Made by a program: the position numbers and the translations under genes
Part shown: piece after piece, positions 1 through 64,000 of the stretch
Layout: every line of letters begins with the position of its first letter
Numbering within the stretch: position 1 is the stretch's first letter
Notes under the pieces: model-generated
What the model saw: the letters and a program-made list of their open reading frames with translations, nothing else
What the model was told of the DNA's origin: nothing
The model's database searches: none
Source of the DNA: Mosigvirus mar005p1
Direction: 5' to 3' (one strand)
Sequence record: OZ035759.1
Length of the DNA: 64,000 nt

Positions 1-171
1 GAACTCGTACTCAACTGGAGTTCCATTTATCGAAAATGACACGTCATGTGGGTTCAAAGGGTCGATGTCAAAATTAATTTTAAATTCTCGACCCAACAGT
101 TTTACCAAATAAGGGATTGCTTCGTCAAAAGGTTCTTCTAAGTAGTTAGAGATGTCAATTGTCATCCTCAT
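1..171 (-). CDS. hypothetical protein, N-terminal part only (gene continues beyond window start)
   Basis: Minus-strand ATG at 169-171 (alt 163-165), open to window edge; translation [30 protein letters not shown]...; overlaps 3' end of gene 55. Confidence 0.4.
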
Positions 172-712
172 ATAAAAAATCCAAACTAGGCGAATCGCTA
201 ACAACTTCCTTCTTTTCAGCCCCAGGAGCTTTATAAGCGGATTCTTCATAATGCGTCATTTTATCGTAGATGTCTTGAATAAACGTTTCATCTACCAACG
301 CTACCATATCATCGTCATGACTGTCGTAGACATTATGAACGAAGTAACTATATTTCTTTGCAACTTCCTTACGTTCTTTTTTGATACGTTGGACAAAAGC
401 ATTAAAACAAGCTCGAGTTATGTATGCATGTGGGTTATTGTACTTAGTTTCGTCGAAATTATGAAGTCCCTTAATAGAGGCTTCAATCCCATCTGCAATC
501 ATCTCCTGCTTCCAAGACTGGGTATATCCTGAAAAGTTGAAACGTTTGGACAGGCCTTCGGCGATAAGCATAATTGCTAAACCGATGGTATCATTCTGAC
601 GAATAATTTTGTTTGGGTCTTTATTATTTAAGAGCTCCTTTTTCCACTCGATTATAGCGGCGAGAAGCTCTTTATTATTCACATAGTTATTTTTAGGTTT
701 TTGTTCAGTCAT
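155..712 (-). CDS. 55: gp55 late-transcription sigma factor
   Basis: 185 aa from ATG at 710-712 (track start 730 is TTG); SD GAGGTA upstream; near-identical to recalled T4 gp55 ([13 protein letters not shown]..[51 protein letters not shown]). Confidence 0.95.
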
Positions 713-784
713 AAGTACCTCTTGGCTCAATTCATAGGTCTATTATATCATAATATTTAGAGACCTATCTTAAAGCACGAGATA

Positions 785-1054
785 CTATCGGAGCAAACAA
801 TAAGCCTGAAACACTTTTTCCATTAAACGTTTGAACTCATGGATATCGATATAAAGCTCAGTAAGACCGGCATTATAAAGAAAATCTAAAAAGTTCTCAT
901 GTGTTTCGTTATAGTCGCCTTCGTTTAATTGAGATACATGAGTTTCCCAAAAACCAACACCTTTAACGAATGGAAAATACGTGACTTTCATGTATTCGTC
1001 AACATAAAATTCGCCCAGCTTTTCTTCAGTTATACTGATTCGAGTTAATTTCAT
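785..1054 (-). CDS. hypothetical protein (89 aa)
   Basis: ORF with ATG and AAGGAA SD; no recognisable motif. Confidence 0.6.
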   Translation of the reverse strand: MKLTRISITEEKLGEFYVDEYMKVTYFPFVKGVGFWETHVSQLNEGDYNETHENFLDFLYNAGLTELYIDIHEFKRLMEKVFQAYCLLR

Positions 1055-1278
1055 TCTAGTTCCTTTGCTGCTTCAAGAGCAGCATCCAGCGAATCAAATT
1101 GGTCAACGAAATCAATATTCAACGCATCGTCAACCGTAGCATATAACCACCATTGTTTGAATTCGTATTCTAGAATAAATCCAGGACCTTCAATCTGAGG
1201 AAGACCTAGGCTATTTGTACCAACTTCGTAACCAGCTAGACGCAGGTCATTAATCAAAGTTTCTGTTAATACGCTCAT
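1051..1278 (-). CDS. hypothetical acidic protein (75 aa)
   Basis: ORF, ATG start, 4-nt overlap with downstream gene. Confidence 0.55.
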   Translation of the reverse strand: MSVLTETLINDLRLAGYEVGTNSLGLPQIEGPGFILEYEFKQWWLYATVDDALNIDFVDQFDSLDAALEAAKELE

Positions 1279-1607
1279 TTTGCCGCCTTAACAATTTTCA
1301 GATCAACGAATTTTTTCTTACGTTGATTTTTCATACGACGGATAGTCTTTTCAGAGATTTCATGTTTCTGATAAGCTTTAGATTCAACACCAAATGCAGC
1401 AACGTCAAATTCAGAAAGAATATATTGTACTAGAATTTCACGAATAGAATTGCGTCCAATTTTCTGGTCGTGTTTTTGCATAATTTCATAAAGACGGAAT
1501 TCCCACGCGTCAAGAACTTGAGGAGTAACAATATTGCCAGATTCCAGAAGAGCAACAACTTTATCGAAAGCGAAAGAATTAACTACGTTTTTGATTTTAG
1601 TAGACAT
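1275..1607 (-). CDS. hypothetical protein (110 aa)
   Basis: Start moved to internal ATG (MSTKIKN) preceded by GAGGAAAATAAT; early promoter lies inside the longer track ORF. Confidence 0.6.
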   Translation of the reverse strand: MSTKIKNVVNSFAFDKVVALLESGNIVTPQVLDAWEFRLYEIMQKHDQKIGRNSIREILVQYILSEFDVAAFGVESKAYQKHEISEKTIRRMKNQRKKKFVDLKIVKAAK

Positions 1608-1644
1608 ATTATTTTCCTCGGTTATTTTATTATCCAACGAGAGA

Positions 1645-1673
1645 ATTATACTCATCTCTCAAGAGTTTGTATA
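1645..1673 (-). promoter_or_regulatory. early promoter-like element (TATACA-N17-TATAAT) with GAGAG/CTCTC inverted repeat flanking the -10
   Basis: About 56-bp near-duplicate of the 31179-31207 region. Confidence 0.45.
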
Positions 1674-1913
1674 CTATTTTTTAAGCATGAAAAGTAAGTA
1701 ATTTGTATCACGTGGAGTAATATCAACACCCATATCAAAGATGCCTTTATAGATTGGGTATTTGTTTTCAGTTGTATCGAAGCTGAAACTATTTCCATCA
1801 CAACTAACAGTAATAGCATCTGTTAAAATGTCATACTCAATCCTAACAATTGAATCCCCAATTTTAACGTCGAGATGTTTTTTGAATTTGATAAAATCTA
1901 ATTCTTGGGCCAT
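1674..1913 (-). CDS. hypothetical protein (79 aa)
   Basis: ORF in early-gene block; no motif. Confidence 0.55.
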   Translation of the reverse strand: MAQELDFIKFKKHLDVKIGDSIVRIEYDILTDAITVSCDGNSFSFDTTENKYPIYKGIFDMGVDITPRDTNYLLFMLKK

Positions 1914-1976
1914 GATATTTTCCTCATTTTAAGACGATAGGAAGATAATAACATGTCTTCCTATCGTTGTACATTA

Positions 1977-2189
1977 TTAACCGAACTTTTTGGCACCTTT
2001 CCAGCCTTCGTACATAACTGCACAAGTCAGTAGTACAGCGTGCTGGCATTCTTTGTATTTGTAAATCCAGAACCAGCGTAAGAAGTCTTCATCCTCAACA
2101 CCGTTGAGTTTCATATTGGCAAAGAATTCAGCACGTTCTTCACGAAGCTTTTGCGATAACATAGATTCAGGATTCATTTTGTGTTCCAC
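1977..2189 (-). CDS. hypothetical protein (70 aa)
   Basis: ORF; no motif. Confidence 0.5.
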   Translation of the reverse strand: MEHKMNPESMLSQKLREERAEFFANMKLNGVEDEDFLRWFWIYKYKECQHAVLLTCAVMYEGWKGAKKFG

Positions 2190-2308
2190 GCCCCATTTTC
2201 ATCGATGAACTTAATCCAGTCATTTACAGACCATTTAGTTGTATCACCCTTTGGATTAACATTTAAAGTATATAATCCCTGCTTAAAAAGCATTCGTTTG
2301 ATATTCAT
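2174..2308 (-). CDS. hypothetical small protein (44 aa)
   Basis: ATG at 2306-2308 with GAGGAAA SD; the longer track ORF overlaps the upstream gene. Confidence 0.3.
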   Translation of the reverse strand: MNIKRMLFKQGLYTLNVNPKGDTTKWSVNDWIKFIDENGAWNTK

Positions 2309-2315
2309 AATTTCC

Positions 2316-2609
2316 TCAACTGTAACGATAACATTCGTTAGCTTTACGTTTGGCTTCAGTATGAGAAGTATTATAATCATACTCTTCTTTACTGTAAACA
2401 TCTTTTTTCAACTTACGAACTTCTTTGCGGAGTTGTCGATTCATTTCATTCTTGACTTCAGAATCAACGCCTTTCATACGTTTCCATTTATCTGAGCGGA
2501 AAATGTTTTCAACCATGTCTTTGTGGCTAACACCGTCAGGAGCTTTACGCTTACCAAAATAGTCGTAATCGCGAACTTTCAAATCTTTACGACGATATGT
2601 TTTACCCAT
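2316..2609 (-). CDS. hypothetical basic protein (97 aa)
   Basis: Track start is TTG; first ATG (MGKTYRRKDL) at 2607-2609 with GAGG SD; Lys/Arg-rich. Confidence 0.5.
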   Translation of the reverse strand: MGKTYRRKDLKVRDYDYFGKRKAPDGVSHKDMVENIFRSDKWKRMKGVDSEVKNEMNRQLRKEVRKLKKDVYSKEEYDYNTSHTEAKRKANECYRYS

Positions 2610-2616
2610 AAGTACC

Positions 2617-2865
2617 TCAGAGGTTGATTGATACAATGCGTTTGATAAAATTCACTTCACTTACTGAAAGGTCTTTAAGACCGATTGATTCTAAACGCTG
2701 AGTAAGCGTCAACATCGGGATATAATCCCAATGGGTTTTATTTGCTTGATAAGTACGAACGCCATTAGCAATTTCAACATACAAATCGGAAATGGTAACG
2801 AATACCGGTCGCTCGTCATTAACTTTAAGGGTTAGAACAACCTTCTTTGAATCTAAACTAATCAT
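2617..2865 (-). CDS. hypothetical protein (82 aa)
   Basis: ATG with AAGGAAA SD. Confidence 0.55.
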   Translation of the reverse strand: MISLDSKKVVLTLKVNDERPVFVTISDLYVEIANGVRTYQANKTHWDYIPMLTLTQRLESIGLKDLSVSEVNFIKRIVSINL

Positions 2866-3044
2866 AGCTTAATTTCCTTCGCAATTGAACAGAAGATACC
2901 ACGGTCACAAAGCATTTCGCCAATTTCTGGATATTTGATTGAACGATACCAAACATCCAGGCTTGAAACTCTGGTTATCTGTACTGCATTACCGTTGACA
3001 GAATAGTACTGATCAACCTTAATTTCTTTATCTTCAATTGTCAT
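2862..3044 (-). CDS. hypothetical protein (60 aa)
   Basis: Start moved to ATG at 3042-3044 (MTIEDKEIK) with GAGGAAAATAAA SD; early promoter at 3072-3100 lies inside the longer track ORF. Confidence 0.45.
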   Translation of the reverse strand: MTIEDKEIKVDQYYSVNGNAVQITRVSSLDVWYRSIKYPEIGEMLCDRGIFCSIAKEIKL

Positions 3045-3071
3045 TTTATTTTCCTCTATAGTAGATGGTTT

Positions 3072-3100
3072 AATCTTAACACATCTATTGAGGATGTAAA
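3072..3100 (-). promoter_or_regulatory. early promoter (GTTTAC-N17-TAAGAT)
   Basis: Minus-strand consensus upstream of the ATG at 3044. Confidence 0.5.
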
Positions 3101-3209
3101 CTGTTTTATGAAAATATTTTTGATTTGAGAGGGGCACAAGGAGATAGTGAAGTGAAGATTCCAATGGATTATATTAGAAATGAGATAAAGAAGACCAGGC
3201 GGCACCTGG

Positions 3210-3533
3210 TCAATCTTCTATGATATCAGAGTCATATCCTAATGAAATCAATGACTTTTTAAACTCTGCAATATTCTTTTGTTTCTTATCATTTAAAAAT
3301 ATGACAGGATAACGAATATTAAGTGAAGTGAATCCTGCACGTTTAGCAAGAGATACGATTAAAGGACGGTCATATTCAATCTTACCATTATTAGTGAGGA
3401 CTTTATAAAATGTATAAGGAGCATTGAGCTCCTTTAAAAGTTTTGTAACAGTATAACATCCTGGACAACGTCCAACTTCTTCAGGGATGCCATAAATTTC
3501 AATCTTGTTCTTTAAGTTCGAGTTTTGTTCCAC
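3210..3533 (-). CDS. glutaredoxin/thioredoxin-fold protein (NrdH-like), CPGC active site
   Basis: CxxC motif in IYGIPEEVGRCPGCY context; no in-frame ATG upstream of motif, so start probably GTG at 3531-3533; start uncertain. Confidence 0.6.
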   Translation of the reverse strand: MEQNSNLKNKIEIYGIPEEVGRCPGCYTVTKLLKELNAPYTFYKVLTNNGKIEYDRPLIVSLAKRAGFTSLNIRYPVIFLNDKKQKNIAEFKKSLISLGYDSDIIED

Positions 3534-3816
3534 GAGAAATAATTCCTTGGTAAGCCCAATAAGGAGGATTAACAGAATCCTCACCAGAGTTTTCTTCAGG
3601 AAAATAAACCTGGATAACGAAGCCGGATTCATCAAAGGTAAAATAAACCGTAGGCAGTTCACCTAACAAATCGGCATGAGCGTTGATTTCTTCGAGGTCT
3701 TGTTCACGTCCAGCCCAGAAGCTTGGGTTCAGACTACATTCATAGAAATAATAGTCATTACCGAACATATCAAAACCATTCCAACTCTCTACTACATACC
3801 GCTCAAAACTAATCAT
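3499..3816 (-). CDS. hypothetical protein (105 aa)
   Basis: ORF; acidic; no motif. Confidence 0.5.
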   Translation of the reverse strand: MISFERYVVESWNGFDMFGNDYYFYECSLNPSFWAGREQDLEEINAHADLLGELPTVYFTFDESGFVIQVYFPEENSGEDSVNPPYWAYQGIISRGTKLELKEQD

Positions 3817-3818
3817 AA

Positions 3819-4034
3819 TTAAGCCTTTTTATCAAGAACAGAATTCAGTTTATTAGTAATTTTGTCCAAACGTTCATTGAATTCGTTGGAGGATAAACCC
3901 TTTTCTGGAGAAATTAAACTAATCACGAAAAATACACCAGTAAAAGGAATAAGAAAAATAGCTCCAACTGCCATAAACAAAAAGAACGTTACAGTTGTAA
4001 GAAAATCAGCTAAACCTTTACGAAATTTATACAT
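3819..4034 (-). CDS. small membrane protein (71 aa)
   Basis: One hydrophobic helix (VTFFLFMAVGAIFLIPFTGVFFVISLI). Confidence 0.5.
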   Translation of the reverse strand: MYKFRKGLADFLTTVTFFLFMAVGAIFLIPFTGVFFVISLISPEKGLSSNEFNERLDKITNKLNSVLDKKA

Positions 4035-4144
4035 ATTTACCCTTAATTAACTAAGCATTGATAAGCATTAAACTATATTGCGAATAAAATTCTGGACCAA
4101 AATTAAAAATCATATCATTTATAGTATCCATAATGTAATTCAAT

Positions 4145-4615
4145 TTAATCATGTTTCCACACCCCATCGGTATTTGACCAAAGTCGCTGGTTATCTGATC
4201 CTCGCCACAGCTTTTTAGTCGGAAGATTTTTCTCATACTTCCCATCAATAATAACATCAACATATTTAAGCATTTCTAGTTGTTTAATATCTTCAAACTT
4301 ATATCCTGTCCACAACCAAATGCTTTTATTTGGATAAAGATTTTTTACTGTTTGAACAATGCAATGAATAACATCTCGGTTATCAGGATAGAGAGGGTCA
4401 CCTCCGGTTATAGTCAATCCTTCTATATAATCATTATTCAAACATTCAATTAATTGTTCTAGTGTCTCTCTAGTGAATGGAACACCATTTCTAGCATTCC
4501 ATGTTGATTTATTATAACACCCTTCGCATTTATGCAAACAACCCGTAACGAAAAGAACGACCCTGCATCCGGGGCCATTCACAAAATCGCAAGGATAAAA
4601 TCTATCATAATTCAT
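4145..4615 (-). CDS. nrdG: anaerobic ribonucleotide reductase activating protein (radical SAM)
   Basis: CLHKCEGC radical-SAM cysteine motif; 4-nt overlap with nrdD stop; position matches T4. Confidence 0.9.
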   Translation of the reverse strand: MNYDRFYPCDFVNGPGCRVVLFVTGCLHKCEGCYNKSTWNARNGVPFTRETLEQLIECLNNDYIEGLTITGGDPLYPDNRDVIHCIVQTVKNLYPNKSIWLWTGYKFEDIKQLEMLKYVDVIIDGKYEKNLPTKKLWRGSDNQRLWSNTDGVWKHD

Positions 4616-6429
4616 TGGTGTTTAACCCTATGCATGATTTCTTTATTTTTACCGAGATTAAATCCGCGTTCGTTCGGATTTCCCAAATAACCGCATGTTC
4701 TTCTTATGGTGTTCATCTTTTTAGGATCAGTTTCTCCGCAAACTGAACAAACAAATCCGTTTTCAGTAGGAGTCATTTCATGGGTACTTCCGCATGTAAA
4801 ACATTTATCTACTGGCATATTAACACCAAAATAATCTAAATGTTGTGCAGCATAATCCCATACAGCCTCAAGGCCCTTTAAGTTATTTTTCATATCAGGA
4901 AGTTCAACATAAGAAATGTGACCACCTGTCGCAATGAAATGATATGGCGCTTCACGAGAAATCTTTTCAAACGGAGTAATATTTTCTTCTACTGAAACAT
5001 GGAAACTGTTAGTGTACCAGCCTTTATCGGTAACATCCTTTACATTTCCGTATTTTTCTGTATCGAGTTTACAGAAGCGATAACAAAGGTTTTCAGCAGG
5101 AGTAGAATATAAACTAAAAGCAAATCCGGTTCTTTCAGTCCACTGTTTAAGATGAGCATTCATTTTAGTTAAAATTTCTTGTCCAATATCACGACCGACA
5201 AGAATATTCAATTCGTGAATACCAATGTATCCCAAAGACACTGAACTTCTACCATTTTTAAATAACTCAATTATGTCATCATCAGGTTTAAGACGAACCC
5301 CGAATGCACCTTCTTGGTAAAGAATAGGAGCAACAGTAGCTTTAACTCCTTTTAAGGAACTAATTCTACACATCAAGGCTTCAAAACACAGATCCATTCG
5401 TTCATTAAATAGCTCAACAAATTTCTGTTCATTGAACTGTGTTCCAATATAAGAATCTAATGCGATGCGAGGAAGATTCAGTGTTACAACGCCAAGATTA
5501 TTACGTCCATCAAGAATTTCATTACCAGTCGAATCTTTCCATACGCTCAAGAAACTACGGCAGCCCATTGGAGAAACTGGAACTGAAGAACCGGTAATAG
5601 CTTTATTATTCTTAACCGAAATAATGTCAGGATACATTCTTTTGCTTGCACATTCTAACGCAAGTTGTTTAATATCATAGTTCGGATCGTCTTTATAAAG
5701 ATTAACACCTTCTTCAACGAACATAACAAGCTTAGGGAAAATAGGAGTTATTCCATCACGACCAAGACCTTTAATGCGGTTTTTAAGAATTGCCTTCTGA
5801 ATCATTCGTTCAGTCCAATCGGTTCCCGTACCAAATGTAATTGTTACAAAAGGAGTTTGTCCGTTTGAACTAAAGAGAGTATTTACTTCATATTCATAAG
5901 CTTGGAATGCGTCATAGACATCTTTTTCTGTTTTAGATTGAGCATAATTCAGAATGTCTGGTATTTGCCATTTTTCTGCATCTTCAACATGTTTAGCGTA
6001 TGTGCGTTTAACATAAGGAGAAAGAACTTTATCTACATTAGCAAAAGTCGTTCCGCCGTATTGATGGGAAGCAACCTGTGCAGTAATTTGTGCCATAATT
6101 GCAGTAGCAACACCGATTGATTTAGGAGTTTCAATCTGTGCATTACCAAGCTTAAATCCATTCTCAAGCATCCCCTTTAAATCTACTAAACAGCAATTAG
6201 TAAAAGGAAGAGCAGGGGAATAATCAATATCGTGCACGTGAATAATTCCGCTTTCATGCGCTTTCATAATAAAAGACGGGACCATATTTTTGGCAATGTG
6301 TTTAGACACAATACCAGCCATAAGGTCCCGTTGAGTTGGAAAAACACGAGAATCTTTATTAGCATTCTCGTTTAAAAGGTCTTTATTAGTTTTATGAATT
6401 AATCCTTCAATTTCTTTTTCAATTGTCAT
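4612..6429 (-). CDS. nrdD: anaerobic ribonucleoside-triphosphate reductase
   Basis: 605 aa; glycyl-radical C-terminus (RTCGYLG) and Zn-Cys cluster (CFTCG..CSVCG); uninterrupted ORF. Confidence 0.95.
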   Translation of the reverse strand: MTIEKEIEGLIHKTNKDLLNENANKDSRVFPTQRDLMAGIVSKHIAKNMVPSFIMKAHESGIIHVHDIDYSPALPFTNCCLVDLKGMLENGFKLGNAQIETPKSIGVATAIMAQITAQVASHQYGGTTFANVDKVLSPYVKRTYAKHVEDAEKWQIPDILNYAQSKTEKDVYDAFQAYEYEVNTLFSSNGQTPFVTITFGTGTDWTERMIQKAILKNRIKGLGRDGITPIFPKLVMFVEEGVNLYKDDPNYDIKQLALECASKRMYPDIISVKNNKAITGSSVPVSPMGCRSFLSVWKDSTGNEILDGRNNLGVVTLNLPRIALDSYIGTQFNEQKFVELFNERMDLCFEALMCRISSLKGVKATVAPILYQEGAFGVRLKPDDDIIELFKNGRSSVSLGYIGIHELNILVGRDIGQEILTKMNAHLKQWTERTGFAFSLYSTPAENLCYRFCKLDTEKYGNVKDVTDKGWYTNSFHVSVEENITPFEKISREAPYHFIATGGHISYVELPDMKNNLKGLEAVWDYAAQHLDYFGVNMPVDKCFTCGSTHEMTPTENGFVCSVCGETDPKKMNTIRRTCGYLGNPNERGFNLGKNKEIMHRVKHQ

Positions 6430-6899
6430 TTTAAACTCTTTCTAAGCTGCTTCTTAAATGAAGCTATTAACTGTGTTTTGGTGTCAGATTCATTATATTC
6501 AAATCCTCTTTGAAGCATCTCGGCCATCATTTCCTCTTTTCCTAAACGAGAAAATTCCTTTGATTTATCTCCAACAAAATTAGGATGGATATTATTATCA
6601 GAATAATCTTGTTTCAAATAAGCAAGAAGAGCTTCAAGCCATTCGAGGTAGTCGACATCACGACCTTTAAGACCAGAACGGTTGAACTTATGCTTCATTT
6701 GACCTTCTGCTGCGTTGCACAGGTTACATAGTAAACCACGAACCTTACCAGCTTTTGGCCCGTTTAATTCATGGTCGTGGTCAAGATGGTTACCTTGAAC
6801 ATCAGGGTCTAATTCACGGTGGCAAATAGGACACTTACCGTTCTGTGCATCATAAAATTTTTGTTTTTCTTCTTTATATTTTGCGCCGGATAATAACAT
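6426..6899 (-). CDS. 49: endonuclease VII (Holliday junction resolvase)
   Basis: 157 aa; near-identical to recalled T4 gp49 (KEEKQKFYDAQNGKC..HLDHDHELNGPKAGKVRGLLCNLCNAAEG). Confidence 0.95.
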   Translation of the reverse strand: MLLSGAKYKEEKQKFYDAQNGKCPICHRELDPDVQGNHLDHDHELNGPKAGKVRGLLCNLCNAAEGQMKHKFNRSGLKGRDVDYLEWLEALLAYLKQDYSDNNIHPNFVGDKSKEFSRLGKEEMMAEMLQRGFEYNESDTKTQLIASFKKQLRKSLK

Positions 6900-6934
6900 G
6901 ATAAACCCTTACCTTAAATAGATAAGGGTATTTA

Positions 6935-7360
6935 TTAACTTAAACGTCTTTCTAAATATTCAATGTATTCTGCGGCTGCTTGCATCAGGTTACCTTCATA
7001 GCCGTCGTTATTTTCTTGTCCGGCTAATTTAGCTAATGCATAAGAAATTCGTTCACCTTCGAATTCACCAAGTTTACTACCTAGCACATCCGCAATATCA
7101 GCCGAATCAATTTCTTCGAGTTCATCTATTGAATGTGATTCCCAGAAGCACCAAAGAGAAGTATCACGGTCATAGATGCAAAGTTTCTCACCAGTGTTCA
7201 ACATCACTTCAATAATGCCATGGTCGCCATAACCATCTTCGGTCGTAGTACCAATTACCTTGATGATTGTATCTTTCTTTAATTCAGGAAACTTGACTTG
7301 TAGTTCTTCATCTTCTTTAACAATCTTGAACCATTTACCGCGAGTTTCAGAAATATTCAT
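6935..7360 (-). CDS. hypothetical protein (141 aa), pin-position ORF
   Basis: Start moved to ATG at 7358-7360 (MNISETRGKW); N-terminal extension in track ORF is low-complexity. Confidence 0.5.
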   Translation of the reverse strand: MNISETRGKWFKIVKEDEELQVKFPELKKDTIIKVIGTTTEDGYGDHGIIEVMLNTGEKLCIYDRDTSLWCFWESHSIDELEEIDSADIADVLGSKLGEFEGERISYALAKLAGQENNDGYEGNLMQAAAEYIEYLERRLS

Positions 7361-7361
7361 A

Positions 7362-7532
7362 TCAATATTCTCTATAAAAGTTACGATGAGAACGTTTAGC
7401 TTTGCGAAGCTGACGTTTAGTAGGACGAACTGTAAATGGTTGTCCAGAGAAAAAATTCGGATCGGTTTTAATAAGCAAATACCAATCATGTTTGCCATTT
7501 TTTAATAAACGGTACAATAATTTAACTTGCAT
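7362..7532 (-). CDS. hypothetical basic small protein (56 aa)
   Basis: Track start is TTG; first ATG at 7530-7532 (MQVKLLYRLL). Confidence 0.4.
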   Translation of the reverse strand: MQVKLLYRLLKNGKHDWYLLIKTDPNFFSGQPFTVRPTKRQLRKAKRSHRNFYREY

Positions 7533-7660
7533 AATAATCTCTTCCCATTTCCATATCAATTAATTCATTTATTGAAGGTTCATCATAACATGGTTCTTCG
7601 TCGTTGTAAACCGTTTCGACGTCTGGCTCGACAGTCTCCCATCGAGCAGAATACCACGGT

Positions 7661-8017
7661 TTAACCCCGGAGTTTATTGAGCTCTTCATAATCAATCCAG
7701 GATTCTAGCCCTGACGGCAGGTCACATTCAATGTTCCACAGAAGCTCTTCAATGGCTTGCAGGCGATTATATTCTTCAACGGTAATGGTAACCATTGGTG
7801 CAACCGGTTCTGCCTTTTTAACCATCATATCGTTCATCAGGACGTAAAGGTCATCACGAACGACAGTGTCGTTCCAACCCCATGATTTGGCTTCGTAAGC
7901 TAATGATGAAGGGAGCACATTTAAAACTTCAATAATAGTTGGAGCATCAGGACCAAGTTCATTGGCACAAACTTCGTATACATCTTGGAAATCTTTAAGA
8001 TTTAATGAATATGTCAT
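7661..8017 (-). CDS. hypothetical acidic protein (118 aa)
   Basis: ORF with ATG; 4-nt overlap with nrdC. Confidence 0.6.
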   Translation of the reverse strand: MTYSLNLKDFQDVYEVCANELGPDAPTIIEVLNVLPSSLAYEAKSWGWNDTVVRDDLYVLMNDMMVKKAEPVAPMVTITVEEYNRLQAIEELLWNIECDLPSGLESWIDYEELNKLRG

Positions 8018-8277
8018 TTAAAATATTCTCGCAGTTGATCAAATCCACCAATGTGACTTCCATCAGGAGCAAACACTTGAGGCATAGTCAATCCAACTTG
8101 TGATTCACGTCCAAGCTTAACAAGAAGCTCAGTAATTTTCTCATCGTCGAACACACCTTTTTCTGGCATAACATTAATGAATTCGAATGGCTGTTTCTTA
8201 ACAGTCAGCAATCGTTTCGCATTATCACAATAAATGCATTTATGAATAGTAGAGTCATACCCGTACACTTTAAACAT
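8014..8277 (-). CDS. nrdC: thioredoxin/glutaredoxin NrdC
   Basis: 87 aa from ATG at 8275-8277; close match to recalled T4 NrdC (MFKVYGYDS.IHKC.YCDNAKRLL). Confidence 0.85.
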   Translation of the reverse strand: MFKVYGYDSTIHKCIYCDNAKRLLTVKKQPFEFINVMPEKGVFDDEKITELLVKLGRESQVGLTMPQVFAPDGSHIGGFDQLREYFK

Positions 8278-8683
8278 TATTTTTCCTTTCATCGATTAAA
8301 TATGCAACGCCAAATACAATACATGTAATAAAACCTGTGATACAGATAGAAACCAACAACACTGTACCAAAGAACCAAATCAAGTTATCTTTAGTAGTTT
8401 GTTTGATATCCATCTCACGAATTTCTATAGCTATCGTATCACCTTTATTCAGAAGCGTATAAAATGACGGTGATACACGCCTGTCAAAAACTCGTCCTTG
8501 CTCATCTTTATAGACTGCAATAAATTCTAATTTAGAATATTTTCCTGTAGATTGGCCTGAGATTAATTCCACTACCTCCACAGGAATTACTTTAGTTTCC
8601 ATGTAAGTATTCTGGCTGTTCCAAATGAATGGGATGATGGCAAAAACTAAAGCTGCAATAAAACAACGAAGGCTATATCTCAT
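8270..8683 (-). CDS. membrane protein (137 aa), N- and C-terminal TM helices
   Basis: Hydrophobic segments CFIAALVFAIIPFIW and LIWFFGTVLLVSICITGFITCIVFGVAYLI. Confidence 0.6.
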   Translation of the reverse strand: MRYSLRCFIAALVFAIIPFIWNSQNTYMETKVIPVEVVELISGQSTGKYSKLEFIAVYKDEQGRVFDRRVSPSFYTLLNKGDTIAIEIREMDIKQTTKDNLIWFFGTVLLVSICITGFITCIVFGVAYLIDERKNNV

Positions 8684-8988
8684 TATAATGTTCTCTCAAA
8701 TTTGTGGAAGCATTTACGGCATTTCAATTTCAAGTTATCAGTGGTCCAGTTAACCAGTTGGACTTGGATAGTTCCACATTCCGGACATGGATGTTTTGCT
8801 GCCGATTTGGCAGCATTTTCACGTCGTTCAACCATTTTCATAATTTCGTTCCATGCCGGAGGAACGAACTCTTCTTCACTATGAATTTTATCTCGTTGAA
8901 CAAATTCAATCTTTGAACTATCGTCAATAAACTTAACCAAGCGGTGATTAGTGTTCATATCAATATCTTCTAAAAGACGTAGTTTCAT
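8683..8988 (-). CDS. zinc-ribbon protein (101 aa)
   Basis: CPEC..(N17)..CRKC four-cysteine motif. Confidence 0.6.
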   Translation of the reverse strand: MKLRLLEDIDMNTNHRLVKFIDDSSKIEFVQRDKIHSEEEFVPPAWNEIMKMVERRENAAKSAAKHPCPECGTIQVQLVNWTTDNLKLKCRKCFHKFERTL

Positions 8989-9938
8989 TATAACACCTCA
9001 ATGGCATTTCGTAAACCGTCCGCTTTCGCATTCAGAGCTTTTAACGATTTAGTTTGTTCTTTAATCTGGGCTTCGACTTCTTTCAGACGAGATTTGAGGT
9101 ACTCACGTTCTTCGCTCAAGTTGTCAACTTTTTCTACTTTAGGTTCTTTAATAGTCTTAAGTTTATACTCGTTAGGGTTCTTCAACTTAATTCGGGTACG
9201 AGAACTATATAACATTGAACCGTTATCTTCGGATTCGTCGAACGTTTCAACAACATCCATAGTCTCTAACAATGTAATAAGTTTATAAGACAACGAACGA
9301 ATAGTTTTGTTGTGCTTATTAATTTCTTCGGCTTTCATGGTGCCGAGATTACGTGAGTAGTAATAAGGAACCTGGATATCAATTGATAATGATGCGTTAC
9401 CGTTACCAGTTGGTTTGAATACTGCAGTAACCCAATCTTTAACATGAACTTTATTTGTACGATCATCGCCGCCTGTGAATAATTTACGTGAATGTTTAAA
9501 AAGCATATTCACTTGGTTATTGAATTCACAAGCAAATTTATCAGCAAATTTAGTTTCAGGAATGATAGCTAACCAATCAGCCAAATGAGTCTTTTTAACA
9601 TCATTAACAATAGTGAATTCAACCAAATCGGTTTTAGTTGTCACAGATTTAATAAAGCTCGGCTTCATAAAGTTTTTAATGTTATCGCGAGCTACAGTAG
9701 AAGATAATAAACGAGAACGTTTGAACCATTGAAGCAACGTCCCTAACGAATGAGAATACGCATTTTGAGTATCTTTACAGATATGATTTTCTTGGCCTAT
9801 GTATGTACAAAAATCGCGAAGAATACCACTTACTACATCTCGGTGTGGAACATCAAATCCTAGTGCACCAACAGCGCGCTGGGCATGAACGTTAGCGATA
9901 AGACCGGCAAAGTATTCAATGTAATGTGAACGTGTCAT
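8988..9938 (-). CDS. hypothetical protein (316 aa) with C-terminal coiled coil; tandem trio member A
   Basis: ATG with GAGAGGAAAA SD; own early promoter; heptad-rich C-terminus. Confidence 0.65.
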   Translation of the reverse strand: MTRSHYIEYFAGLIANVHAQRAVGALGFDVPHRDVVSGILRDFCTYIGQENHICKDTQNAYSHSLGTLLQWFKRSRLLSSTVARDNIKNFMKPSFIKSVTTKTDLVEFTIVNDVKKTHLADWLAIIPETKFADKFACEFNNQVNMLFKHSRKLFTGGDDRTNKVHVKDWVTAVFKPTGNGNASLSIDIQVPYYYSRNLGTMKAEEINKHNKTIRSLSYKLITLLETMDVVETFDESEDNGSMLYSSRTRIKLKNPNEYKLKTIKEPKVEKVDNLSEEREYLKSRLKEVEAQIKEQTKSLKALNAKADGLRNAIEVL

Positions 9939-9966
9939 AATATTTTCCTCTCGTTAAGATAGATTC

Positions 9967-9996
9967 ATTATACTCCAACCATCCTTGGTTGTAAAC
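9967..9996 (-). promoter_or_regulatory. early promoter (GTTTAC-N18-TATAAT) for tandem-trio gene A
   Basis: Minus strand GTTTACAACCAAGGATGGTTGGAGTATAAT. Confidence 0.55.
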
Positions 9997-10000
9997 TATT

Positions 10001-10960
10001 TTATGATTTTAACGCATTCATTGCGTTAAAAAGTTTAGAATACTGCAACTGGAGATTCGTTACAACACTTTGAGCATCACGAAGCTTAGCTTGTGCTTTG
10101 TCAAGTTCAACGGACAGTTGGTCTACAGTAGCCTTGATTTGATTGTAATGGTAATCTTCGGCCGGAAGAAGGTCATTAGAAACATTTAGTTTTACTGCAG
10201 ACAGTTTGCACACATTTGGCAAACCTTTAAACATTGATTTACCCGAAGTAGAATAAGCACTTAGGACTTCGGCTTGTTCAATTGGGGTCCCAGTAAGCGA
10301 TGCTTCAAACAATGCATTTTCCTTTTTAAGATTTTGATAGTATTCAGAGTCTTTGTGCCACCATGGCGCAGGAACCTTTTTACCAATAGATACACGAGCC
10401 TGGATAGCGATATGGCCCTTATTCTTGATAATGTCAATAATATTAAGCTCACGAGAATAAATCGCTTTAATCTGGTGGATATTATCACCTAAAACTTCCA
10501 ACGCTTGGTGGAATACACGAGCAACGTTATCATTCTTAGGTTTATACGTAAGAGTGAACTCGTTCTCACTGATAACCATGATTTCTAACTTATCGTAAGT
10601 ATATTTCAAATGTTTCATGTTAATTGCTTGAGGACGAATACGAGAAGCAATGGCCATCAGATTGTTAAGGTTATTCCGGAACTGCTTAGCGAAATATTGT
10701 CCTTCACCACCAATACAAAAATTACGAAGTTTCTGTTTGGCTAATAAACGGCTGAACTCACCATTTTTAATGAACTCTTTAACGGGTGTGTTAGTAACGC
10801 ATTCAAATTGAGTAAACTTACGAGAAGTAATCCCATAATATGAACAGACTTCCTCAATCTCTTCAGGAGTCTTTACAGGCATACGGATAGGATTAGGTCC
10901 TGGAGTATATGCGTTCGAGGTAAATTCTTTGATAAGTTCTCTACGTGTAATAAAAGCCAT
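10001..10960 (-). CDS. hypothetical protein (319 aa) with C-terminal coiled coil; tandem trio member B
   Basis: ATG; preceded by near-identical promoter sequence to member A; shares MA(I/V)A(S/A)R(I/L) motif with member C. Confidence 0.65.
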   Translation of the reverse strand: MAFITRRELIKEFTSNAYTPGPNPIRMPVKTPEEIEEVCSYYGITSRKFTQFECVTNTPVKEFIKNGEFSRLLAKQKLRNFCIGGEGQYFAKQFRNNLNNLMAIASRIRPQAINMKHLKYTYDKLEIMVISENEFTLTYKPKNDNVARVFHQALEVLGDNIHQIKAIYSRELNIIDIIKNKGHIAIQARVSIGKKVPAPWWHKDSEYYQNLKKENALFEASLTGTPIEQAEVLSAYSTSGKSMFKGLPNVCKLSAVKLNVSNDLLPAEDYHYNQIKATVDQLSVELDKAQAKLRDAQSVVTNLQLQYSKLFNAMNALKS

Positions 10961-10986
10961 TTTATATTCCTCATGTTGAAAAATTT

Positions 10987-11016
10987 ATTATACTCCAACC
11001 ATCCTTGGTTGTACAT
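10987..11016 (-). promoter_or_regulatory. early promoter (ATGTAC-N18-TATAAT) for tandem-trio gene B
   Basis: About 27 bp identical to the 9967-9996 element. Confidence 0.5.
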
Positions 11017-12011
11017 CATTCCTTAAGAAGTTTTACTACTTGAATAAGATTAGCTCGTTCTGTTTTATTTTTACCGTTTAAGCCTGCTAATCGTGAGATT
11101 TCATCGTCAGTCTGTTGAATAGTTACATTAAGTTCGTTAATCAAAGCTTCAAAGTATTTGATTTGCTCAGCATGTTTTGATTCAAATTTCTGAACCGGAA
11201 TAACGTCTTGGTTTAGTTCGTCAATAAGGTCTTTAAGAGCATCTTCTTGGTTGATATCATATTCAACTTCTTTTATTTCTTCAACGAGCTCGTCTTTATA
11301 TCTAACGTCTTTTAGTCCTGGAGCTGGTCCTGAAATCTCTTCTTTAAGAGTACAAACATACCCAATACGGTATCCAATGCCGTCTCGCTTGATATCAACT
11401 TCGTCGATAAATCCACAATGTTTAAGACCAGAGCCGATTAGGTTAAAATATCCTTGACGTCGTCCTTCAAACGTTACACGAACTACTAAGACAGTTTTGC
11501 CACCGACCTTTTGAAGCTCACATTTATAAAAGTCAGTTGAACCTGAATAACGTGGATGAGTTTTAAAGTTCATCTGACGATCTAGGCCCATTTGTAAACG
11601 TGCTGCTACGGCCATAAAACGTGTTTGGTTCTCGTTAAGATGAGCAACAATCCATTTCAAAGGCATTTTACACTGTTCACGACCGAACAAATCAGTACGT
11701 CCTAGATTACGCAGGATGTTGTTAGAGTTAATCATCGACAGAACGTTAAGTTTATTCAGCGCGCTGAAGATTCCATCAGCCATTGATTTTCCATAACCTT
11801 TACACGCTTTAATAAGTGCTCGCGGCAGATTAGTATAGATTTCAGACGGCATATGAAAATCAAATTTACTAACCAGTAATTGATGAACTTGGATAGCAAT
11901 TTGTTCATAATTAAGTGCTCTGCGATCGTTATGGTCTTTAAACCACACTTTAATCTGTGAAGCACATAAACCGTTAATTTCATGTTTTACCGCATCAGAT
12001 GTAATGCTCAT
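11016..12011 (-). CDS. hypothetical protein (331 aa) with C-terminal coiled coil; tandem trio member C
   Basis: ATG; possible MotA-box middle promoter upstream (CGCTTTA-N12-TATAAT). Confidence 0.65.
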   Translation of the reverse strand: MSITSDAVKHEINGLCASQIKVWFKDHNDRRALNYEQIAIQVHQLLVSKFDFHMPSEIYTNLPRALIKACKGYGKSMADGIFSALNKLNVLSMINSNNILRNLGRTDLFGREQCKMPLKWIVAHLNENQTRFMAVAARLQMGLDRQMNFKTHPRYSGSTDFYKCELQKVGGKTVLVVRVTFEGRRQGYFNLIGSGLKHCGFIDEVDIKRDGIGYRIGYVCTLKEEISGPAPGLKDVRYKDELVEEIKEVEYDINQEDALKDLIDELNQDVIPVQKFESKHAEQIKYFEALINELNVTIQQTDDEISRLAGLNGKNKTERANLIQVVKLLKE

Positions 12012-12073
12012 AACTATTTCCTCAGATTGAATTGGAACTCAAAACCATTATAACCCGTCCTTGGGTAAAGCGT

Positions 12074-12601
12074 TTATGCGTGAACCGTCTTTAAACGTTC
12101 TTCAAATTTCCGAAGAGTACTAATACGTTCTGCTTTCTGTTTTGTATAGTTTGCAATACGTTCTGAAGTGAGAGCGTATCGTTCGTTTACTGTTTCTTTC
12201 ATGAAGTCAGGGATTTCACGAGAAGCTTTAATTTCATCAAACTTATCGAGTACTGCCTGGTCTTCAGCGATTAAATTTTCGTACATCTCGATATCTTTCT
12301 TGATAAACTCGATATCTTCCTGGGTTACTTTGGATAAACGAGATGCTTTATCCTTTTTGTACTGCTCGTTAGTTTCACGAGACCAGAATAATGTACGTTT
12401 TTTGTTAGTGTTTTTGTAGACTTCCACAATTCCAACTGAATCGATGATAACAATCCAATTCCAGCGAGATTTGAAAATCTGACCTCCGTCCACGGTAATC
12501 TCGTTACCATAAGCAACGTCATTAAAGAACTTGCTTTGTGCTTCAGATTTAAATTTACCGTCGTTATAATTTACCAGGTTGAAAATATCTTTAGCGTTCA
12601 T
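12074..12601 (-). CDS. hypothetical protein (175 aa)
   Basis: ORF with ATG; C-terminal helical region. Confidence 0.6.
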   Translation of the reverse strand: MNAKDIFNLVNYNDGKFKSEAQSKFFNDVAYGNEITVDGGQIFKSRWNWIVIIDSVGIVEVYKNTNKKRTLFWSRETNEQYKKDKASRLSKVTQEDIEFIKKDIEMYENLIAEDQAVLDKFDEIKASREIPDFMKETVNERYALTSERIANYTKQKAERISTLRKFEERLKTVHA

Positions 12602-12659
12602 GTTTTACCTCCAGTAGTTGATAGGTCTATAATAACATAACCATAGACCTTGTAAACAA

Positions 12660-12947
12660 CTAAAAGAAACTTTTTTCGGTATTTTTTCCACTGAACCAAA
12701 CAGACTTCGGGATTTTTTGTAATTTTTCAGATTTAAGTTTCTCTTCCTGTTCTTTCTTATATACACTCTTGTCGTACTGGAGCATCTCTATGGCATTCTT
12801 TTGCAAATGATCTAAGGTAATTAAGGCTTTAGTTTTTCCTTTCAAGGAAGAGTCCTGGCGAACCTCCTCGCTATATTGCATCGTAGAACTAACCATACGA
12901 TGAGCATAGAGTTCGACTGCGGCTTTAATTTTTTGCATAAAATCCAT
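12660..12947 (-). CDS. hypothetical protein (95 aa)
   Basis: ORF; Lys/Glu-rich. Confidence 0.5.
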   Translation of the reverse strand: MDFMQKIKAAVELYAHRMVSSTMQYSEEVRQDSSLKGKTKALITLDHLQKNAIEMLQYDKSVYKKEQEEKLKSEKLQKIPKSVWFSGKNTEKSFF

Positions 12948-13084
12948 AACATATCCTCTTTGATTTGTACATCATTATTTTAAATATTTCTATGCCCTCA
13001 GTAGGTTCCTGGTGTCCTTCTTTGAGGTAAGCCATATGATTATTCATCTTTATGGCTTTTGTTACCTCAGAACTTCCTATAAGC

Positions 13085-14086
13085 TTATTTCAGTAAAGTT
13101 ACTTCAGAGATTTCCTCCCAACCATCTTTATCAGTTGAAATAAAATCTGCTACATAAAGAGCCGTACGTAATGATACATTGCGAAGACGAGATACGTTAG
13201 CCTTCATCCAGGACAATGCTTTATACGTTTCTGCATCCGTCAGACCACGTTTCTGCATCATGTCAGTAGATAATATTACATCTTCAACTCGAACCATAAT
13301 CTCTTCATTAGAGTGTACTCCAAGGTCGAGATACACTGAACGAGATACTAAAGCTTGAAGGTGTGGAGCAAGTTTCGAACCCCGTTCTAACTCTTTATCG
13401 ATATCAACGTTTGTAATGAAAACGATAGTACCTTCAAACTCAAATTCTTTATCAATACCCTTATCATCGAGATAAGATGACGCAGTGCTCCAACAAACTT
13501 TGCGTTTATCTCCGGTATCTAATGCTGCTTTAAGAAGGTTCAAGATGTCCATATCTGAGAATACGTCAACGTCGTCGATTAAGAGAACGCTGTCTGCATC
13601 ACGGTTGAGCCAAAGTTGTTCGTAAAGGCCAATACCAGAGATTTTACCATTAATGCTTTTGTATTTGATGAAACCATTATCATTAGCATTATTAAGTGCT
13701 CTATCCAGAGAATACGTCTTACCAATACCGGCTGCACCTGAAATAATGAGTGAACGAATTTTGCCATCGATAATGCCATTCGTCATCATGTTCATTACTT
13801 TAAAGCGTTTGTTGATACGAGTTTTCATATCTTCAGTGCTTTCAACAACTGCAACTGGTGATGTCTCAACTCCTTCCATTACGATGTCTGATTTGAAGAC
13901 CCATACTCCACGTTCAGAACCATCAATCATAACGAAAATTTTACCGTCACCTAAGTGGGAGCATTCAGGATTAAGCTTTGCCGGGAACCAGGTCTTTGTG
14001 GCAACATAAGAACCAGAGATTTCGTTATTACGATAGATACCTTTTTTGATTTGAACGTTGAACATTTTATTCTCCAATTTACTCAT
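13085..14086 (-). CDS. P-loop ATPase (AAA+-like), 333 aa
   Basis: Walker A GAAGIGKT and Walker B VLLIDDVD. Confidence 0.7.
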   Translation of the reverse strand: MSKLENKMFNVQIKKGIYRNNEISGSYVATKTWFPAKLNPECSHLGDGKIFVMIDGSERGVWVFKSDIVMEGVETSPVAVVESTEDMKTRINKRFKVMNMMTNGIIDGKIRSLIISGAAGIGKTYSLDRALNNANDNGFIKYKSINGKISGIGLYEQLWLNRDADSVLLIDDVDVFSDMDILNLLKAALDTGDKRKVCWSTASSYLDDKGIDKEFEFEGTIVFITNVDIDKELERGSKLAPHLQALVSRSVYLDLGVHSNEEIMVRVEDVILSTDMMQKRGLTDAETYKALSWMKANVSRLRNVSLRTALYVADFISTDKDGWEEISEVTLLK

Positions 14087-14140
14087 TTCGTTTCGATAGG
14101 TCTATAATAACATATCCTAAAAGCATGTACACTACTTTTT

Positions 14141-14180
14141 AAAAATATTTTAACCCCCTAAAGGGACCCGAAGGTCCCCA
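14141..14180 (-). terminator. hairpin (GGGACC-CGAA-GGTCCC) downstream of secreted-protein gene
   Basis: 6-bp GC stem with CGAA loop plus adjacent CCC/GGG pairing; U-tract interrupted. Confidence 0.4.
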
Positions 14181-14183
14181 CAT

Positions 14184-14465
14184 TTACTTATCGCACTTAG
14201 CAACATAATTAGGCATATCACAGAATACAGAGCGAGTAACTACTCGGCCCTTTGACCATGCTTCAGTTGCTTGTCCGGCCGTGCTATTAATATAGCTTGA
14301 TTTGATATTCTCAATACCCTGAGAATGTGATGCATTTACCGAACCATTGGAAGGCCCAGAAGACTGGTTACCACCAGCTCCTGCACTACCGCCGCCTGGA
14401 CCTGTGGTAGCACCAACAGAGAATGCCATCATTACTGCGAATAAACCAATTACTAATTTTTTCAT
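14184..14465 (-). CDS. secreted Gly/Ser-rich small protein (93 aa)
   Basis: Signal peptide MKKLVIGLFAVMMAFSVGA, then GPGGGSAGAGGNQSSGPSNGS, two C-terminal Cys; late-type TATAAATA upstream; hairpin downstream. Confidence 0.6.
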   Translation of the reverse strand: MKKLVIGLFAVMMAFSVGATTGPGGGSAGAGGNQSSGPSNGSVNASHSQGIENIKSSYINSTAGQATEAWSKGRVVTRSVFCDMPNYVAKCDK

Positions 14466-14496
14466 ATTTACCTCAAGTTAAGGGTTATTTATCTAT

Positions 14497-15486
14497 TTAT
14501 TTATAGTAAGAATTATGATTTTCGAGATAGACTTGCTCAAGGAAATCATCCCAGAAACTCATATCTACTTTTTGTTGCATACCGTTCTTAGCGGCTTGTT
14601 CTGACGCATGTTCAACTTGGTCAACGATATCTTCTAGGAATTCTTGTACAGTTTTAAACGTATGTTTACCAAGCTTAACATCGAGAATAAATGGAGCATC
14701 CTGAAGTGGGTAAACCAGGTCGCCGGTTTTGTAAATTTCCAATAATTGAAGTCCACCACGACATGCATGACTCAATGCTTTCCAGTCAATACCTTCGTTA
14801 GCTTCTGCCTTACGAGCACGTTCACCGTAGTTCTCTTCCAGTTTAACCAGGATGGCATTGAACTCTTTATTGGTTAACGTGTCTTGGAATTTACGGTCTA
14901 ACAGATTATAGAATGTTTGCTTACCTGTTTTCTCGTTTTCGGTTTCAACCCACGAAGCAAATTCACCTACAGGCAGAACATTCTTCATATGTGATAAACG
15001 AATTACTGCACCATTATCAAAGTATTGTCCCCATTCATTAGAACGTTTAAGGGCTTGTCGAAGAACAGCCAGTCGAGAGCCCTTGACACCGTATTTGGAA
15101 GCTTGCTTACGGACATACCCTAAATAAGATTTCATGTTAGTGGTATAGAAACGAGACCTGTTATCTTGAATATACTTCCACACGACAGGCAAATCAGATT
15201 TAACTACTAGACTTGGTGGAGTGTGAAGCATATCTAATGCGACGGTTTCACCATCCGCAGCTAGTTTAAAGAAATATTTGAGACTATACAACTCATGGTC
15301 CACGTCGTCTTTTGTGTTCTTAGAAGATGTGTTATTCGTGTTCTTGCTCATGTGTTCTTTAACGTTACCGGTCAAGATATCACGAGCATGAGGGACATAA
15401 ATTTCTTTAAAATCGACGTCAGATTCAGGAGTAGACGTTCCATAAAGGTGGCTACCAAAGTAAGTTTTCACAATTGTTTTCATCAT
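14497..15486 (-). CDS. predicted nucleotidyltransferase (Pol-beta superfamily motif), 329 aa
   Basis: N-terminal GSHLYGTSTPESDVDF matches the hG[GS]x(9-13)DhD nucleotidyltransferase signature; family not resolvable by eye. Confidence 0.6.
   Translation of the reverse strand: MMKTIVKTYFGSHLYGTSTPESDVDFKEIYVPHARDILTGNVKEHMSKNTNNTSSKNTKDDVDHELYSLKYFFKLAADGETVALDMLHTPPSLVVKSDLPVVWKYIQDNRSRFYTTNMKSYLGYVRKQASKYGVKGSRLAVLRQALKRSNEWGQYFDNGAVIRLSHMKNVLPVGEFASWVETENEKTGKQTFYNLLDRKFQDTLTNKEFNAILVKLEENYGERARKAEANEGIDWKALSHACRGGLQLLEIYKTGDLVYPLQDAPFILDVKLGKHTFKTVQEFLEDIVDQVEHASEQAAKNGMQQKVDMSFWDDFLEQVYLENHNSYYK
14498..14505 (-). promoter_or_regulatory. late-type promoter (TATAAATA) upstream of secreted Gly/Ser-rich protein gene
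   Basis: Exact consensus on minus strand about 33 nt upstream of the ATG at 14465. Confidence 0.5.
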
Positions 15487-15956
15487 TTAGCCTTATATTC
15501 AAGAGTAGGACAGACTTTTTCTTTACGAGCTTTAAGGTATTCACCTATTAATGATTTCTTACGTTCAATAGGCTCAAGTCCATTTTTAATTCGTTCTTGG
15601 TTTTGTGCAATGAGCTCAACTTCTTTATAATACTTCCGCTCTCTGTATAAGTCGATTAGCCACGGTATGCCTAATACTAAAACTATAGAAATACCAACAC
15701 ATAATGCAATGAATAAAACACCTACACCAATTGAAGCCGGAACTAATGTCCATAAACTACTAAAAACAAAGAATTTAGTTAAAATTTCCTGGCCAATGAT
15801 TGTGACTGCTGCTAAAATCGCAAATCCAATAATTGAAACAGACAATACTGGGATTAACGTTTTCCAAAAATAAGCACACAACGTTTTCGGACGATTCCAT
15901 GTACTATTGAACGCGGCATAAATTTTAAAGTGCCAAGAGTTTTCATTGATAATCAT
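15483..15956 (-). CDS. membrane protein (157 aa), 2-3 TM helices
   Basis: Hydrophobic segments; stop overlaps downstream start (ATGA). Confidence 0.6.
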   Translation of the reverse strand: MIINENSWHFKIYAAFNSTWNRPKTLCAYFWKTLIPVLSVSIIGFAILAAVTIIGQEILTKFFVFSSLWTLVPASIGVGVLFIALCVGISIVLVLGIPWLIDLYRERKYYKEVELIAQNQERIKNGLEPIERKKSLIGEYLKARKEKVCPTLEYKAK

Positions 15957-15965
15957 AATAATTCC

Positions 15966-16496
15966 TTATTTCAAAGTCGGGATAATAGAATCGAGATAAG
16001 CTTTAAGAGCAACTGCTTCATCTTTGTCTAATGTAACGATATGTTGACGAAGGTCATCAATTTGACGAATAACTACGACATCACCGTCTTCATAAGAAGG
16101 ATTAACGCCTAGGACTGTTGTATAGTCAGGGCGGTCCTGATTTGTAATAAAAGCATTACGGCATTTAGCCCATTGAAGTTTGGCCTTTTTGGCTGTTTCA
16201 GATTCCATGAATTCTTTCACCTTAGTGACAAATGTTTTCCAATTATTAATAGAAAAACATTCATCTTCAGTTTCGATATTAACCCCACTATAAAGTCCGT
16301 GATAAAAACGAACTTGAAGGTCTTCATCAATGTTAATTACAGATGCATGTCCGGGTGGATTGAGTTTCAAAATCTTGTCCAGTTCCATAGGAAGAATAGT
16401 AGCAGCATCATCTTCTTGTGTCAGAACATACACATAACCACGTTTTTCGATACATAAATCACCAAACAACTCGGTTGTTTCAATTACAGTTTTCAT
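15966..16496 (-). CDS. hypothetical protein (176 aa)
   Basis: Track start is TTG; ATG at 16494-16496 (MKTVIETTE). Confidence 0.6.
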   Translation of the reverse strand: MKTVIETTELFGDLCIEKRGYVYVLTQEDDAATILPMELDKILKLNPPGHASVINIDEDLQVRFYHGLYSGVNIETEDECFSINNWKTFVTKVKEFMESETAKKAKLQWAKCRNAFITNQDRPDYTTVLGVNPSYEDGDVVVIRQIDDLRQHIVTLDKDEAVALKAYLDSIIPTLK

Positions 16497-16508
16497 ATTA
16501 TTCACCAA

Positions 16509-16722
16509 TTAAAGTTTCAACAAAATTCACCAAATCATTCTTACGAGCATCAACCTGATTTCTATAAAAATTAAATAAGATCCATCAATTTATTAGCTTG
16601 TTCACGGGTCATTTTACCGTACTCGTTTCAATAAGATTCACTATGCCGTTTACCATGTTATAAGTAAACATCGGATAATTGTATTGTACTATAACATAAG
16701 CGATAAGCAAAAGTTTCATTTT
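16509..16722 (-). pseudogene. possible frameshifted remnant of a small early gene (or short 35-aa hydrophobic peptide gene)
   Basis: Early promoter at 16741-16777 then GGAGAACAAA-ATG at 16720-16722 opening a 35-codon ORF; two further short frames downstream read as a continuation if shifted; no ORF of 60 aa or more in this gap. Confidence 0.25.
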
Positions 16723-16740
16723 GTTCTCCATTTGTTTTGG

Positions 16741-16777
16741 TAGGACTACTATAACATAGTCCTACCAAGATGTAAAC
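16741..16777 (-). promoter_or_regulatory. early promoter with perfect palindrome TAGGACTA-N8-TAGTCCTA over the -10
   Basis: Minus strand GTTTAC-N18-TATAGT; one of four near-identical copies. Confidence 0.6.
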
Positions 16778-16983
16778 TACCGATTGTGTTTTAAATGTTG
16801 ATAAAGTTCTTCAACTTGTTTAGGGTCCAAAACAATTAAGTCATTTTCTTGACGAAGATAAATCCATCCCTTATCCCCAGGGCCATTTTTACAAAACATC
16901 ACCACCATATCATCATCTTCAGCGCTTTCAGGTAAAAGTTCAAGTACACCGTCTTCAGATTTTCCAGTATAATCGTAAAGCAT
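16777..16983 (-). CDS. hypothetical acidic protein (68 aa)
   Basis: ATG at 16981-16983 with GAGGA SD. Confidence 0.45.
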   Translation of the reverse strand: MLYDYTGKSEDGVLELLPESAEDDDMVVMFCKNGPGDKGWIYLRQENDLIVLDPKQVEELYQHLKHNR

Positions 16984-16990
16984 AATATCC

Positions 16991-17170
16991 TCACATAATC
17001 TCGTTAACATACATTTGCAATTCGGTGTGGGCGTCAGCCATCTTTTTCATAGCTCTGTTAATGTCGATGTCTCCATCTTCGCAACCATGAGCATTTTCCC
17101 AATCAGATACCGCATTAGCGTACTCTTCAATCAAAAACATTAACTTAGAAATTTTTTCTTTACGTGACAT
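16991..17170 (-). CDS. hypothetical small protein (59 aa)
   Basis: ATG at 17168-17170 with GGAGAA SD; track start is further upstream. Confidence 0.4.
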   Translation of the reverse strand: MSRKEKISKLMFLIEEYANAVSDWENAHGCEDGDIDINRAMKKMADAHTELQMYVNEIM

Positions 17171-17230
17171 AACGTTCTCCTCTAGTAAGTAAGGTTTACT
17201 ATAACACAACCTGAGGAGAAGTAAACTGAT

Positions 17231-17265
17231 AGATGCCAAAAAGCCCCGACCTTTCGGAAGGGGCT
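17231..17265 (-). terminator. rho-independent terminator after rI
   Basis: Minus strand AGCCCCTTCCGAAAGGTCGGGGCT followed by TTTTTGG. Confidence 0.6.
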
Positions 17266-17271
17266 AGTAAA

Positions 17272-17574
17272 TTAGATAGATGTAGGCTCTAATTTTATTT
17301 TCATGAACTCGGCAAATTGTCTGGCAGTTTTTATGCCTTGTTCATGACATTCAAATGCATCATCACAGGGGCTATTTTTGTAATGCTTTGCCATATACTT
17401 ATAGAATTTTTCAGAATTCTCGACATTTTGAATTTCAAACAAAGTATATACGTTTTTAATCCCTGATTCCATAAAGTTATCAAAATATGGGTCGATATAT
17501 GCAGTACCAACGATAGGAGTTGTTGCTGCAAAAAACCCCAGCATCGCCATGACAGCTATCGCTCTTAAGGCCAT
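17272..17574 (-). CDS. rI: RI antiholin (lysis inhibition)
   Basis: 100 aa; N-terminal signal-anchor MALRAIAVMAMLGFFAA and strong match to recalled T4 RI (DPYFDNFMESGI..NSPCDD.FEC). Confidence 0.85.
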   Translation of the reverse strand: MALRAIAVMAMLGFFAATTPIVGTAYIDPYFDNFMESGIKNVYTLFEIQNVENSEKFYKYMAKHYKNSPCDDAFECHEQGIKTARQFAEFMKIKLEPTSI

Positions 17575-17586
17575 ATAGGCCTCCTG

Positions 17587-17799
17587 TTAATTTTGGCCAG
17601 TATTTATTTTTCGCCTTTGGACGGCCTTAACATCTGTGAGGTATTTTTCCAGCTTGCGCTTGCGTGTATAATCAGCTTTAGAACCAGTTTGACGGATATC
17701 CTCGTTTAAATGAGAAATAGAATGTCCTAATTCTCTTCGGATTTCATCCAATTGGGTTACAGTAAGATTACGAAGTTGTCTTTCGTTTAATTGCTGCAT
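17587..17799 (-). CDS. hypothetical protein (70 aa), rI.1 position
   Basis: ORF between rI and tk. Confidence 0.5.
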
Positions 17800-17826
17800 A
17801 TATACCTCTTGGTTAGATATTAGTAT

Positions 17827-18408
17827 TTATAACAACCCTGTCAAATCGTTCCAATGCTTCCGGCATAATGACACATATCTATCGGTATCACCAATTTCAA
17901 TTTGACTGCCATCTGTAATTGGAAGTCCATCTTCCGTGACTCTAGCTACCATTGTGGCCTTTTTACCGCAATGACAGACACCTTTAAGTTCAACAAGCTT
18001 ATCGGCAATAGCCATTAATGCTTGAGAACCTTCAAATAGATTACCTTTAAAATCTGTTCGTAGTCCATATGCCATTACCGGCACATTGTATACGTCAACA
18101 ATACGACTAAGTTGATACACCTTTTCAGTAGTTAAGAACTGAGCTTCATCAACAAATACACAGTGAATATCCTTTTGTGCTGCAGCCCATTTATAGAATT
18201 CAAAGATATCCATGTCTTTTGTAATTATATTGGCATCCTGACGAATACCAATACGAGAGACTATTTCACCTTTTGAATCGCGAGTATCAATAGCCGGTTT
18301 AAGAACTAATACACCCATGCCACGTTCTTTATAGTTATGTGCGGCAGTAAGTAATGAAGCGGACTTACCAGCGTTCATAGCGGCATAGGTAAAAATTAAA
18401 CTAGCCAT
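17827..18408 (-). CDS. tk: thymidine kinase
   Basis: 193 aa; P-loop AMNAGKS; Zn-ribbon cysteines (CHCGKKAT..LCRKHW). Confidence 0.9.
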   Translation of the reverse strand: MASLIFTYAAMNAGKSASLLTAAHNYKERGMGVLVLKPAIDTRDSKGEIVSRIGIRQDANIITKDMDIFEFYKWAAAQKDIHCVFVDEAQFLTTEKVYQLSRIVDVYNVPVMAYGLRTDFKGNLFEGSQALMAIADKLVELKGVCHCGKKATMVARVTEDGLPITDGSQIEIGDTDRYVSLCRKHWNDLTGLL

Positions 18409-18417
18409 AAGAGTCCT

Positions 18418-18600
18418 TTATAGTGAATTCACATAGTCAATGAGTTCTTGTTCTTTCCTGTCAAATGATTCCATCAATGCGTGATATTCTTCATCTGTTA
18501 AAGGAGCATATTCATCATACGCATTGGTGGCCGCTTGCTCATCCAATAGGTCGTGGATAAGTTCGAACAGTTTAGTTTTCTCTTCTTTAGTCAATTTCAT
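18418..18600 (-). CDS. hypothetical acidic protein (60 aa)
   Basis: ORF immediately downstream of tk. Confidence 0.45.
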   Translation of the reverse strand: MKLTKEEKTKLFELIHDLLDEQAATNAYDEYAPLTDEEYHALMESFDRKEQELIDYVNSL

Positions 18601-19091
18601 TTAGGTTCCCAATCAACAATCACAATTTCTAGTTTAGTGGAATACGTATCTAAAATCTCTTCGATGACATCCCAGTTTCCACCACCAATACCTGCACCAA
18701 TTCTTGGCATATAAATTACAGGCTTTGTTATCTTATTCTTTCCGAATTCATTTAATTCTATTATACAATTCATTAAAGCAGAGTACTCAAAATTAGGTCC
18801 CGGTTCAAACTGCGTATAAAGATTAAAGCAATAAGCTTTATGGGTCTTAAAATATTTTTCATAAACCGAATAAGTTCCGAGTTTAGACTCATCTCCGAAT
18901 TCGGTTTGAAGTTTATCGGCTTCCAGAATTTTTGGATAAGCCTTTGCTAATTGTCCTGCTACACCGGCGCCCATTGTATGAAAACAATTACACCCATGAG
19001 CAATATTATTACCTTTAGAAAACAGGGCGACAATATCGCCCTTGATATAGTTTTTAATCACTTGCTGCAAGTCCTCTATTATAAGAGTCAA
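18597..19091 (-). CDS. macrodomain protein (predicted ADP-ribose binding/hydrolase)
   Basis: Motifs NNIAHGCNCFHTMGAGVAG and PRIGAGIGGG typical of macro domains; track start is TTG, true start uncertain. Confidence 0.65.
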   Translation of the reverse strand: MTLIIEDLQQVIKNYIKGDIVALFSKGNNIAHGCNCFHTMGAGVAGQLAKAYPKILEADKLQTEFGDESKLGTYSVYEKYFKTHKAYCFNLYTQFEPGPNFEYSALMNCIIELNEFGKNKITKPVIYMPRIGAGIGGGNWDVIEEILDTYSTKLEIVIVDWEPK

Positions 19092-19401
19092 CTAGACGGT
19101 CCACCATAGAATTGCATGCTGCCTTATCTTTAGGTTCCGCCACCGAGCATTCTAATATTTGCCATTTTTTATAGTATCTTTTAATTAAGGTAGACGCCTT
19201 GAACCTACTAGACGCCCCATCTTTTTCTCCGTCTTTATATGCGTATAACAATTTTTGTGAAAAATCTACTTTACACTCTTGACTTTTACCACAATAATCA
19301 GACGCCGTTCTGTTTGTATACTCCGTTACATCAGTATATGTAGTATTAGCAAGAGCGTTAAATGAAACCAAGCCAACTATTAAAGCCAACATTTTGGTCA
19401 T
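19054..19401 (-). CDS. secreted Cys-containing protein (115 aa)
   Basis: Signal peptide MTKMLALIVGLVSFNALA; four Cys in mature part. Confidence 0.55.
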   Translation of the reverse strand: MTKMLALIVGLVSFNALANTTYTDVTEYTNRTASDYCGKSQECKVDFSQKLLYAYKDGEKDGASSRFKASTLIKRYYKKWQILECSVAEPKDKAACNSMVDRLVDSYNRGLAASD

Positions 19402-19940
19402 TCTTTTATTTCCAGTAGTTTATTTGATTTAAGGTAATTAGCCTTTTCTAGGACTTCAGAAGCATATTTACTTCCAGCACTTGTCTTCCATCCCGCATTA
19501 TATGAGGATATAGCTTTTCTTATATCCCCGTTATGTATATTTAACCAATAAGAAAATTCGATATAAGCCCATCTGGCTGAATTAGACCGCTTAGATAGCA
19601 TTTTCTTAATTTGGGCATCAGTCATATTATAACCAAGCTGGTTAATTCTTGCCCTCATTGTTGGTAGATAGTTTTGGAACATTCCATACGCATGGTGACC
19701 TTTCTTATCTTTAAGATTAACACCGGCAGATGATTCTTGCCATAGTATTGCGGCCATTATGTATCCAAGTCCTTTCTTATGCATATTTTCATGCGTTTTA
19801 AATTTTCCGTCCTTAGAAAACTGTTCCCCAAACTGATAAGCATAATTCAAGTTATCGAGTTGGACATTACTAAAAGTATGCTCGGAGCTATGTGCTGATA
19901 ATGAAAGAGCAAATAGACCAGCGAGTAGTGCTTTTCTCAT
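19398..19940 (-). CDS. periplasmic lytic transglycosylase (SLT domain)
   Basis: Signal peptide MRKALLAGLFALSLSAHS; SLT motifs WQESSAG, YGMFQ, SYNAGW. Confidence 0.7.
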   Translation of the reverse strand: MRKALLAGLFALSLSAHSSEHTFSNVQLDNLNYAYQFGEQFSKDGKFKTHENMHKKGLGYIMAAILWQESSAGVNLKDKKGHHAYGMFQNYLPTMRARINQLGYNMTDAQIKKMLSKRSNSARWAYIEFSYWLNIHNGDIRKAISSYNAGWKTSAGSKYASEVLEKANYLKSNKLLEIKE

Positions 19941-19948
19941 GTTTACCT

Positions 19949-20407
19949 CTAGATTTTAATCACTGCTTTAGAAGCTTTTCCTGGTAGTCGTTTACTGTTA
20001 ATAATAGCCATTCTGCATTGAAGAGTCTTCATTTTGAATGCTGGATTTTCGCGACAAACTGTAAGTCCTAACCAAAGATTTCCATCAGTTATTTCTAAAC
20101 GGCCTGGGCGGTATTCGACACCTTCGACAAAATCTTCATCAACGTCTGGACGTGCCGGCATTGATAAAAATTCTGTAACTTCTTTAACATGATTTTTTAC
20201 TTTATGAAATAATTCAAAAACGTAATTCTCATCTATTTCTCTCTGGATGGCACGATCTAAGAGATGTTGAGAATACTTGATATGAAAGCCTGGTAGTCCA
20301 AGAGACTTTGCAGCATCTTTTATACCGGCATTTATTTTGCGGAACTCCGTTTCAAAGATTCGACGGAGTTTATTACGGCGGATAAAAACTTCCGAATTGA
20401 TAGTCAT
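19949..20407 (-). CDS. regB: RegB endoribonuclease
   Basis: 152 aa; near-identical to recalled T4 RegB (MTIN.EVFIRRNKLRR..YSQHLLDRAIQREIDE.YVFELFHK). Confidence 0.9.
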   Translation of the reverse strand: MTINSEVFIRRNKLRRIFETEFRKINAGIKDAAKSLGLPGFHIKYSQHLLDRAIQREIDENYVFELFHKVKNHVKEVTEFLSMPARPDVDEDFVEGVEYRPGRLEITDGNLWLGLTVCRENPAFKMKTLQCRMAIINSKRLPGKASKAVIKI

Positions 20408-20463
20408 TTTGATTTCTCCTCTAGTTGACAGATCTATAGTAACACAACTAGAGGAGAAGTAAA

Positions 20464-20763
20464 CTACTCTTTGAAAGGAATTAACTTTTTAACTGCTTTA
20501 GATACTTCGTCACGAACCTGGTGGAAGTTCTTGAGCTGTTCAAGGCGTTGTTCGTAATACGCAATCTCATCTTCTTCAAGACAATCGTCAGCGTCTTCTT
20601 TCAGATATGCCTTGTACTCATTAAAGAGGGCCCATAGGCGGTTCTCAAAGTCATCAAGGCTTTGAATTTTCTTGTGCTTCGGAACAAGGCCAAAAGGATT
20701 GCTTTCAGTTATGCGTCGAGATGCTTCATAATGAGTTCCAAAGCCTGATAGGATTTGAGCCAT
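20464..20763 (-). CDS. hypothetical protein (99 aa), regB-denV interval
   Basis: ATG at 20761-20763 with GAGGAAA SD; by gene order probably a vs.x-type ORF. Confidence 0.5.
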
Positions 20764-21008
20764 TAGTATTTTTCCTCTGGTTGAAATACCGCACGACAAG
20801 CCCACATACTAGCTTCCTTTAGGCGTTCTTTAGCACAGTTCAATTGGGACAAAGCTGTCAAAGCTTCAGGAGTATTCGCAGACAACGCTTCTTCCGCCAA
20901 GGCATCGAAAATAAGCCCTAATCGAACTTCTGCATCTTTAATAGCGTTCACTTTACCGATTTTATCATCGGTATGCGGCTTGTAGCCTTTGATGTCTTCA
21001 ATCGACAT
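20763..21008 (-). CDS. hypothetical helical protein (82 aa)
   Basis: ATG at 21006-21008 ([10 protein letters not shown]); longer track ORF overlaps upstream gene. Confidence 0.5.
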
Positions 21009-21222
21009 AAGGAATTTCCTCATCGGTGGCAAGGTCATATTCGACCAATTGGATAGGCTCATTAATACCATATCCACGTACAGTGATATCAGTTGTCGGA
21101 TAGTTTCCAGTAATATCACCCATTCTAAATGCTTCAGTGAATGATTGCTCTCCAGAGCAACTAAACCAGGCGGCAAAACATTTTAAAACATCTTCAGACC
21201 CTTCTATAATCAATTTAGCCAT
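20998..21222 (-). CDS. hypothetical acidic protein (74 aa)
   Basis: ORF with ATG. Confidence 0.5.
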   Translation of the reverse strand: MAKLIIEGSEDVLKCFAAWFSCSGEQSFTEAFRMGDITGNYPTTDITVRGYGINEPIQLVEYDLATDEEIPYVD

Positions 21223-21584
21223 TATAGACTCTCAGTAAAGGTACGAGCGATAACGTCGCGCTGCTGTTCCGGAGTCAGAGAGTTAAAGCGAACTGCATAA
21301 CCGGATACACGGATGGTCAGCTGCGGATATTTTTCCGGATGCTTAACTGCATCTTCTAGAGTTTCACGACGCAGAACGTTAACGTTCAGGTGTTGACCAC
21401 CTTCAATTTTAACTTTAGGTTGACGTTCAATTTCAATTTCACGGGCATGCAAACCGTAGAAAATTTCCGGGTCTACAATAGCGTCTTCTTTAAAAGTCTT
21501 AGAGACAATAATCCGGGCTTGAGTACCGTCTTCAAAATAAATAGTGCCTTTATGTGCACCTTCAAGAATTTGATATGCTTTCAT
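21222..21584 (-). CDS. autonomous glycyl-radical cofactor (GrcA/YfiD-like)
   Basis: C-terminal [59 protein letters not shown] carries the RVSGYAV glycyl-radical motif; matches recalled E. coli GrcA. Confidence 0.85.
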
Positions 21585-21590
21585 ATAACC

Positions 21591-21899
21591 TCAATTAGAA
21601 AATAAATTTATCCAAGTTTTTTCTTTAATCAAAAATGGGTCGGAATTAAACGCCATTAAACTTTGAGTGATTAATCCCTTAAATGGCCCATCAATAAATT
21701 CCATTTTGAAATGCGGAATACTAGTCATCAACCGTGCATTAGGAGCAGTACAAAGAACCTGCTGCCCTGCGAAAGGACCTTTAGTCAAACGGTATCGTTT
21801 AGGTTTAAAATGGTAAATCTCGTAATTTTCTACAAGGGCCCTTTTATTGCATACTAGGCTGTTATAACAATATTCAAAAACTTCAATAGTGGTCATCAT
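21591..21899 (-). CDS. hypothetical protein (102 aa)
   Basis: ORF; 4-nt overlap with upstream gene. Confidence 0.5.
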   Translation of the reverse strand: MMTTIEVFEYCYNSLVCNKRALVENYEIYHFKPKRYRLTKGPFAGQQVLCTAPNARLMTSIPHFKMEFIDGPFKGLITQSLMAFNSDPFLIKEKTWINLFSN

Positions 21900-22504
21900 T
21901 GCATTCCAATCACAAAAAATTGAGGACGAGCATTACCGCCGATGCAATATTTGCTTTTGCAACAGTGTTGGACTGTTTTAATATGGATGTCGTAAATCTT
22001 ATCCATATCAGGAGCTTTAATAGGCTCGTCAATTATATACAGAATACGAGAAAGCGTTAATCCACGGAATTTAGAACCTTCATTGCCAATAAAACTACGG
22101 ACAGAATCAGTAAATAAACGGAATCGAATATCGTCGCTAGAATAACGAGAAAATTCTTTTTCAATGTTGCCAGCAGAAATTTTAGCATAAGCTGAAGTAT
22201 TAGAAAGAACAATAACTGTTCCACCATCATACAGCCAATTAGCAGCAAAGTTAGTCACAGCAATTGATTTACCTGATTGTCTGCCACCGTCTAAACGAAG
22301 TGTACAGTACTGCTTGAGTACGTCTTCAAATGGTGGGACATAACCGTTCTTACAAATTTCTTCTACTCTAGCATCAGAATGGTGTGTAAAAGCATTCATC
22401 AGGGATAGATAAGGACCAGTTAAAAATGTTCTCATTTTATTCTCTCTAAATTTGGGCCATTCCATGGCGCATGTTAGGTCCTTCGACTCGCTATGTAAAC
22501 CCAT
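21896..22504 (-). CDS. P-loop NTPase-like protein (about 180-200 aa)
   Basis: Walker A-like GGRQSGKS and Walker B-like ILYIIDEP; start ambiguous (ATG candidates near 22435 and 22465). Confidence 0.55.
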   Translation of the reverse strand: MGLHSESKDLTCAMEWPKFRENKMRTFLTGPYLSLMNAFTHHSDARVEEICKNGYVPPFEDVLKQYCTLRLDGGRQSGKSIAVTNFAANWLYDGGTVIVLSNTSAYAKISAGNIEKEFSRYSSDDIRFRLFTDSVRSFIGNEGSKFRGLTLSRILYIIDEPIKAPDMDKIYDIHIKTVQHCCKSKYCIGGNARPQFFVIGMQ

Positions 22505-22606
22505 TACCGCATTGCGCTCGACCTTATTACAGGTTGGAAAAGGTACATCACTCAGAGGACTCGACGTTCATGAGGAGAGGTTGCGTTTCCCTTTATTAGG
22601 CAAGAA

Positions 22607-22936
22607 TTATACTCTAGGCTTTTGAGCTTGTTTGGTATTGGATTCCCATGCGGCTTTGGTAATTTTGTTAGCGGCATAACCAAAGGCATTAGATAGAACA
22701 CCTTTAGAGTTGAATACATCCAATCCAATAAGTACACCGGCTGTGTTAAATTTAGGAGCAAAGTACGCATTAGTTTTAGAAAGAGCTTTTTTCAATTCAG
22801 GGTCTTGAACCAAGCCATCAAAAACGCCTTTACTATTTACTTTATATGTTACTTTGGGATTTTTACCTTCTTCGATAGCAGCTTTCTGTTCCGCAGATAA
22901 TGTAACTTCAGTGATAAACTCCTGATATGTTTTCAT
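22607..22936 (-). CDS. internal (capsid-targeted) protein, IP-like
   Basis: N-terminal capsid targeting sequence MKTYQEFITE (T4 consensus MKTYQEFIAE). Confidence 0.65.
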   Translation of the reverse strand: MKTYQEFITEVTLSAEQKAAIEEGKNPKVTYKVNSKGVFDGLVQDPELKKALSKTNAYFAPKFNTAGVLIGLDVFNSKGVLSNAFGYAANKITKAAWESNTKQAQKPRV

Positions 22937-22961
22937 TTTGTTCCTATTGATTTAATTTATG

Positions 22962-23276
22962 TTATTCTTTAGGGAAGTTTTTAGAGTATGCATCATAAAG
23001 TTTATTACCAATACGGCGGAAGACTTTAGCTGCAAAACGGTTTTCAGGGTTTTTAATCATAATTTGCATCATGTAAGTTCCTGCATCCGAAAGAGCTTCT
23101 TCATAGTACCCATTAATTTCTTTAAGAGTCCTACGTTTACCACCAGGACCATCAACAGTAATTTTCCATTTACCTGTAGAAGTGCGGCTCGGTGGCTCAA
23201 CTTGTTCAATCCAAATATAACCACCTTCAACGCGTTGGTTGGCGGATTCTGCAATAAATTCTTTATACGTTTTCAT
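22962..23276 (-). CDS. internal (capsid-targeted) protein, IP-like
   Basis: N-terminal MKTYKEFIAE; own early promoter. Confidence 0.65.
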   Translation of the reverse strand: MKTYKEFIAESANQRVEGGYIWIEQVEPPSRTSTGKWKITVDGPGGKRRTLKEINGYYEEALSDAGTYMMQIMIKNPENRFAAKVFRRIGNKLYDAYSKNFPKE

Positions 23277-23307
23277 TTTTTGTTTCCTTGTTTGTTTTGA
23301 TAGAGTA

Positions 23308-23337
23308 ATTATACCATATTAATACTTAAGCGTAAAC
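23308..23337 (-). promoter_or_regulatory. early promoter (GTTTAC-N18-TATAAT) for IP-like gene
   Basis: Minus-strand consensus upstream of the 22962-23276 gene. Confidence 0.55.
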
Positions 23338-23340
23338 AAT

Positions 23341-23601
23341 TTAAGCTTTACCGCCAGAAATAATTCCGAAGTTGTTAAAATCATATCCAATATCGTCAAC
23401 ATCTACTTTAGGGCTTGCTACAACATAAGCAATTTCACTACGTTTTGCATAGGTGTTGATTTCTTTACCATCGCCACCTAAGAAAGAATACCCATTACGT
23501 TTTAATGAGCCAAAGTCTTCGGCATCACCAACGAAAGCTTTAACTTTAAATTTAGGACCTTTGGCAACTGCTTCAGCGATAAATTCTTGATACATTTTCA
23601 T
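23341..23601 (-). CDS. internal (capsid-targeted) protein, IP-like
   Basis: ATG at 23599-23601 gives MKMYQEFIAE; AAGGA SD. Confidence 0.6.
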   Translation of the reverse strand: MKMYQEFIAEAVAKGPKFKVKAFVGDAEDFGSLKRNGYSFLGGDGKEINTYAKRSEIAYVVASPKVDVDDIGYDFNNFGIISGGKA

Positions 23602-23608
23602 TTTTTCC

Positions 23609-24022
23609 TTAGTAAATTGATTTACCATAGTATTTGTACCAAGTCGGACGTTGAGCAATTTTTTCATCTAAGCGTGCTTGACTTATCGCAATAGACGCTT
23701 CAGACGGGACATAATTATTACGAAATTCGACAGGGATGTCGGAAATATCCTGGACTGACGTGTCCTTGATTTTGAAACCACGTTTCAAACATTCAGCGAT
23801 TAGCTCGATTTGTCGTAAACGTAAAAATTCGAGTTTGTCGTAAAAGAATGTTACGTGACCTGTGCCTAAGATAAATGTTGGAGAGATTTTAAAATCCTTT
23901 ACACGTTTACCGTTTTGAACATGTTTACGGACTGCACCAAATACGCGTGGTAATTCACGATACTCAGCCATAAGATGTTGGTCGGTCAGTTCAGAAACAA
24001 GTGTTAAATTGATACGAGTCAT
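23609..24022 (-). CDS. denV: endonuclease V (pyrimidine-dimer DNA glycosylase)
   Basis: 137 aa from ATG at 24020-24022 ([12 protein letters not shown]); near-identical to recalled T4 DenV. Confidence 0.9.
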
Positions 24023-24080
24023 AATTTCCTCCAAGTAGTTGATAGATGTATAGTATCAAAGTCCTTGGAGGAAGTAAACA

Positions 24081-24362
24081 CTATTTTTCTGAAGCGCCTG
24101 AAATATATTTTTCAAGACGTTGTTTCATCAGCGAGCCGTTCTTAGCGATTTCTTCCGGTTTATCGCACATACGTAACAAGGCTTCAAGCTTAGCGATATC
24201 GCTGGTACGTTCAAATTTGCGAGTATCTATCTTACTAGCAAGTTCAGAAATACGTGCTAGTAGACTTTCGGCTTCAACCAAAGCTGCACCTAGCTTAGTT
24301 GCAAATGTGTCAGTAGCTTCGTTAAGAATAGATTCTGATAAAAATTCACTATATGTTTTCAT
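24081..24362 (-). CDS. internal (capsid-targeted) protein, IP-like
   Basis: ATG at 24360-24362 gives [10 protein letters not shown]; start overlaps lysozyme stop. Confidence 0.6.
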
Positions 24363-24847
24363 ATATACGCTTTCCAAGTTCCTGTTTTAAATGTTGAGAT
24401 TACGCGTTTCGCGCGATTAGGTGTCTGACGATACCATTTAGATTGGGCGAGATTTACTGCCGCTTCATCCCAACGTTTCTGTTGAAGCATACGAAGAGAA
24501 TTAGTAAAACCGGCGACGCCTGATACACCCATTTGGAAGACCATATTGACCAATGCACATCGACGAACCGCATCTAAAGAATCATATACCGGTTTAAGTT
24601 TAGCATTACCCAAGATTCCGCGAACGGCTTTATCAACGTCTTCATTAAATAGCTTTTCAGCCTCATCAAGGGTAATTGTACCGTTGCATTTACGACCGAT
24701 CATTCTGTCAAGTTCAGCTTTAGCTACGGCTAAAGACGGGTTCTTTGTTACTAAATGGCCTATGCCAATCGTCCAAAAGCCTTCAGTGTCTTTGTATAAA
24801 GTCAGTCTAAGACCTTCGTCATTACGAAGCATTTCAAATATATTCAT
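24359..24847 (-). CDS. e: lysozyme (endolysin)
   Basis: 162 aa from MNIFEMLR; about 80% identical to T4 lysozyme (catalytic E11/D20/T26 context conserved). Confidence 0.95.
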
Positions 24848-24851
24848 AATA

Positions 24852-24871
24852 CCTCCCACGTTTATAGGAGG
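24852..24871 (-). promoter_or_regulatory. lysozyme e translational control hairpin with embedded late promoter-like element
   Basis: Minus strand CCTCC-TATAAACGTG-GGAGG-tatt-ATG: the SD GGAGG pairs with upstream CCTCC; TATAAACG lies in the loop. Confidence 0.6.
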
Positions 24872-24881
24872 TATTTATTAC

Positions 24882-25340
24882 TTATAGGAGGGTAGTGAGC
24901 ACCTTATATAATGATTTACCCATTACATATTCCCATTGAGAAGGTTTAATTAAAGCGAATGCATCAAATTCAGGAATCTGTCGTCCGTCTGGGAATGTAT
25001 GATAGGAATTACAAACACTGTTTCTGAATTGCTCGTGCTCTACAGGGATGGTATATAGGAACAGATGAATATTCTTATTATCTGAGTAATGATGTTCACC
25101 TAGGTCTTTCAGGAAGGCAGGGTCATATTGTGTAAACCCAGTTTCTTCTTCGCATTCACGAATAGCGGCTTCAATAGGAGATTCACCGGGCTCGACACGT
25201 CCTTTAGGAATATCCCACCGATGAGCTAAAGAACCTTTAGGACGAGAACCAGTTACACGCCCCATGAATAATTCTTTATCTTCGGTAAGGAAAATAATAC
25301 CGGCTGATAGTTCTTTCACTTTATTTTTCTTACTCATCAT
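24882..25340 (-). CDS. nudE: Nudix hydrolase
   Basis: Nudix box GRVEPGESPIEAAIRECEEETGF; immediately follows e as in T4. Confidence 0.8.
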   Translation of the reverse strand: MMSKKNKVKELSAGIIFLTEDKELFMGRVTGSRPKGSLAHRWDIPKGRVEPGESPIEAAIRECEEETGFTQYDPAFLKDLGEHHYSDNKNIHLFLYTIPVEHEQFRNSVCNSYHTFPDGRQIPEFDAFALIKPSQWEYVMGKSLYKVLTTLL

Positions 25341-25566
25341 CTCGGCCCCATGATTTGGCCATTAATTCGGACATAAATTCTTCAATGCGCGTTTCTTTAG
25401 ATGGACTTTCACTATTAGAGACCGCAAGTTTGTAATCTGCAATAGGACAGAACATATCAAGGTCCATATTAAGATCGTCTTTGATTTTTTCTTCTGACAC
25501 ATCTTTATCGTATGTGTACAGATAACTATCACATGATTCTGATTTAATGTAAATTGCTATACTCAT
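25330..25566 (-). CDS. hypothetical acidic protein (78 aa)
   Basis: ATG at 25564-25566 (MSIAIYIKS). Confidence 0.45.
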   Translation of the reverse strand: MSIAIYIKSESCDSYLYTYDKDVSEEKIKDDLNMDLDMFCPIADYKLAVSNSESPSKETRIEEFMSELMAKSWGRDDE

Positions 25567-26054
25567 CTCAAATTCCTGCATTCGGTAATAAAACGTTCAA
25601 CTTCATTATTCTTGGCTTTTATCTTGTCTTTATGTTCTTGTAAACTACTTTTAACAAGATTAATAATGATGCCTACAGTACCTCCACCAATAATACCACC
25701 AACAACACTTATGATAATAGATGCTAATAAGATAGCAATAATATCAACAAAACCGAAAGAACTCACCTTAGTACTGAAAAACCATACCGACGGTACAAAT
25801 ATAATCCATCCTGTTATCCATTGGCACTTATTGAAAAACTTTTCAAGCTCAGCTTGAGTTGTTCGTATTACTTCATCGATAGGTTGATATCCATTAATGT
25901 ATCTGTTCACAATAATACCTGCTGGCTGGTCGATTTTAAATTCTTGGCAAATATGTTTCACTAAGTAGGATGGACATCCTGTCCAATCCACTGAATAGTA
26001 CGAAATACCTTCATTGCCGTCGTCTATATTAGACCAATATGTTTTGTTAATCAT
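25563..26054 (-). CDS. membrane protein (163 aa), C-terminal FITECR motif family
   Basis: Two TM helices; Gly-rich GGIIGGGTVG; C-terminus ERFITECRNLR. Confidence 0.6.
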   Translation of the reverse strand: MINKTYWSNIDDGNEGISYYSVDWTGCPSYLVKHICQEFKIDQPAGIIVNRYINGYQPIDEVIRTTQAELEKFFNKCQWITGWIIFVPSVWFFSTKVSSFGFVDIIAILLASIIISVVGGIIGGGTVGIIINLVKSSLQEHKDKIKAKNNEVERFITECRNLR

Positions 26055-26740
26055 TACCAGCCTTCCATAGGGAATTCCAGATAAACTTGGGCATTGACAC
26101 GAATTTCATTGGTAATCTTTTTAACTCGGTCTGTATTACGAGATACACGTCCGAACCAACGCCATCCGTTACTAATTGCACGAGAACCAGTGTGCCATGT
26201 TTGCCAATCAAACTGAAGAAGAGTACGATCTGGAGCTTCCCATTTCTCTAGTTCACCTTTTTCAATTTTTTCGAGGACTTCTTTGTGCCACTGGCGATAG
26301 ATAAGTTCGCCATCAGGAATCTGACTGAACTCTGCAGTTCCTGTTGCAAAATGAGTAGGACACACGTCAGCGTTAACAAGACCAAGAATATGTTCAGAAT
26401 GGTAACGAGGGTTGTCATAGTCAGGTTGTCCTGCAGTAATAAAGTGTTGACCAACTGGAATATCAGGGCGTGGAACATCGTCATGGTGATATCCAGGAAT
26501 AGCAGGGTACCAGCCAGGCATCAGCATGTGGACTCGTGAATCAAATACTACATCCGAGTCTTTCCAATCGTCAGGAAGATTTTGGATAAAGCTACGAGTA
26601 ATTGGGCCGCCATTATCAAAAGCAAAATTCAAATCGCAGTTAAAGAACATAGGCTCGTTTTTAATCTGGTCGTTTTTAATCGCATGAGCAAAACCACCTA
26701 CTGCACGAGCTTGACTATTAAACACTTTAGAACTATTCAT
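26054..26740 (-). CDS. hypothetical protein (228 aa), His/Asp-rich
   Basis: ATG; GWYPAIPGYHHDDVPRP segment; no confident family. Confidence 0.6.
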   Translation of the reverse strand: MNSSKVFNSQARAVGGFAHAIKNDQIKNEPMFFNCDLNFAFDNGGPITRSFIQNLPDDWKDSDVVFDSRVHMLMPGWYPAIPGYHHDDVPRPDIPVGQHFITAGQPDYDNPRYHSEHILGLVNADVCPTHFATGTAEFSQIPDGELIYRQWHKEVLEKIEKGELEKWEAPDRTLLQFDWQTWHTGSRAISNGWRWFGRVSRNTDRVKKITNEIRVNAQVYLEFPMEGW

Positions 26741-26741
26741 A

Positions 26742-27047
26742 TTATTTTCCTCGGCATTCTTTAATGAAATTTTCTAGATTGGTAGATTCAATAGCTTTTT
26801 TACGAGCTTCTGCGTGTTCTTCTTCGGACAATTTACGTTTATAATTGACCCAGACATTATGGTCGAAACCAGACGTGGCATATAATAACAAAGCTCCAAC
26901 GAATAGCAAAAATGGTGATAAAAATATACAACCAGGAACACCATCCATACTGTAAGCCTTTTGTAATACTGCAACAGAAAGAGTTGCGTAAAAAGGTGAT
27001 GCAAGTATTGTTAAAAGACCAATTCGATTGGTTTCTGTTAATTTCAT
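26742..27047 (-). CDS. membrane protein (101 aa), C-terminal FIKECR motif family
   Basis: Two TM helices; C-terminus ENFIKECRGK. Confidence 0.55.
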   Translation of the reverse strand: MKLTETNRIGLLTILASPFYATLSVAVLQKAYSMDGVPGCIFLSPFLLFVGALLLYATSGFDHNVWVNYKRKLSEEEHAEARKKAIESTNLENFIKECRGK

Positions 27048-27068
27048 AATATTCTCCTCATGTTTTAA

Positions 27069-27105
27069 TAGGACTACTATAACATAGTCCTATAATTGTG
27101 TAAAC
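27069..27105 (-). promoter_or_regulatory. early promoter with TAGGACTA palindrome (copy 2)
   Basis: Same module upstream of the 26742-27047 gene. Confidence 0.6.
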
Positions 27106-27117
27106 AGTTTTGTGAAG

Positions 27118-28074
27118 TTATTTGAAAGGTTTTACCATATGGAAATTTTGTTTGAAACGTTTGACGTAATCATTTTTGCCGAGCTTATGATACATAGCCA
27201 CTACTTCATAATAGTTCTCGTATGCGTACTCACGGAACCAACCAGAGGTGATGCTTGTGCAGACTTTTTCTAATGCCATCATGAAACTGGCTTCAGGGTT
27301 AATTTTAAAGTCATTAGGAATCTGAGAACGTTCTAACGCTAGTACACATGATTCTTCGTATACGCCGGCCAATTTGACCATTTCTGGTAATGATTCGAAC
27401 TTCTCGCGTGAGGTCATGACTTCAGAACCATCTTTCATATAAAATGTATACGCTGGACGGTCTGTTAGTGCAATGGCTTCATGAATAGTATCATGGTCAT
27501 ATGTATAGATGTCATCTTTAAAGAACGCACTTTTAGAAGTGTCAAGAACTGGGTGAGCATAATTCAAGGTTTCTTTCTGGCGTTTCAGCATAATTTCAGT
27601 AAGTTCATCGTTCAGTGTAACACCTTTACCACGAAGATACTGAATATGGTTCATAGTCTTTAAAAAGAATGGATTATTTTTCTTGAAACGATGAGACATC
27701 TTAATTGCAAGACATATCTCGGGAGTTGCCCAGTAAAACCCGTTCAAACGGTCTTTAGTCAAATTTTTCTTGGCATATTTTAAAAGGTCATAAGAAGACG
27801 TGAAATCTTCAGGAGTGAGTTCACCAACTAATTCACGGACATTAGTGATTGCCGGAACAATATATGCTTCAAAATGAGTTTCGCGTCCATTATGGAAGCA
27901 TTTGAAAACTTGGACATCAGGGTTATCTTGGTGAACATATACACCCATCATTTGATTTTTGAATGCATTCCAAGAACATTGGTCCGCAATAAAGTCCCAA
28001 TCACTATTTTTGATAGCGCTAGAATCAATAAGACCGTGATAGTGAAGTGCACGAGAACCAATAACTAACAACAT
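27118..28074 (-). CDS. hypothetical protein (318 aa)
   Basis: ATG with GAGGAAA SD; N-terminal GSRALHYHGLIDSSAIKNSDWDF loosely resembles a nucleotidyltransferase motif. Confidence 0.6.
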   Translation of the reverse strand: MLLVIGSRALHYHGLIDSSAIKNSDWDFIADQCSWNAFKNQMMGVYVHQDNPDVQVFKCFHNGRETHFEAYIVPAITNVRELVGELTPEDFTSSYDLLKYAKKNLTKDRLNGFYWATPEICLAIKMSHRFKKNNPFFLKTMNHIQYLRGKGVTLNDELTEIMLKRQKETLNYAHPVLDTSKSAFFKDDIYTYDHDTIHEAIALTDRPAYTFYMKDGSEVMTSREKFESLPEMVKLAGVYEESCVLALERSQIPNDFKINPEASFMMALEKVCTSITSGWFREYAYENYYEVVAMYHKLGKNDYVKRFKQNFHMVKPFK

Positions 28075-28102
28075 AATATTTTCCTCGGATTAATTCATTA
28101 AC

Positions 28103-28354
28103 TTAAATTTCACGACATGCGATATTATATTCATCCCAGAGGTCATCATGTGAAGCCTCTACCAATGGAACGATTGTACCGTTTATGTCTTCATTATAAG
28201 GGCAAATTGTACAGTGCGCATCTTCGAATCGGATGCCTTTGTGTTCAGATTTTTTATAACGCATATCGAATATCTTTGCAAACTTTTCACGAGTAATGGT
28301 TTTACCAACCACTTTGGTTCCGATACTTTCGTAATAAATCATTGTGGACTCCAT
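28103..28354 (-). CDS. hypothetical protein (83 aa)
   Basis: ORF; own early promoter at 28363-28399. Confidence 0.5.
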   Translation of the reverse strand: MESTMIYYESIGTKVVGKTITREKFAKIFDMRYKKSEHKGIRFEDAHCTICPYNEDINGTIVPLVEASHDDLWDEYNIACREI

Positions 28355-28362
28355 TTGTTTTG

Positions 28363-28399
28363 ATAGGACTACTATAACATAGCCCTATCTTGTTGTAAA
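28363..28399 (-). promoter_or_regulatory. early promoter with TAGGACTA palindrome (copy 3, one mismatch)
   Basis: Same module upstream of the 28103-28354 gene. Confidence 0.6.
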
Positions 28400-28404
28400 C
28401 TGTT

Positions 28405-28602
28405 TTAGCAAGAATAACTAGATGATACCCAGCCTTGAACAGTGATACTATTGTGGGATAATGAGATCGCGTCCTGGAGATTCAGACCTGCGTTATCTTC
28501 AATCCATAATGTAACTTCTTCGCGTTCTTCTGTTGCAATTTGGAACAGGTTTTCCAGAGCAGCTACTGCCGTACGTACAGCACAATCTAATTCACGAGAC
28601 AT
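28405..28602 (-). CDS. small protein, WVSSS-x-C family paralog 1 (65 aa)
   Basis: C-terminus QGWVSSSYSC. Confidence 0.5.
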   Translation of the reverse strand: MSRELDCAVRTAVAALENLFQIATEEREEVTLWIEDNAGLNLQDAISLSHNSITVQGWVSSSYSC

Positions 28603-28611
28603 ATTGTTTCC

Positions 28612-28884
28612 TTAGCAAGTGTGAGAAGATGCGACCCAACCACCAGTTTCGAGGCTCAGGTTGTAGTCGTATTGGTAAACGTCGGCCCATTCAGCATAGC
28701 CGTTTTTTGTACAACGTTCAAGATCGGCTTTAAGATGTCCGGGTGAATGATAGGTTCCACCCATACCATAAGCTGGATACAAGTCGAATGTTGTGTTTTG
28801 TTTATCAGCAATTTCTTTGGCAGCCTCAATAGCAGCATAGATTTTTGCTACAGCTTCAGCCAGTTCGGTTTGTTCTTTAGACAT
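28612..28884 (-). CDS. small protein, WVSSS-x-C family paralog 2 (90 aa)
   Basis: C-terminus GGWVASSHTC; stop inside TAAGGAA SD of next gene. Confidence 0.55.
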   Translation of the reverse strand: MSKEQTELAEAVAKIYAAIEAAKEIADKQNTTFDLYPAYGMGGTYHSPGHLKADLERCTKNGYAEWADVYQYDYNLSLETGGWVASSHTC

Positions 28885-28893
28885 AATGATTCC

Positions 28894-29199
28894 TTAGCAC
28901 AACGCAGAAGACGAAACCCAAGCACCTTCAGTAATAACGTAACCATTACCTTCACGCTTAACATCGCCACCATTATTTTCAATTTCATCTTTCATCCACT
29001 GGGATACGATTTCACCCTTAGGATAATAAGTACGACCGCTACCATAATCACCTACAGAAAACGATACTGCATATTGGTCTGCGATCTTTGTTGCTTCTTC
29101 TTCGATACGTTCAGCTTGATTCAGAAGTTTATAAATTGCATCTGAAGCAGATTTGGCATCATTAAACTCTGGTACTTTAATTTCAATAATCTTACTCAT
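28894..29199 (-). CDS. small protein, WVSSS-x-C family paralog 3 (101 aa)
   Basis: C-terminus GAWVSSSALC; shares G(S/G)GRTYYPKG / GMGGTYHSPG region with paralog 2. Confidence 0.55.
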   Translation of the reverse strand: MSKIIEIKVPEFNDAKSASDAIYKLLNQAERIEEEATKIADQYAVSFSVGDYGSGRTYYPKGEIVSQWMKDEIENNGGDVKREGNGYVITEGAWVSSSALC

Positions 29200-29555
29200 T
29201 TTCTACATTCCTTAATAAAGTTTTCGATTGTTTCATTTTCACGTCTAGCTAGGAGTTCATTATAACTAATCATTTGAGAAGCGTAAACCTTTTTATTTTT
29301 CTTGTTATGGTTTATAAAATCATAGTAAAAATAGACTACAGTACAAAATGATGCGATGGATGCAAAGGCTTGGGTATACCGTAAGTCCTGCCATTGGTCT
29401 GTGAATCCGCCGGTATTCCCTATAAATCCTAACACAACTCCGTCAATAAGAAATCCAACTAATCCAAAGGCAAATCCCATGCCAATACCCATAATAAAAA
29501 TTAGAATGTTCTCACCAAGAGAAGGCCATACGGTTAAGAGTTGAGGCTTTTGCAT
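29196..29555 (-). CDS. membrane protein (119 aa), C-terminal FIKECR motif family
   Basis: Gly-rich TM helices; C-terminus ENFIKECRK. Confidence 0.55.
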   Translation of the reverse strand: MQKPQLLTVWPSLGENILIFIMGIGMGFAFGLVGFLIDGVVLGFIGNTGGFTDQWQDLRYTQAFASIASFCTVVYFYYDFINHNKKNKKVYASQMISYNELLARRENETIENFIKECRK

Positions 29556-29929
29556 CTTATTTCCTTAACGAATTCCATAGCTTCTTCATATTCATACTTT
29601 TTAACAGCTTCATCATACTGAGCTTGGGCTTTTGCGCACTGAACTTTCCATTCTCTTAATCGGGCTCTGTGATGACGGCCTTGGTGCCAATATCCCACCC
29701 AATTAATAGGCATTAATAAAAACGGTACAATAAGTGGTGCGACGAACATTAATGAAAATGCTGCATCAGACGATATAACTTTATTGGAATCTAAAACAGC
29801 TCCTATAATCATAAAGATTAAAAATGCTAAAGCTAAAATAGGGCCAAATAGTACTTCGTTTGGGATTAATTTACGTTTGTATTCGTATGCCCAGGGCTTA
29901 ATTGGCATGTACAGGGTTGGCTTTGACAT
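29534..29929 (-). CDS. membrane protein (131 aa)
   Basis: ATG at 29927-29929 (MSKPTLYMPIK); two TM helices; C-terminus EFVKEIRCK. Confidence 0.5.
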   Translation of the reverse strand: MSKPTLYMPIKPWAYEYKRKLIPNEVLFGPILALAFLIFMIIGAVLDSNKVISSDAAFSLMFVAPLIVPFLLMPINWVGYWHQGRHHRARLREWKVQCAKAQAQYDEAVKKYEYEEAMEFVKEIRCKSLNS

Positions 29930-30494
29930 ATTCTCTACATTCCATAATAAATTGCTCAAGGATTAAATTGTTAGTGAAATTAGGACTAACAACCATAGTT
30001 TCATAAAGCGCATCAATAGCACTTAAAGCATCAACTCTTTTAAGCAAAGGCTTGCCTTCATACATAGTTTCAGAATCGACGATTAAAGTGAAGTAGTATT
30101 TTTTATTATTGACCAGAACTTCTGTATCAATATAAAACATGTTAGACCTTAAAAGCTTGTCTCTAAAACCATAATAATCTTTAGAGCGTTCGCTGATATA
30201 TTCCCATTCAGTGTTTAAACAACAAACAGACCATGTAGGAGCAACGAAATCGGTGAATCTAATATCATGGTCTGCAACTAGTTTAGCAATAGCTCCGATA
30301 TCATGAATCATAATACCTGGGGCTAATAAAGATTTTCGGTTATTTGCATATTCAGTTGTCTCATAAGAAGACGACCAGTACCATTTACGTCCAGTTGCAA
30401 CATATCGTAATGAATCAACTAAAGACGTAGGTGGATTTACCTTATCTCGGAACTCTTCGAACATTGAGTCAATATCATTATTTTGGTTTCGCAT
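29898..30494 (-). CDS. hypothetical protein (198 aa), C-terminal FIMECR motif
   Basis: ATG at 30492-30494 with AAGGAG SD; C-terminus EQFIMECREYV overlaps next gene start. Confidence 0.55.
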   Translation of the reverse strand: MRNQNNDIDSMFEEFRDKVNPPTSLVDSLRYVATGRKWYWSSSYETTEYANNRKSLLAPGIMIHDIGAIAKLVADHDIRFTDFVAPTWSVCCLNTEWEYISERSKDYYGFRDKLLRSNMFYIDTEVLVNNKKYYFTLIVDSETMYEGKPLLKRVDALSAIDALYETMVVSPNFTNNLILEQFIMECREYVKANPVHAN

Positions 30495-30510
30495 GTTAAC
30501 TCCTTTATTA

Positions 30511-30534
30511 TCCAAAAGGAGGACCGGAGTCCTC
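30511..30534 (-). terminator. rho-independent terminator after coiled-coil gene
   Basis: Minus strand GGAGGACTCCGGTCCTCC followed by TTTTGG. Confidence 0.5.
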
Positions 30535-30543
30535 CGTATTATT

Positions 30544-31137
30544 TTATTTCAAAGAGTTAATATATTCTTGTACATCAGCAGAAGTGGTTTCGACACCGGC
30601 TGGAGTGCCATTGAACGTTTCAACACGAGTTAGAGTGTCTTCGATATCAACCTTAGTCAGTGCAGCGATTTCAATTACATCATCGGCCGTAGAGATACCA
30701 AGGGCATTGGCTGCTCGAGTTTCACGAATGTATTCAAGTTTGATTGCCAGGTTCTGACGAGCATCATCAAGTTCAACCACCTTACGAGCAATTTCAATTC
30801 GCATAGCGGCATACCCGTCAGCTTTTGTATTAAGTTGTTCGGCAGTTCGACGATACAGAAGACCAAGCTTAGCATGCATAGTAACATCTTGTCCTTCGGC
30901 CAGGAGCTTACGAATTTCACGTTCCTTAGAAGCGGCTTGCTTGTTCTTTTCATTAACAAGTTCGCGAATACGTTTTTCTTCATTAATAGATTTAACAGAA
31001 GCCGTTTTTAGTTCTTTGATTTGGGTAATCAACTTATCTGCAGCTGCGTTATACTGTTCTTCGACAGTCAGATTTTTAGCCATAGCAGTACCCAGTTTAG
31101 TGCGGATGAATTCAACAAGTTTCTTCAGTGTGTTCAT
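30544..31137 (-). CDS. coiled-coil protein (197 aa)
   Basis: ATG at 31135-31137 (MNTLKKL); predicted long alpha-helical coiled coil; hairpin terminator downstream. Confidence 0.6.
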
Positions 31138-31178
31138 ATTATTACCTTTCAATTGGTGGTTTATTATCCAACGAGAGC

Positions 31179-31207
31179 ATTATACTCTGCTCTCAAGAGT
31201 TTGTAAA
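31179..31207 (-). promoter_or_regulatory. early promoter (TTTACA-N17-TATAAT) with GAGAG/CTCTC inverted repeat flanking the -10
   Basis: Near-duplicate of the 1645-1673 region; upstream of the coiled-coil gene. Confidence 0.5.
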
Positions 31208-31435
31208 TTATTTTTTAATCAAATTGACATAAAACTTGGCGTCTTCAGGGTGCATACCTTCGCAGTATTCTTCAACCATGAACTTCTTAACAGCTTCATA
31301 AGGACCACTCAGATTAAGCTCAGTTGTCCAGAACTTGGAATCTTGGACTGAATCGATACGAACTTCAGGGTGGCGGTTGCGAATAACTTCTTCGGTGTAT
31401 TCATAATCAACGACATCAATACTAACTTTAGCCAT
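31208..31435 (-). CDS. hypothetical protein (75 aa)
   Basis: ORF with ATG. Confidence 0.5.
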   Translation of the reverse strand: MAKVSIDVVDYEYTEEVIRNRHPEVRIDSVQDSKFWTTELNLSGPYEAVKKFMVEEYCEGMHPEDAKFYVNLIKK

Positions 31436-31496
31436 TTTGTTTTCCTCTTGATTTGATGTGATTACTATAACATAAACTTACTTAGATGTAAATTAT

Positions 31497-31645
31497 TTCA
31501 ACGTCACCTTTAGCTGCTTTATAACCTTCAGCCCAAGATACAACAGAGTTTTTATCTGAGGATTCAAATTCAGGCATTGGACTTTCACCAATATTCACAC
31601 AGTACGTTTCTTCATTTTCATCGAACCAAATAATTAAAGTAGTCA
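31497..31645 (-). CDS. hypothetical small protein (49 aa)
   Basis: Not in ORF track (under 60 aa); ATG at 31643-31645 with GAGGAGTAAACAAA upstream; translation MTTLIIWFDENEETYCV... Confidence 0.3.
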
Positions 31646-31714
31646 TTTTGTTTACTCCTCTGTAGTTGATAAGTCTATAGTATCACCGTCCTTGGTGCTT
31701 GTACATCGTTATTT

Positions 31715-32020
31715 TTAATTTTTCCAACTTAACAACTTGTAGTGTCCTTCATTCATACGTGGTTTATCCCAAGAAATACTAATATATGATTCGCTGTCAA
31801 TAGAAGTCGCCGGGTTTTTCTCTACCGTAAGACCTTCACTTTCCAGCCATTCAATAGTATTTGCGCATAAATCGGAAGAACACCTCATCGGGAACCGGCA
31901 AGATTTTTCACCTTTAGCCGCAGTGTTATACATCTTTTCTAAAATACGCTTTTGCACGTTTTTAAAAATAGTTTCAGCAGATTCTTCAGATTTTTTATTC
32001 AGTTCAGTGTAAAGACTCAT
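31715..32020 (-). CDS. hypothetical protein (101 aa)
   Basis: ORF with ATG; five Cys. Confidence 0.5.
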   Translation of the reverse strand: MSLYTELNKKSEESAETIFKNVQKRILEKMYNTAAKGEKSCRFPMRCSSDLCANTIEWLESEGLTVEKNPATSIDSESYISISWDKPRMNEGHYKLLSWKN

Positions 32021-32089
32021 AATATTCTCCTCATGTTTTTATAGGTCTATAGTAACACATCCCGGGAAGAAGTAAACAACTTTTTCAGT

Positions 32090-32124
32090 AAGTTATAAAC
32101 CCCCTAAAGGGGACCGAAGTCCCC
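32090..32124 (-). terminator. hairpin (GGGGAC-CGAA-GTCCCC) after IPIII-like gene
   Basis: Near-copy of the 14141-14180 element. Confidence 0.4.
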
Positions 32125-32129
32125 ATTCT

Positions 32130-32756
32130 TTACTTACGAGTTTTTGCATACTGAGCAGCGTCAGCAGCCAAACGACCTGCCTGACGAAGTTTTTCTTTAA
32201 TCGCATCGTGAAGTGGTTGAGTGTACTTCAAACCTTCGATAGTCAAATAAAGACGATAAAGGTCCGGGGTATCAAGGTTGTTGATATGTTGGCCATTACG
32301 AAGACTATTGAATTCACGAACGAGTGAAGATGTATCGGATTCAATATCACGAACAAGCGAAGATAGTTGTTTATATTTTTTTTCCAGGCTAGAAGTATCA
32401 AACTTAAGAGCAGGAGCTTTAGGAGTTGCTTTTACTTCCGGCTTAGGCTCAGGTTTTGTTATTGCTTTAGGGGTCGCAGGTTTAGGAATGGTAGGAGCAG
32501 GTTTTACTTTAGGCGAACCCGATTTAGCAGAAACACCACCACTAACAATATCTTTGAATGCTTTAGAAGCTCTGTAATATTCTTTTTGGCTGGAAGTGTC
32601 GATACCGTACATGGCTTGAACGTTTTTGAAAAACTCTGTACTAGTTTTTGTACCAGAAATAGCATCGTAAGCAGCTTGCCATTTCTCTTTTGTCATACGT
32701 ACGCCGGCTTCGGTGATTACTTCCGTTTCGGCTAAAAATTCATTAAAAGTATACAT
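32130..32756 (-). CDS. internal (capsid-targeted) protein, IPIII-like (208 aa)
   Basis: N-terminal MYTFNEFLAE resembles the capsid targeting sequence; Pro/Lys-rich middle; late TATAAATA upstream. Confidence 0.6.
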   Translation of the reverse strand: MYTFNEFLAETEVITEAGVRMTKEKWQAAYDAISGTKTSTEFFKNVQAMYGIDTSSQKEYYRASKAFKDIVSGGVSAKSGSPKVKPAPTIPKPATPKAITKPEPKPEVKATPKAPALKFDTSSLEKKYKQLSSLVRDIESDTSSLVREFNSLRNGQHINNLDTPDLYRLYLTIEGLKYTQPLHDAIKEKLRQAGRLAADAAQYAKTRK

Positions 32757-32791
32757 TGATGGTCCTTAGAAAGTAGGCTTATTGTTTACTA

Positions 32792-32799
32792 TATTTATA
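32792..32799 (-). promoter_or_regulatory. late promoter (TATAAATA) for IPIII-like gene
   Basis: Exact consensus on minus strand, just downstream of terminator hairpin, about 36 nt upstream of the ATG at 32756. Confidence 0.55.
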
Positions 32800-32830
32800 C
32801 AAAAAAAGCCCCAACCTTTCGGAAGGGGCT
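32800..32830 (-). terminator. rho-independent terminator after tRNA/stable-RNA region
   Basis: Minus strand AGCCCCTTCCGAAAGGTTGGGGCT followed by TTTTTTT; near-identical to the rI terminator. Confidence 0.65.
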
Positions 32831-32872
32831 ATACACCTTGTCGGGGTTTCCACCTACTAAGGCAAGTGTTTG

Positions 32873-32963
32873 TACGAAACGCTGGGATTTGAACCCAGTT
32901 ATTAAGTAGTTGACGCTACTCAATATTTTTAAAAGGCCATATCTCGACCATATCCGAACGTTC
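32873..32963 (-). ncRNA. tRNA-like structured RNA (possible homolog of T4 stable RNAs rnaC/rnaD)
   Basis: Minus strand has T-arm-like CTGGGTTCAAATCCCAG and a 7-bp acceptor-like pairing (CGGAACG/CGTTTCG), but the interior forms a 10-bp hairpin, not a canonical cloverleaf; no CCA encoded. Confidence 0.3.
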
Positions 32964-33133
32964 CGTCAAAAACGCTACTCGGCTTACGGCAAAGATATTT
33001 CCTCGAATCGATAATTCGGTGCGCCGTTTCTGCTGTGATGTAAGGGGATATTAACAAATCGTAAAGATTTATTAAGACCAGTCCTTACTCAGGGAACATC
33101 AGTCCGACGACTTGCCGGTAGCGACCCGGCTTC

Positions 33134-33478
33134 TTATTTTGACATATCATCAATTTGCTCTCGACGCCGACGCCATAGATTAATCGCTTCATTACCACAT
33201 TCGGCGTTTGGTATATGACGGCAATAATATAATGATTCGCGTTTCTGGAACCGATGTTGCAATGGGATTTCGTTTAAAAGGTCTTTACGATCAAAGTATT
33301 CAAAACTAGTTAACCCAGAACGGTTTTTAATGAACTTCCAATGTCCAAATTCATTTTGAACATAGATGTAATCGGCATGCTGATACAGCGAATTAATCAA
33401 TCGGTCTGAAATAACTGTATCGTGTTCGTTAAAATAAAACGTTAAATCATGAACTACTAAGTAAACATTACCTTTCAT
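33134..33478 (-). CDS. hypothetical protein (114 aa) between tRNAs and tRNA-like RNA
   Basis: ATG at 33476-33478 (MKGNVYLVV) with GAGGAAA SD; the longer track ORF would overlap tRNA-Arg. Confidence 0.5.
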   Translation of the reverse strand: MKGNVYLVVHDLTFYFNEHDTVISDRLINSLYQHADYIYVQNEFGHWKFIKNRSGLTSFEYFDRKDLLNEIPLQHRFQKRESLYYCRHIPNAECGNEAINLWRRRREQIDDMSK

Positions 33479-33496
33479 ATTTTCCTCACTTGAAGT

Positions 33497-33573
<77 letters not shown>

Positions 33574-33576
33574 GAT

Positions 33577-33653
33577 TGGTGACCCAGACCAGATTCGAAC
33601 TGGTAACCTTTCCCTTATGAGGGGACTGCTGCTAACCATTGAGCTACAGGGCC
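33577..33653 (-). tRNA. tRNA with anticodon CAU (Met or lysidine-modified Ile)
   Basis: Acceptor GGCCCTG/CTGGGTC (one T-T mismatch), anticodon loop CTCATAA, T-arm ACCAG-TTCGAAT-CTGGT, 3' ACCA encoded; D-arm atypical. Confidence 0.6.
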
Positions 33654-33716
33654 TAAATAACTTTCTATTATGAAAGGCACTTTAGAGCACCTTTGGTAAT
33701 AGAGGGTATGAATTAA

Positions 33717-33743
33717 TAATAACACATAATTCTTAAAGCAAAT
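33717..33743 (-). promoter_or_regulatory. possible MotA-dependent middle promoter for the tRNA cluster
   Basis: Minus strand ATTTGCTTTAA (MotA-box-like) then 11 nt then TATTAT, about 55 nt upstream of the first tRNA. Confidence 0.4.
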
Positions 33744-34248
33744 CAATCATTTTAACAGTTGGCAAAACGATTTCTTCTTCAATATAAGCAAATTCAACAC
33801 GTTCAACTACACGCAAGAAATCATAATCATAATATTCAGAAGCATGTCCAAGAATATCAATGAGACCTTCTGATACTAAATATCCATTCTCACGGAACAG
33901 GTCGAATACACGCGATTCGTCTTCTTCAGATTTATTACCAAGGTCGACTTCAATATCAAAGACCTTTTTAATAAATTCCGGTTGGAGTTGGTCTGAGAAC
34001 AGTCCTTCAACCAAGTATTCATAGATTAAAAGCGAACAATCACTGAATAGTGTATTACCACAGTAACGTTCAGCTTTAGTGCTGGAATGACGGCTCTTAA
34101 ATTTCTTCAAAAGATATTTAAACTGTTGGAGCTCATGCTCTTCTACACCAAACAACGTTTTAGTTTTATAGTTGTCGCCGTCATTTTCCCAAGTAGTGAC
34201 ATCAATTACGTAACCCTTAGGAATTGTACTGCCTAAACAAATATTCAT
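33733..34248 (-). CDS. hypothetical acidic protein (171 aa)
   Basis: ORF with ATG. Confidence 0.55.
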   Translation of the reverse strand: MNICLGSTIPKGYVIDVTTWENDGDNYKTKTLFGVEEHELQQFKYLLKKFKSRHSSTKAERYCGNTLFSDCSLLIYEYLVEGLFSDQLQPEFIKKVFDIEVDLGNKSEEDESRVFDLFRENGYLVSEGLIDILGHASEYYDYDFLRVVERVEFAYIEEEIVLPTVKMIDLL

Positions 34249-34252
34249 TTAC

Positions 34253-34543
34253 TCACCGTACCATATTAATGTAATTATATTCAATGCAACGTAATTTCAA
34301 AGGATTCTTGAAAATATCATATTCAAGAGGACCTTTTTCTGTTTCAATAAAGAAATCAAAGTTCACACTATTAAATTTGTGGTCTTCCCAAAGTAATTTA
34401 ACCTGTGAAGATGAACGGTCGACGTAAACCTTTTCAACTTCAAAGTGGGTCAAAATACCATAGTAATCGACTAGTGCTTTAGCTGCAGCTCGGTCGCTTT
34501 CATATCCATTCTCAACGGATTTTACCTTAGCATAAAGAATCAT
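34253..34543 (-). CDS. hypothetical protein (96 aa)
   Basis: ORF with ATG. Confidence 0.5.
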   Translation of the reverse strand: MILYAKVKSVENGYESDRAAAKALVDYYGILTHFEVEKVYVDRSSSQVKLLWEDHKFNSVNFDFFIETEKGPLEYDIFKNPLKLRCIEYNYINMVR

Positions 34544-34902
34544 GAATGTTCCACCATTTCAAAGGTATGAGCATCAACAATATGATACCAGTCAAAATTT
34601 TCTTCTGCGTTTTTATAAATTTCGCGAAGAGCCTCAACAGTTTTTCCTGTAGCAACAAGGTCGTCAATACCACCAAGAGGATAACAGTCATAACCAGCAA
34701 ACAGAAGGAAATTAATAGTTTCTGTAGGTTCTGGATGCAGTGTACCATTGTCATCGACTACTTCAAAGAACATATAACCAGGCGATTTAGATTTAATCCA
34801 AGCCCATGCTTGAGCTGCTGAATCAAATGGTTTGCGTATCAAACGACAATCAGGGTCTTTAGAAGGATTTGCTTCAAAATCCGCATATACGTGATATTTC
34901 AT
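34540..34902 (-). CDS. hypothetical protein (120 aa)
   Basis: ATG at 34900-34902 (MKYHVYADF) with AAGGTGAG SD. Confidence 0.5.
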   Translation of the reverse strand: MKYHVYADFEANPSKDPDCRLIRKPFDSAAQAWAWIKSKSPGYMFFEVVDDNGTLHPEPTETINFLLFAGYDCYPLGGIDDLVATGKTVEALREIYKNAEENFDWYHIVDAHTFEMVEHS

Positions 34903-34903
34903 T

Positions 34904-35110
34904 TTACTCACCTTTTGCAATTTTATCCATAACAATAGCGATTAAACCGATTAGAAATGCTACTACCAATGAGATAGAGTTTTCAGTTGTTGTCAGTAGT
35001 CCACAAATGAATCCTACAAACATCGAAAAACTAAAAGCCATTGAAGCAATTACTACAGCAACATTACGAATCAGTTCAGCGCGTTTCATTTTATTTCTCC
35101 ATTTACTCAT
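34904..35110 (-). CDS. small membrane protein (68 aa)
   Basis: Two hydrophobic helices; own early promoter at 35121-35157. Confidence 0.45.
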   Translation of the reverse strand: MSKWRNKMKRAELIRNVAVVIASMAFSFSMFVGFICGLLTTTENSISLVVAFLIGLIAIVMDKIAKGE

Positions 35111-35120
35111 TTTGTTTTGA

Positions 35121-35157
35121 TAGGACTACTATAACATAGTCCTATCAGCATGTAAAC
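35121..35157 (-). promoter_or_regulatory. early promoter with TAGGACTA palindrome (copy 4)
   Basis: Same module upstream of the 34904-35110 gene. Confidence 0.6.
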
Positions 35158-35160
35158 TAC

Positions 35161-35448
35161 TTACAGAAGAGTTTTTGCAATAATTTTAAGCTGAGCTACA
35201 GAAATATGCTTAGCTTTAAACAGTGCAGTCTCTTCAGCGGGAGAGATAACAATAGTAGCGCCATCTTTCTTAGCGGACCACCCGTCTCCTAAGTAAACAG
35301 TACCTTTTACTTCTTCGCCGTCAACCAGACTAATCATTGGTTTACCCTCACGTCCTTTATTTGCTTTAATAACTTCGGAAGTAAGGGTTGCTTCGGTCAG
35401 AGTAGAAACGTTAGCAACAGGTGATATAAATTCTTTATAGGTTTTCAT
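35161..35448 (-). CDS. ipI: internal protein I-like (capsid-targeted)
   Basis: 95 aa; N-terminal MKTYKEFISP; directly upstream of 57B as T4 ipI. Confidence 0.7.
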   Translation of the reverse strand: MKTYKEFISPVANVSTLTEATLTSEVIKANKGREGKPMISLVDGEEVKGTVYLGDGWSAKKDGATIVISPAEETALFKAKHISVAQLKIIAKTLL

Positions 35449-35525
35449 TTTATTTCCTTGAGGTTGTTTATTTGATAGGATGATAGTATCACACCATCAT
35501 CCTTATGTAAACTGTTTTGTGAAAA

Positions 35526-36211
<686 letters not shown>

Positions 36212-36215
36212 TTTA

Positions 36216-36950
36216 TTACCTTAAGATTGTTTCAATTTTAGAATAAAGCTCTTCTAAAGAGCCGTCGTTTGTAATAACTAAATCGCCTTCTTCAATAGGC
36301 AACCCAGCTTCTGTAATATGTTTATCGGTGGATTCCGTACCAGAGCGAACCACATGAATAACTGTAGCACCCATCGCTCTAGCGGTTTCCATTTCATGGA
36401 CTTGACGTGTATCGGTTACGACATAGTAATCGAAATCACTTCCAATATAATCCATATAGTTTAATGCAAAAAGTTTAACCCAATACATACGGTCAAATAA
36501 ATTAACGACAACATCCGTACCGAGGGCTTGCATAAGACGGCGGATTGACCATGTGTCGTTGATATTATTTATAGCTTCACGCAGGGCTTCATATGGTTTA
36601 ATATCTAGATACGAATATCCACCTTCTAACGATGATAATACTTTAACATTATTAATTGGTAAATATTGACTTTGCAAATAAATTAGCGCTTCTTCCAATA
36701 ATTCAATAACATCCAACTTATTGAGATTTAATGGTGTTTCACGGTCATATCCGACACCTTCAAAGTATTCGTATTTCAACTCTGTGAATACATCAGGGTT
36801 TTCAGCATGCCTACGTCCCCAGGCTATTGCTAGAGCGTCTTTAATCGGATATGCCAATTGGTATTTTACGGACTTAAAGTTTGAATTGATGTAATCAGCA
36901 GTAGTGTCTTTACCGCTACGTTTGATGCCACTTAAAAAGATTAGCTCCAT
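36216..36950 (-). CDS. 1: deoxynucleoside monophosphate kinase
   Basis: 244 aa; P-loop LSGIKRSGKDT; matches recalled T4 gp1 N-terminus. Confidence 0.9.
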   Translation of the reverse strand: MELIFLSGIKRSGKDTTADYINSNFKSVKYQLAYPIKDALAIAWGRRHAENPDVFTELKYEYFEGVGYDRETPLNLNKLDVIELLEEALIYLQSQYLPINNVKVLSSLEGGYSYLDIKPYEALREAINNINDTWSIRRLMQALGTDVVVNLFDRMYWVKLFALNYMDYIGSDFDYYVVTDTRQVHEMETARAMGATVIHVVRSGTESTDKHITEAGLPIEEGDLVITNDGSLEELYSKIETILR

Positions 36951-37003
36951 AGGTTTTCCTCATATAATTTATGAGTGATTATAACATACGGAGCTAGAAG
37001 CGA

Positions 37004-37588
37004 TTAACGCAAGGAAGGGTGTCTAGAAATGGATTTAGATTCGACCGCTTGACGTGGTTGTTGAGATACAATGACTTCGCCGTCTTTTTCTATCGTCATA
37101 TACGCGTAGTGAATAGTTGCTACGCACGTAACGGCAGGATCAGAATCTTCAGTGTAACTAAATTCAATTTCGCTCAGATCGGAAATCCATGGTTTATAGA
37201 AATTCGCCGTCAAAACTACTTCAGTCTTATTGTTGTTTAAAATGTGCAAAGTAACAAACTCAGGACCATCGGAGTGTGCCGTATTATGTCCGGTTATATA
37301 GTTATTAGTGCTGAGCATCCATTTATACATGTTCATCCAGGACGTCATGTCTTCATCAACTATAAATCGTACAATAAAAGGGTCATATTCAAATGTGGTG
37401 CCTGCACGCATTGCACGCCCTAGCCCCATTGTGCCTGTCACCGTTTCAACAACAGGAATTCTCACACCTGGCAGTGGAGCCGTTTGGGCATTGAGCACAA
37501 AACCTGAAGTTCGTGTACTATCCGGGATATCCACAACAAAGTTTGTTATATTTGTTTGGTTAAAAATCTGTCTCGTTGGACGAGTCAT
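37004..37588 (-). CDS. 3: gp3 tail tube terminator / sheath stabiliser
   Basis: ATG at 37586-37588 with GAGGTG SD; assigned by T4 order 1-3-2-4. Confidence 0.75.
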   Translation of the reverse strand: MTRPTRQIFNQTNITNFVVDIPDSTRTSGFVLNAQTAPLPGVRIPVVETVTGTMGLGRAMRAGTTFEYDPFIVRFIVDEDMTSWMNMYKWMLSTNNYITGHNTAHSDGPEFVTLHILNNNKTEVVLTANFYKPWISDLSEIEFSYTEDSDPAVTCVATIHYAYMTIEKDGEVIVSQQPRQAVESKSISRHPSLR

Positions 37589-37690
37589 AAGCACCTCAAA
37601 AACGCTTTAATAAAAATGCAGTATAATGGTTTTAGGTCTCTTCCATTAATCTGGTTCAACAGAATATCAGAAGAACGGAAGAGAATAGAA

Positions 37691-38512
37691 TTAAGATTTC
37701 CAAACAGTATTCGCAGAGAAACGTTTTCCTTTTGACATAAACTGCTGAGTAGGTAACATGATTATGTTAGCCCAGTCTTTAGGAGCTATTTCTGTTATTG
37801 TTCCTCTAATGTGACCTGGCAAGTATGCTTTAATCATTTTGTCAGCACCTTGAAATCCTTTCACCTTGCTCCAGTCTATCTTCAACTTTGTGTTATTAGT
37901 AATAGTAGTTGTGCTAGCATATTGCTTCAGCAATTCTTCAAGAAACTGTTGACGTGCTTTAGGCGGGATATAGTGCAAGTTTAACCCATACATCAAATTA
38001 TGTTTACCTAATCCTAAATAAATAATCAAAGGATATCGGTCCCAGTATGGCAGAGTATCTTTATGTTTAGCATCATACACGTAAGTATAAATTTTGCCTG
38101 GCGTAGGCTTGACTACTTTATGACCTTTTACACTTTTCTTAATTGTTTCAGCAAACCACTTAGATGATTTGTTGTTTACTGCTGCGCCTTCATTTCTAAT
38201 CTTTTCTCGTATTGAACTGCGAAACGAGTTTATCATCAGAAGTTGACGTTCTTGCTTATTGAGTTTATTTTTAGGTTTAGATTCAAGCGTTTCAATTTTC
38301 TGTGCAGTCTTAATAGATGATGCATATCTAGACATTGCAGATGTAAACGACGAGTATTTTATTCCTTTTGATTCTGCAAATGCTTTTGCAGTGATTCCTT
38401 TCTCTTTAGCTTTCTTGTATTCTAATCCTATCTCAATCCATTTTCTTTCATTCATAGACTGAGCAATCTTAGGGGCTTGTACGCCTTCAGATATAATTTG
38501 GAATATGCTCAT
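37691..38512 (-). CDS. 2: gp2 DNA end-protector protein
   Basis: 273 aa basic protein; assigned by T4 order and size. Confidence 0.75.
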
Positions 38513-38514
38513 GA

Positions 38515-38964
38515 TTACCCCTTGTATCCGAGTTTTCTAAGACCATCTTCGGTTAGAACTCGAAATTTTATATTTCTCTTTTCAGCAACAGCTGAGGCAG
38601 CTTTCCATTTGTCACAGTTCACAGACCAGGTGTAGATTTCATTCATATAACGTTTCTTTGCTGCAGTTGTAAGATTCACCGGTTTAATAGGTGGCTGAGT
38701 TTCTTTCTTTGGTTTTATTTCTACAAAAAACTCTTGACCTGATGCATCTTTCATCCATATGTCCATATAGTATCGACGTTTCTTACCTTCTGCGTTACAG
38801 AAATATGGAATTACTGCCGTTTCGCTGCCCCATGCAATAATTTCTGGATTTTTATCTAACCATTCGAAAAAGAATTTTTCCCAGTTTGAACGATACGTTA
38901 TTTTGGTATGGTCTCCACGGTATTTTTTTAAATTTTTTGGGACCCATTTACCAGAGTAGGCCAT
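38515..38964 (-). CDS. 4: gp4 head completion protein
   Basis: 149 aa; late TATAAATA on minus strand upstream; T4 order. Confidence 0.8.
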
Positions 38965-38975
38965 GTTGTCCTCCT

Positions 38976-38983
38976 TATAAATA
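38976..38983 (+). promoter_or_regulatory. late promoter (TATAAATA) for gene 53
   Basis: Exact consensus on plus strand about 43 nt upstream of the gene 53 start. Confidence 0.5.
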
Positions 38984-38990
38984 GTATTAT

Positions 38991-38998
38991 TATTTATA
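38991..38998 (-). promoter_or_regulatory. late promoter (TATAAATA) for genes 4-2-3
   Basis: Exact consensus on minus strand about 27 nt upstream of the gene 4 ATG; divergent with the gene 53 promoter. Confidence 0.55.
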
Positions 38999-39025
38999 CC
39001 AATTTCATATTGGAAGGAGACTATC

Positions 39026-39601
39026 TTGTTATTTACATTCTTCGACCCAATAGGATATAGTGCTAAAACAGTTAATAAGAATGCACCTACTATTCCTATG
39101 ACAGATATATTTCGTAACTATAAAGAGTACTTTAAGCGTGTGGCTGCCAATTATAGATTACGTTCTTATTATATTAAAGGCTCTCCACGTCCTGAAGAAC
39201 TAGCTAATATCATTTATGGTAACCCGCAATTATACTGGGTTCTTTTGATGTGCAACGATAACTACGACCCGTATTATGGCTGGATTACATCTCAGGAAGC
39301 AGCGTATCAAGCTTCTATTCAGAAATATGCTAATGCCGGTGGAGACCAAATTCTTTACCATATTAACGAGAACCGTGAGAAATTTTACAATTTAGTTTCA
39401 TATCCAGACGAGCCTTTAGTGTGGTACGATAAAGGTGATGAAGCTCGTAAGTATCCGCAATATAAAGGACCTTTAGCTGCAGTAGATACTTATGAAGCGG
39501 CAGTATTAGATAATGAAAAACTTCGTAAAATAAAAATTGTTGCAAAAGAAGATATAAACTCGTTTATTACTGATTTGATTCGTGAGATGGAGATTGCATA
39601 A
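39026..39601 (+). CDS. 53: gp53 baseplate wedge protein
   Basis: 191 aa; TTG start 5 nt after GGAAGGAGA SD; strong match to recalled T4 gp53 (MLFTFFDPI.Y.AKTVNKNAPTIPMTDIFRNYK). Confidence 0.85.
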   Translation: MLFTFFDPIGYSAKTVNKNAPTIPMTDIFRNYKEYFKRVAANYRLRSYYIKGSPRPEELANIIYGNPQLYWVLLMCNDNYDPYYGWITSQEAAYQASIQKYANAGGDQILYHINENREKFYNLVSYPDEPLVWYDKGDEARKYPQYKGPLAAVDTYEAAVLDNEKLRKIKIVAKEDINSFITDLIREMEIA

Positions 39602-41334
39602 TGGAAATGATTAGCAGTAGCCTTAATTGGTTCGTGGGTGTTGTCGAGGACAGAATGGACCCATTAAAACAAGGGCGAGTTCGAGTGAGAGTAGTTGGGC
39701 TTCATCCCGCACAGAGAGTACAAGGCGATGTGCAGGGTATTCCTACAGAAAAACTTCCATGGATGACTGTTATTCAACCTATTACGTCTGCATCAATGTC
39801 AGGTATTGGTGGTTCTGTTACAGGTCCTGTTGAAGGAACTCGAGTATATGGTCATTTCTTAGACAAATGGAAAACAAACGGGATTGTACTTGGTACATAC
39901 GGCGGAATCGTACGTGAAAAGCCTAATAGACTTGAAGGTTTTTCAGACCCTACAGGACAGTATCCGCGACGTTTAGGTAATGATACGAACGTATTAAACC
40001 AAGGTGGTGAAGCCGGTTATTATTCAAACTCTAACGTAATTCAAGATAACAACTTGGATTATGGTATAAACCCAGATGATACAGATTTAGCAAATATTCC
40101 AGAAGATGACGACCCTAATTTTACAATAACAGAAATGTTACGTCGTGACGAAGGTCTTCGTGATAAAGTGTATTGGGACCATCTCGGATATCCTACCGTA
40201 GGTATTGGACACCTTATCGTAATGGAAAAGACCCGAGATATGTCTCGAATTAATAAATTGCTATCTGATCAAGTAGGGCGTGAAGTAACAGGAAATCCGG
40301 GAACTATTACATTAGAAGAAGCAACAGCATTATTTGAGAAAGACCTTGCTAAAATGCAGAAAGACATTCGTTCTAATTCTAAAGTAGGTCCTGTTTATGC
40401 TAAAATGAACAGGTCTCGTCAAATGGCATTAGAAAACATGTGCTTCCAAATGGGCGTTGGTGGTGTAGCAAAATTCAATACTATGCTTAAAGCAATGGCC
40501 ACAGGTGATTGGAAAACCGCATACAAATCTGGACGCGATTCGTTATGGTTCCAACAGACTAAAGGGCGTGCTTCACGTGTAACAACAATTATTTTAACTG
40601 GTAACATGGAATCATATGGCGTTCCTGTTAAAACACCACCTTCACCAGGAGTTGGTGCTGATTTAGTTACTAGAAATACCGATCCAGAAGACCCGGCTGG
40701 TCCTCCTGTTCCATTAGATTCACGCATCCTTTTTAAAGAACCGGAATCAAGTTATCGTGGTGAGTATCCATACGTTCATGCTATGGAAACAGAAAGTGGT
40801 CATATCCAAGAATTTGACGATACTCCAGGTAATGAACGTTATCGCTTAGTTCATCCAACAGGGTCATATGAGGAAGTTTCTCCGTCTGGACGTCGTACTC
40901 GTAAAACTGTAGAAGACCTTTTTGACATCACTAATGGCGATGGGAACTTCTTGATTTCTGGCGATAAGCTTGTTAACGTTGGTGCTAATGAAATATATTA
41001 TAACATGGCAGACCGCCTCCATCAAATAGACGGCAATGACACAATCTTTATTCGTGGTAACCAAGCTAAAACTGTTGAAGGCGATGGAACTCTTTACGTT
41101 AAGGGTAATATCAAAATAGTTGTTGACGGAAATGCAGATATTCTTGTTAAAGGCGATGCTAAAACTCAGGTCGAAGGGAATCATGATTACACCGTCAACG
41201 GAAACGTTAAATGGACTGTTAATGGTAATGTTGATATGACTGTTGCCGGGGATTGGGCAGAAACAATGTCTACAATGAGCTCAGTAGCTTCAGGACAATA
41301 CACTGTTGACGGATCTCGTATTGATATTGGGTAA
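39601..41334 (+). CDS. 5: gp5 baseplate hub / tail lysozyme / central spike
   Basis: 577 aa; N-terminal OB domain, lysozyme domain (DEGLRDKVYWDHLGYPTVGIGH), C-terminal beta-helix VxGN repeats. Confidence 0.95.
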   Translation: MEMISSSLNWFVGVVEDRMDPLKQGRVRVRVVGLHPAQRVQGDVQGIPTEKLPWMTVIQPITSASMSGIGGSVTGPVEGTRVYGHFLDKWKTNGIVLGTYGGIVREKPNRLEGFSDPTGQYPRRLGNDTNVLNQGGEAGYYSNSNVIQDNNLDYGINPDDTDLANIPEDDDPNFTITEMLRRDEGLRDKVYWDHLGYPTVGIGHLIVMEKTRDMSRINKLLSDQVGREVTGNPGTITLEEATALFEKDLAKMQKDIRSNSKVGPVYAKMNRSRQMALENMCFQMGVGGVAKFNTMLKAMATGDWKTAYKSGRDSLWFQQTKGRASRVTTIILTGNMESYGVPVKTPPSPGVGADLVTRNTDPEDPAGPPVPLDSRILFKEPESSYRGEYPYVHAMETESGHIQEFDDTPGNERYRLVHPTGSYEEVSPSGRRTRKTVEDLFDITNGDGNFLISGDKLVNVGANEIYYNMADRLHQIDGNDTIFIRGNQAKTVEGDGTLYVKGNIKIVVDGNADILVKGDAKTQVEGNHDYTVNGNVKWTVNGNVDMTVAGDWAETMSTMSSVASGQYTVDGSRIDIG

Positions 41335-41337
41335 TAT

Positions 41338-41853
41338 ATGGCACAAATACTTCCTTTAAATACCGACTTAGGAGAAGACATGGAAGGGGCGTCTATTGAC
41401 GTCCTTTTTACTCCACAGTTAGAAACAACCGAAACTTTAGTGTCAATAAATATAACAGATTATGAACCGACACAAGGCATTACGGTAGATGGTAATCGTT
41501 TATATGGAACATATGAAAGTGTGTTTAGCTTTTCTTCGGATGCATTGAAATACCGATTAAATGATGATTTTGAAACCGCATCTTCATGGGATGATTTACC
41601 AAAAGATGAATCCACACAGTTATATTTGTGGAGAGCTCCTCAGAATCTTCGTAAAGTGTTTAGTTATACGGTTGAAATGATTTATAACTACCAAGAAGAA
41701 AGTTCATCAGGAGGTTCTAGAAGTGACTCTGGTACAGAACCTCCACCGGCTCCAGTACAAAAAACTCTTACTAAAGTTTATACAAAAACTATAGTAGGAA
41801 ATTGGAGCAAATGGGCTCATCAATTACGAAACTATGTTTATGAGAGGCCGTGA
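41338..41853 (+). CDS. 5.1: gp5.1-position protein (171 aa)
   Basis: ORF directly after gene 5; assignment by position only. Confidence 0.6.
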
Positions 41854-41854
41854 A

Positions 41855-42149
41855 AATGTCTGGCTTAAGTTACGACAAGTGCGTTACAACAGGTCATGAA
41901 GCATGGCCTCCTACTGTAATAAATGCTTCCCAATCTAAAGTGTTCACCGGCGGTATTCCTGTTCTTGTGGCAGGAGACCAAATAACACCTCATACAGAAA
42001 TTAAAAAACCATACGAGACTCATGGAGGTGTTACTGAACCTCGTACATCTAAAGTATACGTCACCGGTAAAAAGGCCGTTCAAATGGCTGACCCAATTTC
42101 ATGCGGGGATACTGTTTCTCAGGCCTCGTCAAAAGTCTTTATAAAATAG
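41855..42149 (+). CDS. 5.4: gp5.4-like PAAR-repeat spike tip protein
   Basis: 98 aa from ATG at 41855; small Cys/Gly-containing protein between 5.1 and 6. Confidence 0.75.
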
Positions 42150-42157
42150 GAATTAAA

Positions 42158-44131
42158 ATGGCAAACACTCCTGTAAATTATCAGTTAGTCAGAACAGCGA
42201 ATGCTATTCCCGAGATTTTTATCGGGGGCACATTTGCCGAAATCAAACAGAACATTATCGAATGGCTCAATGGGCAGAATGAATTTCTTGATTATGATTT
42301 TGAAGGTTCACGCTTAAACGTATTGTGCGACCTTTTAGCATATAACACTCTTTACATCCAACAGTTCAGTAATAGTGCAGTGTATGAAAGTTTTATGCGT
42401 ACTGCAAACTTGCGTAGTTCTGTTGTACAAGCGGCTCAAGATAACGGATATCTGCCTTCATCTAAATCAGCAGCGCAAACAGAAATTATGCTCACATGTA
42501 CGGATGCATTAAATAGAAACTATATCACCATTCCACGCGGCACTCGTTTCTTAGCATACGCTAAAGATACTTCTGTTAACCCGTATAACTTTGTTTCCAC
42601 TGAAGATGTCATTGTAGTTAAAGACAAAAATAACCAATATTTTCCACGTCTTCGATTAGCTCAAGGACGTATTGTTCGCACTGAATTAACATTTGATAAA
42701 TTAAAACCTATCATTATTCGTGATAAGAATATTGACCGTAATTTGGTTAAGTTGTATGTTGACGGAGCAGAATGGATTAACTGGACTCGTAAGTCGATGG
42801 TTCATGCTGGTTCTACGTCAACAATCTATTATATGCGTGAAACAGTTGATGGGAACACAGAATTTTATTTTGGTGAAGGCGAAATCTCTATTAACACATC
42901 AGAAGGTGCGTTAACATCTAACTATATTGGTGGTCTTAAACCTGTTCAGGGTTCTAAAATAGTAATTGAGTATATTTCTACTAATGGTGCAGATGCTAAC
43001 GGTGCTGTAGGATTTTCTTATGCTGATACATTAGCTAATATCACGGTAATCGATATTAATGAGAACCCTAGCAATAACCCAGACTTTGTCGGCGCCGACG
43101 GTGGCGGTGACCCTGAAGATATTGAACGTATTCGAGAATTAGGCACAATTAAACGCGAAACTCAACAACGTTGTGTAACCGCTTCCGACTATGACACATT
43201 CGTCTCTGAGCGGTTTGGTTCTATTATTCAAGCGGTTCAAACATTCACAGATTCATCTAAACCAGGGTACGCATATATTGCTGCTAAGCCTAAATCTGGA
43301 TTGTATTTGACTTCTGTCCAACGCGATGATATCAAAAACTATTTGAATGATTATAACTTAGGGACTATTACACCTGTTGTTATTTCGCCTGATTATTTGT
43401 TTATCAAAATGAATATCAAAGTTACATACGCGTTGAATAAACTCCAAGAATCAGAACAATATCTTGAAGGGCAAATTATTAATAAAATTGACCGATATTA
43501 TATTGAAGATGTAGAAATTTTTAACTCATCGTTTGCAAAATCTAAAATGCTAACTTATGTCGATGATGCAGATATTTCTATTATTGGTTCTTCAGCTACT
43601 ATTCAAATGGTTCGCGAAGTACAAAACTTCTATAAAACGCCTGAGGCCGGTATTAAATACAATAATCAGATTAAAGATAGATCGATGGAATCTAATATAT
43701 TCTCGTTTGATTCGCACAGACCTAATCCAGAAAATGCAAACGAAACTATTAAATATGGTGTTCGCATAGTATCTTCTGACCGTAATGACCGTGGCATAGG
43801 TCAAGTTATTATTGGTCCATTTGCAGACGGCGATGTTGTTGAAAACGAAAATATACAACCTTATACAGGTAATGATTTTAATAAACTTACTGTTACTGAC
43901 GGACGAAACAAATACTATTCAATTGGTGAAGTGAATTATCCTGTCGATTCGATTTATTGGAACATTGCTAAAATTGACCTCACTTCAGACCGTTTTGAAG
44001 TTCAAACAATTGAACTTTATTCCGACCCTGCAGATGATATTATTTTTACAAAGGATGGTTCTTTAATCGTATTCGAAAATGACTTACGTCCTCAGTACTT
44101 AACTATAGATTTGGAGCCTATTTCACAATGA
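42158..44131 (+). CDS. 6: gp6 baseplate wedge protein
   Basis: 657 aa from ATG at 42158 (MANTPVNYQLV) with AGGAA SD; T4 order/size. Confidence 0.9.
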   Translation: MANTPVNYQLVRTANAIPEIFIGGTFAEIKQNIIEWLNGQNEFLDYDFEGSRLNVLCDLLAYNTLYIQQFSNSAVYESFMRTANLRSSVVQAAQDNGYLPSSKSAAQTEIMLTCTDALNRNYITIPRGTRFLAYAKDTSVNPYNFVSTEDVIVVKDKNNQYFPRLRLAQGRIVRTELTFDKLKPIIIRDKNIDRNLVKLYVDGAEWINWTRKSMVHAGSTSTIYYMRETVDGNTEFYFGEGEISINTSEGALTSNYIGGLKPVQGSKIVIEYISTNGADANGAVGFSYADTLANITVIDINENPSNNPDFVGADGGGDPEDIERIRELGTIKRETQQRCVTASDYDTFVSERFGSIIQAVQTFTDSSKPGYAYIAAKPKSGLYLTSVQRDDIKNYLNDYNLGTITPVVISPDYLFIKMNIKVTYALNKLQESEQYLEGQIINKIDRYYIEDVEIFNSSFAKSKMLTYVDDADISIIGSSATIQMVREVQNFYKTPEAGIKYNNQIKDRSMESNIFSFDSHRPNPENANETIKYGVRIVSSDRNDRGIGQVIIGPFADGDVVENENIQPYTGNDFNKLTVTDGRNKYYSIGEVNYPVDSIYWNIAKIDLTSDRFEVQTIELYSDPADDIIFTKDGSLIVFENDLRPQYLTIDLEPISQ

Positions 44132-47100
44132 CAGTAAAAGCGCCAGCAGTCACAAGTCTCAGAATATCCAAGTTGTCCGCTAACCAAGTTCAAATACGCT
44201 GGGATGACGTTGGTGCTAATTTCTACTATTTCGTAGAAATCGCTGAGACTAAAACGGCAGACGGGGAAATAATTCCCCCTGCCAGCTACAGATGGATAAA
44301 TTTAGGATATACTCCTAATAGCAACTGGTTCGAAAGTAGCTTAGACCCATTAACTTCTTATATTATTCGTGTATCAACTGCGGCCGAAGGCTTCGAGAGA
44401 TCTGATTGGGTATATACCGAAATATTTGAATCATTTCAGACTAACGCGTATACATTTCAACATATGATTGAAATGCAATTGGCTAACACTTTTATTAGAG
44501 AAAAATTTACAAATAACAACATGGCTTATGTCGATTTTAATAACGACACTATAATGGCAGCTCTAATGAATGAATCGTTCCAATTTAGCCCTGCTTATGC
44601 GGATATTTCATCTATTAAAAATTTCATTATTGGCGAAAATGAGTATCATGAAATTCAAGGTTCGATTCAACAGGTGTGTCATGATATAAACCGTGTTTAT
44701 TTGATGGAATCCGAAGGAATTCTTTATTTGTTTGAACGGTATCAGCCTGTGGTTAAAGTCTCTAATGATAAGGGACAAACCTGGAAATCGGTTAAATTGT
44801 TTAATGACCGTGTAGGGTATCCTGTATCAAGAACAGTGTATTACCAGACAGGTTATACCACGTATGTTCTTGGGTACGATAAATTATTTTACGGTCGTAA
44901 ATCAACAGACGTTCGTTGGTCTGCTGATGACGTGAGATTTAGTTCCCAAGATATAACATTTGCTAAAATTGGCGACCAGTTAAATTTAGGATATGATGTA
45001 GAAATATTTGGTAACTATGCATCATTACCTGCTAACGTATCACGTATTGCAGAAGCTATCGTTTGCAATGATGATTATGTATACGTTGCTGCTCGAGATA
45101 AAGTTCGTTTTATTAAAACTAGTAATGCCCCTATCGATTCAGACCCGTTATCTCCGACATATTCCGAACGTTTGTTTGAACAAGAAACATTTAACATCAC
45201 AGGTAACCCTAAGGCAGTTTGTTATAAAATGGATTCTGTCGGTGGTAAAATATTTGCACTGATTATCGGTGAAGTTGTTAATCTTAATGACGACCCGAGG
45301 ACCACTCCTATTGTTGATTCTGCTGATAAGGGTGTTTACGTTCTAGACCATGACGCTGGCACATTTAAACGTGTGTTTGGTAATACTGAAGAAGAACGTC
45401 GCCGTATTGAACCAGGGTACACCAGTATGTCTACTGATGGTGTTGAGTTATCTATTTCATCTAGTAATTTTAAATTTCTAGAATCTGATATTGTTGATGA
45501 CCCAAAAACACAAATCAAGTACGGTTTAATCGGTGCTGTTAAATATGAGTATCCTCGTGAATGGCTGGCTGATAAACATTATCATATGATGGCATTTATT
45601 TCAACTGAAGACTCTCAATGGGAATCGTTCACTCCTCAACCGATGGAATACTATGCCGAGCCATTCTTTAGTTATTCTAGAAAGTCTGGTACTCGTTGTT
45701 GGATTAATAACTCAGACAAGGCCGTTGTAATTTATTCTGATTTACTTTACACTAAGGTTATTGAGAATCATCCACTTAGTTCTTCAGACCGTGAAGTTCA
45801 TGAATATTGGAAGGACGGTGACTGTACAATAGTGATGCCTAACGTAGATTTCACCGGATTTAAAAAATATGCATCCGGCATGATTTTCTATAAATCATCA
45901 GGTGAGATTATTTCTTATTATGATTTTAGTTATCGTGTTAGAGATAATGTTTCTATAATTTGGAAGCCTACTAATATATTCTTAACAGCATCGTTACAAA
46001 ACCAAGAAAAAGATACCACATGGACTCCTGTAGAAGAGAACGGTATTGCAGACCCAGATTTACGACCATTGCTCACTACAATGATGCCGGAGTCTTATCT
46101 TTTAGATAATACAAACTTCGAAGCATTCTGCGAGGCTTATATTCAGTATCTTTCTGACGGTTATGGGACCCATTATAACAACCTTTTAAATCTTATTAAA
46201 AATCAATATCCACGCGAAGAACATGCGTGGGAATATTTATGGTCTGAGATTTATAAACGAAACATTTACTTAAACGCCGAAAAACGCGATTTAGTGTCTC
46301 GTTTCTTTGAATCAAGAAGTTATGACTTCTATTCAACTAAAGGAACTGAAGCATCATATAAATTCTTGTTTAAAGTGCTTTATAACGAAGATGTTGAAAT
46401 TGAAATTGAATCTAGTTCCGGGACCGAATATGATATCATCGTTGAATCTGATTCGTTGACAGAAGATTTGGTCGGACAAACCATATACACCGCGACAGGA
46501 CGTTGTAATGTGACGTATATCGAGAGAAGTTACTCTAAAGGTAAATTACAATGGACTGTAACAATTCACAACCTCTTAGGTCGTTTAATCCAAGGACAGG
46601 AAGTTAAAGCTGAAAGACTCCCTGGTTTTGAAGGTGAAATTGTTCGTGGTATTAAAGGTAAAGAGCTTTCTCAGAACAACATCGATTACATAAATCGTGG
46701 TAGAGCATACTACGTAATGAAGATTAAATCTAAACTTCCATCATCTCGTTGGAAATCAGACGTATTACGTTTTGTTCATCCGGTTGGATTTGGATTTATC
46801 GCAATTACCCTTCTCACAATGTTTATTAACACCGGATTAACACTTAAACATGTTGAAACCATTATTAATAAATACAAAAACTATAAGTGGGATTCTGGAT
46901 TACCGACTAAATATGCAGACCGAGTGGCTAAATTAGACCCACAAGGAAATGTTGAGTTTGACCCTATTACAGGTAAAGCGATATATGAAATAGGCCCTAT
47001 GGCTGGTCAAGATTATCCATTACCTGAAGATTATAACGCTGAAAACAATAACTCCATATTTCAAGGTCAACTTCCATCGGAACGACGTAAACTGATGAGC

Positions 47101-47226
47101 CCATTATTTGATGCGTCCGGAACAACATTCTCTAGATTTAGAGATTTGGTTGAACAACGGTTAATCGATAATGTAGGAAATCCAAGAGACCCCGTGAATC
47201 CACCACAGGTTAAATTAGATGAATGA
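44128..47226 (+). CDS. 7: gp7 baseplate wedge protein
   Basis: 1032 aa, same length as T4 gp7; T4 order. Confidence 0.9.
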   Translation: MTVKAPAVTSLRISKLSANQVQIRWDDVGANFYYFVEIAETKTADGEIIPPASYRWINLGYTPNSNWFESSLDPLTSYIIRVSTAAEGFERSDWVYTEIFESFQTNAYTFQHMIEMQLANTFIREKFTNNNMAYVDFNNDTIMAALMNESFQFSPAYADISSIKNFIIGENEYHEIQGSIQQVCHDINRVYLMESEGILYLFERYQPVVKVSNDKGQTWKSVKLFNDRVGYPVSRTVYYQTGYTTYVLGYDKLFYGRKSTDVRWSADDVRFSSQDITFAKIGDQLNLGYDVEIFGNYASLPANVSRIAEAIVCNDDYVYVAARDKVRFIKTSNAPIDSDPLSPTYSERLFEQETFNITGNPKAVCYKMDSVGGKIFALIIGEVVNLNDDPRTTPIVDSADKGVYVLDHDAGTFKRVFGNTEEERRRIEPGYTSMSTDGVELSISSSNFKFLESDIVDDPKTQIKYGLIGAVKYEYPREWLADKHYHMMAFISTEDSQWESFTPQPMEYYAEPFFSYSRKSGTRCWINNSDKAVVIYSDLLYTKVIENHPLSSSDREVHEYWKDGDCTIVMPNVDFTGFKKYASGMIFYKSSGEIISYYDFSYRVRDNVSIIWKPTNIFLTASLQNQEKDTTWTPVEENGIADPDLRPLLTTMMPESYLLDNTNFEAFCEAYIQYLSDGYGTHYNNLLNLIKNQYPREEHAWEYLWSEIYKRNIYLNAEKRDLVSRFFESRSYDFYSTKGTEASYKFLFKVLYNEDVEIEIESSSGTEYDIIVESDSLTEDLVGQTIYTATGRCNVTYIERSYSKGKLQWTVTIHNLLGRLIQGQEVKAERLPGFEGEIVRGIKGKELSQNNIDYINRGRAYYVMKIKSKLPSSRWKSDVLRFVHPVGFGFIAITLLTMFINTGLTLKHVETIINKYKNYKWDSGLPTKYADRVAKLDPQGNVEFDPITGKAIYEIGPMAGQDYPLPEDYNAENNNSIFQGQLPSERRKLMSPLFDASGTTFSRFRDLVEQRLIDNVGNPRDPVNPPQVKLDE

Positions 47227-48223
47227 TTCAAGTGTTATCTATCGTGCAATAGTTACATCAAAATTTAGAACAGAGAAAATGCTGAATTTTTATAATTCAG
47301 TTGGGGATGGAGATGATAAGAACTCCATTTATATTACGTTTGGACGTTCAGAGCCTTGGGCGTCAAATGAAAATGAGGTGGGCTTCGCCCCACCTTATCC
47401 TACAGATTCTGTTCTTGGTGTTACTGATATGTGGACCCATATGATGGGTACCGTTAAAGTTTTACCTTCAATGTTAGATTCTGTTATTCCTAGGCGTGAT
47501 TGGGGAGATGTGCGATATCCAGACCCTTACACATTTAGAATTAACGATATAGTCGCGTGTAATACTGCTCCGTACAACGCGACAGAAGTTGGAGCTGGTT
47601 GGTTAATTTACCGTTGTTTAGACGTCCCTGACGTAGGGCTCTGTTCAATAGAATCTTTAGATAATAAAGATGAATGTCTTAAATTAGGTGGTAAATGGAC
47701 CCCGTCTGTTCGTTCTATGTCTCCTCCTGAAGGCAGAGGCGATGCTAATGGGGTCATAGAAACCGGTGATGGATATATTTGGGAATATCTTTATGAGATT
47801 CCTGCCGATGTGTCAATTAACCGTTGCACTAATGAATATCTTGTAGTTCCATGGCCGGAAGAAATTAAAGAAGACCCAACCCGTTGGGGATATGAAAATA
47901 ACTTAACTTGGCAACAAGATGACTATGGCTTGATTTACCGTGTTAAAGCCAATACGATGCGGTTTAAAGCATATTTTGATTCGGTTTATTTCCCTGAGGC
48001 AGCTTTGCCTGGTAACAAGGGTTTTAGACAGATATCAATTATCGCAAACCCGTTAGAAGCTAAGAAAAATCCAAATGACCCTAACGTTAAAGCAGAAAAG
48101 GATTATTACGACCCTAGAGATCTGCAACGTCATTCTGGTGAAATGATTTATATGGAAAACCGACCACCTGTTATTATGGCAATGGACCAAACAGAAGAAA
48201 TTAACATTTTGTTTATGTTTTAA
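47219..48223 (+). CDS. 8: gp8 baseplate wedge protein
   Basis: 334 aa, same length as T4 gp8; hairpin terminator follows. Confidence 0.9.
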   Translation: MNDSSVIYRAIVTSKFRTEKMLNFYNSVGDGDDKNSIYITFGRSEPWASNENEVGFAPPYPTDSVLGVTDMWTHMMGTVKVLPSMLDSVIPRRDWGDVRYPDPYTFRINDIVACNTAPYNATEVGAGWLIYRCLDVPDVGLCSIESLDNKDECLKLGGKWTPSVRSMSPPEGRGDANGVIETGDGYIWEYLYEIPADVSINRCTNEYLVVPWPEEIKEDPTRWGYENNLTWQQDDYGLIYRVKANTMRFKAYFDSVYFPEAALPGNKGFRQISIIANPLEAKKNPNDPNVKAEKDYYDPRDLQRHSGEMIYMENRPPVIMAMDQTEEINILFMF

Positions 48224-48226
48224 TTA

Positions 48227-48251
48227 GGGAGCCTTCGGGCTCCCATTTTTG
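48227..48251 (+). terminator. rho-independent terminator after gene 8
   Basis: GGGAGCC-TTCG-GGCTCCC followed by ATTTTTG. Confidence 0.7.
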
Positions 48252-48255
48252 TATC

Positions 48256-48263
48256 TATAAATA
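48256..48263 (+). promoter_or_regulatory. late promoter (TATAAATA) for gene 9
   Basis: Exact T4 late -10 consensus about 33 nt upstream of the gene 9 ATG. Confidence 0.7.
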
Positions 48264-48295
48264 GAATATAATATCGGACAACAAAAGGCAGAATT

Positions 48296-49168
48296 ATGGC
48301 ATTTTTTAAGCAAACTCCTAAACAATTAATCGATACCGGCGAAATTGGTAATGCCTCAACAGGTGATATCTTATTCGACGGTGGTAATAAAATAAATGAC
48401 GATATCAACGCTATTTACAATGCATTTGGCGATCAACGTAAAATGGCCGTAGCAGATGGAACCGGACCTACAGGTCAAACTATTCATGCCACAGGTTATT
48501 ATCAAAAAGGAAAGGCGGTCGATTATCAAACTCCTATTAAACCAGGCACTATGCATGATATTGATGCTTCTGATGGTGGTGTGATTGTTATTATTGACCG
48601 TCCTGAATTAGGTGACTCTGTAGAATTCATAAACTCTAATGGGTCTATTTCTGTTAACAATCCTTTAAGTATCCAAGTAACTGATGGTTCAATTAAAGGT
48701 GTTCTTAATAATCTTGTTATTTCCACCCCTTATACCCATGTTGTTCTTCGTTGTGTTGAAATTAATGGGCCGACTTCAGTATGGAATTATTCTACTGATA
48801 GCATGTTTGGGCAGAAAGAATCTCCTGTCGATGGAACTTGGAGTCTTACAGGAAACACAGTTTCTATTCCTCTGTTTTATCGCACGGATTATAACATGGC
48901 TAAATTGCTTGTTACATGCCAATCCGCTGACGGTAGAAAAATAAAAACATGCGAAATAAATATTCTAATAGATACAATTAACTCAGAAGTTCTTTCTACC
49001 GAATTTGCAGTAATGCGAGTTGGTAACGTAGATGAAACCGACGAGATTGCTAATATTAGCTTTAGTATTATTAACAACTTTGCTACTATGACGATTACAT
49101 CCGATATTATTGGATTACGTGCAGCAGTTAAAATTATCTCAACTCAGAAAATTGGGGTCGCTCAATAA
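48296..49168 (+). CDS. 9: gp9 baseplate protein (long tail fibre attachment)
   Basis: 290 aa; late promoter TATAAATA at 48256-48263. Confidence 0.85.
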   Translation: MAFFKQTPKQLIDTGEIGNASTGDILFDGGNKINDDINAIYNAFGDQRKMAVADGTGPTGQTIHATGYYQKGKAVDYQTPIKPGTMHDIDASDGGVIVIIDRPELGDSVEFINSNGSISVNNPLSIQVTDGSIKGVLNNLVISTPYTHVVLRCVEINGPTSVWNYSTDSMFGQKESPVDGTWSLTGNTVSIPLFYRTDYNMAKLLVTCQSADGRKIKTCEINILIDTINSEVLSTEFAVMRVGNVDETDEIANISFSIINNFATMTITSDIIGLRAAVKIISTQKIGVAQ

Positions 49169-50973
49169 TGAAACAAAATATTAAAATTGGTAACGTCGTT
49201 GATGACGGACAAGGCGATTACCTTCGTCGAGGTGGTGAAAAAATAAATGAGAACTTTGACGAAATCTATTATGAATTAGGTGATGGTGAAGTTCCTTATG
49301 CCGCTGGCGCATGGAAGACTTATGATGCGGCTGATGGTCTTAATCTTAAGGCTGCTTGGGGTAAATCTTATGCAATTAATACTACTTCTGGACGAGTTTC
49401 GGTAAATCTTCCTAAAGGGACAATTGCAGACTATAATAAAGTTATTCGTGCTCGTGACGTATTTGCAACTTGGAACATTAACCCTGTTACTTTAATTCCG
49501 GCAAACGGAGACACGATTAAAGGTTCTTCATCTCCGGTAGAAATTAACGTTCAGTTCTCTGATTTAGAATTAGTTTATTGTGCTCCTGGACGTTGGGAAT
49601 ACATCAAGAACAAACAAATTGATAAAATAGTTAGCTCTGACATTAGTAATGTTGCTCGTAGAGAATATCTGGTTGAAACCCAAGGTCAGACCGATTTCAT
49701 GGATGTTTTTAACGGGACCTCTTATAACGTTAACAACATTCGCGTAAAACATCGTGGCAACGAATTGTATTATGGTGACGTATTCAGTGATAATAGTGAT
49801 TTTGGTTCTCCAGGCGCTAATCCTGGTGAACTGGTTGCACTTGATGGATTTAATATTAGATTACGCCAACCATGTAATGTTGGGGACACTGTACAAATTG
49901 AGACATTCCTAGATGGTGTTTCTCAGTGGCGTAGTTCATATACTCGTCGCCAAGTTCGCATTTTAGATAGTAAATTGACTGCTAAAAAGTCTATTGATGG
50001 AAGTATTTACGTCACTGATTTGAGTACGTTCCGGTCTATTCCATTTACAGCATTTGGTATTAATCCTACAGAACCACCTAACCCGAATTCGTTAGAAGTT
50101 CGCTTCAATGGTATTCTCCAAGAATTAGCTGGTACTGTTGGAACTCCTATTTTCCGTTGTGAAGGTGTGGATGCTGATTCTGAAGAGTCATGCGCTAATC
50201 TCGGTGGGACATGGACCCAATCATATACAGATTATGCAATTGAATATACTGATAATATCCCTAGCGCAATTCTGTTTGACCGTCAATTTGAAGACCAAGA
50301 CATTATTACCATCACATGGTTTAATAACGATTTAGGAACTCTTCTTGAAATGGAAGAAATCCTTGATGTCGCTGATGAGAAATATGTTTCTCAAGGGTCT
50401 AACATTGAAATTACTGGTGACGTTGCATTAACCGATTTCGATAAAATTGGATGGCCTAATGTAGAACCTGTTCCTAAGTATGAACGTGAATTCTCGACTA
50501 TCTCAGCAATATTTGATACAATTTATCCTGTCGGGACTATTTACGAAAATGCGGTTAACCCTAATAATCCGGCAACTTATTTAGGTTTTGGTTTGTGGAA
50601 AATTTGGGGACAAGGCAAAGTATTAGCAGGTTGGAATGACGACGCGTCGGATCCTAATTTTGCATTAAATAATAATGACCTTGACGTCAATGGTAACCCT
50701 ACTCATACCGCAGGTGGTACCGTTGGTGTAACAACCGTCACATTAGAAAATGCTGATTTACCGGCTACACAAACCGATGAAAAGGTTCTTATTTCTGATG
50801 ATAATGGTACAGTAATTATAGGCGGTTGCCAATATGACCCAGATGAAGAAGGTCCTATTTACACTAAATATCGTGAAGACCATGCAAAGACTAATGGATC
50901 TCATGTTCCAGCGCGTTCTATAACTAATATTCAGCCATCTATAACTGTATACCGTTGGGTAAGGATTGCATAA
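49168..50973 (+). CDS. 10: gp10 baseplate wedge protein
   Basis: 601 aa; T4 order/size. Confidence 0.9.
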
Positions 50974-51632
50974 TGACTGTACTTAATACAAAGGCGGGAG
51001 TTATTTCCCGTCATGCTGATTTTTTGAATTACAGAAAAAATCCAGCTCAAATTGATGTTTTAAACAACCAAGCTGTAGGTTCCGTGACTATTTCTCAGTT
51101 AGCTCGCGGTTTTTATGATGCTAACGTAGAATCTGCAATAAATGATGTCCATAATATGGCACGAGCTGATATTGGTACTGTTGTCACAAACACTTCAGGA
51201 GTATCACCTGAAGGTACAGCACAAGTTGATTATTGGACTTTTTCTGGTGATGTTCTCGACGATACTTTGGCCCCTGGAACGCCGGTCGTTATTAACGTAT
51301 TTGGACTTGCTGTTAAAGCAACAATCGGTATGACTGATAACGAATTAACGGCACAAGTTCGTATAGCTTTACAAGAAGCCATTGCTAATCAAATCGCTAT
51401 TTCTTCTTATAAAGACCATCCGTCTGAAGGTAATAAACTTCAGGTGACATATTTAGATAACCAACGTCATGTGTTGCCAACATATGCTTCGTTTGGTGTA
51501 ACAATTTCGCAAGAAATTTTGTCTGAAGCAAAATCCGGATACGGAACATGGAATTTATTGGGTGCCCAAACGGTTACTCTTGATAACCATGATACTCCTA
51601 CCGTTTTCTACCACTTTGTGAGAGCCTCATGA
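50973..51632 (+). CDS. 11: gp11 baseplate short-fibre attachment protein
   Basis: 219 aa from ATG overlapping gp10 stop (TAATG). Confidence 0.85.
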
Positions 51633-53212
51633 GTAATAACAATACATACCAACACGTTTCAAATGAATCTATTTACGTTGAATTCGACCCTACGGGGTCG
51701 AATTTTCCAGACACAGTCACTAATGTCCAAGCCGCATTAGCTGCCATTTCTCCTTCAGGTGTTAATGGCGTACCGGAAGCAACAACTACTACACCTGGAA
51801 TTATTCAAATAGCTACTCCACAAGAAGTTATTGATGGATTAGATAATAGTAAAGCTGTTACTCCGGCATCACTGAATGCTCGTCTACAATATCCTAATGC
51901 AACCGAAACTCAATATGGCTTAACTCGTTATGCTACTGAAGATGAAGCAGTAACAGGAACTATTGACGATGCATCAATTACTCCGCTTAAATTGAATCAA
52001 AAAATAGACGATGTATTTCAGACAAAAGTGTCAACAGAAGCAACAAATGGTGTAATTAAAATTTCAACTTCTGCTGCGGCATTAGCCGGTTCTGATGATA
52101 CGACGGCAATGACTCCGTTAAAAACGCAACAATTAGCAATTAAACTTATTTCGCAAATTGCTCCAAATAATAGTGACGCCACCGAATCTATTACCGGTGT
52201 TGTTCGTTTGGCTACAGTTGCACAAGCACAACAAGGCACCCTGCGTGAAGGCTATGCAATTTCACCTTATACCTTTATGAATTCAGTAGCATCAGAAACT
52301 AATAAAGGTGTCGTTAAACTAGGGACACAGACTGAAGTAAATAGTAACAACTCTTCAGTTGTAGTGACCGGCGCAACATTAAACGGGCGTGGGGCTACAA
52401 CTTCTTTACGTGGAGTTGTTCGTTTAACTACACAAGCGGGTAGCCAATCAGGTGGTGATGGTTCTTCTGCCCTTGCTTGGAATGCTGATGTTATCCACCA
52501 ACGAGGCGGTCAAACTATTAATGGCACGCTTCGCATTAATAATACGTTGACGGTTGGTTCTGGTGGTGCTAATATAACGGGTAATGTCAATATGACCGGT
52601 GGTTATATTCAAGGCAATCGTATTGTGACTCAAAATGAATTAGACCGAATTCTTCCAGTTGGCGCTATTACAATGTGGGCTGCAGATAGTTTGCCGAGTT
52701 CGGACTGGCGTTTCTGTCACGGTGGGACCGTTTCTGCTTCAGAATGTCCGGTATATGCTTCCAGAATTGGGACACGATATGGTGGTAGTTCTTCTAACCC
52801 AGGCTTGCCCGATATGCGTGGATTATTTGTTCGCGGCTCAGGTCGTGGTAACCATTTAACTAACCCTAATGTTAATGGTAATGACCAATTCGGTAAGCCT
52901 CGTCTGGCGGTAGGTTGTACCGGTGGATATGTTGGTGAGGTGCAAAAACAACAGATGTCATATCATAAGCATGCTGGCGGTTTTGGTGAACATGACGATG
53001 CAGGAGCATTCGGTAATACTCGTCGTTCAAACTTTGTTGGTACTCGTAAAGGACTTGACTGGGATAACCGTTCATACTTCACCAACGACGGATATGAAAT
53101 TGACCCGGCATCACAACGAAATTCCAAATATACATTAAATCGTCCTGAATTAATTGGAAATGAAACTCGCCCATGGAATATTTCTTTAAACTATATCATT
53201 AAGGTAAAATAA
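51629..53212 (+). CDS. 12: gp12 short tail fibre
   Basis: 527 aa, same length as T4 gp12. Confidence 0.9.
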
Positions 53213-54660
53213 TGGCTGATATAACTCTGGTAGATTTACCATATGTTGACGGCCCGCCAGACGCGGGTCAGAGTCGTATTGAATGGATTAAAAACGATGA
53301 AGAAATAACAGGTGCTGACACAAAATACGGTTCTGAAGGTGTAATGAACCGTCCTATTGTTGAAGTTCAACGTAACGTAGAAGCGTTAGATGTTAATATT
53401 AAAACTATAGCATCTTCTTTGAATACGGCCAACGAAGATATCAAAGTTATTCAAGGTATTTTAGATGTTTCTGGGGATGTTGATGCTCTTGCACAGATAG
53501 GCCAGAACACCCAAGATATTGATGTCATTAAAGTCACAGTTCAAACCCATGCTAGTGAATTGAATGATTTGAATGAACATATTGATGCGAATACTGATGA
53601 TATTGGTGTTTATAATCAGGAAACAGATTCAGTTTATAGAACGGTTCGTAACGACCTGCTTTGGATTAAAAATGAATTAGGACAATATACTGGTCAAGAT
53701 ATTAATGGGGTTCCTACTCCAGGAAATGATAGCACTGGTATGAAACGCCGTATTATGACTAATAGCTCCGTAATTGTTGACCACGGTGTTCGATTAACTG
53801 ATTTAGAAACTAAATTTGCTGATTCTGACGTCGGCTCTTTAACTATTGAAGTCGAACACTTGCGCGAAGAAATGGGACCTCGCACTTCTTTCACTACTCC
53901 AGTGTTTAGTCGTCTTTCCAGTATTGATTTAACTTTGTCGCGTCAAAATGCCGACTTGGATGGCATTAAACGGTCTATTGGGTATCCTAATACGACTTCT
54001 ATTATTACTACCACTAATGCAAATAGTTCAGCAATAAACGACATTAATCTTGAGCTCAATCAATCAGGTGGTATTAAACCTCGTTTGACTACAGTAGAAA
54101 CTGCCATTGGCGCTGATGATTTGCCTACTACAATCCAAGGACGTATTAAACTCAATACTGATGCTATCGGAGCATTGAACACTGTTGTCGGCTCTGATTC
54201 TTCGTCAGGACTGCGTTTTAATGTGTCATGGTTAAATAACGTAGTTGGTGTTGACGCTTCAGGTGGGAAACCGGAACCAGACGGCTCTTTGCTTTATCGT
54301 ACTCGAGAGCTTGAAGGAACTATCGGTGGGATGAGTAATGACATTCAGAACATTCAAACTGATGTTGGGACTAATTCCACAGGAATTAAGGGTTCTGTAA
54401 ACACATTAAATACTCTTATAAACGGCACCAACCCAAATGGTTCGACTGTTGAAGAACGCGGTATATTGCCTACAGTTAAAAGTCATGATACGACAATTAA
54501 TGGTTTAACTTCTAGAATTGCTACTCTTGAAACTGATTTGGCCGCTGCAGAAGCTGAAATCCAAACTCTTAAGGACGCTGGATATATTGAAGATGCTCCT
54601 TCAGACGGTAAATTCTATGTTCGCAAAGATGGTGCATGGGTTGAACTTCCTACAGCTTAA
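53212..54660 (+). CDS. wac: fibritin (whisker antigen control)
   Basis: 482 aa coiled-coil; C-terminal foldon GYIEDAPSDGKFYVRKDGAWVELPTA. Confidence 0.9.
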   Translation: MADITLVDLPYVDGPPDAGQSRIEWIKNDEEITGADTKYGSEGVMNRPIVEVQRNVEALDVNIKTIASSLNTANEDIKVIQGILDVSGDVDALAQIGQNTQDIDVIKVTVQTHASELNDLNEHIDANTDDIGVYNQETDSVYRTVRNDLLWIKNELGQYTGQDINGVPTPGNDSTGMKRRIMTNSSVIVDHGVRLTDLETKFADSDVGSLTIEVEHLREEMGPRTSFTTPVFSRLSSIDLTLSRQNADLDGIKRSIGYPNTTSIITTTNANSSAINDINLELNQSGGIKPRLTTVETAIGADDLPTTIQGRIKLNTDAIGALNTVVGSDSSSGLRFNVSWLNNVVGVDASGGKPEPDGSLLYRTRELEGTIGGMSNDIQNIQTDVGTNSTGIKGSVNTLNTLINGTNPNGSTVEERGILPTVKSHDTTINGLTSRIATLETDLAAAEAEIQTLKDAGYIEDAPSDGKFYVRKDGAWVELPTA

Positions 54661-54666
54661 TGAAAA

Positions 54667-54680
54667 GGGCCTTCGGGCCC
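54667..54680 (+). other. GC-rich stem-loop after wac
   Basis: GGGCC-TTCG-GGCCC; no U-tract, so more likely an RNA stability element. Confidence 0.35.
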
Positions 54681-54692
54681 TAAAGGATTTAT

Positions 54693-55619
54693 ATGTCAGG
54701 TTATAATGCACAAAACCCTAAAGAATTAAAGGACGTAATATTACGTCGTTTAGGCGCTCCTATTGTAAATGTTGAATTAACTACAGACCAAATTTATGAT
54801 TGTATTTCACGAGCGTTAGAACTTTATGGCGATTACCATTTCGACGGGTTGAATAAAGGTTTCCATGTATTTTTTGTTGATGACGAAGAAAAATATCGTC
54901 ACGGCGTATTTGATATGCGTGGTTCTAACGTATTTGCTGTAACAAGAATTATAAGAACAAATGTTGGCTCTATTACTTCAATGGATGGTAATGCAACTTA
55001 TCCATGGTTCACTGATTTCCTTTTAGGAATGGCAGGTGTTTCAGGTGGTATGGGTAGTAATTGTGGTAAATTCTACGGCCCGAACGCTTTTGGCGCTGAC
55101 CTCGGGTATTATTCTCAATTAGTATCTTATATGGGTATGCTTCAAGATATGATTGCTCCTCTTCCAGATTTTTGGTTTAACTCTGCAAACGAGCAATTAA
55201 AAGTAATGGGTAACTTTAGACAGAAAGATGTCATTATCGTTGAATCGTACGTTCGCTCTTATATCGAGACCCATAAGATGGTAGGAAATACAGTAGGGTA
55301 CGGTCAGGTTGGTCCTCGTGATTCATGGTCTATTTCTGAACGTTATGATAATCCAGACCATAATTTGGTCGGACGTCGAGTTGGTGAAGATCCTGCAACC
55401 AAACAAGGCGCATATAACAACCGCTGGGTTAAAGATTATGCAACTGCATTAGCTAAAGAGCTTAATGGACAAATTCTTGCTAAACATCAAGGTATGATGT
55501 TACCCGGTGGCGTCACTGTTGATGGTGTTCGATTAATTGAAGAAGCTCGTTTAGAGAAAGAAGCTTTACGAGAAGAGTTATATTTACTAGACCCTCCTGC
55601 AGGTATTTTGGTAGGTTAA
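54693..55619 (+). CDS. 13: gp13 neck protein
   Basis: 308 aa; T4 order/size. Confidence 0.85.
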
Positions 55620-55620
55620 T

Positions 55621-56385
55621 ATGGCAACTTATGATAAAAATCTTTTCGCCAAGCTAGAAAATCGTGGTGGGTATTCTCAGACAAATGAGACTGAAATCCT
55701 CAATCCATTTGTCAATTTTAATAATTATGAGAATAGTCAGACATTAGCCGATGTTCTAGTGGCAGAAAGCATACAGATGCGCGGTATTGAATGTTTTTAT
55801 GTTCCACGTGAATATGTTGCCGTGGACCTTATCTTTGGTGAGGACCTTAAAAATAAATTTACTAAAGCATGGAAATTTGCTGCATATCTGAACTCTTTTG
55901 AAGGTTATGAAGGAGCGAAATCGTTCTTCAGCAACTTCGGAATGCAAGTTCAAGACGAAGTTACATTATCTATTAACCCGGGTCTTTTCAAACACCAGGT
56001 CAACAATCAGGAGCCTAAGGAAGGTGATTTAATATACTTCCCAATGGACAACAGTTTGTTTGAGATTAACTGGGTTGAACCATATGACCCATTCTATCAA
56101 GTAGGTAAAAATGCGATTCGTAAAATTACTGCAGGCAAGTTTATTTACTCTGGCGAAGAAATCAATCCGGTGCTTCAGAAAAATGAAGGTATCAATATAC
56201 CTGAATTTAGTGACTTGGAACTTAACCCTGTTAGAAATCTTGACGGTATCCATGACATTAATATCGATGAATATTCTGAAGTTGAGCAAATCAATTCAGA
56301 GGCAAGTGAATACGTTGAACCGTATGTAGTAGTTAACAACCGTGGTAGACAAAATTCACCATTTGACGATGGGTTTATGAATTAA
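55621..56385 (+). CDS. 14: gp14 neck protein
   Basis: 254 aa; T4 order/size. Confidence 0.85.
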
Positions 56386-56408
56386 TAAATAGATAAGATA
56401 AAGCAAAC

Positions 56409-56426
56409 ACCGGTCGAAAGGCCGGT
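56409..56426 (+). other. stem-loop with GAAA tetraloop between genes 14 and 15
   Basis: ACCGGTC-GAAA-GGCCGGT. Confidence 0.35.
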
Positions 56427-56434
56427 TAGGAGAA

Positions 56435-57259
56435 ATGATGTTTGGCTATTTTTACAACTCGTCGTTCAGGCGATATATCACAATGATGGGCGATTTGTTT
56501 TCAAATATCCAAGTTAACCGTCAATTGTCTACAGGCAATAAATTAATTAGAGTTCCTATTACGTATGCATCTAAAGAGCACTTTATGATGAAACTTAATA
56601 AATGGACCTCTATAAACTCACAAGAAGATGTGGCTAAAGTCGAAACTATTCTACCACGTATAAATCTCCAAATGGTAGATTTCGTTTATAACCCAACGTT
56701 TAAAACGAATATATTGAATAACTCTCTTTTGAGTAAATCGACTAAGGATATTGTAGACCAATACAACCCATCACCAATTAAAATGATTTTTGAACTGAGC
56801 ATCTTTACTCGTTATGAAGATGATATGTTCCAAATCGTTGAGCAAATTATTCCATATTTTCAGCCGCATTTTAATACGACTATGATTGAGCAATACGGGC
56901 AGGATATTCCATTTGAAAGGGATATTAAAGTCGTATGGATGGCAGCAGCAATGGATGAACAAATAGACGGTGATAATTTATCTCGTCGACGTTTAGAGTG
57001 GTCATTAACATTTGAAGTAAATGGATGGATGTATCCTCCGGTAGGCGCAGCTGAAGGCCTTATTAAAACGACTTATCTTGATTTTCATGCTAATGAACGA
57101 GACCTTCAAACAGCCGCCAGTGTTTTTGAATCAGTTGATACAGAAATTAAACCGAGAGACGTTGAAGCACAAGATTGGAATGGTGAAGTTGAACAAACTT
57201 ATACTCATGATATTCCAATCCCGACTCCACCAACCCCTCCTGGTCCTAGAAAACAATAA
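56435..57259 (+). CDS. 15: gp15 tail sheath completion / tail terminator
   Basis: 274 aa (ATG-ATG; second ATG at 56438 better spaced from AGGAG). Confidence 0.85.
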   Translation: MMFGYFYNSSFRRYITMMGDLFSNIQVNRQLSTGNKLIRVPITYASKEHFMMKLNKWTSINSQEDVAKVETILPRINLQMVDFVYNPTFKTNILNNSLLSKSTKDIVDQYNPSPIKMIFELSIFTRYEDDMFQIVEQIIPYFQPHFNTTMIEQYGQDIPFERDIKVVWMAAAMDEQIDGDNLSRRRLEWSLTFEVNGWMYPPVGAAEGLIKTTYLDFHANERDLQTAASVFESVDTEIKPRDVEAQDWNGEVEQTYTHDIPIPTPPTPPGPRKQ

Positions 57260-57268
57260 GAGGTAAAT

Positions 57269-59582
<2,314 letters not shown>

Positions 59583-59612
59583 ATAAAATAAAGCAAATTA
59601 AGAGGAATTAAA

Positions 59613-61595
59613 ATGGCACTTCTCTCTCCGGGCGTTGAGCTCAAAGAAACTACCGTACAGAGTACTGTAGTTAATAACTCCACTGGTACTGCTGCCCTGG
59701 CTGGAAAATTCCAATGGGGACCTGCATTCCAGATTAAACAAATCACTGATGAAGTTGCATTGGTTGATATGTTTGGTACTCCTAATACGGATACAGCAGA
59801 TTATTTCATGTCTGCTATGAACTTCCTTCAATATGGTAATGACCTTCGTGTTGTACGCGCAGTTGATCGTGATACTGCTAAGAACTCATCTCCTGTAGCA
59901 GGCAATATTGAATTCACAATCTCTGCTGCTGGTAGTAACTATGCAGTTGGTGATAAAATTATCGTTAAGTATTTGACCGAAACTGTTGAAGCAGATGGTT
60001 ATGTCACTTCAGTTGATGTCGATGGTAAAATTCGTAACATTTATATCCCAACCGGTAAAATTATTGCTCGTGCAAAAGAAATTAATGAATATCCGGCATT
60101 AGGTTCTAACTGGACCGCTGAAGTTGCCAGTTCTTCTTCTGGACTTTCTGGCGTTATTACAATTGGTTCTATCGTAACCGATTCGGGTATTCTGTTAACT
60201 GAAGTTGAAACTTCTGAAGAAGCTATTACTTCTCTAACTTTCCAAGAATCTATTAAAAAATATGGCGTCCCAGGCGTAGTTGCTCTTTATCCTGGTGAAC
60301 TTGGCGACCAGCTCGAAATTGAAATCGTATCTAAAGCAGACTATGACAAAGGTGCTTCAGCCCAGTTAAAAATTTATCCTGATGGTGGTACTCGTGCATC
60401 TACTGCTAAAGCAATCTTTGGGTATGGCCCACAAACCGATGACCAATATGCAATTATCGTTCGTCGTAACGATGCTGTAGTCCAGAGTGTAGTTCTTTCT
60501 ACTAAACGTGGTGAACGCGATATTTATGGTAGTAATATCTTTATTGATGATTTCTTTGCTAAAGGCGCAAGCAATTATATTTTCGCTACTGCACAAGGTT
60601 GGCCAAAAGGTTTCTCTGGCGTAATCAAACTGGGTGGTGGCTTATCATCTAATGAAACGGTTGACGCTGGTGATTTAATGGAAGCTTGGGATTTGTTTGC
60701 TGACCGCGAATCTGTTAATGCGCAGTTGTTTATTGCTGGTTCTTGTGCAGGTGAATCTTTAGAAGTTGCTTCTACAGTTCAGAAACATGTTGTAGCAATT
60801 GGTGATTCTCGTCAAGATTGCTTGGTTCTTTGCTCACCGCCACGTGCAACTATAGTTGGTATTCCTGTTAATCGTGCAGTTGATAATCTGGTCGATTGGC
60901 GTACTGCATCAGGAACTTACACTGATAATAACTTTAATGTAAGTTCTACTTACGCTGCTATTGACGGTAACTATAAATATCAATATGACAAATATAATGA
61001 CGTGAATCGTTGGGTTCCATTAGCTGCTGATATTGCTGGTCTTTGTGCTCGCACAGACAATATTTCTCAGCCTTGGATGTCTCCTGCCGGTTATAACCGT
61101 GGACAAATTCTTAACGTTATTAAGCTTGCAATTGAAACTCGTCAACCACAGCGTGATCGTTTGTATCAGGAAGCTATTAACCCTGTTACTGGTACCGGTG
61201 GTGATGGGTATGTTCTGTACGGTGATAAAACTGCCACTTCTGTTCCTTCACCATTTGACCGTATTAACGTTCGTCGTTTGTTCAATATGGTTAAAACGAA
61301 CATTGGTTCAGCATCTAAATATCGCCTGTTTGAATTGAACAACGCATTTACCCGTTCTTCTTTCCGTACAGAGACTTCTCAATATCTACAGGGTATTAAA
61401 GCTCTCGGTGGTGTATATAACTTTAAAGTTGTTTGTGATACTACCAATAACACCCCAGCAGTTATCGACCGTAATGAATTTGTAGCTACTTTCTACTTAC
61501 AACCTGCCCGCTCGATAAATTATATTACGTTGAACTTTGTAGCAACAGCAACTGGTGCCGATTTCGACGAACTGATTGGTGCTGTAGGTGGTTAA
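59613..61595 (+). CDS. 18: gp18 tail sheath protein
   Basis: 660 aa; T4 order/size. Confidence 0.95.
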   Translation: MALLSPGVELKETTVQSTVVNNSTGTAALAGKFQWGPAFQIKQITDEVALVDMFGTPNTDTADYFMSAMNFLQYGNDLRVVRAVDRDTAKNSSPVAGNIEFTISAAGSNYAVGDKIIVKYLTETVEADGYVTSVDVDGKIRNIYIPTGKIIARAKEINEYPALGSNWTAEVASSSSGLSGVITIGSIVTDSGILLTEVETSEEAITSLTFQESIKKYGVPGVVALYPGELGDQLEIEIVSKADYDKGASAQLKIYPDGGTRASTAKAIFGYGPQTDDQYAIIVRRNDAVVQSVVLSTKRGERDIYGSNIFIDDFFAKGASNYIFATAQGWPKGFSGVIKLGGGLSSNETVDAGDLMEAWDLFADRESVNAQLFIAGSCAGESLEVASTVQKHVVAIGDSRQDCLVLCSPPRATIVGIPVNRAVDNLVDWRTASGTYTDNNFNVSSTYAAIDGNYKYQYDKYNDVNRWVPLAADIAGLCARTDNISQPWMSPAGYNRGQILNVIKLAIETRQPQRDRLYQEAINPVTGTGGDGYVLYGDKTATSVPSPFDRINVRRLFNMVKTNIGSASKYRLFELNNAFTRSSFRTETSQYLQGIKALGGVYNFKVVCDTTNNTPAVIDRNEFVATFYLQPARSINYITLNFVATATGADFDELIGAVGG

Positions 61596-61606
61596 TAAGA
61601 CGCCTG

Positions 61607-61628
61607 ATGGGCTATTTCGGTAGCCCAT
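61607..61628 (+). terminator. hairpin after gene 18, adjacent to late promoter
   Basis: ATGGGCTA-TTTCGG-TAGCCCAT; weak U-tract. Confidence 0.45.
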
Positions 61629-61635
61629 ATAAATA
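61628..61635 (+). promoter_or_regulatory. late promoter (TATAAATA) for gene 19
   Basis: Exact consensus upstream of gene 19. Confidence 0.65.
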
Positions 61636-61707
61636 TACTATATCGTTTAAAAATTAATTCTATGGGCATCTGGTTAATCTAGAGCCCATAATACTACAGA
61701 GGCTAAT

Positions 61708-62199
61708 ATGTTTGTAGATGACGTAACTCGCGCCTTCGAATCTGGTGATTTCGCTCGCCCTAACCTGTTCGAAGTAGAAATCTCTTATCTTGGGCAAAAC
61801 TTTAGCTTCCAGTGTCGTGCTACGGCTCTTCCTGCTGCGATCGTTGAAAAGGTTCCTGTTTCTTATATGAACCGTAAAATTAACGTGGCCGGTGATCGTA
61901 CATTCGATGATTGGACTATTACAGTAATGAACGATGATGCTCATAGCATTCGTCAGAAATTTGTTGATTGGCAAGGTATTGCAGCAGGACAAGGTAATGA
62001 AATTACCGGTGGTAAACCTGCTGAATATAAAAAGTCTGCTATCGTTCGTCAATTTGCTCGTGATGCTAAAACGGTCACTAAAGAAGTTGAAATTGTCGGC
62101 TTGTGGCCTACTAACGTTGGTGAAGTATCTCTTGATTGGGATTCGAATAACGAGATTGAAACGTTCGAAGTAACTCTTGCTCTTGATTGGTGGGAATAA
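61708..62199 (+). CDS. 19: gp19 tail tube protein
   Basis: 163 aa, same length as T4 gp19; late promoter upstream. Confidence 0.9.
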   Translation: MFVDDVTRAFESGDFARPNLFEVEISYLGQNFSFQCRATALPAAIVEKVPVSYMNRKINVAGDRTFDDWTITVMNDDAHSIRQKFVDWQGIAAGQGNEITGGKPAEYKKSAIVRQFARDAKTVTKEVEIVGLWPTNVGEVSLDWDSNNEIETFEVTLALDWWE

Positions 62200-62206
62200 T
62201 CTGGTT

Positions 62207-62220
62207 GGGGAGAAATCCCC
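62207..62220 (+). terminator. hairpin after gene 19
   Basis: GGGGA-GAAA-TCCCC; no clear U-tract. Confidence 0.4.
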
Positions 62221-62247
62221 AGCTTCCCGTGATGACGGAGAAGTCCA

Positions 62248-62255
62248 TATAAATA
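62248..62255 (+). promoter_or_regulatory. late promoter (TATAAATA) for gene 20
   Basis: Exact consensus about 29 nt upstream of the gene 20 ATG. Confidence 0.65.
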
Positions 62256-62283
62256 TAACTATAATTCCCATTCGGAGAATACA

Positions 62284-63855
62284 ATGAAATTTAATATCTT
62301 AAGTTTGTTTGCTCCATGGGCAAAAATGGACGAACGTGATTACAAAGACCAAGAAAAAGAAAATTTAGAATCGATCACCACACCAAAATTAGATGACGGC
62401 GCTAAAGAATACGAAGTATCTGAAAATGAAGCACAGCAAACATATAATGCTATGTTTCAGAGAATGTTCGGTAGTCAAGAACCAGGGCTCAAATCAACCC
62501 GTGAATTAATCGATACGTATCGAAATTTGATGACGAACTATGAAGTGGATAATGCGGTCTCTGAAATAGTTTCCGATGCTATCGTGTATGAAGATGATAC
62601 AGAAGTCGTTTCTATAAATTTAGACAACACAAAATTTAGTCCAAATATCAAATCAATGATGTTGGATGAATTTAACGAAGTGTTAAATCATTTATCTTTC
62701 CAACGTAAAGGTTCAGATCATTTTAGACGTTGGTATGTGGATTCTCGAATTTTCTTCCATAAAATTATTGACCCTAAACGCCCTAAAGAAGGTATTAAAG
62801 AGCTTCGTCGTTTAGACCCACGTCAAGTTCAATATGTCCGTGAAGTTATTACAACCACTGAAGCCGGTGTTAAAATAGTCAAGGGTTATAAAGAATATTT
62901 CATTTATGACACATCACACGAATCTTATGCTTGTGATGGACGCATATATGAAGCTGGCACAAAAATAAAAATCCCTAAAGCCGCGATTGTTTATGCCCAT
63001 TCTGGTTTAGTTGATTGTTGTGGTAAAAATATCATCGGTTATTTGCATAGGGCTATTAAGCCAGCGAACCAATTAAAACTTCTTGAAGATGCTGTCGTAA
63101 TTTATCGTATTACTCGTGCTCCCGATCGTCGTGTATGGTACGTTGATACAGGTAATATGCCTTCAAGAAAAGCAGCAGAACATATGCAACATGTTATGAA
63201 TACGATGAAAAACCGTATTGCATACGATGCTACCACAGGCAAGATTAAAAACCAACAGCATATTATGTCGATGACCGAAGATTATTGGTTACAACGACGT
63301 GATGGTAAAGCAGTAACAGAAGTTGATACATTACCAGGTGCAGATAATACCGGAAATATGGAAGATGTACGTTGGTTCCGTAATGCGCTTTATATGGCTT
63401 TACGTATTCCTATTACCCGTATTCCAAGCGACCAAGGTGGTATACAGTTTGATGCTGGTACTTCTATTACACGAGATGAATTGTCATTTGGTAAATTTAT
63501 TCGTGAGCTGCAACATAAATTTGAAGAGATATTCCTAGACCCGCTTAAAACTAATTTAATTCTTAAAGGAATTATTACAGAAGATGAGTGGAATGATGAA
63601 ATAAATAATATTAAGATAAAATTTCATCGGGATAGTTATTTCTCGGAATTAAAGGATGCTGAGATTCTGGAGCGTCGCATTAATATGCTTCAGATGGCCG
63701 AACCATTTATTGGTAAATATATTTCTCACAGAACAGCTATGAAAGATATTCTTCAGATGTCTGATGAGGAAATTGAACAAGAGGCTAAGCAAATTGAAGA
63801 AGAGTCGAAAGAGGCTCGTTTCCAAGACCCCGACCAAGAACAAGAGGATTTTTAA
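62284..63855 (+). CDS. 20: gp20 portal vertex protein
   Basis: 523 aa; late promoter upstream. Confidence 0.95.
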
Positions 63856-64000
63856 TGGACGATTTAATTCAAGCTATTAAATCAAACGACCTCGTTGCTA
63901 CTCGAAAGTTTTTTGAAAGTGCAATGGCAGAAAAAACGGTTCGTTTGATTGAAGCACGCAAAGCAGAAATCGCTTCTCAATTTTTGATTGAAGGCGAAGA
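63856..64000 (+). CDS. 67: gp67-position prohead core protein, 5' part only
   Basis: ATG directly after gp20 stop; [27 protein letters not shown]...; assignment by position. Confidence 0.5.

Follow-up and report, generated by a model that had tools for sequence, protein, structure and literature searches.

An Escherichia coli grcA tract within the vs.6 gene of Mosigvirus mar005p1 points to a probable recent host-to-phage gene conversion

The vs.6 gene of Mosigvirus mar005p1 contains a 171-nt tract (nucleotides 181–351 of the gene, codons 61–117) that differs from Escherichia coli grcA in one base only (170/171 identical). Taking the identity of the gene, its function, and its origin together, it is highly probable that this tract was acquired from E. 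coli grcA recently by homologous recombination (gene conversion). As judged from alignments of the window—the whole stretch of 64,000 nucleotides that was analyzed (sequence record OZ035759.1)—the gene is a mosaic, in which an old AT-rich phage-type 5′ half is joined to E. coli-type codons 61–117. Only this internal patch, and not the whole gene, appears to be host DNA. The following features of the window are referred to below.

21222..21584, minus strand: CDS of the vs.6/Y06I orthologue, a phage GrcA-like autonomous glycyl radical cofactor (ATG-to-TAA ORF, 120 aa)
21405..21584, minus strand: 5′ half of the gene, codons 1–60, phage-type N-terminal region (from the comparison with E. coli GrcA, GC, and dS)
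21234..21404, minus strand: putative host-derived tract, codons E61–T117, 171 nt (from the base identity with E. coli grcA)
21291..21311, minus strand: RVSGYAV glycyl-radical motif, residues 92–98 (from the alignment to GrcA and PflB)
21300–21302, minus strand: codon of G95 within RVSGYAV, aligned with GrcA G102 and PflB G734
21222..21233, minus strand: final three codons and stop, GAG AGT CTA TAA (from the codon table)
21589..21592, minus strand: GAGG Shine–Dalgarno sequence 4 nt 5′ of the vs.6 ATG (seen by eye in the sequence; putative ribosome-binding site)
21591..21899, minus strand: upstream vs.7-like ORF, whose TGA stop overlaps the GAGG (from the ORF list)
20998..21222, minus strand: downstream vs.5-like ORF of 74 aa, whose ATG overlaps the vs.6 stop as TAATG (from the ORF list and gene order)
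4612..6429, minus strand: nrdD, anaerobic (class III) ribonucleotide reductase, a glycyl radical enzyme (Pfam NRDD, 1.4e-171; Gly_radical, 1.6e-25)
4145..4615, minus strand: nrdG, radical-SAM activase of NrdD (Pfam Fer4_12, 5.6e-49; Radical_SAM, 5.7e-08)

Family membership was judged against GrcA/YfiD as defined by TIGR04365 and InterPro IPR011140. TIGR04365—"autonomous glycyl radical cofactor GrcA"—is the top NCBIfam match of the protein (E = 1.4e-46), with an alignment that begins at residue 18 and a score of 157.9 bits, which stays below the equivalog cut-off of 170 because the N-terminal half is divergent. Pfam Gly_radical (PF01228) is matched over residues 60–101 with E = 2.4e-18. Among structures in the PDB, E. 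coli YfiD/GrcA (6OWR) is matched with E = 1.8e-42, and PflB 697–759 aligns with residues 58–120 (E = 5e-26; 1H16 and 2PFL), while NrdD is absent from the PDB matches of the phage protein. T4 Vs.6/Y06I (NP_049730) has the same length of 120 aa and is 94% identical, and the corresponding gene of Mosigvirus AV115, annotated there as autonomous glycyl radical cofactor, shows 99.2% nucleotide identity. On these matches, the window gene is the Mosigvirus orthologue of T4 vs.6 (Y06I) and encodes a GrcA-type autonomous glycyl radical cofactor. Gene and family are already known, and many phage records bear this annotation; among the auxiliary metabolic genes of T4-type phages, the GrcA homologue is textbook knowledge.

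An earlier note had described a GrcA/YfiD-like cofactor with an RVSGYAV site, a host-like C-terminus of ~60 residues, a divergent N-terminal half, and a homologue, Y06I, in T4. The family matches and the T4 orthologue in the same gene context agree with this description, and so do the two halves of the protein. Residues 61–120 correspond to GrcA 68–127 with 60 of 60 identities, RVSGYAV included, whereas residues 1–60 share only 16 of 60 positions with E. coli GrcA and are alignable from residue 18–21 onward. The C-terminal identity is stronger than the note had stated, as it extends to the DNA.

The gene keeps its place between vs.7 and vs.5, and the flanking ORFs are the same in T4, RB69, and AV115 (tk-vs-regB-denV early region). 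Likewise, the gene order around the vs.5-like ORF—which is itself without a Pfam match—is that of RB69 and T4. As a small stand-alone ORF without the PFL catalytic barrel, vs.6 is hemmed in by its neighbor genes: its last codons overlap both a GAGAG Shine–Dalgarno-like element, which might serve as a ribosome-binding site, and the downstream TAATG start. A scan for promoters and terminators around vs.6 gave nothing better than shuffled sequence.

The borders of the tract are sharp. On the 5′ side, the junction lies within one codon, with K59-I60 of phage type and everything from E61 onward of E. coli type. On the 3′ side, the last three codons bear phage-type synonymous bases (GAG AGT CTA versus E. 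coli GAA AGC CTG), an ending that is common to phages leB and RCIP0002, and together with the stop codon they appear to delimit the host tract on this side. Between these borders, which enclose the coding sequence of nearly the whole structured glycyl-radical domain, a single base differs (21357), with CTA in place of CTG at L76. A megablast comparison of 25 kb of the window with 5426 E. coli genomes matched nothing but the tract, whose identity is 98.2% to an Escherichia sp. and at most 91.8% to every other genus. The related host genes pflB and tdcE were considered as DNA donors and ruled out with nucleotide identities of 76–83% (pflB ~79–83%).

An identical protein segment does not by itself require recent exchange, as purifying selection—or convergence on host-optimal codons—might have kept an anciently acquired gene similar to its bacterial counterpart. 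In fact, every phage and bacterial homologue shows strong conservation of the C-terminal 60 aa, those of T5-like, jumbo, and Aeromonas phages among them. Selection on the protein, however, does not fix synonymous sites. Cronobacter phage leB encodes the same 60-aa C-terminus with DNA that is 84–85% identical to E. coli grcA in this region and a dS to E. coli of 1.27, and for CC31 this value is 1.18, whereas the tract of the window shows a dS to E. coli of 0.023. Even between bacteria, dS amounts to 0.38 for E. coli–Citrobacter, 0.60 for E. coli–Klebsiella, and 1.13 for E. coli–Salmonella, and 13 non-Escherichia bacterial grcA genes encoding the same 57 aa are only 83.6–92.4% identical to E. 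coli in their DNA. Moreover, non-preferred E. coli codons (CAA, AAG, GTA, and TAT) are copied in the tract as well, and the phages of Klebsiella follow the codons of Klebsiella. Because the synonymous sites match (dS of 0.023 vs ~1.2 in the control phages), the identity argues for recent host-to-phage recombination and not for protein constraint, and an origin by constraint only is very improbable. The note had left the choice between recent horizontal acquisition and strong constraint; the former is supported in the form of a recent DNA exchange, while constraint would preserve the protein only. Its proposed comparison of GC and codon usage between the 3′ half and the remaining phage DNA yields a modest signal. 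GC is 0.36 (GC3 0.23) in the 5′ 180 nt and 0.48 (GC3 0.39) in the 3′ 183 nt, i.e., codons 61–120 and the stop, with a peak of 0.51 in a 120-nt sliding window. Some codon families of the tract are host-like (Leu CTG 4/5 vs 8% background; Pro CCG 3/3), but among 57-codon windows of the phage, the codon-fit statistic of the 171 nt ranks at the 22nd percentile, which is not extreme. We hence discarded base composition and codon usage as proof of a foreign origin, for which they are not decisive alone.

A recent capture of the whole gene from E. coli, followed by a very fast divergence of its N-terminal half, would be in line with the detectable GrcA homology of this half, which the NCBIfam alignment picks up from residue 18 and which amounts to the 16 identities in 60 residues. 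Nevertheless, this scenario is hardly credible. The 5′ half is well conserved across the sampled T4-like phages, and T-evens of Klebsiella, Cronobacter, and Enterobacter have it too. A far stronger divergence is seen in the N-terminal region of the T5-like and jumbo phage homologues, which retain a short similar start only. Between Mosigvirus and Tequatrovirus, the 5′ half evolves under purifying selection (dN/dS ~0.1 at a dS of ~0.4), and a switch from divergent to identical inside a single codon is typical of a recombination junction. An assembly artefact, with reads of the host wrongly joined to the phage genome, can be regarded as practically negligible: the host identity itself is its sole support, whereas the in-frame mosaic recurs in >640 independently sequenced phage genomes—T4 and RB69 included—and lineage-specific private substitutions within the tract argue against mis-assembly.

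With gene conversion from E. coli as the favored origin, the comparison with Tequatrovirus gives a relative age. Between the window and Tequatrovirus, dS drops from 0.39–0.41 in the 5′ half to 0.023 within the tract (Fisher P = 4e-4). Of the fixed differences between Mosigvirus and Tequatrovirus, 12 lie in the 5′ half and 2 in the last 12 nt, and the tract has none. The flanks of the gene are ~65–75% identical to T4, the tract 98–100%. Because both dS and fixed differences collapse in the tract relative to the 5′ half, the patch appears to be younger than the divergence of Mosigvirus and Tequatrovirus. It is also widespread: the E. coli tract is found at ≥99% identity in 376 phage records and at 95–99% in 266. 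A CGT/CGC polymorphism of E. coli within the tract, at GrcA R80, is mirrored among the phages, with the K-12-type CGC allele in RB69 and CGT in others—this is, however, one site and could be homoplasy.

A corresponding patch of another host species is present in Jiaodavirus, the T-evens of Klebsiella. Since the panel of 80 grcA loci was without K. pneumoniae, this species was added from PLSDB chromosomes that are mislabelled as plasmids. The Jiaodavirus tract is K. pneumoniae-like (95–98%, with individual matches of up to 97.6%) and 80–90% identical to E. coli, whereas this relation is reversed in E. coli phages; searched with the K. pneumoniae tract, 106 Klebsiella-phage records are 95–99% identical and E. 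coli phages 80–90%. Phage KEN39 equals K. pneumoniae over codons 61–103, and its GC3 rises from 0.25 in the 5′ part to 0.57 in the 3′ 183 nt (codons 61–120 and the stop). In the protein, the hosts are distinguished by two residues, E77L and K81E in the numbering of the window protein. By this comparison, the Klebsiella patch is clearly an independent event with the same 5′ boundary as the E. coli patch, and this shared boundary is the point where the homology between phage and host gene begins. The 3′ ends of the patch, on the contrary, vary between the phages, and four Jiaodavirus genomes show 15 segregating sites in the tract versus 4 in the 5′ half (P = 0.008). Because the 3′ ends differ and the segregating sites concentrate in the tract, several conversion events within Jiaodavirus are indicated. 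For RaO2 and KEN25, whose tracts are 93.6% identical to K. pneumoniae, the donor was not found in the bacterial grcA panel. A tract of Salmonella type gave no phage match >90%, and one of Enterobacter type gave one phage record at 90–95% and otherwise none >90%.

The question arises how often such exchanges take place. It is an evenly balanced proposition that T-evens repeatedly resample the glycyl-radical domain of host grcA by homologous recombination, so that the spare part undergoes concerted evolution with its host counterpart and bears a short DNA tag of the species that the phage naturally infects—of E. coli type in Tequatrovirus and Mosigvirus, and of K. pneumoniae type in Jiaodavirus. 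An identical tract of 171 bp, once present, would itself promote further conversion, and resampling may be selected for, as the spare part must fit PflB and PflA of the host. A single host-to-phage event per host species, followed by phage–phage recombination among co-infecting phages and no repeated resampling, is possible but rather doubtful. It would account for the 5′ boundary being the same, and the 3′ boundary nearly the same, in Mosigvirus and Tequatrovirus—although the 5′ boundary recurs in the clearly independent Klebsiella event and is thus no proof of a single event. The nested derived changes within Mosigvirus, with L76 CTA in the window, AV115, and NicPhage, and CAT and CCA shared by AV115 and NicPhage, fit vertical descent. 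Also, Tequatroviruses isolated on Yersinia, Salmonella, or Citrobacter retain the E. coli-type tract, so conversion would not be frequent on the timescale of isolation hosts. On the other side, members of Jiaodavirus vary in tract content and 3′ boundary even where their 5′ halves are 98–99% identical, and the K-12-type allele of RB69 might, within the limits of a single site, reflect another sampling of the host. For the E. coli tract in particular, the data are compatible both with two independent E. coli-to-phage events—one in Tequatrovirus, one in Mosigvirus—and with one event followed by phage–phage spread of the patch.

For the function of the protein, the literature on its close relatives is instructive. 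In the account of Wagner et al. 2001 given by PMC8683613, Y06I restores O2-cleaved PFL once it is activated by PFL-AE. PMC8683613 further describes YfiD residues 1–60 as disordered and residues 61–127 as structured like PFL 693–759, and it also locates the radical glycine of PFL. Transferred to the window protein, the C-terminal 60 residues would fold as host PflB ~693–759, and PflA—the PFL activase of the host—would place the radical on the glycine of RVSGYAV, G95. The small protein would then dock on PflB that was cleaved by oxygen at G734, and the docked complex would bring back the conversion of pyruvate and CoA to acetyl-CoA and formate. Hereby, the N-terminal half might be the counterpart of the disordered region of YfiD and aid binding and activation. 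These PFL-repair steps are those reported for T4 Y06I and E. coli YfiD, and we infer them for the 94%-identical orthologue. A lytic phage might benefit from such a repair, as the fermentative output of acetyl-CoA/ATP and formate would be sustained in the micro-oxic gut after host expression is shut off.

The earlier note had also related the gene to nrdD and nrdG. Both are present at 15–17 kb distance (4145–6429), in agreement with the ~15 kb it had given, but the proposed complementation is loose, since GrcA would be activated by the PFL activase of the host and not by NrdG. A tie to nrdD/nrdG is plausibly metabolic: formate is the reductant of class III ribonucleotide reductases according to PMC4493059, and formate made by PFL would also feed the phage NrdD. 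A different function altogether, as a spare glycyl-radical domain for the phage NrdD or as a decoy titrating host PflA, seems very unlikely. Such a role could draw on the presence of nrdD and nrdG in the same genome, on jumbo phage SE_PL, in which the GrcA homologue sits between nrdD and nrdG, and on an early paper (PMC1524935) that suggests a role in nucleotide metabolism. However, the domain is identical to the host's spare part for PFL and matches PflB 697–759, NrdD is absent from the PDB matches, and the restoration of cleaved PFL by PFL-AE-activated T4 Y06I, as quoted above from PMC8683613, speaks for the repair of PFL.

No prior description of the host identity at the DNA level was found in the searchable literature, within whose reach the 2001 Y06I paper and the 2003 T4 genome review do not fall, and an earlier notice is thus possible. 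Probably, the pattern of host gene conversion in this known gene is under-reported. Here, a strictly lytic phage with modified DNA would have acquired a short patch of the host chromosome, a clean case that can be put into numbers, and the vs.6 tract lends itself to experiments that measure host-to-phage recombination. The tract may also act as a sequence marker for the natural host of T-evens, and might serve as a natural experiment on how close the fit between a phage spare part and the repaired host enzyme has to be.

A related case is psbA of marine cyanophages, for which Sullivan et al. 2006 (PMC1484495) describe intragenic recombination between host and phage. In both cases, a lytic T4-like phage carries an auxiliary metabolic gene that swaps segments with the host copy. 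Gene, host, and ecology are different, though, and the exchange seen here is confined to one short tract, whose 5′ junction is fixed at the start of homology. This patch is nearly identical to the current allele of the host species, and its carriers are T-even phages that contain hydroxymethylcytosine. Closer to vs.6 are the homologues of Karamvirus CC31, Pseudotevenvirus leB, the Klebsiella T4-like phage RCIP0002, the T5-like phages DT57C and VSe12, jumbo phage SE_PL, and Aeromonas phage 44RR2.8t, which share the two-part architecture and the conserved C-terminal protein. Their C-terminal DNA, unlike the tract of the window, is 74–85% identical to any grcA of the panel and bears phage-like codons with a GC3 down to 0.08; a recent host patch is absent.

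Among the individual relatives, T4 Vs.6 (Y06I) shares the host-identical tract and the vs.7-vs.6-vs.5 context with the window gene, and differs from it by a 5′ half with ~10% nucleotide divergence (dS ~0.4), by 7 aa changes, by the last three codons, by its genus (Tequatrovirus), and by its divergent flanks. The C-terminal domain of PflB (1H16, 2PFL) is the section of PFL that the spare part would replace, with the catalytic barrel missing from the phage protein. E. coli GrcA (6OWR), finally, is likewise a stand-alone glycyl-radical protein with an identical C-terminus, whereas the N-terminal half of the phage protein is 7 residues shorter and encoded by AT-rich, phage-type codons; the bacterial gene lies in an ung-grcA context, the phage gene in a closely packed, overlapping run of same-strand ORFs.

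The source phage is a Mosigvirus, an RB69-like T-even, and the 15 kb around its vs.6 orthologue are 96-97% identical to T-evens of E. coli and Shigella (e.g., JN02 and JK36). The gene itself shares 99.2% DNA identity with phage AV115, where it is annotated as 'autonomous glycyl radical cofactor'. Its protein matches Pfam Gly_radical (2.4e-18), NCBIfam TIGR04365 GrcA (E=1.4e-46, the 157.9 bits lying below the equivalog cut-off of 170), the solved structure of E. coli YfiD/GrcA (6OWR, 1.8e-42) and residues 697-759 of the pyruvate formate-lyase (PFL) PflB (5e-26). That T4 carries such a gene, as an earlier note had stated, is borne out by T4 Vs.6 (NP_049730)—the Y06I of the biochemical papers—with 94% protein identity and the same vs.7-vs.6-vs.5 context; nrdD and nrdG, placed by that note 15 kb away, are indeed found at 15-17 kb.

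Features of the vs.6 orthologue and the nrd genes
21222..21584, minus strand: vs.6/GrcA-like ORF, 120 aa, ATG to TAA
4 nt upstream of its ATG, minus strand: GAGG ribosome-binding site
at its 3' end, minus strand: TAATG, the TAA stop overlapping the ATG of the next ORF
4145-4615: nrdG, 15-17 kb from the vs.6 orthologue
4612-6429: nrdD, 15-17 kb from the vs.6 orthologue

A second island of unusually high identity to T4 (window 22171-22440, 92-98%, with flanks at 40-80%) lies in a vs.8-like ORF (21896..22504, minus strand); the island shows no similarity to E. coli DNA, and the ORF has no Pfam match.

E. coli YfiD and T4 Y06I get their glycyl radical from PFL activase, and the radical-bearing proteins revive PFL cleaved by oxygen at G734 (Knappe group; Wagner et al. 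2001, as given in PMC8683613)—in line with the repair role named in the earlier note. Residues 61-127 of YfiD repeat the fold of PFL 693-759, while residues 1-60 are disordered, yet aid binding and activation (PMC8683613). In 2006, vs.6 was kept in all five T4-like genomes compared, and few T4 ORFs of then-unknown function were so conserved (PMC1524935). Hence, gene and function were already known.

Phage residues 61-120 are identical to E. coli GrcA 68-127 at 60/60 positions, including RVSGYAV at 92-98, whereas only 16/60 match in residues 1-60; the earlier note's account of a host-like C-terminus behind a divergent N-terminal half was therefore correct. On the DNA level, a codon-by-codon comparison with E. 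coli grcA places the switch from phage-type to E. coli-type sequence inside one codon. Codons K59-I60 read AAA ATT in the phage and CGC GTT in E. coli, while the following tract, E61-T117 (171 nt, window 21234-21404), equals E. coli grcA at 170/171 bases, the sole mismatch being CTA for CTG at L76. The final three codons, GAG AGT CTA, are phage-type again. Against an 80-gene panel of bacterial grcA (one genome per species), the tract is 99.4% identical to E. coli, 98.2% to an Escherichia sp. and at most 91.8% to all other genera.

Synonymous divergence (dS, Nei-Gojobori) on the 171-nt tract
Window vs E. coli: 0.023
E. coli vs Citrobacter: 0.38
E. coli vs Klebsiella: 0.60
E. coli vs Salmonella: 1.13
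Cronobacter phage leB vs E. coli: 1.27 (C-terminal 60 aa identical)
Phage CC31 vs E. coli: 1.18

The earlier note had left the choice between recent acquisition and strong constraint. Selection on the protein does not explain this identity, since 13 non-Escherichia loci encoding exactly the same 57 aa are just 83.6-92.4% identical to E. coli in DNA and same-protein controls reach a dS of 1.27. Nor does convergent codon optimisation explain it, because the tract also reproduces the non-preferred codons of E. coli. Judged from these comparisons, the tract represents a recent acquisition of E. coli DNA; the proposed check of GC and codon usage in the 3' half gives weak statistics when taken alone. 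In a megablast search of 25 kb of the window against 5426 complete E. coli genomes, the grcA tract was the only match, the 25 kb hitting as many places as the tract by itself. The transfer ran from host to phage, since divergence of the E. coli tract from its counterparts in other enterobacteria follows their taxonomy as expected, the tract in E. coli has the composition of the remaining E. coli grcA, and the 5' half of the phage gene is AT-rich phage sequence.

Between the window and T4, identity rises from ~65-75% in flanking genes to ~90% in the vs.6 5' half and 98-100% in the tract. Synonymous divergence of the window from Tequatroviruses drops from 0.39-0.41 in the 5' half to 0.023 in the tract (Fisher P=4e-4). 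Between four Mosigvirus and four Tequatrovirus genomes, the 5' half has 12 fixed differences, the last 12 nt have 2 and the tract has none. Hence, the patch is much younger than the split of these genera. One E. coli-to-phage event may have been followed by phage-to-phage spread into both genera, or Tequatrovirus and Mosigvirus may each have undergone an independent event. The CGT/CGC polymorphism of E. coli at GrcA R80, inside the tract, is mirrored among phages—RB69 bears the K-12-type CGC and seven others CGT—which is suggestive, though confined to a single site. Conversion to the host tract is not fast, as Tequatroviruses from Yersinia, Salmonella or Citrobacter still bear the E. coli tract.

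Across the database, the E. coli tract has matches of at least 99% identity in 376 phage records and of 95-99% in another 266; some, such as slur03 and T4 record MT984581, match at 171/171. Unlike the latter, T4 reference NC_000866 (5558-5920 of locus L003) has CAT (His) at residue 72, within the host tract—a difference between strains or else an error in the old sequencing. 'Pseudomonas phage vB_PSGBLB0006' (PV654520.1), labelled as infecting P. aeruginosa, has a vs.6 93% identical to that of the window and looks like an E. coli-type T-even.

The T-evens of Klebsiella (Jiaodavirus) carry a different tract in a reciprocal pattern; among the matches listed, its identity is 94.6-97.6% to K. pneumoniae grcA and 86-89% to E. 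coli, and it encodes the Klebsiella-type residues LLDAVEH for E. coli LEDAVKH. Identity to the K. pneumoniae tract is 95-99% in 106 records, 90-95% in a further 28 and 80-90% in E. coli phages. KEN39 has exactly the K. pneumoniae sequence over codons 61-103, and its GC3, 0.25 in the 5' part, climbs to 0.57 in the 3'-terminal 183 nt. The 5' junction falls in the same codon as in E. coli phages despite the other donor, so it is fixed by the onset of homology, not by common descent. Among Jiaodavirus genomes with 98-99% identical 5' halves, 4-6% of the positions in the tract differ; four genomes segregate at 15 tract sites vs four sites in the 5' half (P=0.008), and 3' ends vary from near codon 103 (KEN39) to near codon 116 (Nispero). 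This variation points to several conversion events within Jiaodavirus. For some of these tracts, no donor was found among the bacterial grcA compared. As negative controls, the tracts of Salmonella and Enterobacter were searched against phages, with essentially no match above 90%.

Two PLSDB 'plasmids' among the loci are chromosomal, CP125156.1 (L095) being K. pneumoniae sequence (5.37 Mb) and LR134122.1 (L096) K. aerogenes sequence; in the K. aerogenes NCTC10006 assembly, an A-run of grcA carries a frameshift of one base. The 'Vagococcus sp. WN89Y' locus (L034, NZ_JBQPOM010000029.1), a Firmicute by name, bears an Enterobacteriaceae-type grcA with 91% protein identity to E. coli, probably contamination or mislabelling.

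What is added to the known gene appears, from sequence comparison, to be that in two T-even lineages the glycyl-radical domain underwent gene conversion specific to the host species, akin to the mosaic psbA genes of cyanophages (PMC1484495). Literature searches that covered neither the Y06I paper of 2001 nor the T4 genome review of 2003 found no paper on the DNA-level host identity, which may have been noticed earlier. As for the origin of the mosaic, we infer that an old phage grcA homologue held ~80-85% DNA identity to the host in its constrained 3' half, and that recombination with homologous host DNA during infection swapped this segment. Once identical, the 171-bp tract would be a better substrate for more conversion. 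The last three codons might escape replacement or revert later, maybe because they share bases with a GAGAG ribosome-binding element and with the TAATG at which vs.5 starts.

By analogy with the T4 orthologue, host PflA would place the radical on G95, and the C-terminal domain would then substitute for the oxygen-destroyed C-terminus of PflB, so that output of acetyl-CoA and formate resumes. The phage might thereby sustain fermentative energy metabolism in fluctuating oxygen past the shut-off of host expression. Class III ribonucleotide reductases (RNR) use formate as reductant (PMC4493059), and a continued formate supply might serve the enzyme of this class that the phage encodes with nrdD and nrdG.

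As further negative controls, the homologues in Karamvirus, Pseudotevenvirus, RCIP0002 and the RB49-like, T5-like, jumbo and Aeromonas phages show 74-85% identity to any panel grcA. Klebsiella phage RCIP0002 (L087) has the Klebsiella-type LLDAVEH, with tract DNA at most 84% identical to the bacterial panel and a tract dS to K. pneumoniae above 3; it may represent an ancient conversion that has since ameliorated, or else just the ancestral state. LLDAVEH is also present in Escherichia phage vB_Eco_SAP (L090), so phages do not strictly match the residues of their host. In T5-like DT57C and VSe12 (301-669 of L092 and L093), a homologue lies beside tRNA genes, its C-terminal protein conserved and its DNA only ~74% identical to any panel grcA. 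Salmonella jumbo phage SE_PL (MT001829.1; 295-657 of L088) carries an entirely phage-like homologue (GC3 0.08) directly between nrdD and nrdG—a physical hint linking the PFL spare part with the formate-dependent RNR.

Follow-up and report, generated by a model that had tools for sequence, protein, structure and literature searches.

Why does an RB69-like phage carry six genes whose products all begin with the capsid targeting sequence (CTS) of T4 or something close to it? The stretch of DNA analysed here, which we call the window, is 64,000 nucleotides of Mosigvirus mar005p1 (sequence record OZ035759.1), with nucleotide identity of 97-98% to RB69 and GADS24. Our answer is that the six genes are the full internal protein (Ip) complement of an RB69-like phage. 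All lie on the minus strand: ipA (22607-22936), ipB (22962-23276), ipC (23341-23601), ipD (24081-24362), ipE (32130-32756) and ipF (35161-35448). The original prediction named six such genes and grouped four of them around denV and e. Open reading frames with the quoted N-termini are indeed present at these positions, and 22607-24362 holds four of them as well as denV. By homology the set comprises an IPI orthologue, an Ip5 homologue, an Ip10 homologue, one 'internal head protein' family, and two families annotated only as hypothetical. It is important to realize that diverse CTS-tagged Ips acting as injected anti-restriction factors are already established (Rao & Black 2010; Silas 2025). The observation is correct and ordinary, so the gain from this analysis is modest: orthology for six genes, a corrected 'IPIII-like' label, two unannotated tag-bearing families that are now flagged, and a clean example of cassette exchange with its breakpoint at the tag.

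The tag itself is specific to the six. When all six frames of the window are searched with M-x-x-[YFW]-x-[ED]-[FYW]-[ILVM], the only real open reading frames that match are these six. A position-weight scan gives them 30.6-39.0 bits and the next best start in the window 7.8 bits, scores that are partly circular because the matrix was built from the six N-termini themselves plus three from T4. The complete GADS24 genome (168,896 bp) yields the same six with a runner-up at 11.2 bits, so no further tag-like start was found in the window or in the whole of GADS24. Chance can be rejected as the origin of the tags, since shuffled versions of the window (n=30) gave 0.03 matches per window at 12 bits or more. 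A check free of the circularity is identity to the T4 IPIII tag, MKTYQEFIAE, which from ipA to ipF is 9, 9, 9, 7, 6 and 7 out of 10. Read from the first Met of its frame, every protein begins M-x-x-[Y/F]-x-E-F, so residue 4 is aromatic (Y/F) and residue 7 is Phe in all six; residue 8 (I/L) and residue 10 (E) are kept in five of six. Aromatic 4 and Phe 7 are experimentally needed for CTS targeting in T4, where genetics shows that the conserved tag positions are required for targeting and processing and the motif for the gp21 protease is L/I-x-E (PMC9026906).

Candidate gp21 motifs of this type follow in all six: ITE10, IAE10, IAE10, LSE10 or LNE15, LAE10 or ITE16, and LTE19. The predicted cut follows residue 10 in ipA, ipB and ipC, residue 15 or 16 in ipD and ipE, and residue 19 in the IPI orthologue. 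Orthologues in the ipE and Ip5 families keep the downstream sites. Five mature forms would be 8-11 kDa and one 21 kDa, with pI from 8.1 to 10. Four of them have a pI of 9.6-10, and those of ipC and ipD come close to neutral. For comparison, the Ips of T4 are basic, with masses near 8, 10 and 20 kDa (PMC9026906). The alignment to the CTS consensus and gp21 sites that the original prediction proposed as a check thus finds both tag and motif in six of six, and a capsid-targeted internal protein reading fits every sequence-level criterion tried, whether tag residues, cleavage motif or orthology. The genomic setting is similar to what is known. Five of the six occupy known ip hotspots (denV/e/vs.8, or beside 57B); the remaining one, ipE, has a third location, below the tRNA/stable-RNA cluster. 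Co-linearity with GADS24 would place the window end inside the portal gene, and just past that end GADS24 has two prohead core proteins, a head maturation protease and a scaffold annotated at 43206-45354, so these head-assembly genes are seen in the relative and not within the window. A literature search turned up neither virion proteomics nor mapped N-termini for a Mosigvirus, and nothing usable for the Ips of JS98 or VR7; the RB69-era genome papers do not mention Ips.

The clearest assignment is ipF, which the original prediction identified as ipI, and we agree. It encodes 95 residues, with a putative propeptide of 19 (MKTYKEFISPVANVSTLTE followed by A) and a mature IPI* of 76, the predicted IPI-type cut falling between LTE19 and A. 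Residues 20-95, which correspond to the solved mature IPI*, match Pfam IPI_T4 (PF11634) at 1.3e-50 (169.7 bits against a cut-off of 25), the only Pfam match among the six proteins, and align with chain residues 1-76 of PDB 2JUB, 'Internal protein I', at 5.8e-42. Identity to T4 IPI is 88% overall, with 72/76 in the mature part and 12/19 in the propeptide, and the gene adjoins 57B as it does in T4. Homology of this kind makes ipF a member by sequence of the IPI family, Pfam PF11634, whose T4 representative IPI* inhibits a GmrSD type IV restriction enzyme.

The denV-e cluster is built on two conserved anchors. Gene e (T4-type lysozyme, 24359-24847, minus strand, 81% amino acid identity to T4 e) lies upstream of ipD, and denV (endonuclease V, 23609-24022, minus strand, 90% amino acid identity to T4 DenV and so annotated in RB69) has ip slots on either side. 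The start codon of ipD, a CTS protein of 93 residues, overlaps the stop codon of e. It matches phrog_3499, 'internal head protein', at 2e-46, and over its full length is 89% identical to VR20 'ip5, similar to T6 Ip5' and 51% to RB68 Ip5, whose gene is located at the ipI locus. These matches put ipD in the Ip5 family, and among the Ip5 homologues compared only the second site, LNE15 followed by A ([LI]-x-E15), is kept in all. A PDB sequence search with ipD gave nothing useful. On the other side of denV, ipC (86 residues, MKMYQEFIAE, motif IAE10 followed by A, SD-like AAGGA at -9) is the orthologue of RB69p125 'internal head protein' at 93% identity, is 74% identical to VR20_119, and matches phrog_2667 'internal head protein' at 1.4e-20. 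It is present in 217 records, Tequatroviruses among them. A longer ipC of 108 residues (23341-23667) was considered and rejected, as it overlaps denV, has no tag at its N-terminus and contradicts the annotation of its relatives.

The last two genes of the cluster are ipB and ipA. ipB (104 residues, MKTYKEFIAE, motif IAE10 followed by S) is 72% identical to VR20 Ip10 and 96% to PP01 'ip10: Ip10 internal head protein', its homologues carry names such as 'Ip10 [Shigella phage SP18]' and 'IpII internal head protein', and these matches from VR20, PP01 and SP18 place it in the Ip10 family, present in 189 records. Its AF2 model (pLDDT 58, from a six-sequence alignment) gave only non-specific fold matches in the PDB, which we set aside since the best, at E = 0.017, is a designed protein. 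ipA (109 residues, MKTYQEFITE, SD-like AGGA at -9) is the orthologue of RB69 ORF123c at 98% identity, annotated hypothetical, with motifs ITE10 followed by V and IEE23 followed by G, and a predicted mature form of 9.3-10.7 kDa and pI 9.7-10. It matches phrog_3966, 'unknown function'. Of the 90 phage records with a copy, 76 reach 95% identity or more, and nearly all are annotated hypothetical. Homologue searches with ipA and ipB in a set of 5.8 billion proteins found only 2-3 close relatives.

The original prediction called 32130-32756 'IPIII-like', and here we believe the label is only partly right. The size, charge and tag of ipE (208 residues, MYTFNEFLAE) do resemble IPIII, but there is no homology to IPIII past about residue 11. 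BLASTP similarity to T4 IPIII is confined to residues 1-24 (E = 0.005) and is due to the tag only, and ipE belongs to a PHROG other than that of IPIII, phrog_2280 'unknown function', at 7e-58. Tag-only similarity and a different PHROG lead us to reject ipE as an IPIII homologue. For comparison, the IPIII orthologue of phage 132 is 91% identical to T4 IPIII and has no match to ipE at E <= 1e-3. On sequence grounds ipE instead represents a CTS family in its own right, widely conserved, and the gene has a late promoter to itself. It occurs in 143 phage records, including phages of Escherichia, Enterobacter, Klebsiella, Serratia, Yersinia and Erwinia, and every homologue among the matches listed is annotated 'hypothetical' or not at all. 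In the family alignment, which reaches down to 47% identity, F7 and E16 never change, and E10 and A17 hardly ever do. The protein appears to have two helical domains joined by a Pro/Lys/Ala-rich linker, with the AF2 model (pLDDT 73) predicting helices at 23-72 and 122-206 and disorder at 74-112. A fold search with this model returned its own family alone from BFVD and generic helical hairpins from the PDB, and a PDB sequence search gave nothing useful. That ipE is conserved across genera and not hypervariable would suit a structural role no less than one in an arms race.

The word 'expanded' in the original prediction should not be taken to mean duplication. Apart from weak similarity between ipA and ipB the mature parts are unrelated, and the same cassettes are found in other genera. 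Since the six share only the tag, with one weak paralogue pair as the exception, the alignments say that the set is a mosaic of cassettes and not a gene-family expansion. One piece of evidence is a 1.25-kb block of the window, about 23250-24500, which is 95-100% identical to the Tequatrovirus phage 132, while nudE and the 5' part of e that flank it are 60-80% identical. The homology to phage 132 ends 29 nt into ipB, which is the end of the tag, and resumes in vs.8; between these points phage 132 carries IPIII and IPII where the window has ipB and ipA. Repeats of 40-49 nt spanning the ribosome site and the tag match at 81-85% between genes. We propose that the set was assembled by cassette exchange among T4-type phages, and that the conserved DNA of ribosome site plus tag provided the homology for recombination. 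A lineage-specific duplication and divergence of one ip gene can explain that ipA and ipB are adjacent, share one PHROG and are 26-32% identical (32% over 72 residues), but every other pair is common only in the first 10-14 residues or so. At 90-95% identity or more ipB, ipC and ipD are far more widespread among genomes than ipA and ipE, which are restricted to Mosigvirus. The genomes with these three include Tequatroviruses in which they are combined with IPII/IPIII, and in VR20 the unrelated Ip7 fills the slot of ipA. We consider duplication as the source of the six to be highly improbable.

What would such a set do? By analogy with T4, from whose experiments tag-dependent packaging, gp21 processing, injection and the inhibition of GmrSD by Ip1-3 are carried over, the N-terminal CTS of about ten residues would bind the gp22/gp67/gp68 scaffolding core, so that the protein is built into the prohead. 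The gp21 prohead protease would then cut after the Glu of the L/I-x-E motif, freeing small neutral-to-basic mature proteins that would be kept in the head with the DNA and injected alongside it. In the new host they would act ahead of any phage gene expression, most likely by stoichiometric inhibition of first-line nucleases, and their chief targets would be type IV restriction enzymes of the GmrSD type, which act against phage DNA modified with sugars. Taken as a whole, from tag-guided packaging through gp21 cleavage, injection and anti-restriction action to a set assembled from cassettes, we think this explanation is probably right. We infer the packaging of each of the six in this phage, and likewise the target of every one, the IPI orthologue included.

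The 'host-range arsenal' of the original prediction agrees, by analogy, with published results on Ip1-3 and GmrSD and on BrxU. T4 Ip1, Ip2 and Ip3 each inhibit a distinct GmrSD type IV restriction enzyme (PMC12373910), and IPIII is required on ECOR17 (PMC9391042). A tag-bearing protein at the ipI locus of Bas37 is required on a K-12 strain with McrA, McrBC and Mrr, is dispensable on a variant that lacks them, and is proposed to be their inhibitor (bioRxiv 10.1101/2025.11.20.689424). BrxU, of the GmrSD family, restricts a Mosigvirus in vivo, and in vitro it cleaves all modified phage DNAs tested, arabinosylated DNA included (PMC13390438). The modification of RB69-type DNA is arabosyl-5-hydroxycytosine and not glucosyl-hmC (PMC13326640), and because it differs from that of T4 the target specificities known from T4 may not transfer. 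Folds gave no functional lead for ipA to ipE, the ipE model finding its own family only and the ipB model reaching pLDDT 58.

Transcription signals bear on when these proteins are made, and the signals are mixed. The late promoter that the original prediction gave to 32130-32756 is present: an exact TATAAATA at 32792-32799 on the minus strand, 43 nt upstream of the ipE start codon. The window's minus strand contains only five such exact matches in all, none within 22.5-25.2 kb, and among the six genes ipE alone has one. Directly upstream of this promoter, at 32800-32830 on the minus strand, is a terminator-like hairpin with a U-run (stem AGCCCC/GGGGCU then U7, RNA fold -16.6 kcal/mol, z = -2.85), which a simple terminator scan overlooked. 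Early-type promoter-like elements that match the consensus, both on the minus strand and with TG, stand upstream of ipB (23308-23337, GTTTAC-N17-TATAAT) and of ipF (35483-35512, GTTTAC-N17-TACTAT); the one before ipB scores 10/12 in a sigma-70 scan and was also found by motif search. With early-type matches before ipB and ipF and no late promoter at denV-e, late expression of the denV-e cluster is assumed.

These promoters raise the question whether the shared N-terminus is only a relic of cassette recombination, with some of the six being ordinary early cytoplasmic proteins that are never packaged. The lack of an exact late promoter in the denV-e cluster would fit this, as would the coincidence of the tag DNA with a recombination breakpoint. 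However, the targeting and cleavage residues persist throughout the six and in orthologues as distant as 47% identity, amid variation at the positions around them, which points to selection on the peptide and not on the DNA alone. ipD is translationally coupled to e, whose lysozyme acts at lysis, and IPI, with the most diverged propeptide (12/19), is packaged in T4 by experiment. We find the relic scenario very unlikely. A more serious objection is that some or all of the six, ipE above all, are mainly structural, serving as basic head filling, in core assembly or in neutralising DNA charge, a role that has been proposed for IPIII of T4, and are not inhibitors of defence. Four mature forms have the strongly basic pI noted above, Ip lysines touch DNA (PMC3012670), and T4 IPIII mutants have head-assembly aberrations (PMC9026906); ipE has a disordered Lys/Pro/Ala-rich linker and, following a terminator-like hairpin, a late promoter to itself, and is kept across several genera rather than swapped. 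Against this, T4 IPIII itself inhibits a GmrSD, acting tag-less in the cytoplasm (PMC9391042, PMC12373910), so basic charge and a structural phenotype are compatible with an anti-defence function. Mature ipC and ipD are near neutral, and the denV-e genes are exchangeable as cassettes, which is typical of accessory and not of structural genes. A mainly structural role seems to us somewhat unlikely, and injected anti-restriction proteins remain our preferred reading.

Several known systems can be compared with this set. The T4 Ips share with this set the N-terminal CTS and L/I-x-E motif, two loci (denV-e and 57B-tRNA), the three size classes, basic charge and a true IPI orthologue. Unlike T4, the window is without IPII and IPIII, five of six mature domains have no relative among the T4 Ips, genes lie on both sides of denV and at a third locus below the tRNA/stable-RNA region, and the DNA carries arabinosyl-5-hydroxycytosine where T4 has glucosyl-hmC. 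Another parallel is the polymorphic Ip4-Ip10 series of T-even phages, for which PMC12373910 and PMC9026906 cite Repoila et al. 1994; genes annotated in this way occur in T6, VR7/VR20, SP18, PP01 and RB68. Here ipD is a homologue of Ip5 and ipB of Ip10, and ipC matches 'internal head protein' genes. The locus layout is that of VR20, e-ip5-denV-ip10-(ipC-like)-ip7-vs.8, differing in the vs.8-proximal slot, where VR20 has Ip7 and the window has ipA. The records and PHROGs examined hold no Ip name or function for the ipA or ipE families, Repoila 1994 and Comeau 2007 lying outside this comparison. The Dar proteins of P1, as outlined in PMC12810830, are likewise pre-made anti-restriction proteins packed in the head and injected with DNA, but they have another incorporation hierarchy (DarA/Hdf), are large and lack an MKTY-type tag, and no homology was found between them and the six. 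T4 Alt and the inner-body proteins of phiKZ and SPN3US are head-internal, trimmed after Glu by a gp21-like protease and delivered to the host (PMC9026906), whereas Alt has no MKTY-type tag and is cut at both ends, and the giant-phage proteins have S/A-x-E sites and an organised inner body.

The practical interest of the set lies in its timing, since in a freshly infected cell the Ips go to work before any other phage molecule. Each T4 Ip decides growth on strains with a particular type IV restriction enzyme. RB69-type phages are often isolated for therapy and biocontrol, and knowing the full Ip complement of one narrows the candidate host-range determinants to a few that can be tested.

How far does the tag reach beyond the named Ips? 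A census with a short profile (30 columns from the six N-termini) against 1.84 billion representative proteins returned only 7 matches, most of them members of these same families and one a spurious repeat protein, and is uninformative because in a database so large a motif of 10 residues cannot reach significance. In its place we used an exact degenerate-DNA scan for the canonical tag in IMG/VR, which found at least 123 complete open reading frames. With 18 labelled Ips these make at least 141 proteins in at least 65 mature-domain clusters, and among the matches listed named or annotated Ips fall in only about nine of them. We tentatively suggest, as a possibility that falls somewhat short of even, that the MKTY-type tag is a general address label far beyond the named Ips, delivering enzymes as well as small inhibitors. 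On that reading the delivery system would include ipA and the widely conserved ipE as members so far unrecognised, and the Mosigvirus set would be tuned to enzymes attacking arabinosylated DNA. The largest cluster among the matches listed has 26 open reading frames from T4-like cyanophages and marine contigs and belongs to the Pfam S-AdoMet lyase family PF23780, so these phages might inject a ready-made enzyme that degrades SAM and thereby disarm restriction that depends on it. In the T4-like cyanophage S-CREM2 a SAM hydrolase, ORF6, was reportedly detected by virion proteomics.

The original prediction placed six genes in the window whose proteins begin with the T4 capsid targeting sequence (CTS, or tag), about 10 N-terminal residues long, and all six open reading frames are there with the quoted N-termini. 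They lie on the minus strand; we call them ipA (22607-22936), ipB (22962-23276), ipC (23341-23601), ipD (24081-24362), ipE (32130-32756) and ipF (35161-35448). These are the sole real ORFs matched by a six-frame regular expression for the tag. A position-weight scan of ORF starts puts the six at 30.6-39.0 bits and the next best at 7.8 bits, although these scores are partly circular because the matrix was built with the six included. A non-circular check is identity to the tag of the T4 internal protein (Ip) IPIII, MKTYQEFIAE, which is 9, 9, 9, 7, 6 and 7 of 10. The start codons of five of the six genes are backed by a Shine-Dalgarno-like AGGA or AAGGA at -8 to -13, and the start of ipD overlaps the stop of e as ATGA, an arrangement that suggests translational coupling. 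The same scan of the complete genome of GADS24, the closest relative (168,896 bp), finds the same six, with the next best at 11.2 bits, and shuffling leaves 0.03 matches per window at 12 bits or more. Six thus appears to be the full Ip complement of this phage type, every one inside the window.

Over window positions 22400-24900 the identity is 97.4% with phage RB69 and 98.4% with phage GADS24, both of the genus Mosigvirus in the Tevenvirinae. The minus-strand order nudE, e, ip, denV, ip, ip, ip, vs.8 bears out the claim that four of the six genes surround denV and e. Further on in the window come a tRNA/stable-RNA region, the 208-aa gene (ipE), trna.x-like genes, ipI, 57B, 57A and gene 1. RB69 and T4 have this order too. 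Window 33000-33140 and 33497-33653 hold, just upstream of ipE, a stretch 88% identical to the T4 region with the stable RNA rnaD (species 2 RNA) and then two tRNA genes (Arg-TCT, Met-CAT) as against eight in T4.

Homology assigns most of these genes to families. ipD belongs to the Ip5 family (89% to the VR20 gene labelled 'ip5, similar to T6 Ip5'; 51% to RB68 Ip5, whose gene is found at the ipI locus instead of the e locus) and ipB to the Ip10 family (72% to VR20 Ip10; 96% to the PP01 'Ip10 internal head protein'). For ipC the matches are RB69p125 and a large number of genes labelled 'internal head protein'. ipA corresponds to RB69 ORF123c, whose sole annotation is 'hypothetical'; weak paralogy links it to Ip10 (26-32% identity, same PHROG), and its slot in VR20 holds the unrelated Ip7. 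ipF is, as first called, an orthologue of IPI: Pfam IPI_T4 matches residues 20-95 (1.3e-50), the solved mature IPI* (PDB 2JUB) aligns to precisely these residues, and the mature part is identical to T4 IPI at 72/76 positions and the propeptide at 12/19. The propeptide is thus the more diverged part, the opposite of the other Ips. Nearby, 57A and gp1 are only 55% and 62% identical to T4, and the closeness of mature IPI persists despite the arabinosyl-5-hydroxycytosine DNA of this phage type, as against glucosyl-hmC. An IPI homologue of RB69 had already been noted (PMC13326640).

Single-base indels in ipB and ipD set the RB69 reference (L001, NC_004928) apart from the window. In RB69 one additional G shortens ORF124c, the homologue of Ip10 (L001 2607-2879), to 90 aa, and a deletion-insertion pair 24 nt apart in Ip5 (L001 3682-3963) rewrites its tag as MKTYMNFYQN, which keeps Y4, F7 and LNE15/A (the slash marks the predicted cleavage point). 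In ORF123c Ala replaces Glu10. The indel and tag differences may be sequencing errors rather than real variants, since a 2026 paper reports other errors in the same record (PMC13326640).

Mutants of T4 IPIII show that residues 4 and 7 are the main determinants of targeting and residues 8 and 10 those of processing, and gp21 cleaves after Glu in L/I-x-E (PMC9026906). When the N-termini are compared with the CTS consensus and gp21 sites, the determinants are found in all six. Position 4 is Y/F and position 7 is F in 6/6 proteins, while position 8 is I/L and position 10 is E in 5/6; ipF has Pro at 10 and LTE19/A instead, which is the IPI arrangement. In two families it is the downstream sites that the orthologues preserve. 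The ipE family, compared down to 47% identity, has F7 and E16 in every sequence and E10 and A17 in nearly all, and one member that lacks the first site keeps ISE/A. In the Ip5 family (VR20, RB69, RB68) only [LI]-x-E15 is retained. The predicted mature forms, five at 8.0-10.8 kDa and one at 21.3-21.9 kDa with pI 8.1-10.0, mirror the T4 Ips, which are basic and about 8, 10 and 20 kDa. We found no Mosigvirus virion proteomics in the literature.

Was this set 'expanded', as first proposed? In the sense of gene-family duplication we believe it was not: ipA and ipB apart, what the six have in common is confined to the first 10-14 residues. T4 has three Ips and this phage six, about twice as many; six per genome is not exceptional, since the denV-e locus of VR20 and of phage 132 likewise has four genes with the tag. 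The pattern is that of a mosaic. Matches occur in 90 phage records for ipA (76 at >=95% identity), 143 for ipE (71 at >=90%), 189 for ipB (131 at >=95%), 217 for ipC (154 at >=90%) and 496 for ipD (232 at >=95%), and by these differing counts ipB, ipC and ipD reach far beyond Mosigvirus with almost no change. Tequatrovirus phage 132 (MZ417521) has the order e-Ip5-denV-ipC-IPIII-IPII-vs.8. Its identity to the window is 60-80% through nudE and 5' e and 95-100% from about 24500 to 23250, a block of ~1.25 kb holding 3' e, Ip5, denV, ipC and the tag of ipB. Where the tag finishes, 29 nt into ipB, the homology stops, to restart at 93% in vs.8. The block points to a recent exchange across genus boundaries. 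Repeats of 40-49 nt that span ribosome site and tag match at 81-85% between different ip genes, and in pairwise comparison 19-26 of the first 30 coding bases are identical. All this fits an exchange of cassettes by way of the tag sequence, in line with the modularity described in the T4 literature.

ipE had been called IPIII-like with a late promoter. The promoter stands: an exact late promoter, TATAAATA, lies at 32792-32799, directly behind a terminator-like hairpin, and ipE alone among the six has one. The IPIII homology falls, as the similarity stops after the tag and the genuine IPIII of phage 132 has no match to ipE. The gene instead defines phrog_2280, found in phages of Escherichia, Enterobacter, Klebsiella, Serratia, Yersinia and Erwinia and, among the matches listed, always 'hypothetical' or unannotated. 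Its AF2 model shows two helical domains, 23-72 and 122-206, with a disordered linker rich in Pro, Lys and Ala between them; fold searches gave no informative structural neighbour. The denV-e cluster holds one-mismatch variants of the late promoter and no exact copy, and early-type promoter matches by consensus comparison precede ipB and ipF. Upstream of e, at 24852-24886, a hairpin CCTCC-TATAAACGTG-GGAGG would sequester its Shine-Dalgarno sequence, directly preceded by near-consensus late-promoter sequences TATAAGTA and AATAAATA. A similar layout is described for the T4 lysozyme gene, where only late transcripts are translated.

From the conserved determinants, and from gp21 and core genes in a relative's genome, we infer that the tag would bring each Ip into the scaffolding core, that gp21 would trim it, and that the mature proteins would stay with the DNA in the head and then be co-injected, each step being established in T4 (PMC9026906, PMC3012670). 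The literature agrees that T4 Ips include anti-restriction factors: Ip1, Ip2 and Ip3 block one GmrSD-type restriction enzyme apiece, each a different one, without cross-protection (PMC12373910), and IPIII without its tag is active in the cytoplasm (PMC9391042). Phage Bas37 has, at its ipI locus, another protein with the tag that is required on a K-12 strain with the type IV systems McrA, McrBC and Mrr and dispensable on a variant without them, and the authors propose that it inhibits these systems (bioRxiv 10.1101/2025.11.20.689424). RB69-type DNA carries arabinosylated 5-hydroxycytosine (PMC13326640); BrxU, an enzyme of the GmrSD family, restricts a Mosigvirus, and in vitro it cleaved all modified phage DNAs tested, including arabinosylated DNA (PMC13390438). 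Given this literature on T4 Ips, Bas37 and BrxU, type IV enzymes are a plausible candidate target class for the proposed host-range arsenal. The main rival is a structural or DNA-charge role, strongest for ipE, and it is compatible with an anti-defence role.

The observation holds and is of a kind already known. Silas et al. 2025 state that at least 10 Ips had been reported and call the loci an anti-defence hotspot (PMC12373910), and ipA and ipE may already be listed as Ips in Repoila et al. 1994 or Comeau et al. 2007. This analysis adds the assignment of orthologues, the correction of the IPIII label, two families that bear the tag without being annotated for it, and a breakpoint located at the tag.

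The tag also occurs beyond the named Ips. An exact IMG/VR scan for DNA encoding MKTYxEF[ILMF]xE, a pattern of about 37 bits by our own estimate, so that only a handful of chance matches is expected across the whole collection, returned at least 120 loci. Among the matches listed (L010-L129), complete ORFs of at least 45 aa open at 123/137 tag sites; with 18 labelled Ips these make 141 proteins, whose mature parts fall into at least 65 clusters. The largest cluster among the matches listed has at least 26 ORFs of 161-275 aa (e.g. L064:3967-4464, L011:235-759), and Pfam PF23780 (S-AdoMet lyase) matches 8/8 members tested with 57-79 bits where the cut-off is 28, its domain beginning at residue 27. 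Its hosts are T4-like cyanophages (P-TIM68, S-N03, P-SSM2 and others) and marine contigs with typical cyanomyovirus neighbours. A SAM hydrolase was detected in virions of the T4-like cyanophage S-CREM2 by proteomics (PMC10665884), and together this suggests a tag-delivered, injected SAM-degrading enzyme in T4-like cyanophages. On three contigs (L037, L039, L104), two from human-microbiome samples, an 836-aa protein starts MKTYIEFLKE; this match could be chance, since three contigs of one family amount to a single event. The protein joins an SNF2 helicase to an N6/N4 DNA methylase and recalls DarB of P1, of the packaged anti-restriction type.

Follow-up and report, generated by a model that had tools for sequence, protein, structure and literature searches.

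Why should several neighboring genes of a phage encode proteins that end in nearly the same residues, at the very point where the next gene begins? The question arises in a 64-kb stretch of Mosigvirus mar005p1 (OZ035759.1; the whole stretch is referred to here as "the window"), from a T4-like, RB69-type phage in which the genes concerned encode small early proteins. The initial annotation proposed that these proteins are a paralogous family with a common tail, and that the tail codons may double as a conserved junction for translational coupling or for recombination. Two kinds of selection, on a peptide or on the bases that encode it, could thus underlie the same 25 nt. Here, we describe the tail, the genes that carry it, and its possible function.

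A shared C-terminal tail

The ending common to the carriers reads Leu-Glu-x-Phe-Ile-x-Glu-Cys-Arg. As a search pattern, the peptide E-x-F-[IVL]-x-E-C-[RK] has exactly four matches in the six-frame translation of the 64-kb window, and all four lie 1–11 residues from the ends of genes, i.e., the homologues of e.2, RB69ORF133c, e.3, and e.5. A rough estimate from residue frequencies puts the number expected by chance at ~0.007. In a complete Mosigvirus genome of 169,098 bp, F[IVL].[ED]C[RK] is found only at those same four gene ends. Similarly, a hidden Markov model (HMM) of the tail scored the four carriers at 18–22 bits and nothing else above 7.5 among 371 ORF ends. The initial count of at least four genes ending in E(N/R/Q)FI(K/T/M)ECR is therefore borne out by the four strict matches; the fifth gene, said to end in EFVKEIRCK, is e.4, which has a variant tail rather than the strict motif. 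The alternative raised at the outset, that the motif is not conserved beyond chance, is countered by its absence from 200 shuffles of the window (mean 0.0) and by the retention of the tail in 11 genera. The shared tail is far beyond chance, and it is restricted to the locus between e.6 and nudE.

The genes that carry the tail

All genes discussed here are on the minus strand. The e.5 homologue (29898–30494) encodes a soluble protein of 198 aa that is 47% identical to T4 e.5 (phrog_2607) and ends in ...LILEQFIMECREYVKANPVHAN; its tail, EQFIMECR, is encoded at 29934–29957. An AF2 model of this protein, of low confidence (pLDDT 60), has the motif within a helix (residues 177–192). The e.4 homologue (29534–29929) encodes a 2-TM protein ending in ...EFVKEIRCKSLNS, with Ile at the Cys position; the "RC" of its variant tail, EFVKEIRC (29552–29575), is forced by the overlap with the start of e.3, ATGCAAAAG. 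The e.3 homologue (29196–29555), a Gly-rich TM protein, ends in ...IENFIKECRK. The K-E codons of its tail, ENFIKECR (29202–29225), read AAGGAA and form the Shine-Dalgarno (SD) sequence of the next gene, with stop and start codons overlapping as ATGA. The RB69ORF133c homologue (26742–27047), a 2-TM protein of 101 aa, ends in ...LENFIKECRGK; its tail is ENFIKECR (26751–26774), and the SD, GAGGA, lies in the R-G codons. Lastly, the e.2 homologue (25563–26054) is full-length, with an N-terminal domain and a Gly-rich TM hairpin, and ends in ...VERFITECRNLR. Its tail is ERFITECR (25575–25598), the SD of the next gene (AGGA) lies in the R-N codons, and the stop codon overlaps the ORF130c start as ATGA. 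Measured from the first base of the Cys codon, the downstream ATG is at 10 nt for e.5 (the e.4 start, 29929), 8 nt for e.3, 16 nt for ORF133c, and 14 nt for e.2; for e.4, it overlaps the Cys codon. The TTG codons at 30515 and 29959, assigned as starts mechanically, are probably not the true starts; the ATG codons at 30494 and 29929 are conserved in T4.

The window genes are orthologues of T4 e.2, e.3, e.4, and e.5, with full-length similarity and PHROG matches of 1e-50 to 1e-95, and of RB69ORF133c. The window copies are 35–51% identical to the T4 copies (BLASTP or tblastn), whose ends read FVIDCRKIK, FVKESRCKSQS, and FVKECREYVKAITIPSK. The gene order is of the T4/RB69 type, e.6-e.5-e.4-e.3 ... 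e.2-nudE-e, as in the RB69 and ATK47 annotations. Precomputed labels place the five families in PHROGs 2203, 2330, 2604, 2607, and 9798, and in Pfam PF26896 and PF26876. In the annotations and papers searched, we found neither a function for these families nor a description of a tail shared across them.

The carriers had been taken for a family of membrane proteins, three of them multi-TM. TM analysis corrects this number: four of the five carriers in the window (e.2, ORF133c, e.3, and e.4) are membrane proteins, and e.5 is soluble. With the tails removed, all-against-all BLASTP gave no significant match among the e.2, e.3, e.4, ORF133c, e.5, and 92–95-aa groups; the only cross-group matches had E >0.005 and fell within TM regions. 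Each carrier has its own PHROG, and the e.5 and 92–95-aa groups lack a TM helix. As far as sequence comparison can tell, the carriers without their tails are at least six unrelated families, some soluble and some with two TM helices. What stands of the "paralogous tail" is the tail itself, shared at the amino-acid level in 11 genera; paralogy of its carriers is not supported. In the membrane carriers, the motif ends a stretch of 20–40 residues after the last TM helix that is rich in Lys/Arg (7–11 such residues).

Selection on the peptide

A generalized tail, (hydrophobic)-x-x-[FW]-[IVL]-x-x-C-[RK], occurs in 11 genera (Mosig-, Tequatro-, Dhaka-, Gapriver-, Moon-, Kanagawa-, Marfa-, Jiaoda-, Teguna-, Tulane-, and Pseudotevenvirus), always between e.6 and nudE. 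Its consensus is (L/I/V/F)-(E/N)-x-(F/W)-(I/V/L)-x-x-C-(R/K), and 32 Cys-containing copies were found. Most genera have three to six Cys-bearing tails per genome; only one carrier is present in the stretches retrieved from the Aeromonas and Pseudotevenvirus loci. Throughout, the gene after e.6 is a member of a single divergent e.5 superfamily, in which the tail is kept in every case. Few parts of the carriers, which are otherwise 31–47% identical or unalignable, are as well conserved as the tail.

Codons were counted in 30 copies from seven genomes (26 with Cys and four Met/Val variants). The Cys is encoded by TGC (14) or TGT (12), the Phe by TTT (20) or TTC (8), and the Arg by all six of its codons (AGA 11, CGT 6, AGG 4, CGC 3, CGA 2, CGG 1). 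Such free use of synonymous codons argues that selection acts on the peptide and not on the bases; by this genetic measure, the tail is selected at the protein level across at least 11 genera. Position −3 is hydrophobic in 24 of the 30 copies. In the e.4 lineage, Val, Met, or Ile replaces the Cys (FIKEVR, FVMEMR, FLKEMR, FVKEVR), a pattern more suggestive of packing than of chemistry.

Those replacements bear on whether the motif is a thiol or metal site, with an invariant Cys beside Glu and Arg acting as a redox switch, a modification target, or a metal ligand contributed by several tails. Cys is a rare residue, yet it is present in 26 of 30 aligned copies and in all 32 listed Cys-containing copies, with three to six such tails per genome in most genera, and an adjacent Arg can lower the pKa of a thiol. 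We nevertheless consider this reading unlikely: the motif is otherwise intact in the e.4-lineage proteins that lack the Cys, there is just one carrier in the Aeromonas and Pseudotevenvirus stretches retrieved, and no second ligand is conserved. It is distinctly improbable that the tail is an inert inheritance, spread to neighboring genes by tandem duplications spanning the junctions and persisting without a function of its own. The e.5/e.4 and e.4/e.3 junctions are indeed homologous over the tail and the M-x-K-P start of the next gene, and Marfavirus has tandem e.2 copies; however, the tail is one of the parts of the proteins that change least, and it has survived many synonymous changes in 11 genera. 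The core (E/N)-F-I-x-E also recalls the T4 capsid targeting sequence, MKTYQEFIAE, F-I-x-E conforms to the rule for cleavage by T4 gp21 (Ile/Leu-x-Glu), and the window has internal-protein genes with (E/N)-F-(I/L)-x-E on either side of the locus. Even so, a prohead protease site or a signal resembling the targeting sequence is extremely unlikely. The targeting sequence is N-terminal, cleaved, and on head proteins, whereas the motif is C-terminal, most carriers are early membrane proteins, and cleavage would take off only 3–13 residues. Moreover, the Glu is not conserved beyond the closest genera (FINLCR, FIKGCR, FIKYCR, FVDQCR), being G, L, Y, N, Q, S, H, or M in others. Members of either class have an N-terminal position and an invariant P1 Glu; the tail motif has neither.

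Overlap with the start of the next gene

The overlap of the motif codons with the downstream SD and ATG, pointed out in the initial annotation, is real, but it most likely does not define a special element. Gaps of ≤9 nt occur at about 19 of the 33 junctions (~58%) that the RB69 annotation gives for this region, so whatever motif stood at a C-terminus would run into a start region; the overlap is mostly a by-product of ordinary tight gene packing. Over the aligned copies, the offset of the ATG from the Cys codon ranges from +7 to +37, and four to five copies lack a nearby start. The SD shapes only the variable positions of the motif and moves within it between copies. In this compact genome, the overlap is a case of dual coding: the SD occupies free positions (K-E as AAGGAA, E-E as GAGGAA, or codons past the Arg), and the protein holds F, I, C, and R.

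The reverse view is that an initiation or translational-coupling element, comprising an AU-rich TTTATT, the SD AAGGAA, an A-rich spacer, and ATGA, has been optimized and that the peptide is the by-product; in a variant of this view, the nascent peptide pauses the ribosome and favors re-initiation. In 26 of 30 copies, the ATG does follow the Cys codon at +7 to +17 nt, and it is close even for e.5, whose own stop codon is 11 codons further on. Every copy with the ATG at +7/+8 has AAGGAA, GAGGAA, or AAGGAG as its x-x codons, and the tail DNA is kept in two decayed genes, T4 e.2 and the deletion variants of e.3. A coupling element is decidedly unlikely, however, given that six Arg, both Cys, and both Phe codons are in use, that the codons bearing the SD vary from copy to copy, and that tight junctions are common in the region. 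In addition, Aes012 keeps the motif despite an 80-nt gap, Margaery has it 25 residues ahead of the stop codon, and it is carried by Potts1 3409 and FB 8631 without a downstream ORF. With no base conservation beyond that expected from the amino acids and from codon bias, and no fixed position of the ATG, the proposal of a conserved coupling junction is not supported. The other proposal, a recombination junction at which the ~20-nt tail sequence is a homology hotspot for swapping, duplicating, and deleting cassettes, is very improbable. The near-identity of ~20 nt in two copies is confirmed (20 of 22 nt are common to the e.3 and e.5 tails), and several inter-genus indels have one boundary at a tail/start junction, namely the absence of e.4 from Dhakavirus, that of the whole e.3-to-e.2 interval from T4, and the tandem e.2a/e.2b of Marfavirus. 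Against this, the remaining tail copies are ≤77% identical in nucleotides, and between genera conservation is limited to the amino acids. The second boundary of those indels is without the motif (B/e.2, ORF130c/nudE), e.5 and e.3 each occur in about 640–660 phage records, and the e.6-e.5-e.4-e.3 order is identical in the T4, RB69, and ATK47 annotations. The natural deletions observed break outside the motif, inside e.3, at microhomology.

Cassettes in the same locus are flanked by repeats resembling PeSLs, known mobile promoter/stem-loop elements that shuffle genes in T4-type phages (PMC2839356, PMC4122927), which also speaks against the tail as the shuffling junction. The two PeSL-like repeats in the window (27054–27111 and 28349–28406) are non-coding, about 58 nt long, and contain TTTACA-N17-TATAGT and a hairpin. 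PeSLs and the tail motif have in common their hyperplastic region and the cassette shuffling invoked for both, but PeSLs are non-coding repeats, whereas the motif is coding and not conserved in nucleotides. We rejected the motif as a PeSL cassette (i.e., an early promoter, TTTACW-N17-TAYWAT, plus a stem-loop, non-coding and recurring at cassette borders); it has neither promoter nor hairpin.

A PspA/Vipp1 homologue beside the carriers

The gene directly upstream of e.5 is e.6 (30544–31137), which adjoins a tail-bearing e.5-like gene in 11 of 11 genera examined. It encodes a homologue of PspA/Vipp1, of the ESCRT-III superfamily. PspA/IM30/Vipp1 proteins are recognized by an N-terminal amphipathic helix, a long alpha1-alpha2/3 hairpin, and similarity to the PF04012 profile. 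An e.6 profile matched Vipp1/PspA chains in the PDB at E 6e-5, in register from residue 1 and aligned over residues 1–140. The AF2 model (pLDDT 83) has a long hairpin, with helices at 2–22, 25–80, and 86–145, and the top 12 Foldseek matches to it in the PDB are all Vipp1/PspA. Pfam PspA_IM30 (PF04012) is matched by 5 of 28 e.6 family members, with a best value of 8.9e-10; the window's own e.6, taken alone, is below the Pfam threshold.

A predicted docking tail

The reading that we favor, at about even confidence, is that the tail is a cytoplasmic C-terminal docking helix that links co-transcribed carriers to one shared partner. Positions −3, 0, +1, and +4 would make up the hydrophobic face of a short helix, and this face would dock on the partner or bundle the carriers with one another; the outcome would be a membrane-associated complex of the e.5, e.4, e.3, and e.2 products. 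Since the tail follows a Lys/Arg-rich stretch after the last TM helix, it is predicted to face the cytoplasm, where the soluble carriers also are. Counting against a docking helix, the tails exceed shuffles only weakly in helical hydrophobic moment (mean z 0.5), and the near-invariance of a rare Cys hints at more than packing.

Adjacency and analogy point to e.6 as the leading candidate partner, with the 2-TM proteins as its putative membrane anchors, a role modeled on that of LiaI for LiaH and of PspB/C for PspA. PspC and LiaI bind their PspA partner. Like the carriers on this reading, the proteins of the PspB/PspC-PspA and LiaI-LiaH systems include small multi-TM proteins with a cytoplasmic C-terminal helix, encoded beside a PspA/Vipp1-like gene; the partners of the PspA family are diverse (PMC11237479). 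By contrast, PspB, PspC, and the LiaI-LiaF-TM proteins have no sequence relation to the carriers (no Pfam family, these included, was matched by e.2, ORF133c, e.3, or e.4 at E ≤0.01), and the tail is also found on soluble proteins. Further points count against a link to e.6: a terminator-like hairpin lies between e.6 and e.5, and e.2 and ORF133c are kilobases away.

C-terminal peptides that recruit partners to a hub have a precedent in T4 itself, where gp43, gp33, and gp55 have clamp-binding tails. The MIM1 motifs bound by MIT domains in ESCRT-III systems are likewise short, hydrophobic-faced, C-terminal, and common to unrelated proteins. The C-termini of the e.6 family, D-(I/V/L)-x-x-Y-(L/I)-x-x-L-K, have the same spacing as the tail. 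The tail differs in its consensus and is not known to have an MIT-like partner, and the C-terminus of e.6 goes unscored by the tail HMM. A viral mimic of a MIM1-type motif has been described in HCMV pUL71 (PMC11218997).

A broader reading, which we regard as speculative and unlikely, is that of a phage ESCRT-III/PspA-like membrane module, in which e.6 would be the effector that polymerizes and the FIxxCR tail an address label that recruits or regulates it. A changing set of inner-membrane proteins (e.2, e.3, e.4, and ORF133c), together with soluble e.5, would act at the cytoplasmic face.

Significance

Many hundreds of sequenced T4-type phage genomes carry the e.2–e.6 block, for which we found no described function. 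A shared, strongly selected tail predicts that its carriers act together, and defines F, I, C, and R as the key residues. The locus also illustrates dual coding cleanly: one stretch of 25 nt serves as protein motif and as ribosome-binding site, each with its own share of the codon positions. Together, the tail and the identity of e.6 as a PspA/Vipp1 homologue suggest that a model phage encodes a membrane-maintenance system. If the membrane-module reading is true, such a system may keep the membrane of the infected cell energized during lysis inhibition or against abortive-infection systems that depolarize it.

A C-terminal tail shared by neighboring genes

The peptide E-x-F-[IVL]-x-E-C-[RK], referred to here as the “tail,” is a real, strongly selected C-terminal feature common to unrelated proteins of one hyperplastic locus. 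Over the 7 kb surrounding its copies, Mosigvirus mar005p1 shares 97% identity with Mosigvirus (RB69-like) phages of the T4 type, and the genes of the region are all on the − strand. Transcription order and gene names were assigned by comparison with annotated ATK47, T4, and RB69. The order begins with e.6 (30544–31137), followed by e.5 (29898–30494), e.4 (29534–29929), e.3 (29196–29555), three small paralogues (28894–29199, 28612–28884, and 28405–28602), ORF135c (28103–28354), ORF134c (27118–28074), ORF133c (26742–27047), ORF132c (26054–26740), e.2 (25563–26054), and ORF130c (25330–25566), with nudE and then the lysozyme gene e last. Conserved ATGs at 30494 and 29929 are better starts for the ORFs opening at TTG 30515 and TTG 29959.

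Six-frame translation of the 64-kb window yields exactly four matches to E.F[IVL].EC[RK], all lying 1–11 residues from the ends of e.2, ORF133c, e.3, and e.5; e.4, the fifth of the “carriers,” ends in a variant, EFVKEIRCKSLNS. The strict pattern was absent from 200 shuffles. An HMM of the tail scores the four strict-motif ends at 18–22 bits, with no other ORF end among 371 exceeding 7.5, and F[IVL].[ED]C[RK] occurs nowhere but at these four gene ends in a complete Mosigvirus genome of 169 kb. These results confirm the four motif-bearing ends and variant fifth described in the initial annotation. The two copies reported there as near-identical over ~20 nt are those of e.3 and e.5, which match at 20 of 22 nt. 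In our judgement, gene conversion is not needed to account for this identity, since both tails use what are presumably the preferred codons of an AT-rich genome.

Conservation across genera

In T4, e.3 ends ...KEFVIDCRKIK, e.4 ends ...KFVKESRCKSQS, and e.5 ends ...EKFVKECREYVKAITIPSK. The annotated T4 e.2 (102 aa) has decayed, but its tail, NNFITECRKLK, remains after two in-frame stops, directly before nudE. Between T4 e.2 and nudE (NC_000866, 5480–5660), the frame past both stops reads ...MFIEMPWRLRRQQKIFDEKKYAQNLNNFITECRKLK, with a TM-like segment in a different frame; the “intergenic” 160 bp is what remains of the C-terminal half of e.2.

A word-indexed protein search returned only near-identical relatives of e.3, e.5, and e.2, and an IMG/VR scan with e.3 returned two loci only. 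Tail diversity was gathered from annotated phage genomes, with the loci of distant genera fetched using ORF132c and e.6 as anchors. Dhaka-, Gapriver-, Moon-, Kanagawa-, Marfa-, Jiaoda-, and Tegunavirus genomes each carry three to six genes with a generalized tail, (hydrophobic)-x-x-[FW]-[IVL]-x-x-C-[RK]. It is also borne by the one gene that follows e.6 in Aeromonas phage Aes012 (FVDYCR) and in Pseudotevenvirus Margaery (FIHSCK). The consensus is L-E-x-F-I-K-E-C-R, with position −3 being hydrophobic in 24 of 30 aligned copies. Cys-containing tails total 32 copies in 11 genera, and the motif is well beyond chance. Literature searches on e.3, e.5, and e.6 returned nothing relevant, and the tail was not found described in the sources searched.

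Other genes at the locus have features of their own. ORF132c (228 aa) is conserved very broadly, with 75–99% identity among T4-type phages that infect enterobacteria or Aeromonas and ~30% in Mycobacterium, Gordonia, and Bacillus phages. One record labels it a 2OG-Fe(II) oxygenase; a Pfam search with the window's ORF132c gave no match. The three small paralogues are tandem phrog_899 members ending W-V-S/A-S-S-x-x-C, with Cys as the final residue. Dhaka-, Moon-, Kanagawa-, Marfa-, and Tegunavirus loci have three to five copies of this family, each with a C-terminal ...SSS..C end, and T4 has none; the ending is a second C-terminal Cys motif at the locus. Genes at 22962–23276, 23341–23667, 24081–24377, and 32130–32756 (all −) start with MKTY(Q/K/S)EF(I/L)xE or MYTFNEFLAE, which targets T4 internal head proteins to the capsid, so the phage carries several internal-protein genes on either side of the locus. 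An apparent fifth such start, KMKTYQEFITE, lies near 22907–22918. The tail itself was rejected as a capsid-targeting or protease site because its Glu is not conserved.

Relationships among the carriers

The initial annotation regarded the carriers as one family of membrane proteins. Each carrier in the window matches a different PHROG, and all-against-all BLASTP without the tails gave separate groups for e.5, e.4, e.3, e.2, and a soluble 92–95-aa group, with ORF133c alone and nothing significant between groups. Pfam and PDB sequence searches with the carriers returned no match. Membrane proteins do occur among them, numbering four of five (e.2, ORF133c, e.3, and e.4) rather than three; e.5 is soluble. 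A shared, selected peptide tail is supported, but paralogy of the proteins that bear it is not. PHROG cross-hits do unite all “gene after e.6” proteins in one very divergent e.5 superfamily, with the tail kept throughout. The e.5/e.4 and e.4/e.3 junctions are homologous across the tail and the M-x-K-P start of the next gene, a similarity suggesting that junction-spanning duplication probably helped to spread the tail. Survival of the tail through so much divergence still requires selection.

Selection acts on the peptide

Because the motif coincides with the Shine-Dalgarno (SD) sequence and ATG of the next gene, it had been proposed to be a conserved translational-coupling element. The overlap is real: the four downstream start codons lie 14, 16, 8, and 10 nt past the first base of the Cys codon. 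Codons were counted in 30 aligned copies from seven genomes (26 with Cys and four Met/Val variants). Phe is encoded by TTT (20) or TTC (8), Cys by TGC (14) or TGT (12), and Arg by AGA (11), CGT (6), AGG (4), CGC (3), CGA (2), or CGG (1). Every synonymous codon is thus used at conserved residues, indicating selection on the peptide. Copies differ in which part of the tail encodes the next gene's ribosome-binding site. With an ATG 7–8 nt past the Cys codon, the two free positions invariably read AAGGAA, GAGGAA, or AAGGAG (K-E or E-E); with an ATG at 14–16 nt, the SD (AGGA or GAGGA) is found in the Arg codon and the following codon. The motif is also kept in Aes012 though an 80-nt gap follows, in Margaery 25 residues ahead of the stop, and in two further copies with no downstream ORF. 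Using the RB69 annotation, we counted ~19 junctions out of 33 in the region that overlap or are ≤9 nt apart, such that any C-terminal motif would usually overlap a start region. The coincidence of motif and start reflects dual coding in a compact genome and does not explain why the motif exists.

The alternative of a recombination junction that shuffles cassettes fares no better. Inter-genus indels do have one end at a tail/start junction, but the motif is missing from the opposite end. Tail DNA copies other than the e.3/e.5 pair are ≤77% identical, only the amino acids of the tail are kept across genera, and the natural deletions that we met break inside e.3. The nucleotide-level interpretations of the motif are, therefore, largely explained away. 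Each of e.5 and e.3 is present in ~640–660 phage records, and the order e.6-e.5-e.4-e.3 is the same in the three annotated genomes compared (ATK47, T4, and RB69). In an IMG/VR contig (9960–10090), a deletion takes most of e.3, leaving its last 30 codons and the start of the next gene; phages ESh15, p000v, and LF82-35 may share this deletion. Protein P0003 appears to fuse e.3 at codon ~72 to ORF130c read in an alternative frame; as judged from the protein sequence only, this fusion would remove ~3.7 kb. Neither breakpoint is at the motif.

Direct repeats of 58 nt are present at 27054–27111 and 28349–28406, flanking ORF135c–ORF134c, with a weaker copy at 31442–31499. They contain TTTACA-N17-TATAGT as well as a hairpin (ATAGGACTA...TAGTCCTAT), lie immediately before a gene start, and are PeSL-like early promoter/stem-loop cassettes. 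Elements of the PeSL type have already been proposed as cassette shufflers in T4-type phages (PMC2839356, PMC4122927).

Possible function of the tail

We have high confidence that the tail is a selected protein motif, and moderate confidence that it would be a docking helix common to co-expressed proteins. Conserved residues −3, 0, +1, and +4 share one helical face, and AF2 places the e.5 motif within helix 177–192, in a weak model (pLDDT 60); a hydrophobic-moment test of the tails was only weakly positive. In membrane carriers, the tail ends a 20–40-residue post-TM stretch with 7–11 basic residues (Lys/Arg); the positive-inside rule predicts that it lies in the cytoplasm, as do the soluble carriers. 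The e.4 lineage has Val, Met, or Ile at the Cys position with the remaining motif kept, favoring a packing role for Cys over catalysis or metal binding. In Mosigvirus and T4 e.4, the displaced “RC” is the e.3 start ATGCAAAAG in another frame. Cys is nearly invariant outside this lineage, however, and may have a thiol role.

A candidate partner is the product of e.6; in each of the 11 genera, this gene directly precedes an e.5-like gene that bears the tail. An exhaustive search for e.6 found 37 clusters only, all of ~200 aa. Their profile matches Vipp1/PspA structures (E of 6e-5 to 2.5e-3) in register from residue 1, and 5 of 28 family members, all distant, match Pfam PspA_IM30 (PF04012; best 8.9e-10). 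The AF2 model (pLDDT 83) has an N-terminal helix and a long hairpin, and each of the 12 best PDB matches that Foldseek gave for it is a Vipp1/PspA structure. Profile, Pfam matches, and model together indicate that this “conserved hypothetical” of T4-type phages is a divergent PspA/IM30/Vipp1 homologue of the ESCRT-III superfamily. No literature on phage-encoded or T4-encoded PspA was found; a paper covering the diversity of PspA-family partners (PMC11237479) does not contain the words “virus” or “bacteriophage” in a text search.

Bacterial PspA-family proteins are typically paired with small membrane proteins (PspB/C, LiaI). By analogy, the tail-bearing 2-TM proteins could serve as the small membrane partners of e.6. 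However, no carrier matches the PspB, PspC, or LiaI family, and a terminator-like GC-rich hairpin with a T-run (GGAGGACTCCGGTCCTCC TTTT; 30518–30535), annotated as a terminator in ATK47, separates e.6 from e.5. No separate promoter is obvious for e.5, so read-through probably accounts for its expression. The e.6 family has a conserved C-terminus, D-(I/V/L)-x-x-Y-(L/I)-x-x-L-K, whose residues are spaced as in the tail; it goes unrecognized by the tail HMM, however, and we give it little weight as a member of the motif. Confidence in any particular partner is low. If the tails address a phage-encoded PspA-like system, the interest of the finding would rise considerably.

What the first reader, a model, noticed from the sequence alone, without database searches (positions are those of the whole stretch)
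28405..29199. Three tandem paralogous small proteins with conserved C-terminal WV(A/S)SS-x-x-C motif
Three consecutive genes (65, 90, 101 aa) end with QGWVSSSYSC, GGWVASSHTC and GAWVSSSALC. The codons differ, so conservation is at protein level. Each stop codon is embedded in the TAAGGAA ribosome-binding site of the next gene. I do not recognise the family. Tandem diversifying paralogs in a phage accessory region often indicate host-interaction functions.
Basis: seen in the sequence. Interest (0 to 1): 0.5.

Follow-up and report, generated by a model that had tools for sequence, protein, structure and literature searches.

The report
Cys-tailed small proteins paired with nucleotidyltransferase
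The three small genes are real members of a large, unnamed phage protein family ending in an invariant Trp…Ser-Ser…Cys tail, and this family is almost always encoded just upstream of a MenT-like nucleotidyltransferase, which suggests an undescribed two-part phage module whose function has not been tested.

Summary
Three adjacent minus-strand genes (101, 90 and 65 aa) end in GAWVSSSALC, GGWVASSHTC and QGWVSSSYSC. The codons differ, and orthologues show far more synonymous than non-synonymous changes. The window is an RB69-like Mosigvirus.

The 90- and 101-aa proteins belong to a large phage family: 673 clusters at 50% identity, no Pfam, NCBIfam or PADLOC match, and PHROGs of unknown function. 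Trp(-8), Ser(-5), Ser(-4) and a terminal Cys are nearly invariant in it. The 65-aa protein keeps only the N-terminal helix and the tail.

AlphaFold gives a confident helix-plus-sheet fold with no structural match in the PDB.

The main result is genomic. These genes lie upstream, on the same strand, of a DUF7277/DUF7275 protein (window 27118-28074). This holds in all small-gene-selected loci that reach far enough downstream, and in 19 of 20 enzyme lineages sampled through the enzyme. Copy number runs from 1 to 6. The enzyme has invariant GS…DxD…E residues, and its model best matches MenT1, TglT and ANT(2'') nucleotidyltransferases.

My best reading is that the small proteins are the enzyme's protein partners, acting through the Cys tail as substrate or pseudosubstrate. 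That step is inferred, not shown. No function is known.

The parts
28894..29199 (-). Cys-tail protein, 101 aa (orthologue of RB69ORF139c). It is the 'GDYGSGRTYYP' type: N-terminal helix, beta-hairpin, extra helix and hairpin, and the tail GAWVSSSALC.
   Evidence: ORF. phrog_899 at E 1.3e-22. Independent family HMM at E 4.4e-19. AlphaFold2 mean pLDDT 90.2. Its start codon overlaps the e.3 stop (ATGA).
28612..28884 (-). Cys-tail protein, 90 aa, 'YGMGGTY' type, with the tail GGWVASSHTC.
   Evidence: ORF. phrog_899 at E 3.5e-19. Independent HMM at E 3.1e-21. Synonymous codon differences far outnumber non-synonymous ones against orthologues.
28405..28602 (-). Short Cys-tail protein, 65 aa (orthologue of RB69ORF136c). 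It keeps the N-terminal helix and the tail QGWVSSSYSC but lacks the YGxGxTYY hairpin.
   Evidence: ORF. phrog_4882. Alignment. Independent HMM gives only E=0.3. 15 synonymous against 1 non-synonymous codon differences versus orthologues.
27118..28074 (-). DUF7277+DUF7275 protein, 318 aa, a predicted MenT/AbiEii-like minimal nucleotidyltransferase. It is the conserved downstream partner gene.
28103..28354 (-). Intervening 83-aa ORF (phrog_3723). It is not a core part of the module.
   Evidence: In most other lineages the small gene abuts the enzyme gene at 4-100 nt.
29259..29287 (-). Early-type promoter-like site inside e.3, upstream of the three small genes.
   Evidence: TTTACG-17-TATAAT, 10 of 12 matches. 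A T4 middle-promoter-like site is annotated at the equivalent place in OL960576. This is a consensus match only.
28371..28399 (-). Early-type promoter-like site, with a hairpin, between the 65-aa gene and the 83-aa and enzyme genes.
   Evidence: TTTACA-17-TATAGT with TG, 10 of 12 matches. A terminator is annotated at the equivalent place in OL960576. This is a consensus match only.

Best explanation
The three genes encode members of a phage-specific family of small acidic proteins, which I call 'Cys-tail proteins'. These form a conserved two-part module with the nucleotidyltransferase-like enzyme encoded just downstream.

Shown here:
- The family exists and is large.
- The tail W-x-[S/A]-S-S-x-x-C, ending the protein, is nearly invariant.
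- The genes are under purifying selection.
- They are almost always upstream of, and co-oriented with, a DUF7277/DUF7275 gene.
- That gene keeps the catalytic GS…DxD…E residues of Pol-beta-type nucleotidyltransferases, and its model is closest to MenT-type enzymes.

Inferred:
- The small proteins bind the enzyme.
- The invariant C-terminal tail enters its active site as a substrate or pseudosubstrate.
- A tail Ser hydroxyl or the Cys thiol is nucleotidylylated or phosphorylated.
- The variable acidic body of each paralogue gives each copy its own target or role during early infection, such as host takeover or counter-defence.

Which nucleotide is used, which residue is modified and what the biological target is are all unknown.
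For: Family and tail:
- 673 clusters at 50% identity match at E<=1e-3.
- Of 190 full-length members examined, 181 end in Cys. Among those 181, W(-8) occurs in 179, S(-5) in 180 and S(-4) in 179. Median pI is 4.5.

Linkage, sampled through the small gene:
- 84 loci carry a small gene, and 72 also carry the enzyme gene 0-2 kb downstream on the same strand.
- The 12 exceptions are cut off by the locus end.
- 30 chance-match control loci carry neither gene.
- These loci cover 27 enzyme clusters at 60% identity, of which 25 carry 1-6 small genes.

Linkage, sampled through the enzyme:
- 71 of 80 viral loci have a small gene upstream, and 19 of 20 enzyme clusters after inspecting tails by eye.
- It is also seen in Acinetobacter AM101, Pseudomonas phiPsa315 and Phapecoctavirus tuntematon, and in 4 of 4 MAG loci with enough upstream sequence.

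Enzyme:

Precedents:
- MntA, a minimal nucleotidyltransferase with a GSX10DXD motif, polyadenylylates a Tyr in a signature motif of HepT, the other protein of its two-gene module (PMC7641770).
- MenA1, a 68-aa protein with a long helix, is encoded upstream of MenT1 and controls it (PMC10435456, PMC11375011).

Logic: the tail is the only feature shared by all paralogue types, including the short 65-aa type, so it is the likeliest point of contact with the common enzyme.
Against:
- In this phage an 83-aa gene, a promoter-like site and a hairpin separate the small genes from the enzyme gene, so they need not share a transcript.
- Streptomyces phage Annadreamy, Vibrio phage KVP40 and one viral-contig lineage (L164) have the enzyme without a detectable small gene.
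- The distance between Ser-Ser and Cys varies from 0 to 2 residues in some short copies, which fits poorly with one rigid active-site geometry.
- The co-evolution test was uninformative for distant pairs.
Confidence: 0.45

Rival explanations
1. The small proteins are non-covalent regulators, in effect antitoxin-like inhibitors or activators of a potentially toxic tRNA-modifying nucleotidyltransferase. They would bind through the long N-terminal helix as MenA1 does with MenT1, and the tail would only plug the active site.
For: The gene order, a small protein upstream of a MenT-like enzyme, is that of MenA1-MenT1 (PMC10435456). The small-protein model has a 29-residue N-terminal helix. The enzyme model's best structural match is MenT1. 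The proteins are acidic (pI 4.2-4.8), and MenT active sites are described as electropositive (PMC7450476).
Against: MenA antitoxins are described as diverse and specific to their own MenT partner (PMC10435456). Here the tail is nearly invariant across proteins that are otherwise under 30% identical, which looks more like chemistry than a binding interface. Up to six copies per enzyme is unexpected for a simple inhibitor. A lytic phage has no obvious need for a toxin-antitoxin pair.
Confidence: 0.25
2. The small proteins act on host targets independently of the enzyme, for example as acidic DNA or protein mimics that block a defence or housekeeping protein. In this view they are merely co-inherited and co-regulated with the enzyme inside an accessory island. 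This is.
For: The proteins are acidic with Asp/Glu/Gly/Ser-rich linkers. They lie in an early accessory region next to other counter-defence-type genes in various phages, such as Sir2-like, ADP-ribosyltransferase and MazG genes. The paralogue arrays vary in size.
Against: Linkage persists across T4-like, rV5-like, Otagovirus and jumbo-phage contexts whose surrounding genes differ. No solved DNA mimic or inhibitor structure resembles the model. A mimic does not explain an invariant terminal Cys.
Confidence: 0.12
3. The tails are sites of an intramolecular cross-link or a RiPP-like maturation. One example would be Ser activation and elimination followed by Cys addition to give a lanthionine-type ring, or processing of the terminal Cys, with the enzyme supplying the activation step.
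For: The Ser-Ser-x-x-Cys-COOH arrangement resembles S-x-x-C ring-forming motifs of lanthipeptides (my own knowledge). An enzyme with extra invariant His, Asp and Cys residues is always adjacent: H128, H174, D193, H194, D195, H198, C243 and C272.
Against: The proteins are folded 65-175-aa domains with a conserved core, not leader-core peptides. The Ser-to-Cys spacing varies, with SSC, SSxC and SSxxC all seen. The window proteins scanned against Pfam (the three small proteins and four neighbours) matched no dehydratase, cyclase or decarboxylase family, and none appears among the Pfam hits of the jumbo-phage loci.
Confidence: 0.05
4. The terminal Cys is a metal or redox ligand. Either the small proteins oligomerise through the N-terminal helix and share a metal, or the Cys completes a metal site of the enzyme.
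For: There is one conserved Cys per chain, and it is the last residue. The N-terminal helix is long. The enzyme has invariant His and Cys residues.
Against: There is no second conserved ligand in the small protein. 103 of 190 members have only this one Cys. Nothing was tested here.
Confidence: 0.05

Closest known systems
MenA1-MenT1 (MenAT, DUF1814/AbiEii-type nucleotidyltransferase toxin-antitoxin systems of Mycobacterium tuberculosis)
   Same: A small protein with a long N-terminal helix (68 aa in MenA1) is encoded directly upstream of a minimal nucleotidyltransferase. The phage enzyme's model is structurally closest to MenT1, TglT/MenT3 and MenT4 (PMC10435456, PMC7450476).
   Different: There is no sequence-level relationship to DUF1814. 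The phage enzyme is larger (about 300-350 aa) and has a strongly conserved extra C-terminal domain, DUF7275. The small partner is an alpha+beta domain with an invariant Cys tail, unrelated to MenA1. It occurs in 1-6 copies and in lytic phages rather than bacterial chromosomes. Toxicity, tRNA modification and antitoxicity are all untested.
HepT-MntA (HEPN/MNT, type VII toxin-antitoxin)
   Same: A minimal nucleotidyltransferase with a GS…DxD motif covalently modifies a conserved residue in a signature motif of HepT, the other protein of its two-gene module (PMC7641770). That is the logic I propose here.
   Different: The partner here is not a HEPN RNase and has no RX4HXY motif. The candidate acceptor residues are Ser or Cys in a C-terminal tail. 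The GS-to-DxD spacing is 14-17 residues rather than 10. Modification has not been shown.
PHROG families phrog_899 and phrog_4882 (unknown function), and Pfam DUF7277/DUF7275
   Same: The window proteins match these families.
   Different: These entries carry no function. I found no paper that mentions DUF7275, DUF7277 or the RB69 ORF names. I did not find the gene linkage described, within the limits of the paper library.
Acidic phage inhibitor proteins and DNA mimics (Ocr, Arn, ArdA types)
   Same: They are small, acidic, early-expressed accessory phage proteins (my own knowledge of those families).

Membership tests
Cys-tail small protein family (phrog_899 / phrog_4882; no Pfam) | C-terminal W-x-[S/A]-S-S-x-x-C with Cys as the last residue | tested here: met
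   All three window proteins have it. In the family, 181 of 190 members end in Cys; among those 181, W(-8) occurs in 179, S(-5) in 180 and S(-4) in 179.
Cys-tail small protein family (phrog_899 / phrog_4882; no Pfam) | Significant match to a family profile built without close relatives | tested here: met
   Met for the 90-aa (E 3.1e-21) and 101-aa (E 4.4e-19) proteins. Not met for the 65-aa protein (E 0.3, although it is the third-best of 1273 ORFs).
Cys-tail small protein family (phrog_899 / phrog_4882; no Pfam) | N-terminal helix ending in I-A-D, followed by a Y-G-x-G-x-T-Y-Y hairpin | tested here: met
   Present in the 101- and 90-aa proteins. The hairpin is absent from the 65-aa protein.
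Cys-tail small protein family (phrog_899 / phrog_4882; no Pfam) | Encoded upstream of, and co-oriented with, a DUF7277/DUF7275 gene | tested here: met
   In the window the enzyme gene is at 27118-28074, which is 330 nt downstream of the 65-aa gene. The pattern is general.
MenT / AbiEii (DUF1814) nucleotidyltransferase toxin-antitoxin systems | Pol-beta-type motifs I and II (GS, DxD, third acidic residue) on a minimal nucleotidyltransferase fold | tested here: met
MenT / AbiEii (DUF1814) nucleotidyltransferase toxin-antitoxin systems | Sequence membership in Pfam DUF1814 (AbiEii), including the toxin-specific C-terminal motifs III and IV | tested here: not met
   Only DUF7275 and DUF7277 were reported at E<=1. 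No PDB chain matched by profile search. I could not identify equivalents of the MenT motif III/IV Lys and Asp.
MenT / AbiEii (DUF1814) nucleotidyltransferase toxin-antitoxin systems | Small cognate partner gene immediately upstream | tested here: met
   The comparison is with MenA1 in PMC10435456.
MenT / AbiEii (DUF1814) nucleotidyltransferase toxin-antitoxin systems | The toxin blocks growth by extending tRNA 3' ends, and the partner neutralises it | not testable with these tools
   This needs expression and tRNA-sequencing experiments.
HepT-MntA (HEPN/MNT) type VII system | Partner is a HEPN RNase with an RX4HXY motif | tested here: not met
   No HEPN or any other Pfam domain in the small proteins. 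No such motif in the alignment.
HepT-MntA (HEPN/MNT) type VII system | The nucleotidyltransferase covalently nucleotidylylates its partner | not testable with these tools
   This needs mass spectrometry.
Lanthipeptide / AviCys-type RiPP precursors | Leader-core peptide with fixed Ser/Thr-Cys ring spacing and dedicated dehydratase, cyclase or decarboxylase genes | tested here: not met
   The small proteins are folded conserved domains. The Ser-Cys spacing varies. No such enzyme families appear among the Pfam hits of the scanned window proteins or the jumbo-phage loci.
Known anti-phage defence or anti-defence catalogue proteins | Match to PADLOC or NCBIfam models | tested here: not met
   No significant matches.

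The most novel reading that the evidence does not exclude
Cys-tail proteins are carrier or effector proteins whose invariant Ser-Ser…Cys C-terminus is covalently nucleotidylylated, or otherwise chemically processed, by the dedicated MenT-like enzyme. That would be a new protein modification system used by many unrelated lytic phages, including T4-like, rV5-like, Otagovirus and jumbo phages, during early infection. The paralogue arrays would supply several differently targeted versions of the same modified tail.
Probability: 0.25. Interest if true: 0.8.

Novelty: new variant of a known kind. Interest (0 to 1): 0.62.

Why it matters
If the pairing is functional, it gives a concrete and cheap experimental handle to two large sets of phage genes of unknown function. 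One is a family of several hundred clusters with no Pfam entry. The other is the DUF7277/DUF7275 proteins, found in more than 700 deposited phage genomes.

It would extend the scheme of a minimal nucleotidyltransferase plus a small neighbouring partner, known from the bacterial toxin-antitoxin systems MenAT and HepT/MntA, to lytic phages. It would do so with a new partner fold and a chemically suggestive invariant terminal cysteine.

It could also reveal a phage strategy acting on tRNA, translation or host immunity.

Tried and rejected
- Nucleotide repeat as the cause of the tail similarity: rejected. Tail DNA identity is 58-73% with codon differences.
- More copies elsewhere in the window: none found.
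- Known families: no Pfam, NCBIfam or PADLOC match, and no PDB match by sequence.
- Literature: no hits for the RB69 ORF names or for DUF7275/DUF7277. Broader searches found no paper on this module.
- Co-evolution (mirror-tree) of the enzyme and the adjacent small protein: r=0.59 overall but 0.03 for pairs below 60% enzyme identity. It therefore only reflects shared descent among close relatives.
- T4: the e.2-e.3 interval and the 55-75 kb segment contain neither gene. NrdC.11, annotated as a nucleotidyltransferase, does not match the DUF7275 profile. The rest of T4 was not examined.
- Bacterial genomes: only 5 loci were found, all in metagenome-assembled bins. The scan used two strict peptide patterns, so this is a weak negative.
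- dN/dS among the paralogues was not attempted, because at 26-34% identity synonymous sites are saturated. Orthologue comparison was used instead.
- I had first recalled that TglT phosphorylates TakA. The literature says the reverse, or antitoxin-induced auto-phosphorylation (PMC7641770, PMC11375011), so I do not use it as a precedent for an enzyme modifying its partner.

Full report
**Checking the observation.**
Window 28405-29199 holds three consecutive minus-strand ORFs of 65, 90 and 101 aa. They end in QGWVSSSYSC, GGWVASSHTC and GAWVSSSALC. A six-frame regular-expression scan found this kind of tail at a protein C-terminus nowhere else in the 64 kb.

The tails use different codons: Val is GTA/GTC/GTT, Ser/Ala is TCA/GCA/TCG, and the third Ser is AGT/TCT/TCT. 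The DNA of the last 30-33 nt is only 58-73% identical between copies.

Two of the three stop codons lie in TAAGGAA just before the next ATG. The third, after the 65-aa gene, is followed by an early-promoter-like TTTACA-17-TATAGT and a hairpin. That hairpin is annotated as a terminator in a 99%-identical phage.

**Where the window comes from.**
The region is 98-99% identical to many Mosigvirus (RB69-like, Tevenvirinae) genomes, where all three genes are annotated as hypothetical proteins. It lies between the e.2-side genes and e.3. In T4 itself e.2 and e.3 are adjacent, so this block is absent at that position.

Against other Mosigvirus copies, the differing codons are mostly synonymous: 15 to 1 for the 65-aa gene, 21 to 5 for the 90-aa gene and 20 to 2 for the 101-aa gene. 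These are summed over comparisons that are not independent. The genes are real and under purifying selection.

**The family.**
Pfam, NCBIfam and PADLOC give nothing. PHROGs gives phrog_899 for the 90- and 101-aa proteins and phrog_4882 for the 65-aa protein, both of unknown function.

Word-indexed searches followed by a full HMMER profile search found 673 clusters at 50% identity with E<=1e-3. Nearly every match runs to the last residue of the protein.

- I examined 190 full-length members. 181 end in Cys, and 186 fit a looser W…S…C tail pattern.
- Among the 181 that end in Cys, W(-8) occurs in 179, S(-5) in 180 and S(-4) in 179.
- Median length is 89 aa and median pI is 4.5.
- Upstream of the tail lie an N-terminal helix ending in I-A-D-x-x-G-x-x-F and a Y-G-x-G-x-T-Y-Y hairpin.
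- A variable linker rich in Asp, Glu, Gly, Ser and Tyr follows.

A profile built only from distant representatives scores the 90-aa protein at 3e-21 and the 101-aa protein at 4e-19. It scores the 65-aa protein at only E=0.3. The short copy lacks the hairpin. I count it as a truncated member on three grounds: its tail, its position, and the presence of similar short copies at the same position in other phages.

**Structure.**

**The main finding: a conserved neighbour.**
Two unrelated contigs that carry distant family members both have a DUF7275 gene just downstream. The window does too. Its 318-aa DUF7277+DUF7275 protein is at 27118-28074, two genes downstream. I tested this linkage in two ways.

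Loci chosen through the small gene:
- The sample was 114 loci, and 84 of them carry a family member.
- 72 of the 84 also carry the enzyme gene 0-2 kb downstream on the same strand.
- In the other 12 the locus ends before the enzyme gene could appear.
- 30 loci that matched the DNA pattern only by chance have neither gene.
- The enzymes fall into 27 clusters at 60% identity, and 25 of these have 1-6 small genes upstream.

Loci chosen through the enzyme:
- 71 of 80 viral contigs have a small gene upstream by HMM, which is 16 of 20 enzyme clusters.
- Reading the upstream ORFs in the four clusters without an HMM hit adds three more. Their tails are …NWDSSTC, …NWSSSSAHC, …KWMHSDHSC and …DDWDSSSANC.
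- That gives 19 of 20 clusters.

The pairing is also present in Acinetobacter phage AM101, Pseudomonas phage phiPsa315 and Phapecoctavirus tuntematon. It is present in jumbo-phage contigs of about 360-370 kb. It is present in all four MAG contigs that have enough upstream sequence.

The exceptions found are Streptomyces phage Annadreamy and Vibrio phage KVP40, which have shorter enzymes of about 250 aa, and one viral-contig lineage, L164.

The commonest arrangement is a single 'YGMGG'-type gene abutting the enzyme gene. T4-like genera keep a three-gene array in the same order as the window.

**The enzyme.**
In an alignment of 39 homologues, G6, S7, D25, D27 and E69 are invariant. This is the Pol-beta nucleotidyltransferase signature. 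Many residues in the C-terminal domain are also invariant, including H128, H174, D193, H194, D195, H198, C243 and C272.

The AlphaFold2 model (pLDDT 89.9) best matches these structures:

These scores are moderate, and there is no sequence-level link to DUF1814 or to any PDB chain. I therefore call it a MenT-like minimal nucleotidyltransferase fold, not a member of DUF1814.

tblastn finds the enzyme in 733 deposited phage genomes. Two Acinetobacter phage records label it a putative nucleotidyltransferase.

**How it probably works.**
Two literature precedents fit the gene arrangement.
- MenA1 is a 68-aa protein with a long helix. It is encoded upstream of MenT1, blocks its active site and triggers its auto-phosphorylation (PMC10435456, PMC11375011).
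- MntA is a minimal nucleotidyltransferase with a GSX10DXD motif. It adds three AMPs to a Tyr in a signature motif of HepT, the other protein of its two-gene module (PMC7641770).

The tail is the only feature shared by all paralogue types. It stays nearly invariant while the rest of the protein drifts below 30% identity. One conserved enzyme accompanies one to six tail-bearing proteins.

From this I infer that the tail is what the enzyme recognises, as a substrate or pseudosubstrate, and that the variable acidic bodies give each copy its own role. This is inference. No binding, modification, toxicity or tRNA activity was tested or could be tested here.

The non-covalent regulator (antitoxin-like) reading is the main rival. 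Independent mimic-type inhibitors, a RiPP-like cross-link and a metal or redox role are less likely, for the reasons given in the rival entries.

**Timing.**
Early-type promoter-like sites lie upstream of the array (29287-29259) and upstream of the 83-aa and enzyme genes (28399-28371). This fits early expression of both, although these are consensus matches only.

**Novelty.**
I found no paper naming these ORFs or the two DUFs, and none describing the pairing. The paper library is incomplete, however.

The architecture resembles known nucleotidyltransferase-plus-partner modules. The partner family, its fold, the invariant terminal Cys, the multi-copy arrays and the lytic-phage setting are all new. 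I rate it a new variant of a known kind.

Noticed in passing
window 26742-27047, 29196-29555, 29534-29959, 29898-30515 (minus strand): Several neighbouring small membrane-protein genes (e.3, e.4-like, e.5-like and a 101-aa ORF) end in a shared peptide: …ENFIKECR(G)K, …EFVKEIRC… or …QFIMECRE…. In at least the e.3 case, the Lys-Glu codons AAGGAA serve as the ribosome-binding site of the next, overlapping gene.
   Followed up: no
P0002 (RB69ORF139c, 71 aa) and P0048 (mar005P1_00006, 75 aa); window equivalents 28894-29199 and 28612-28884: In the RB69 reference the orthologue of the 101-aa gene is annotated as 71 aa and loses the tail (ends …QWYEK). In phage mar005P1 the orthologue of the 90-aa gene is 75 aa and ends …TFTNTTTT. 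These look like frameshifts or sequencing errors that remove the Cys tail.
   Followed up: no
P0054 and other family members: Some members repeat the tail motif inside the acidic linker, for example RWESSSEGWESSSEGWVSSSSQC. 41 of 194 sequences have two or more W-x-[S/A/D]-[S/D] units.
   Followed up: partly
L005 689-3478 (jumbo-phage contig Ga0308168_1000032) and L115 1064-1723 (Streptomyces phage Annadreamy): T4-type RNA ligase 1 and polynucleotide kinase-phosphatase genes (L005), or an RNA ligase gene (L115), lie 1-5 kb upstream of the DUF7275 gene. This may hint at a link to RNA or tRNA end repair.
   Followed up: no
window 27118-28074 (alignment A4): The enzyme's C-terminal DUF7275 domain has an invariant His/Asp cluster (H128, H174, D193-H194-D195, H198) and two invariant cysteines (C243, C272). 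This suggests a second catalytic or metal site besides the nucleotidyltransferase centre.
   Followed up: no
L075 6084-9089 / L205, and L203: Two viral contigs carry five or six tail-bearing small genes around one enzyme gene. In L075 one copy lies downstream of the enzyme gene. These are the largest arrays seen.
   Followed up: partly
L125 436-1446 (T4 nrdC.11): T4 NrdC.11 is annotated as a nucleotidyltransferase but shows no match to the DUF7275 profile. No Cys-tail gene lies upstream of it.
   Followed up: partly
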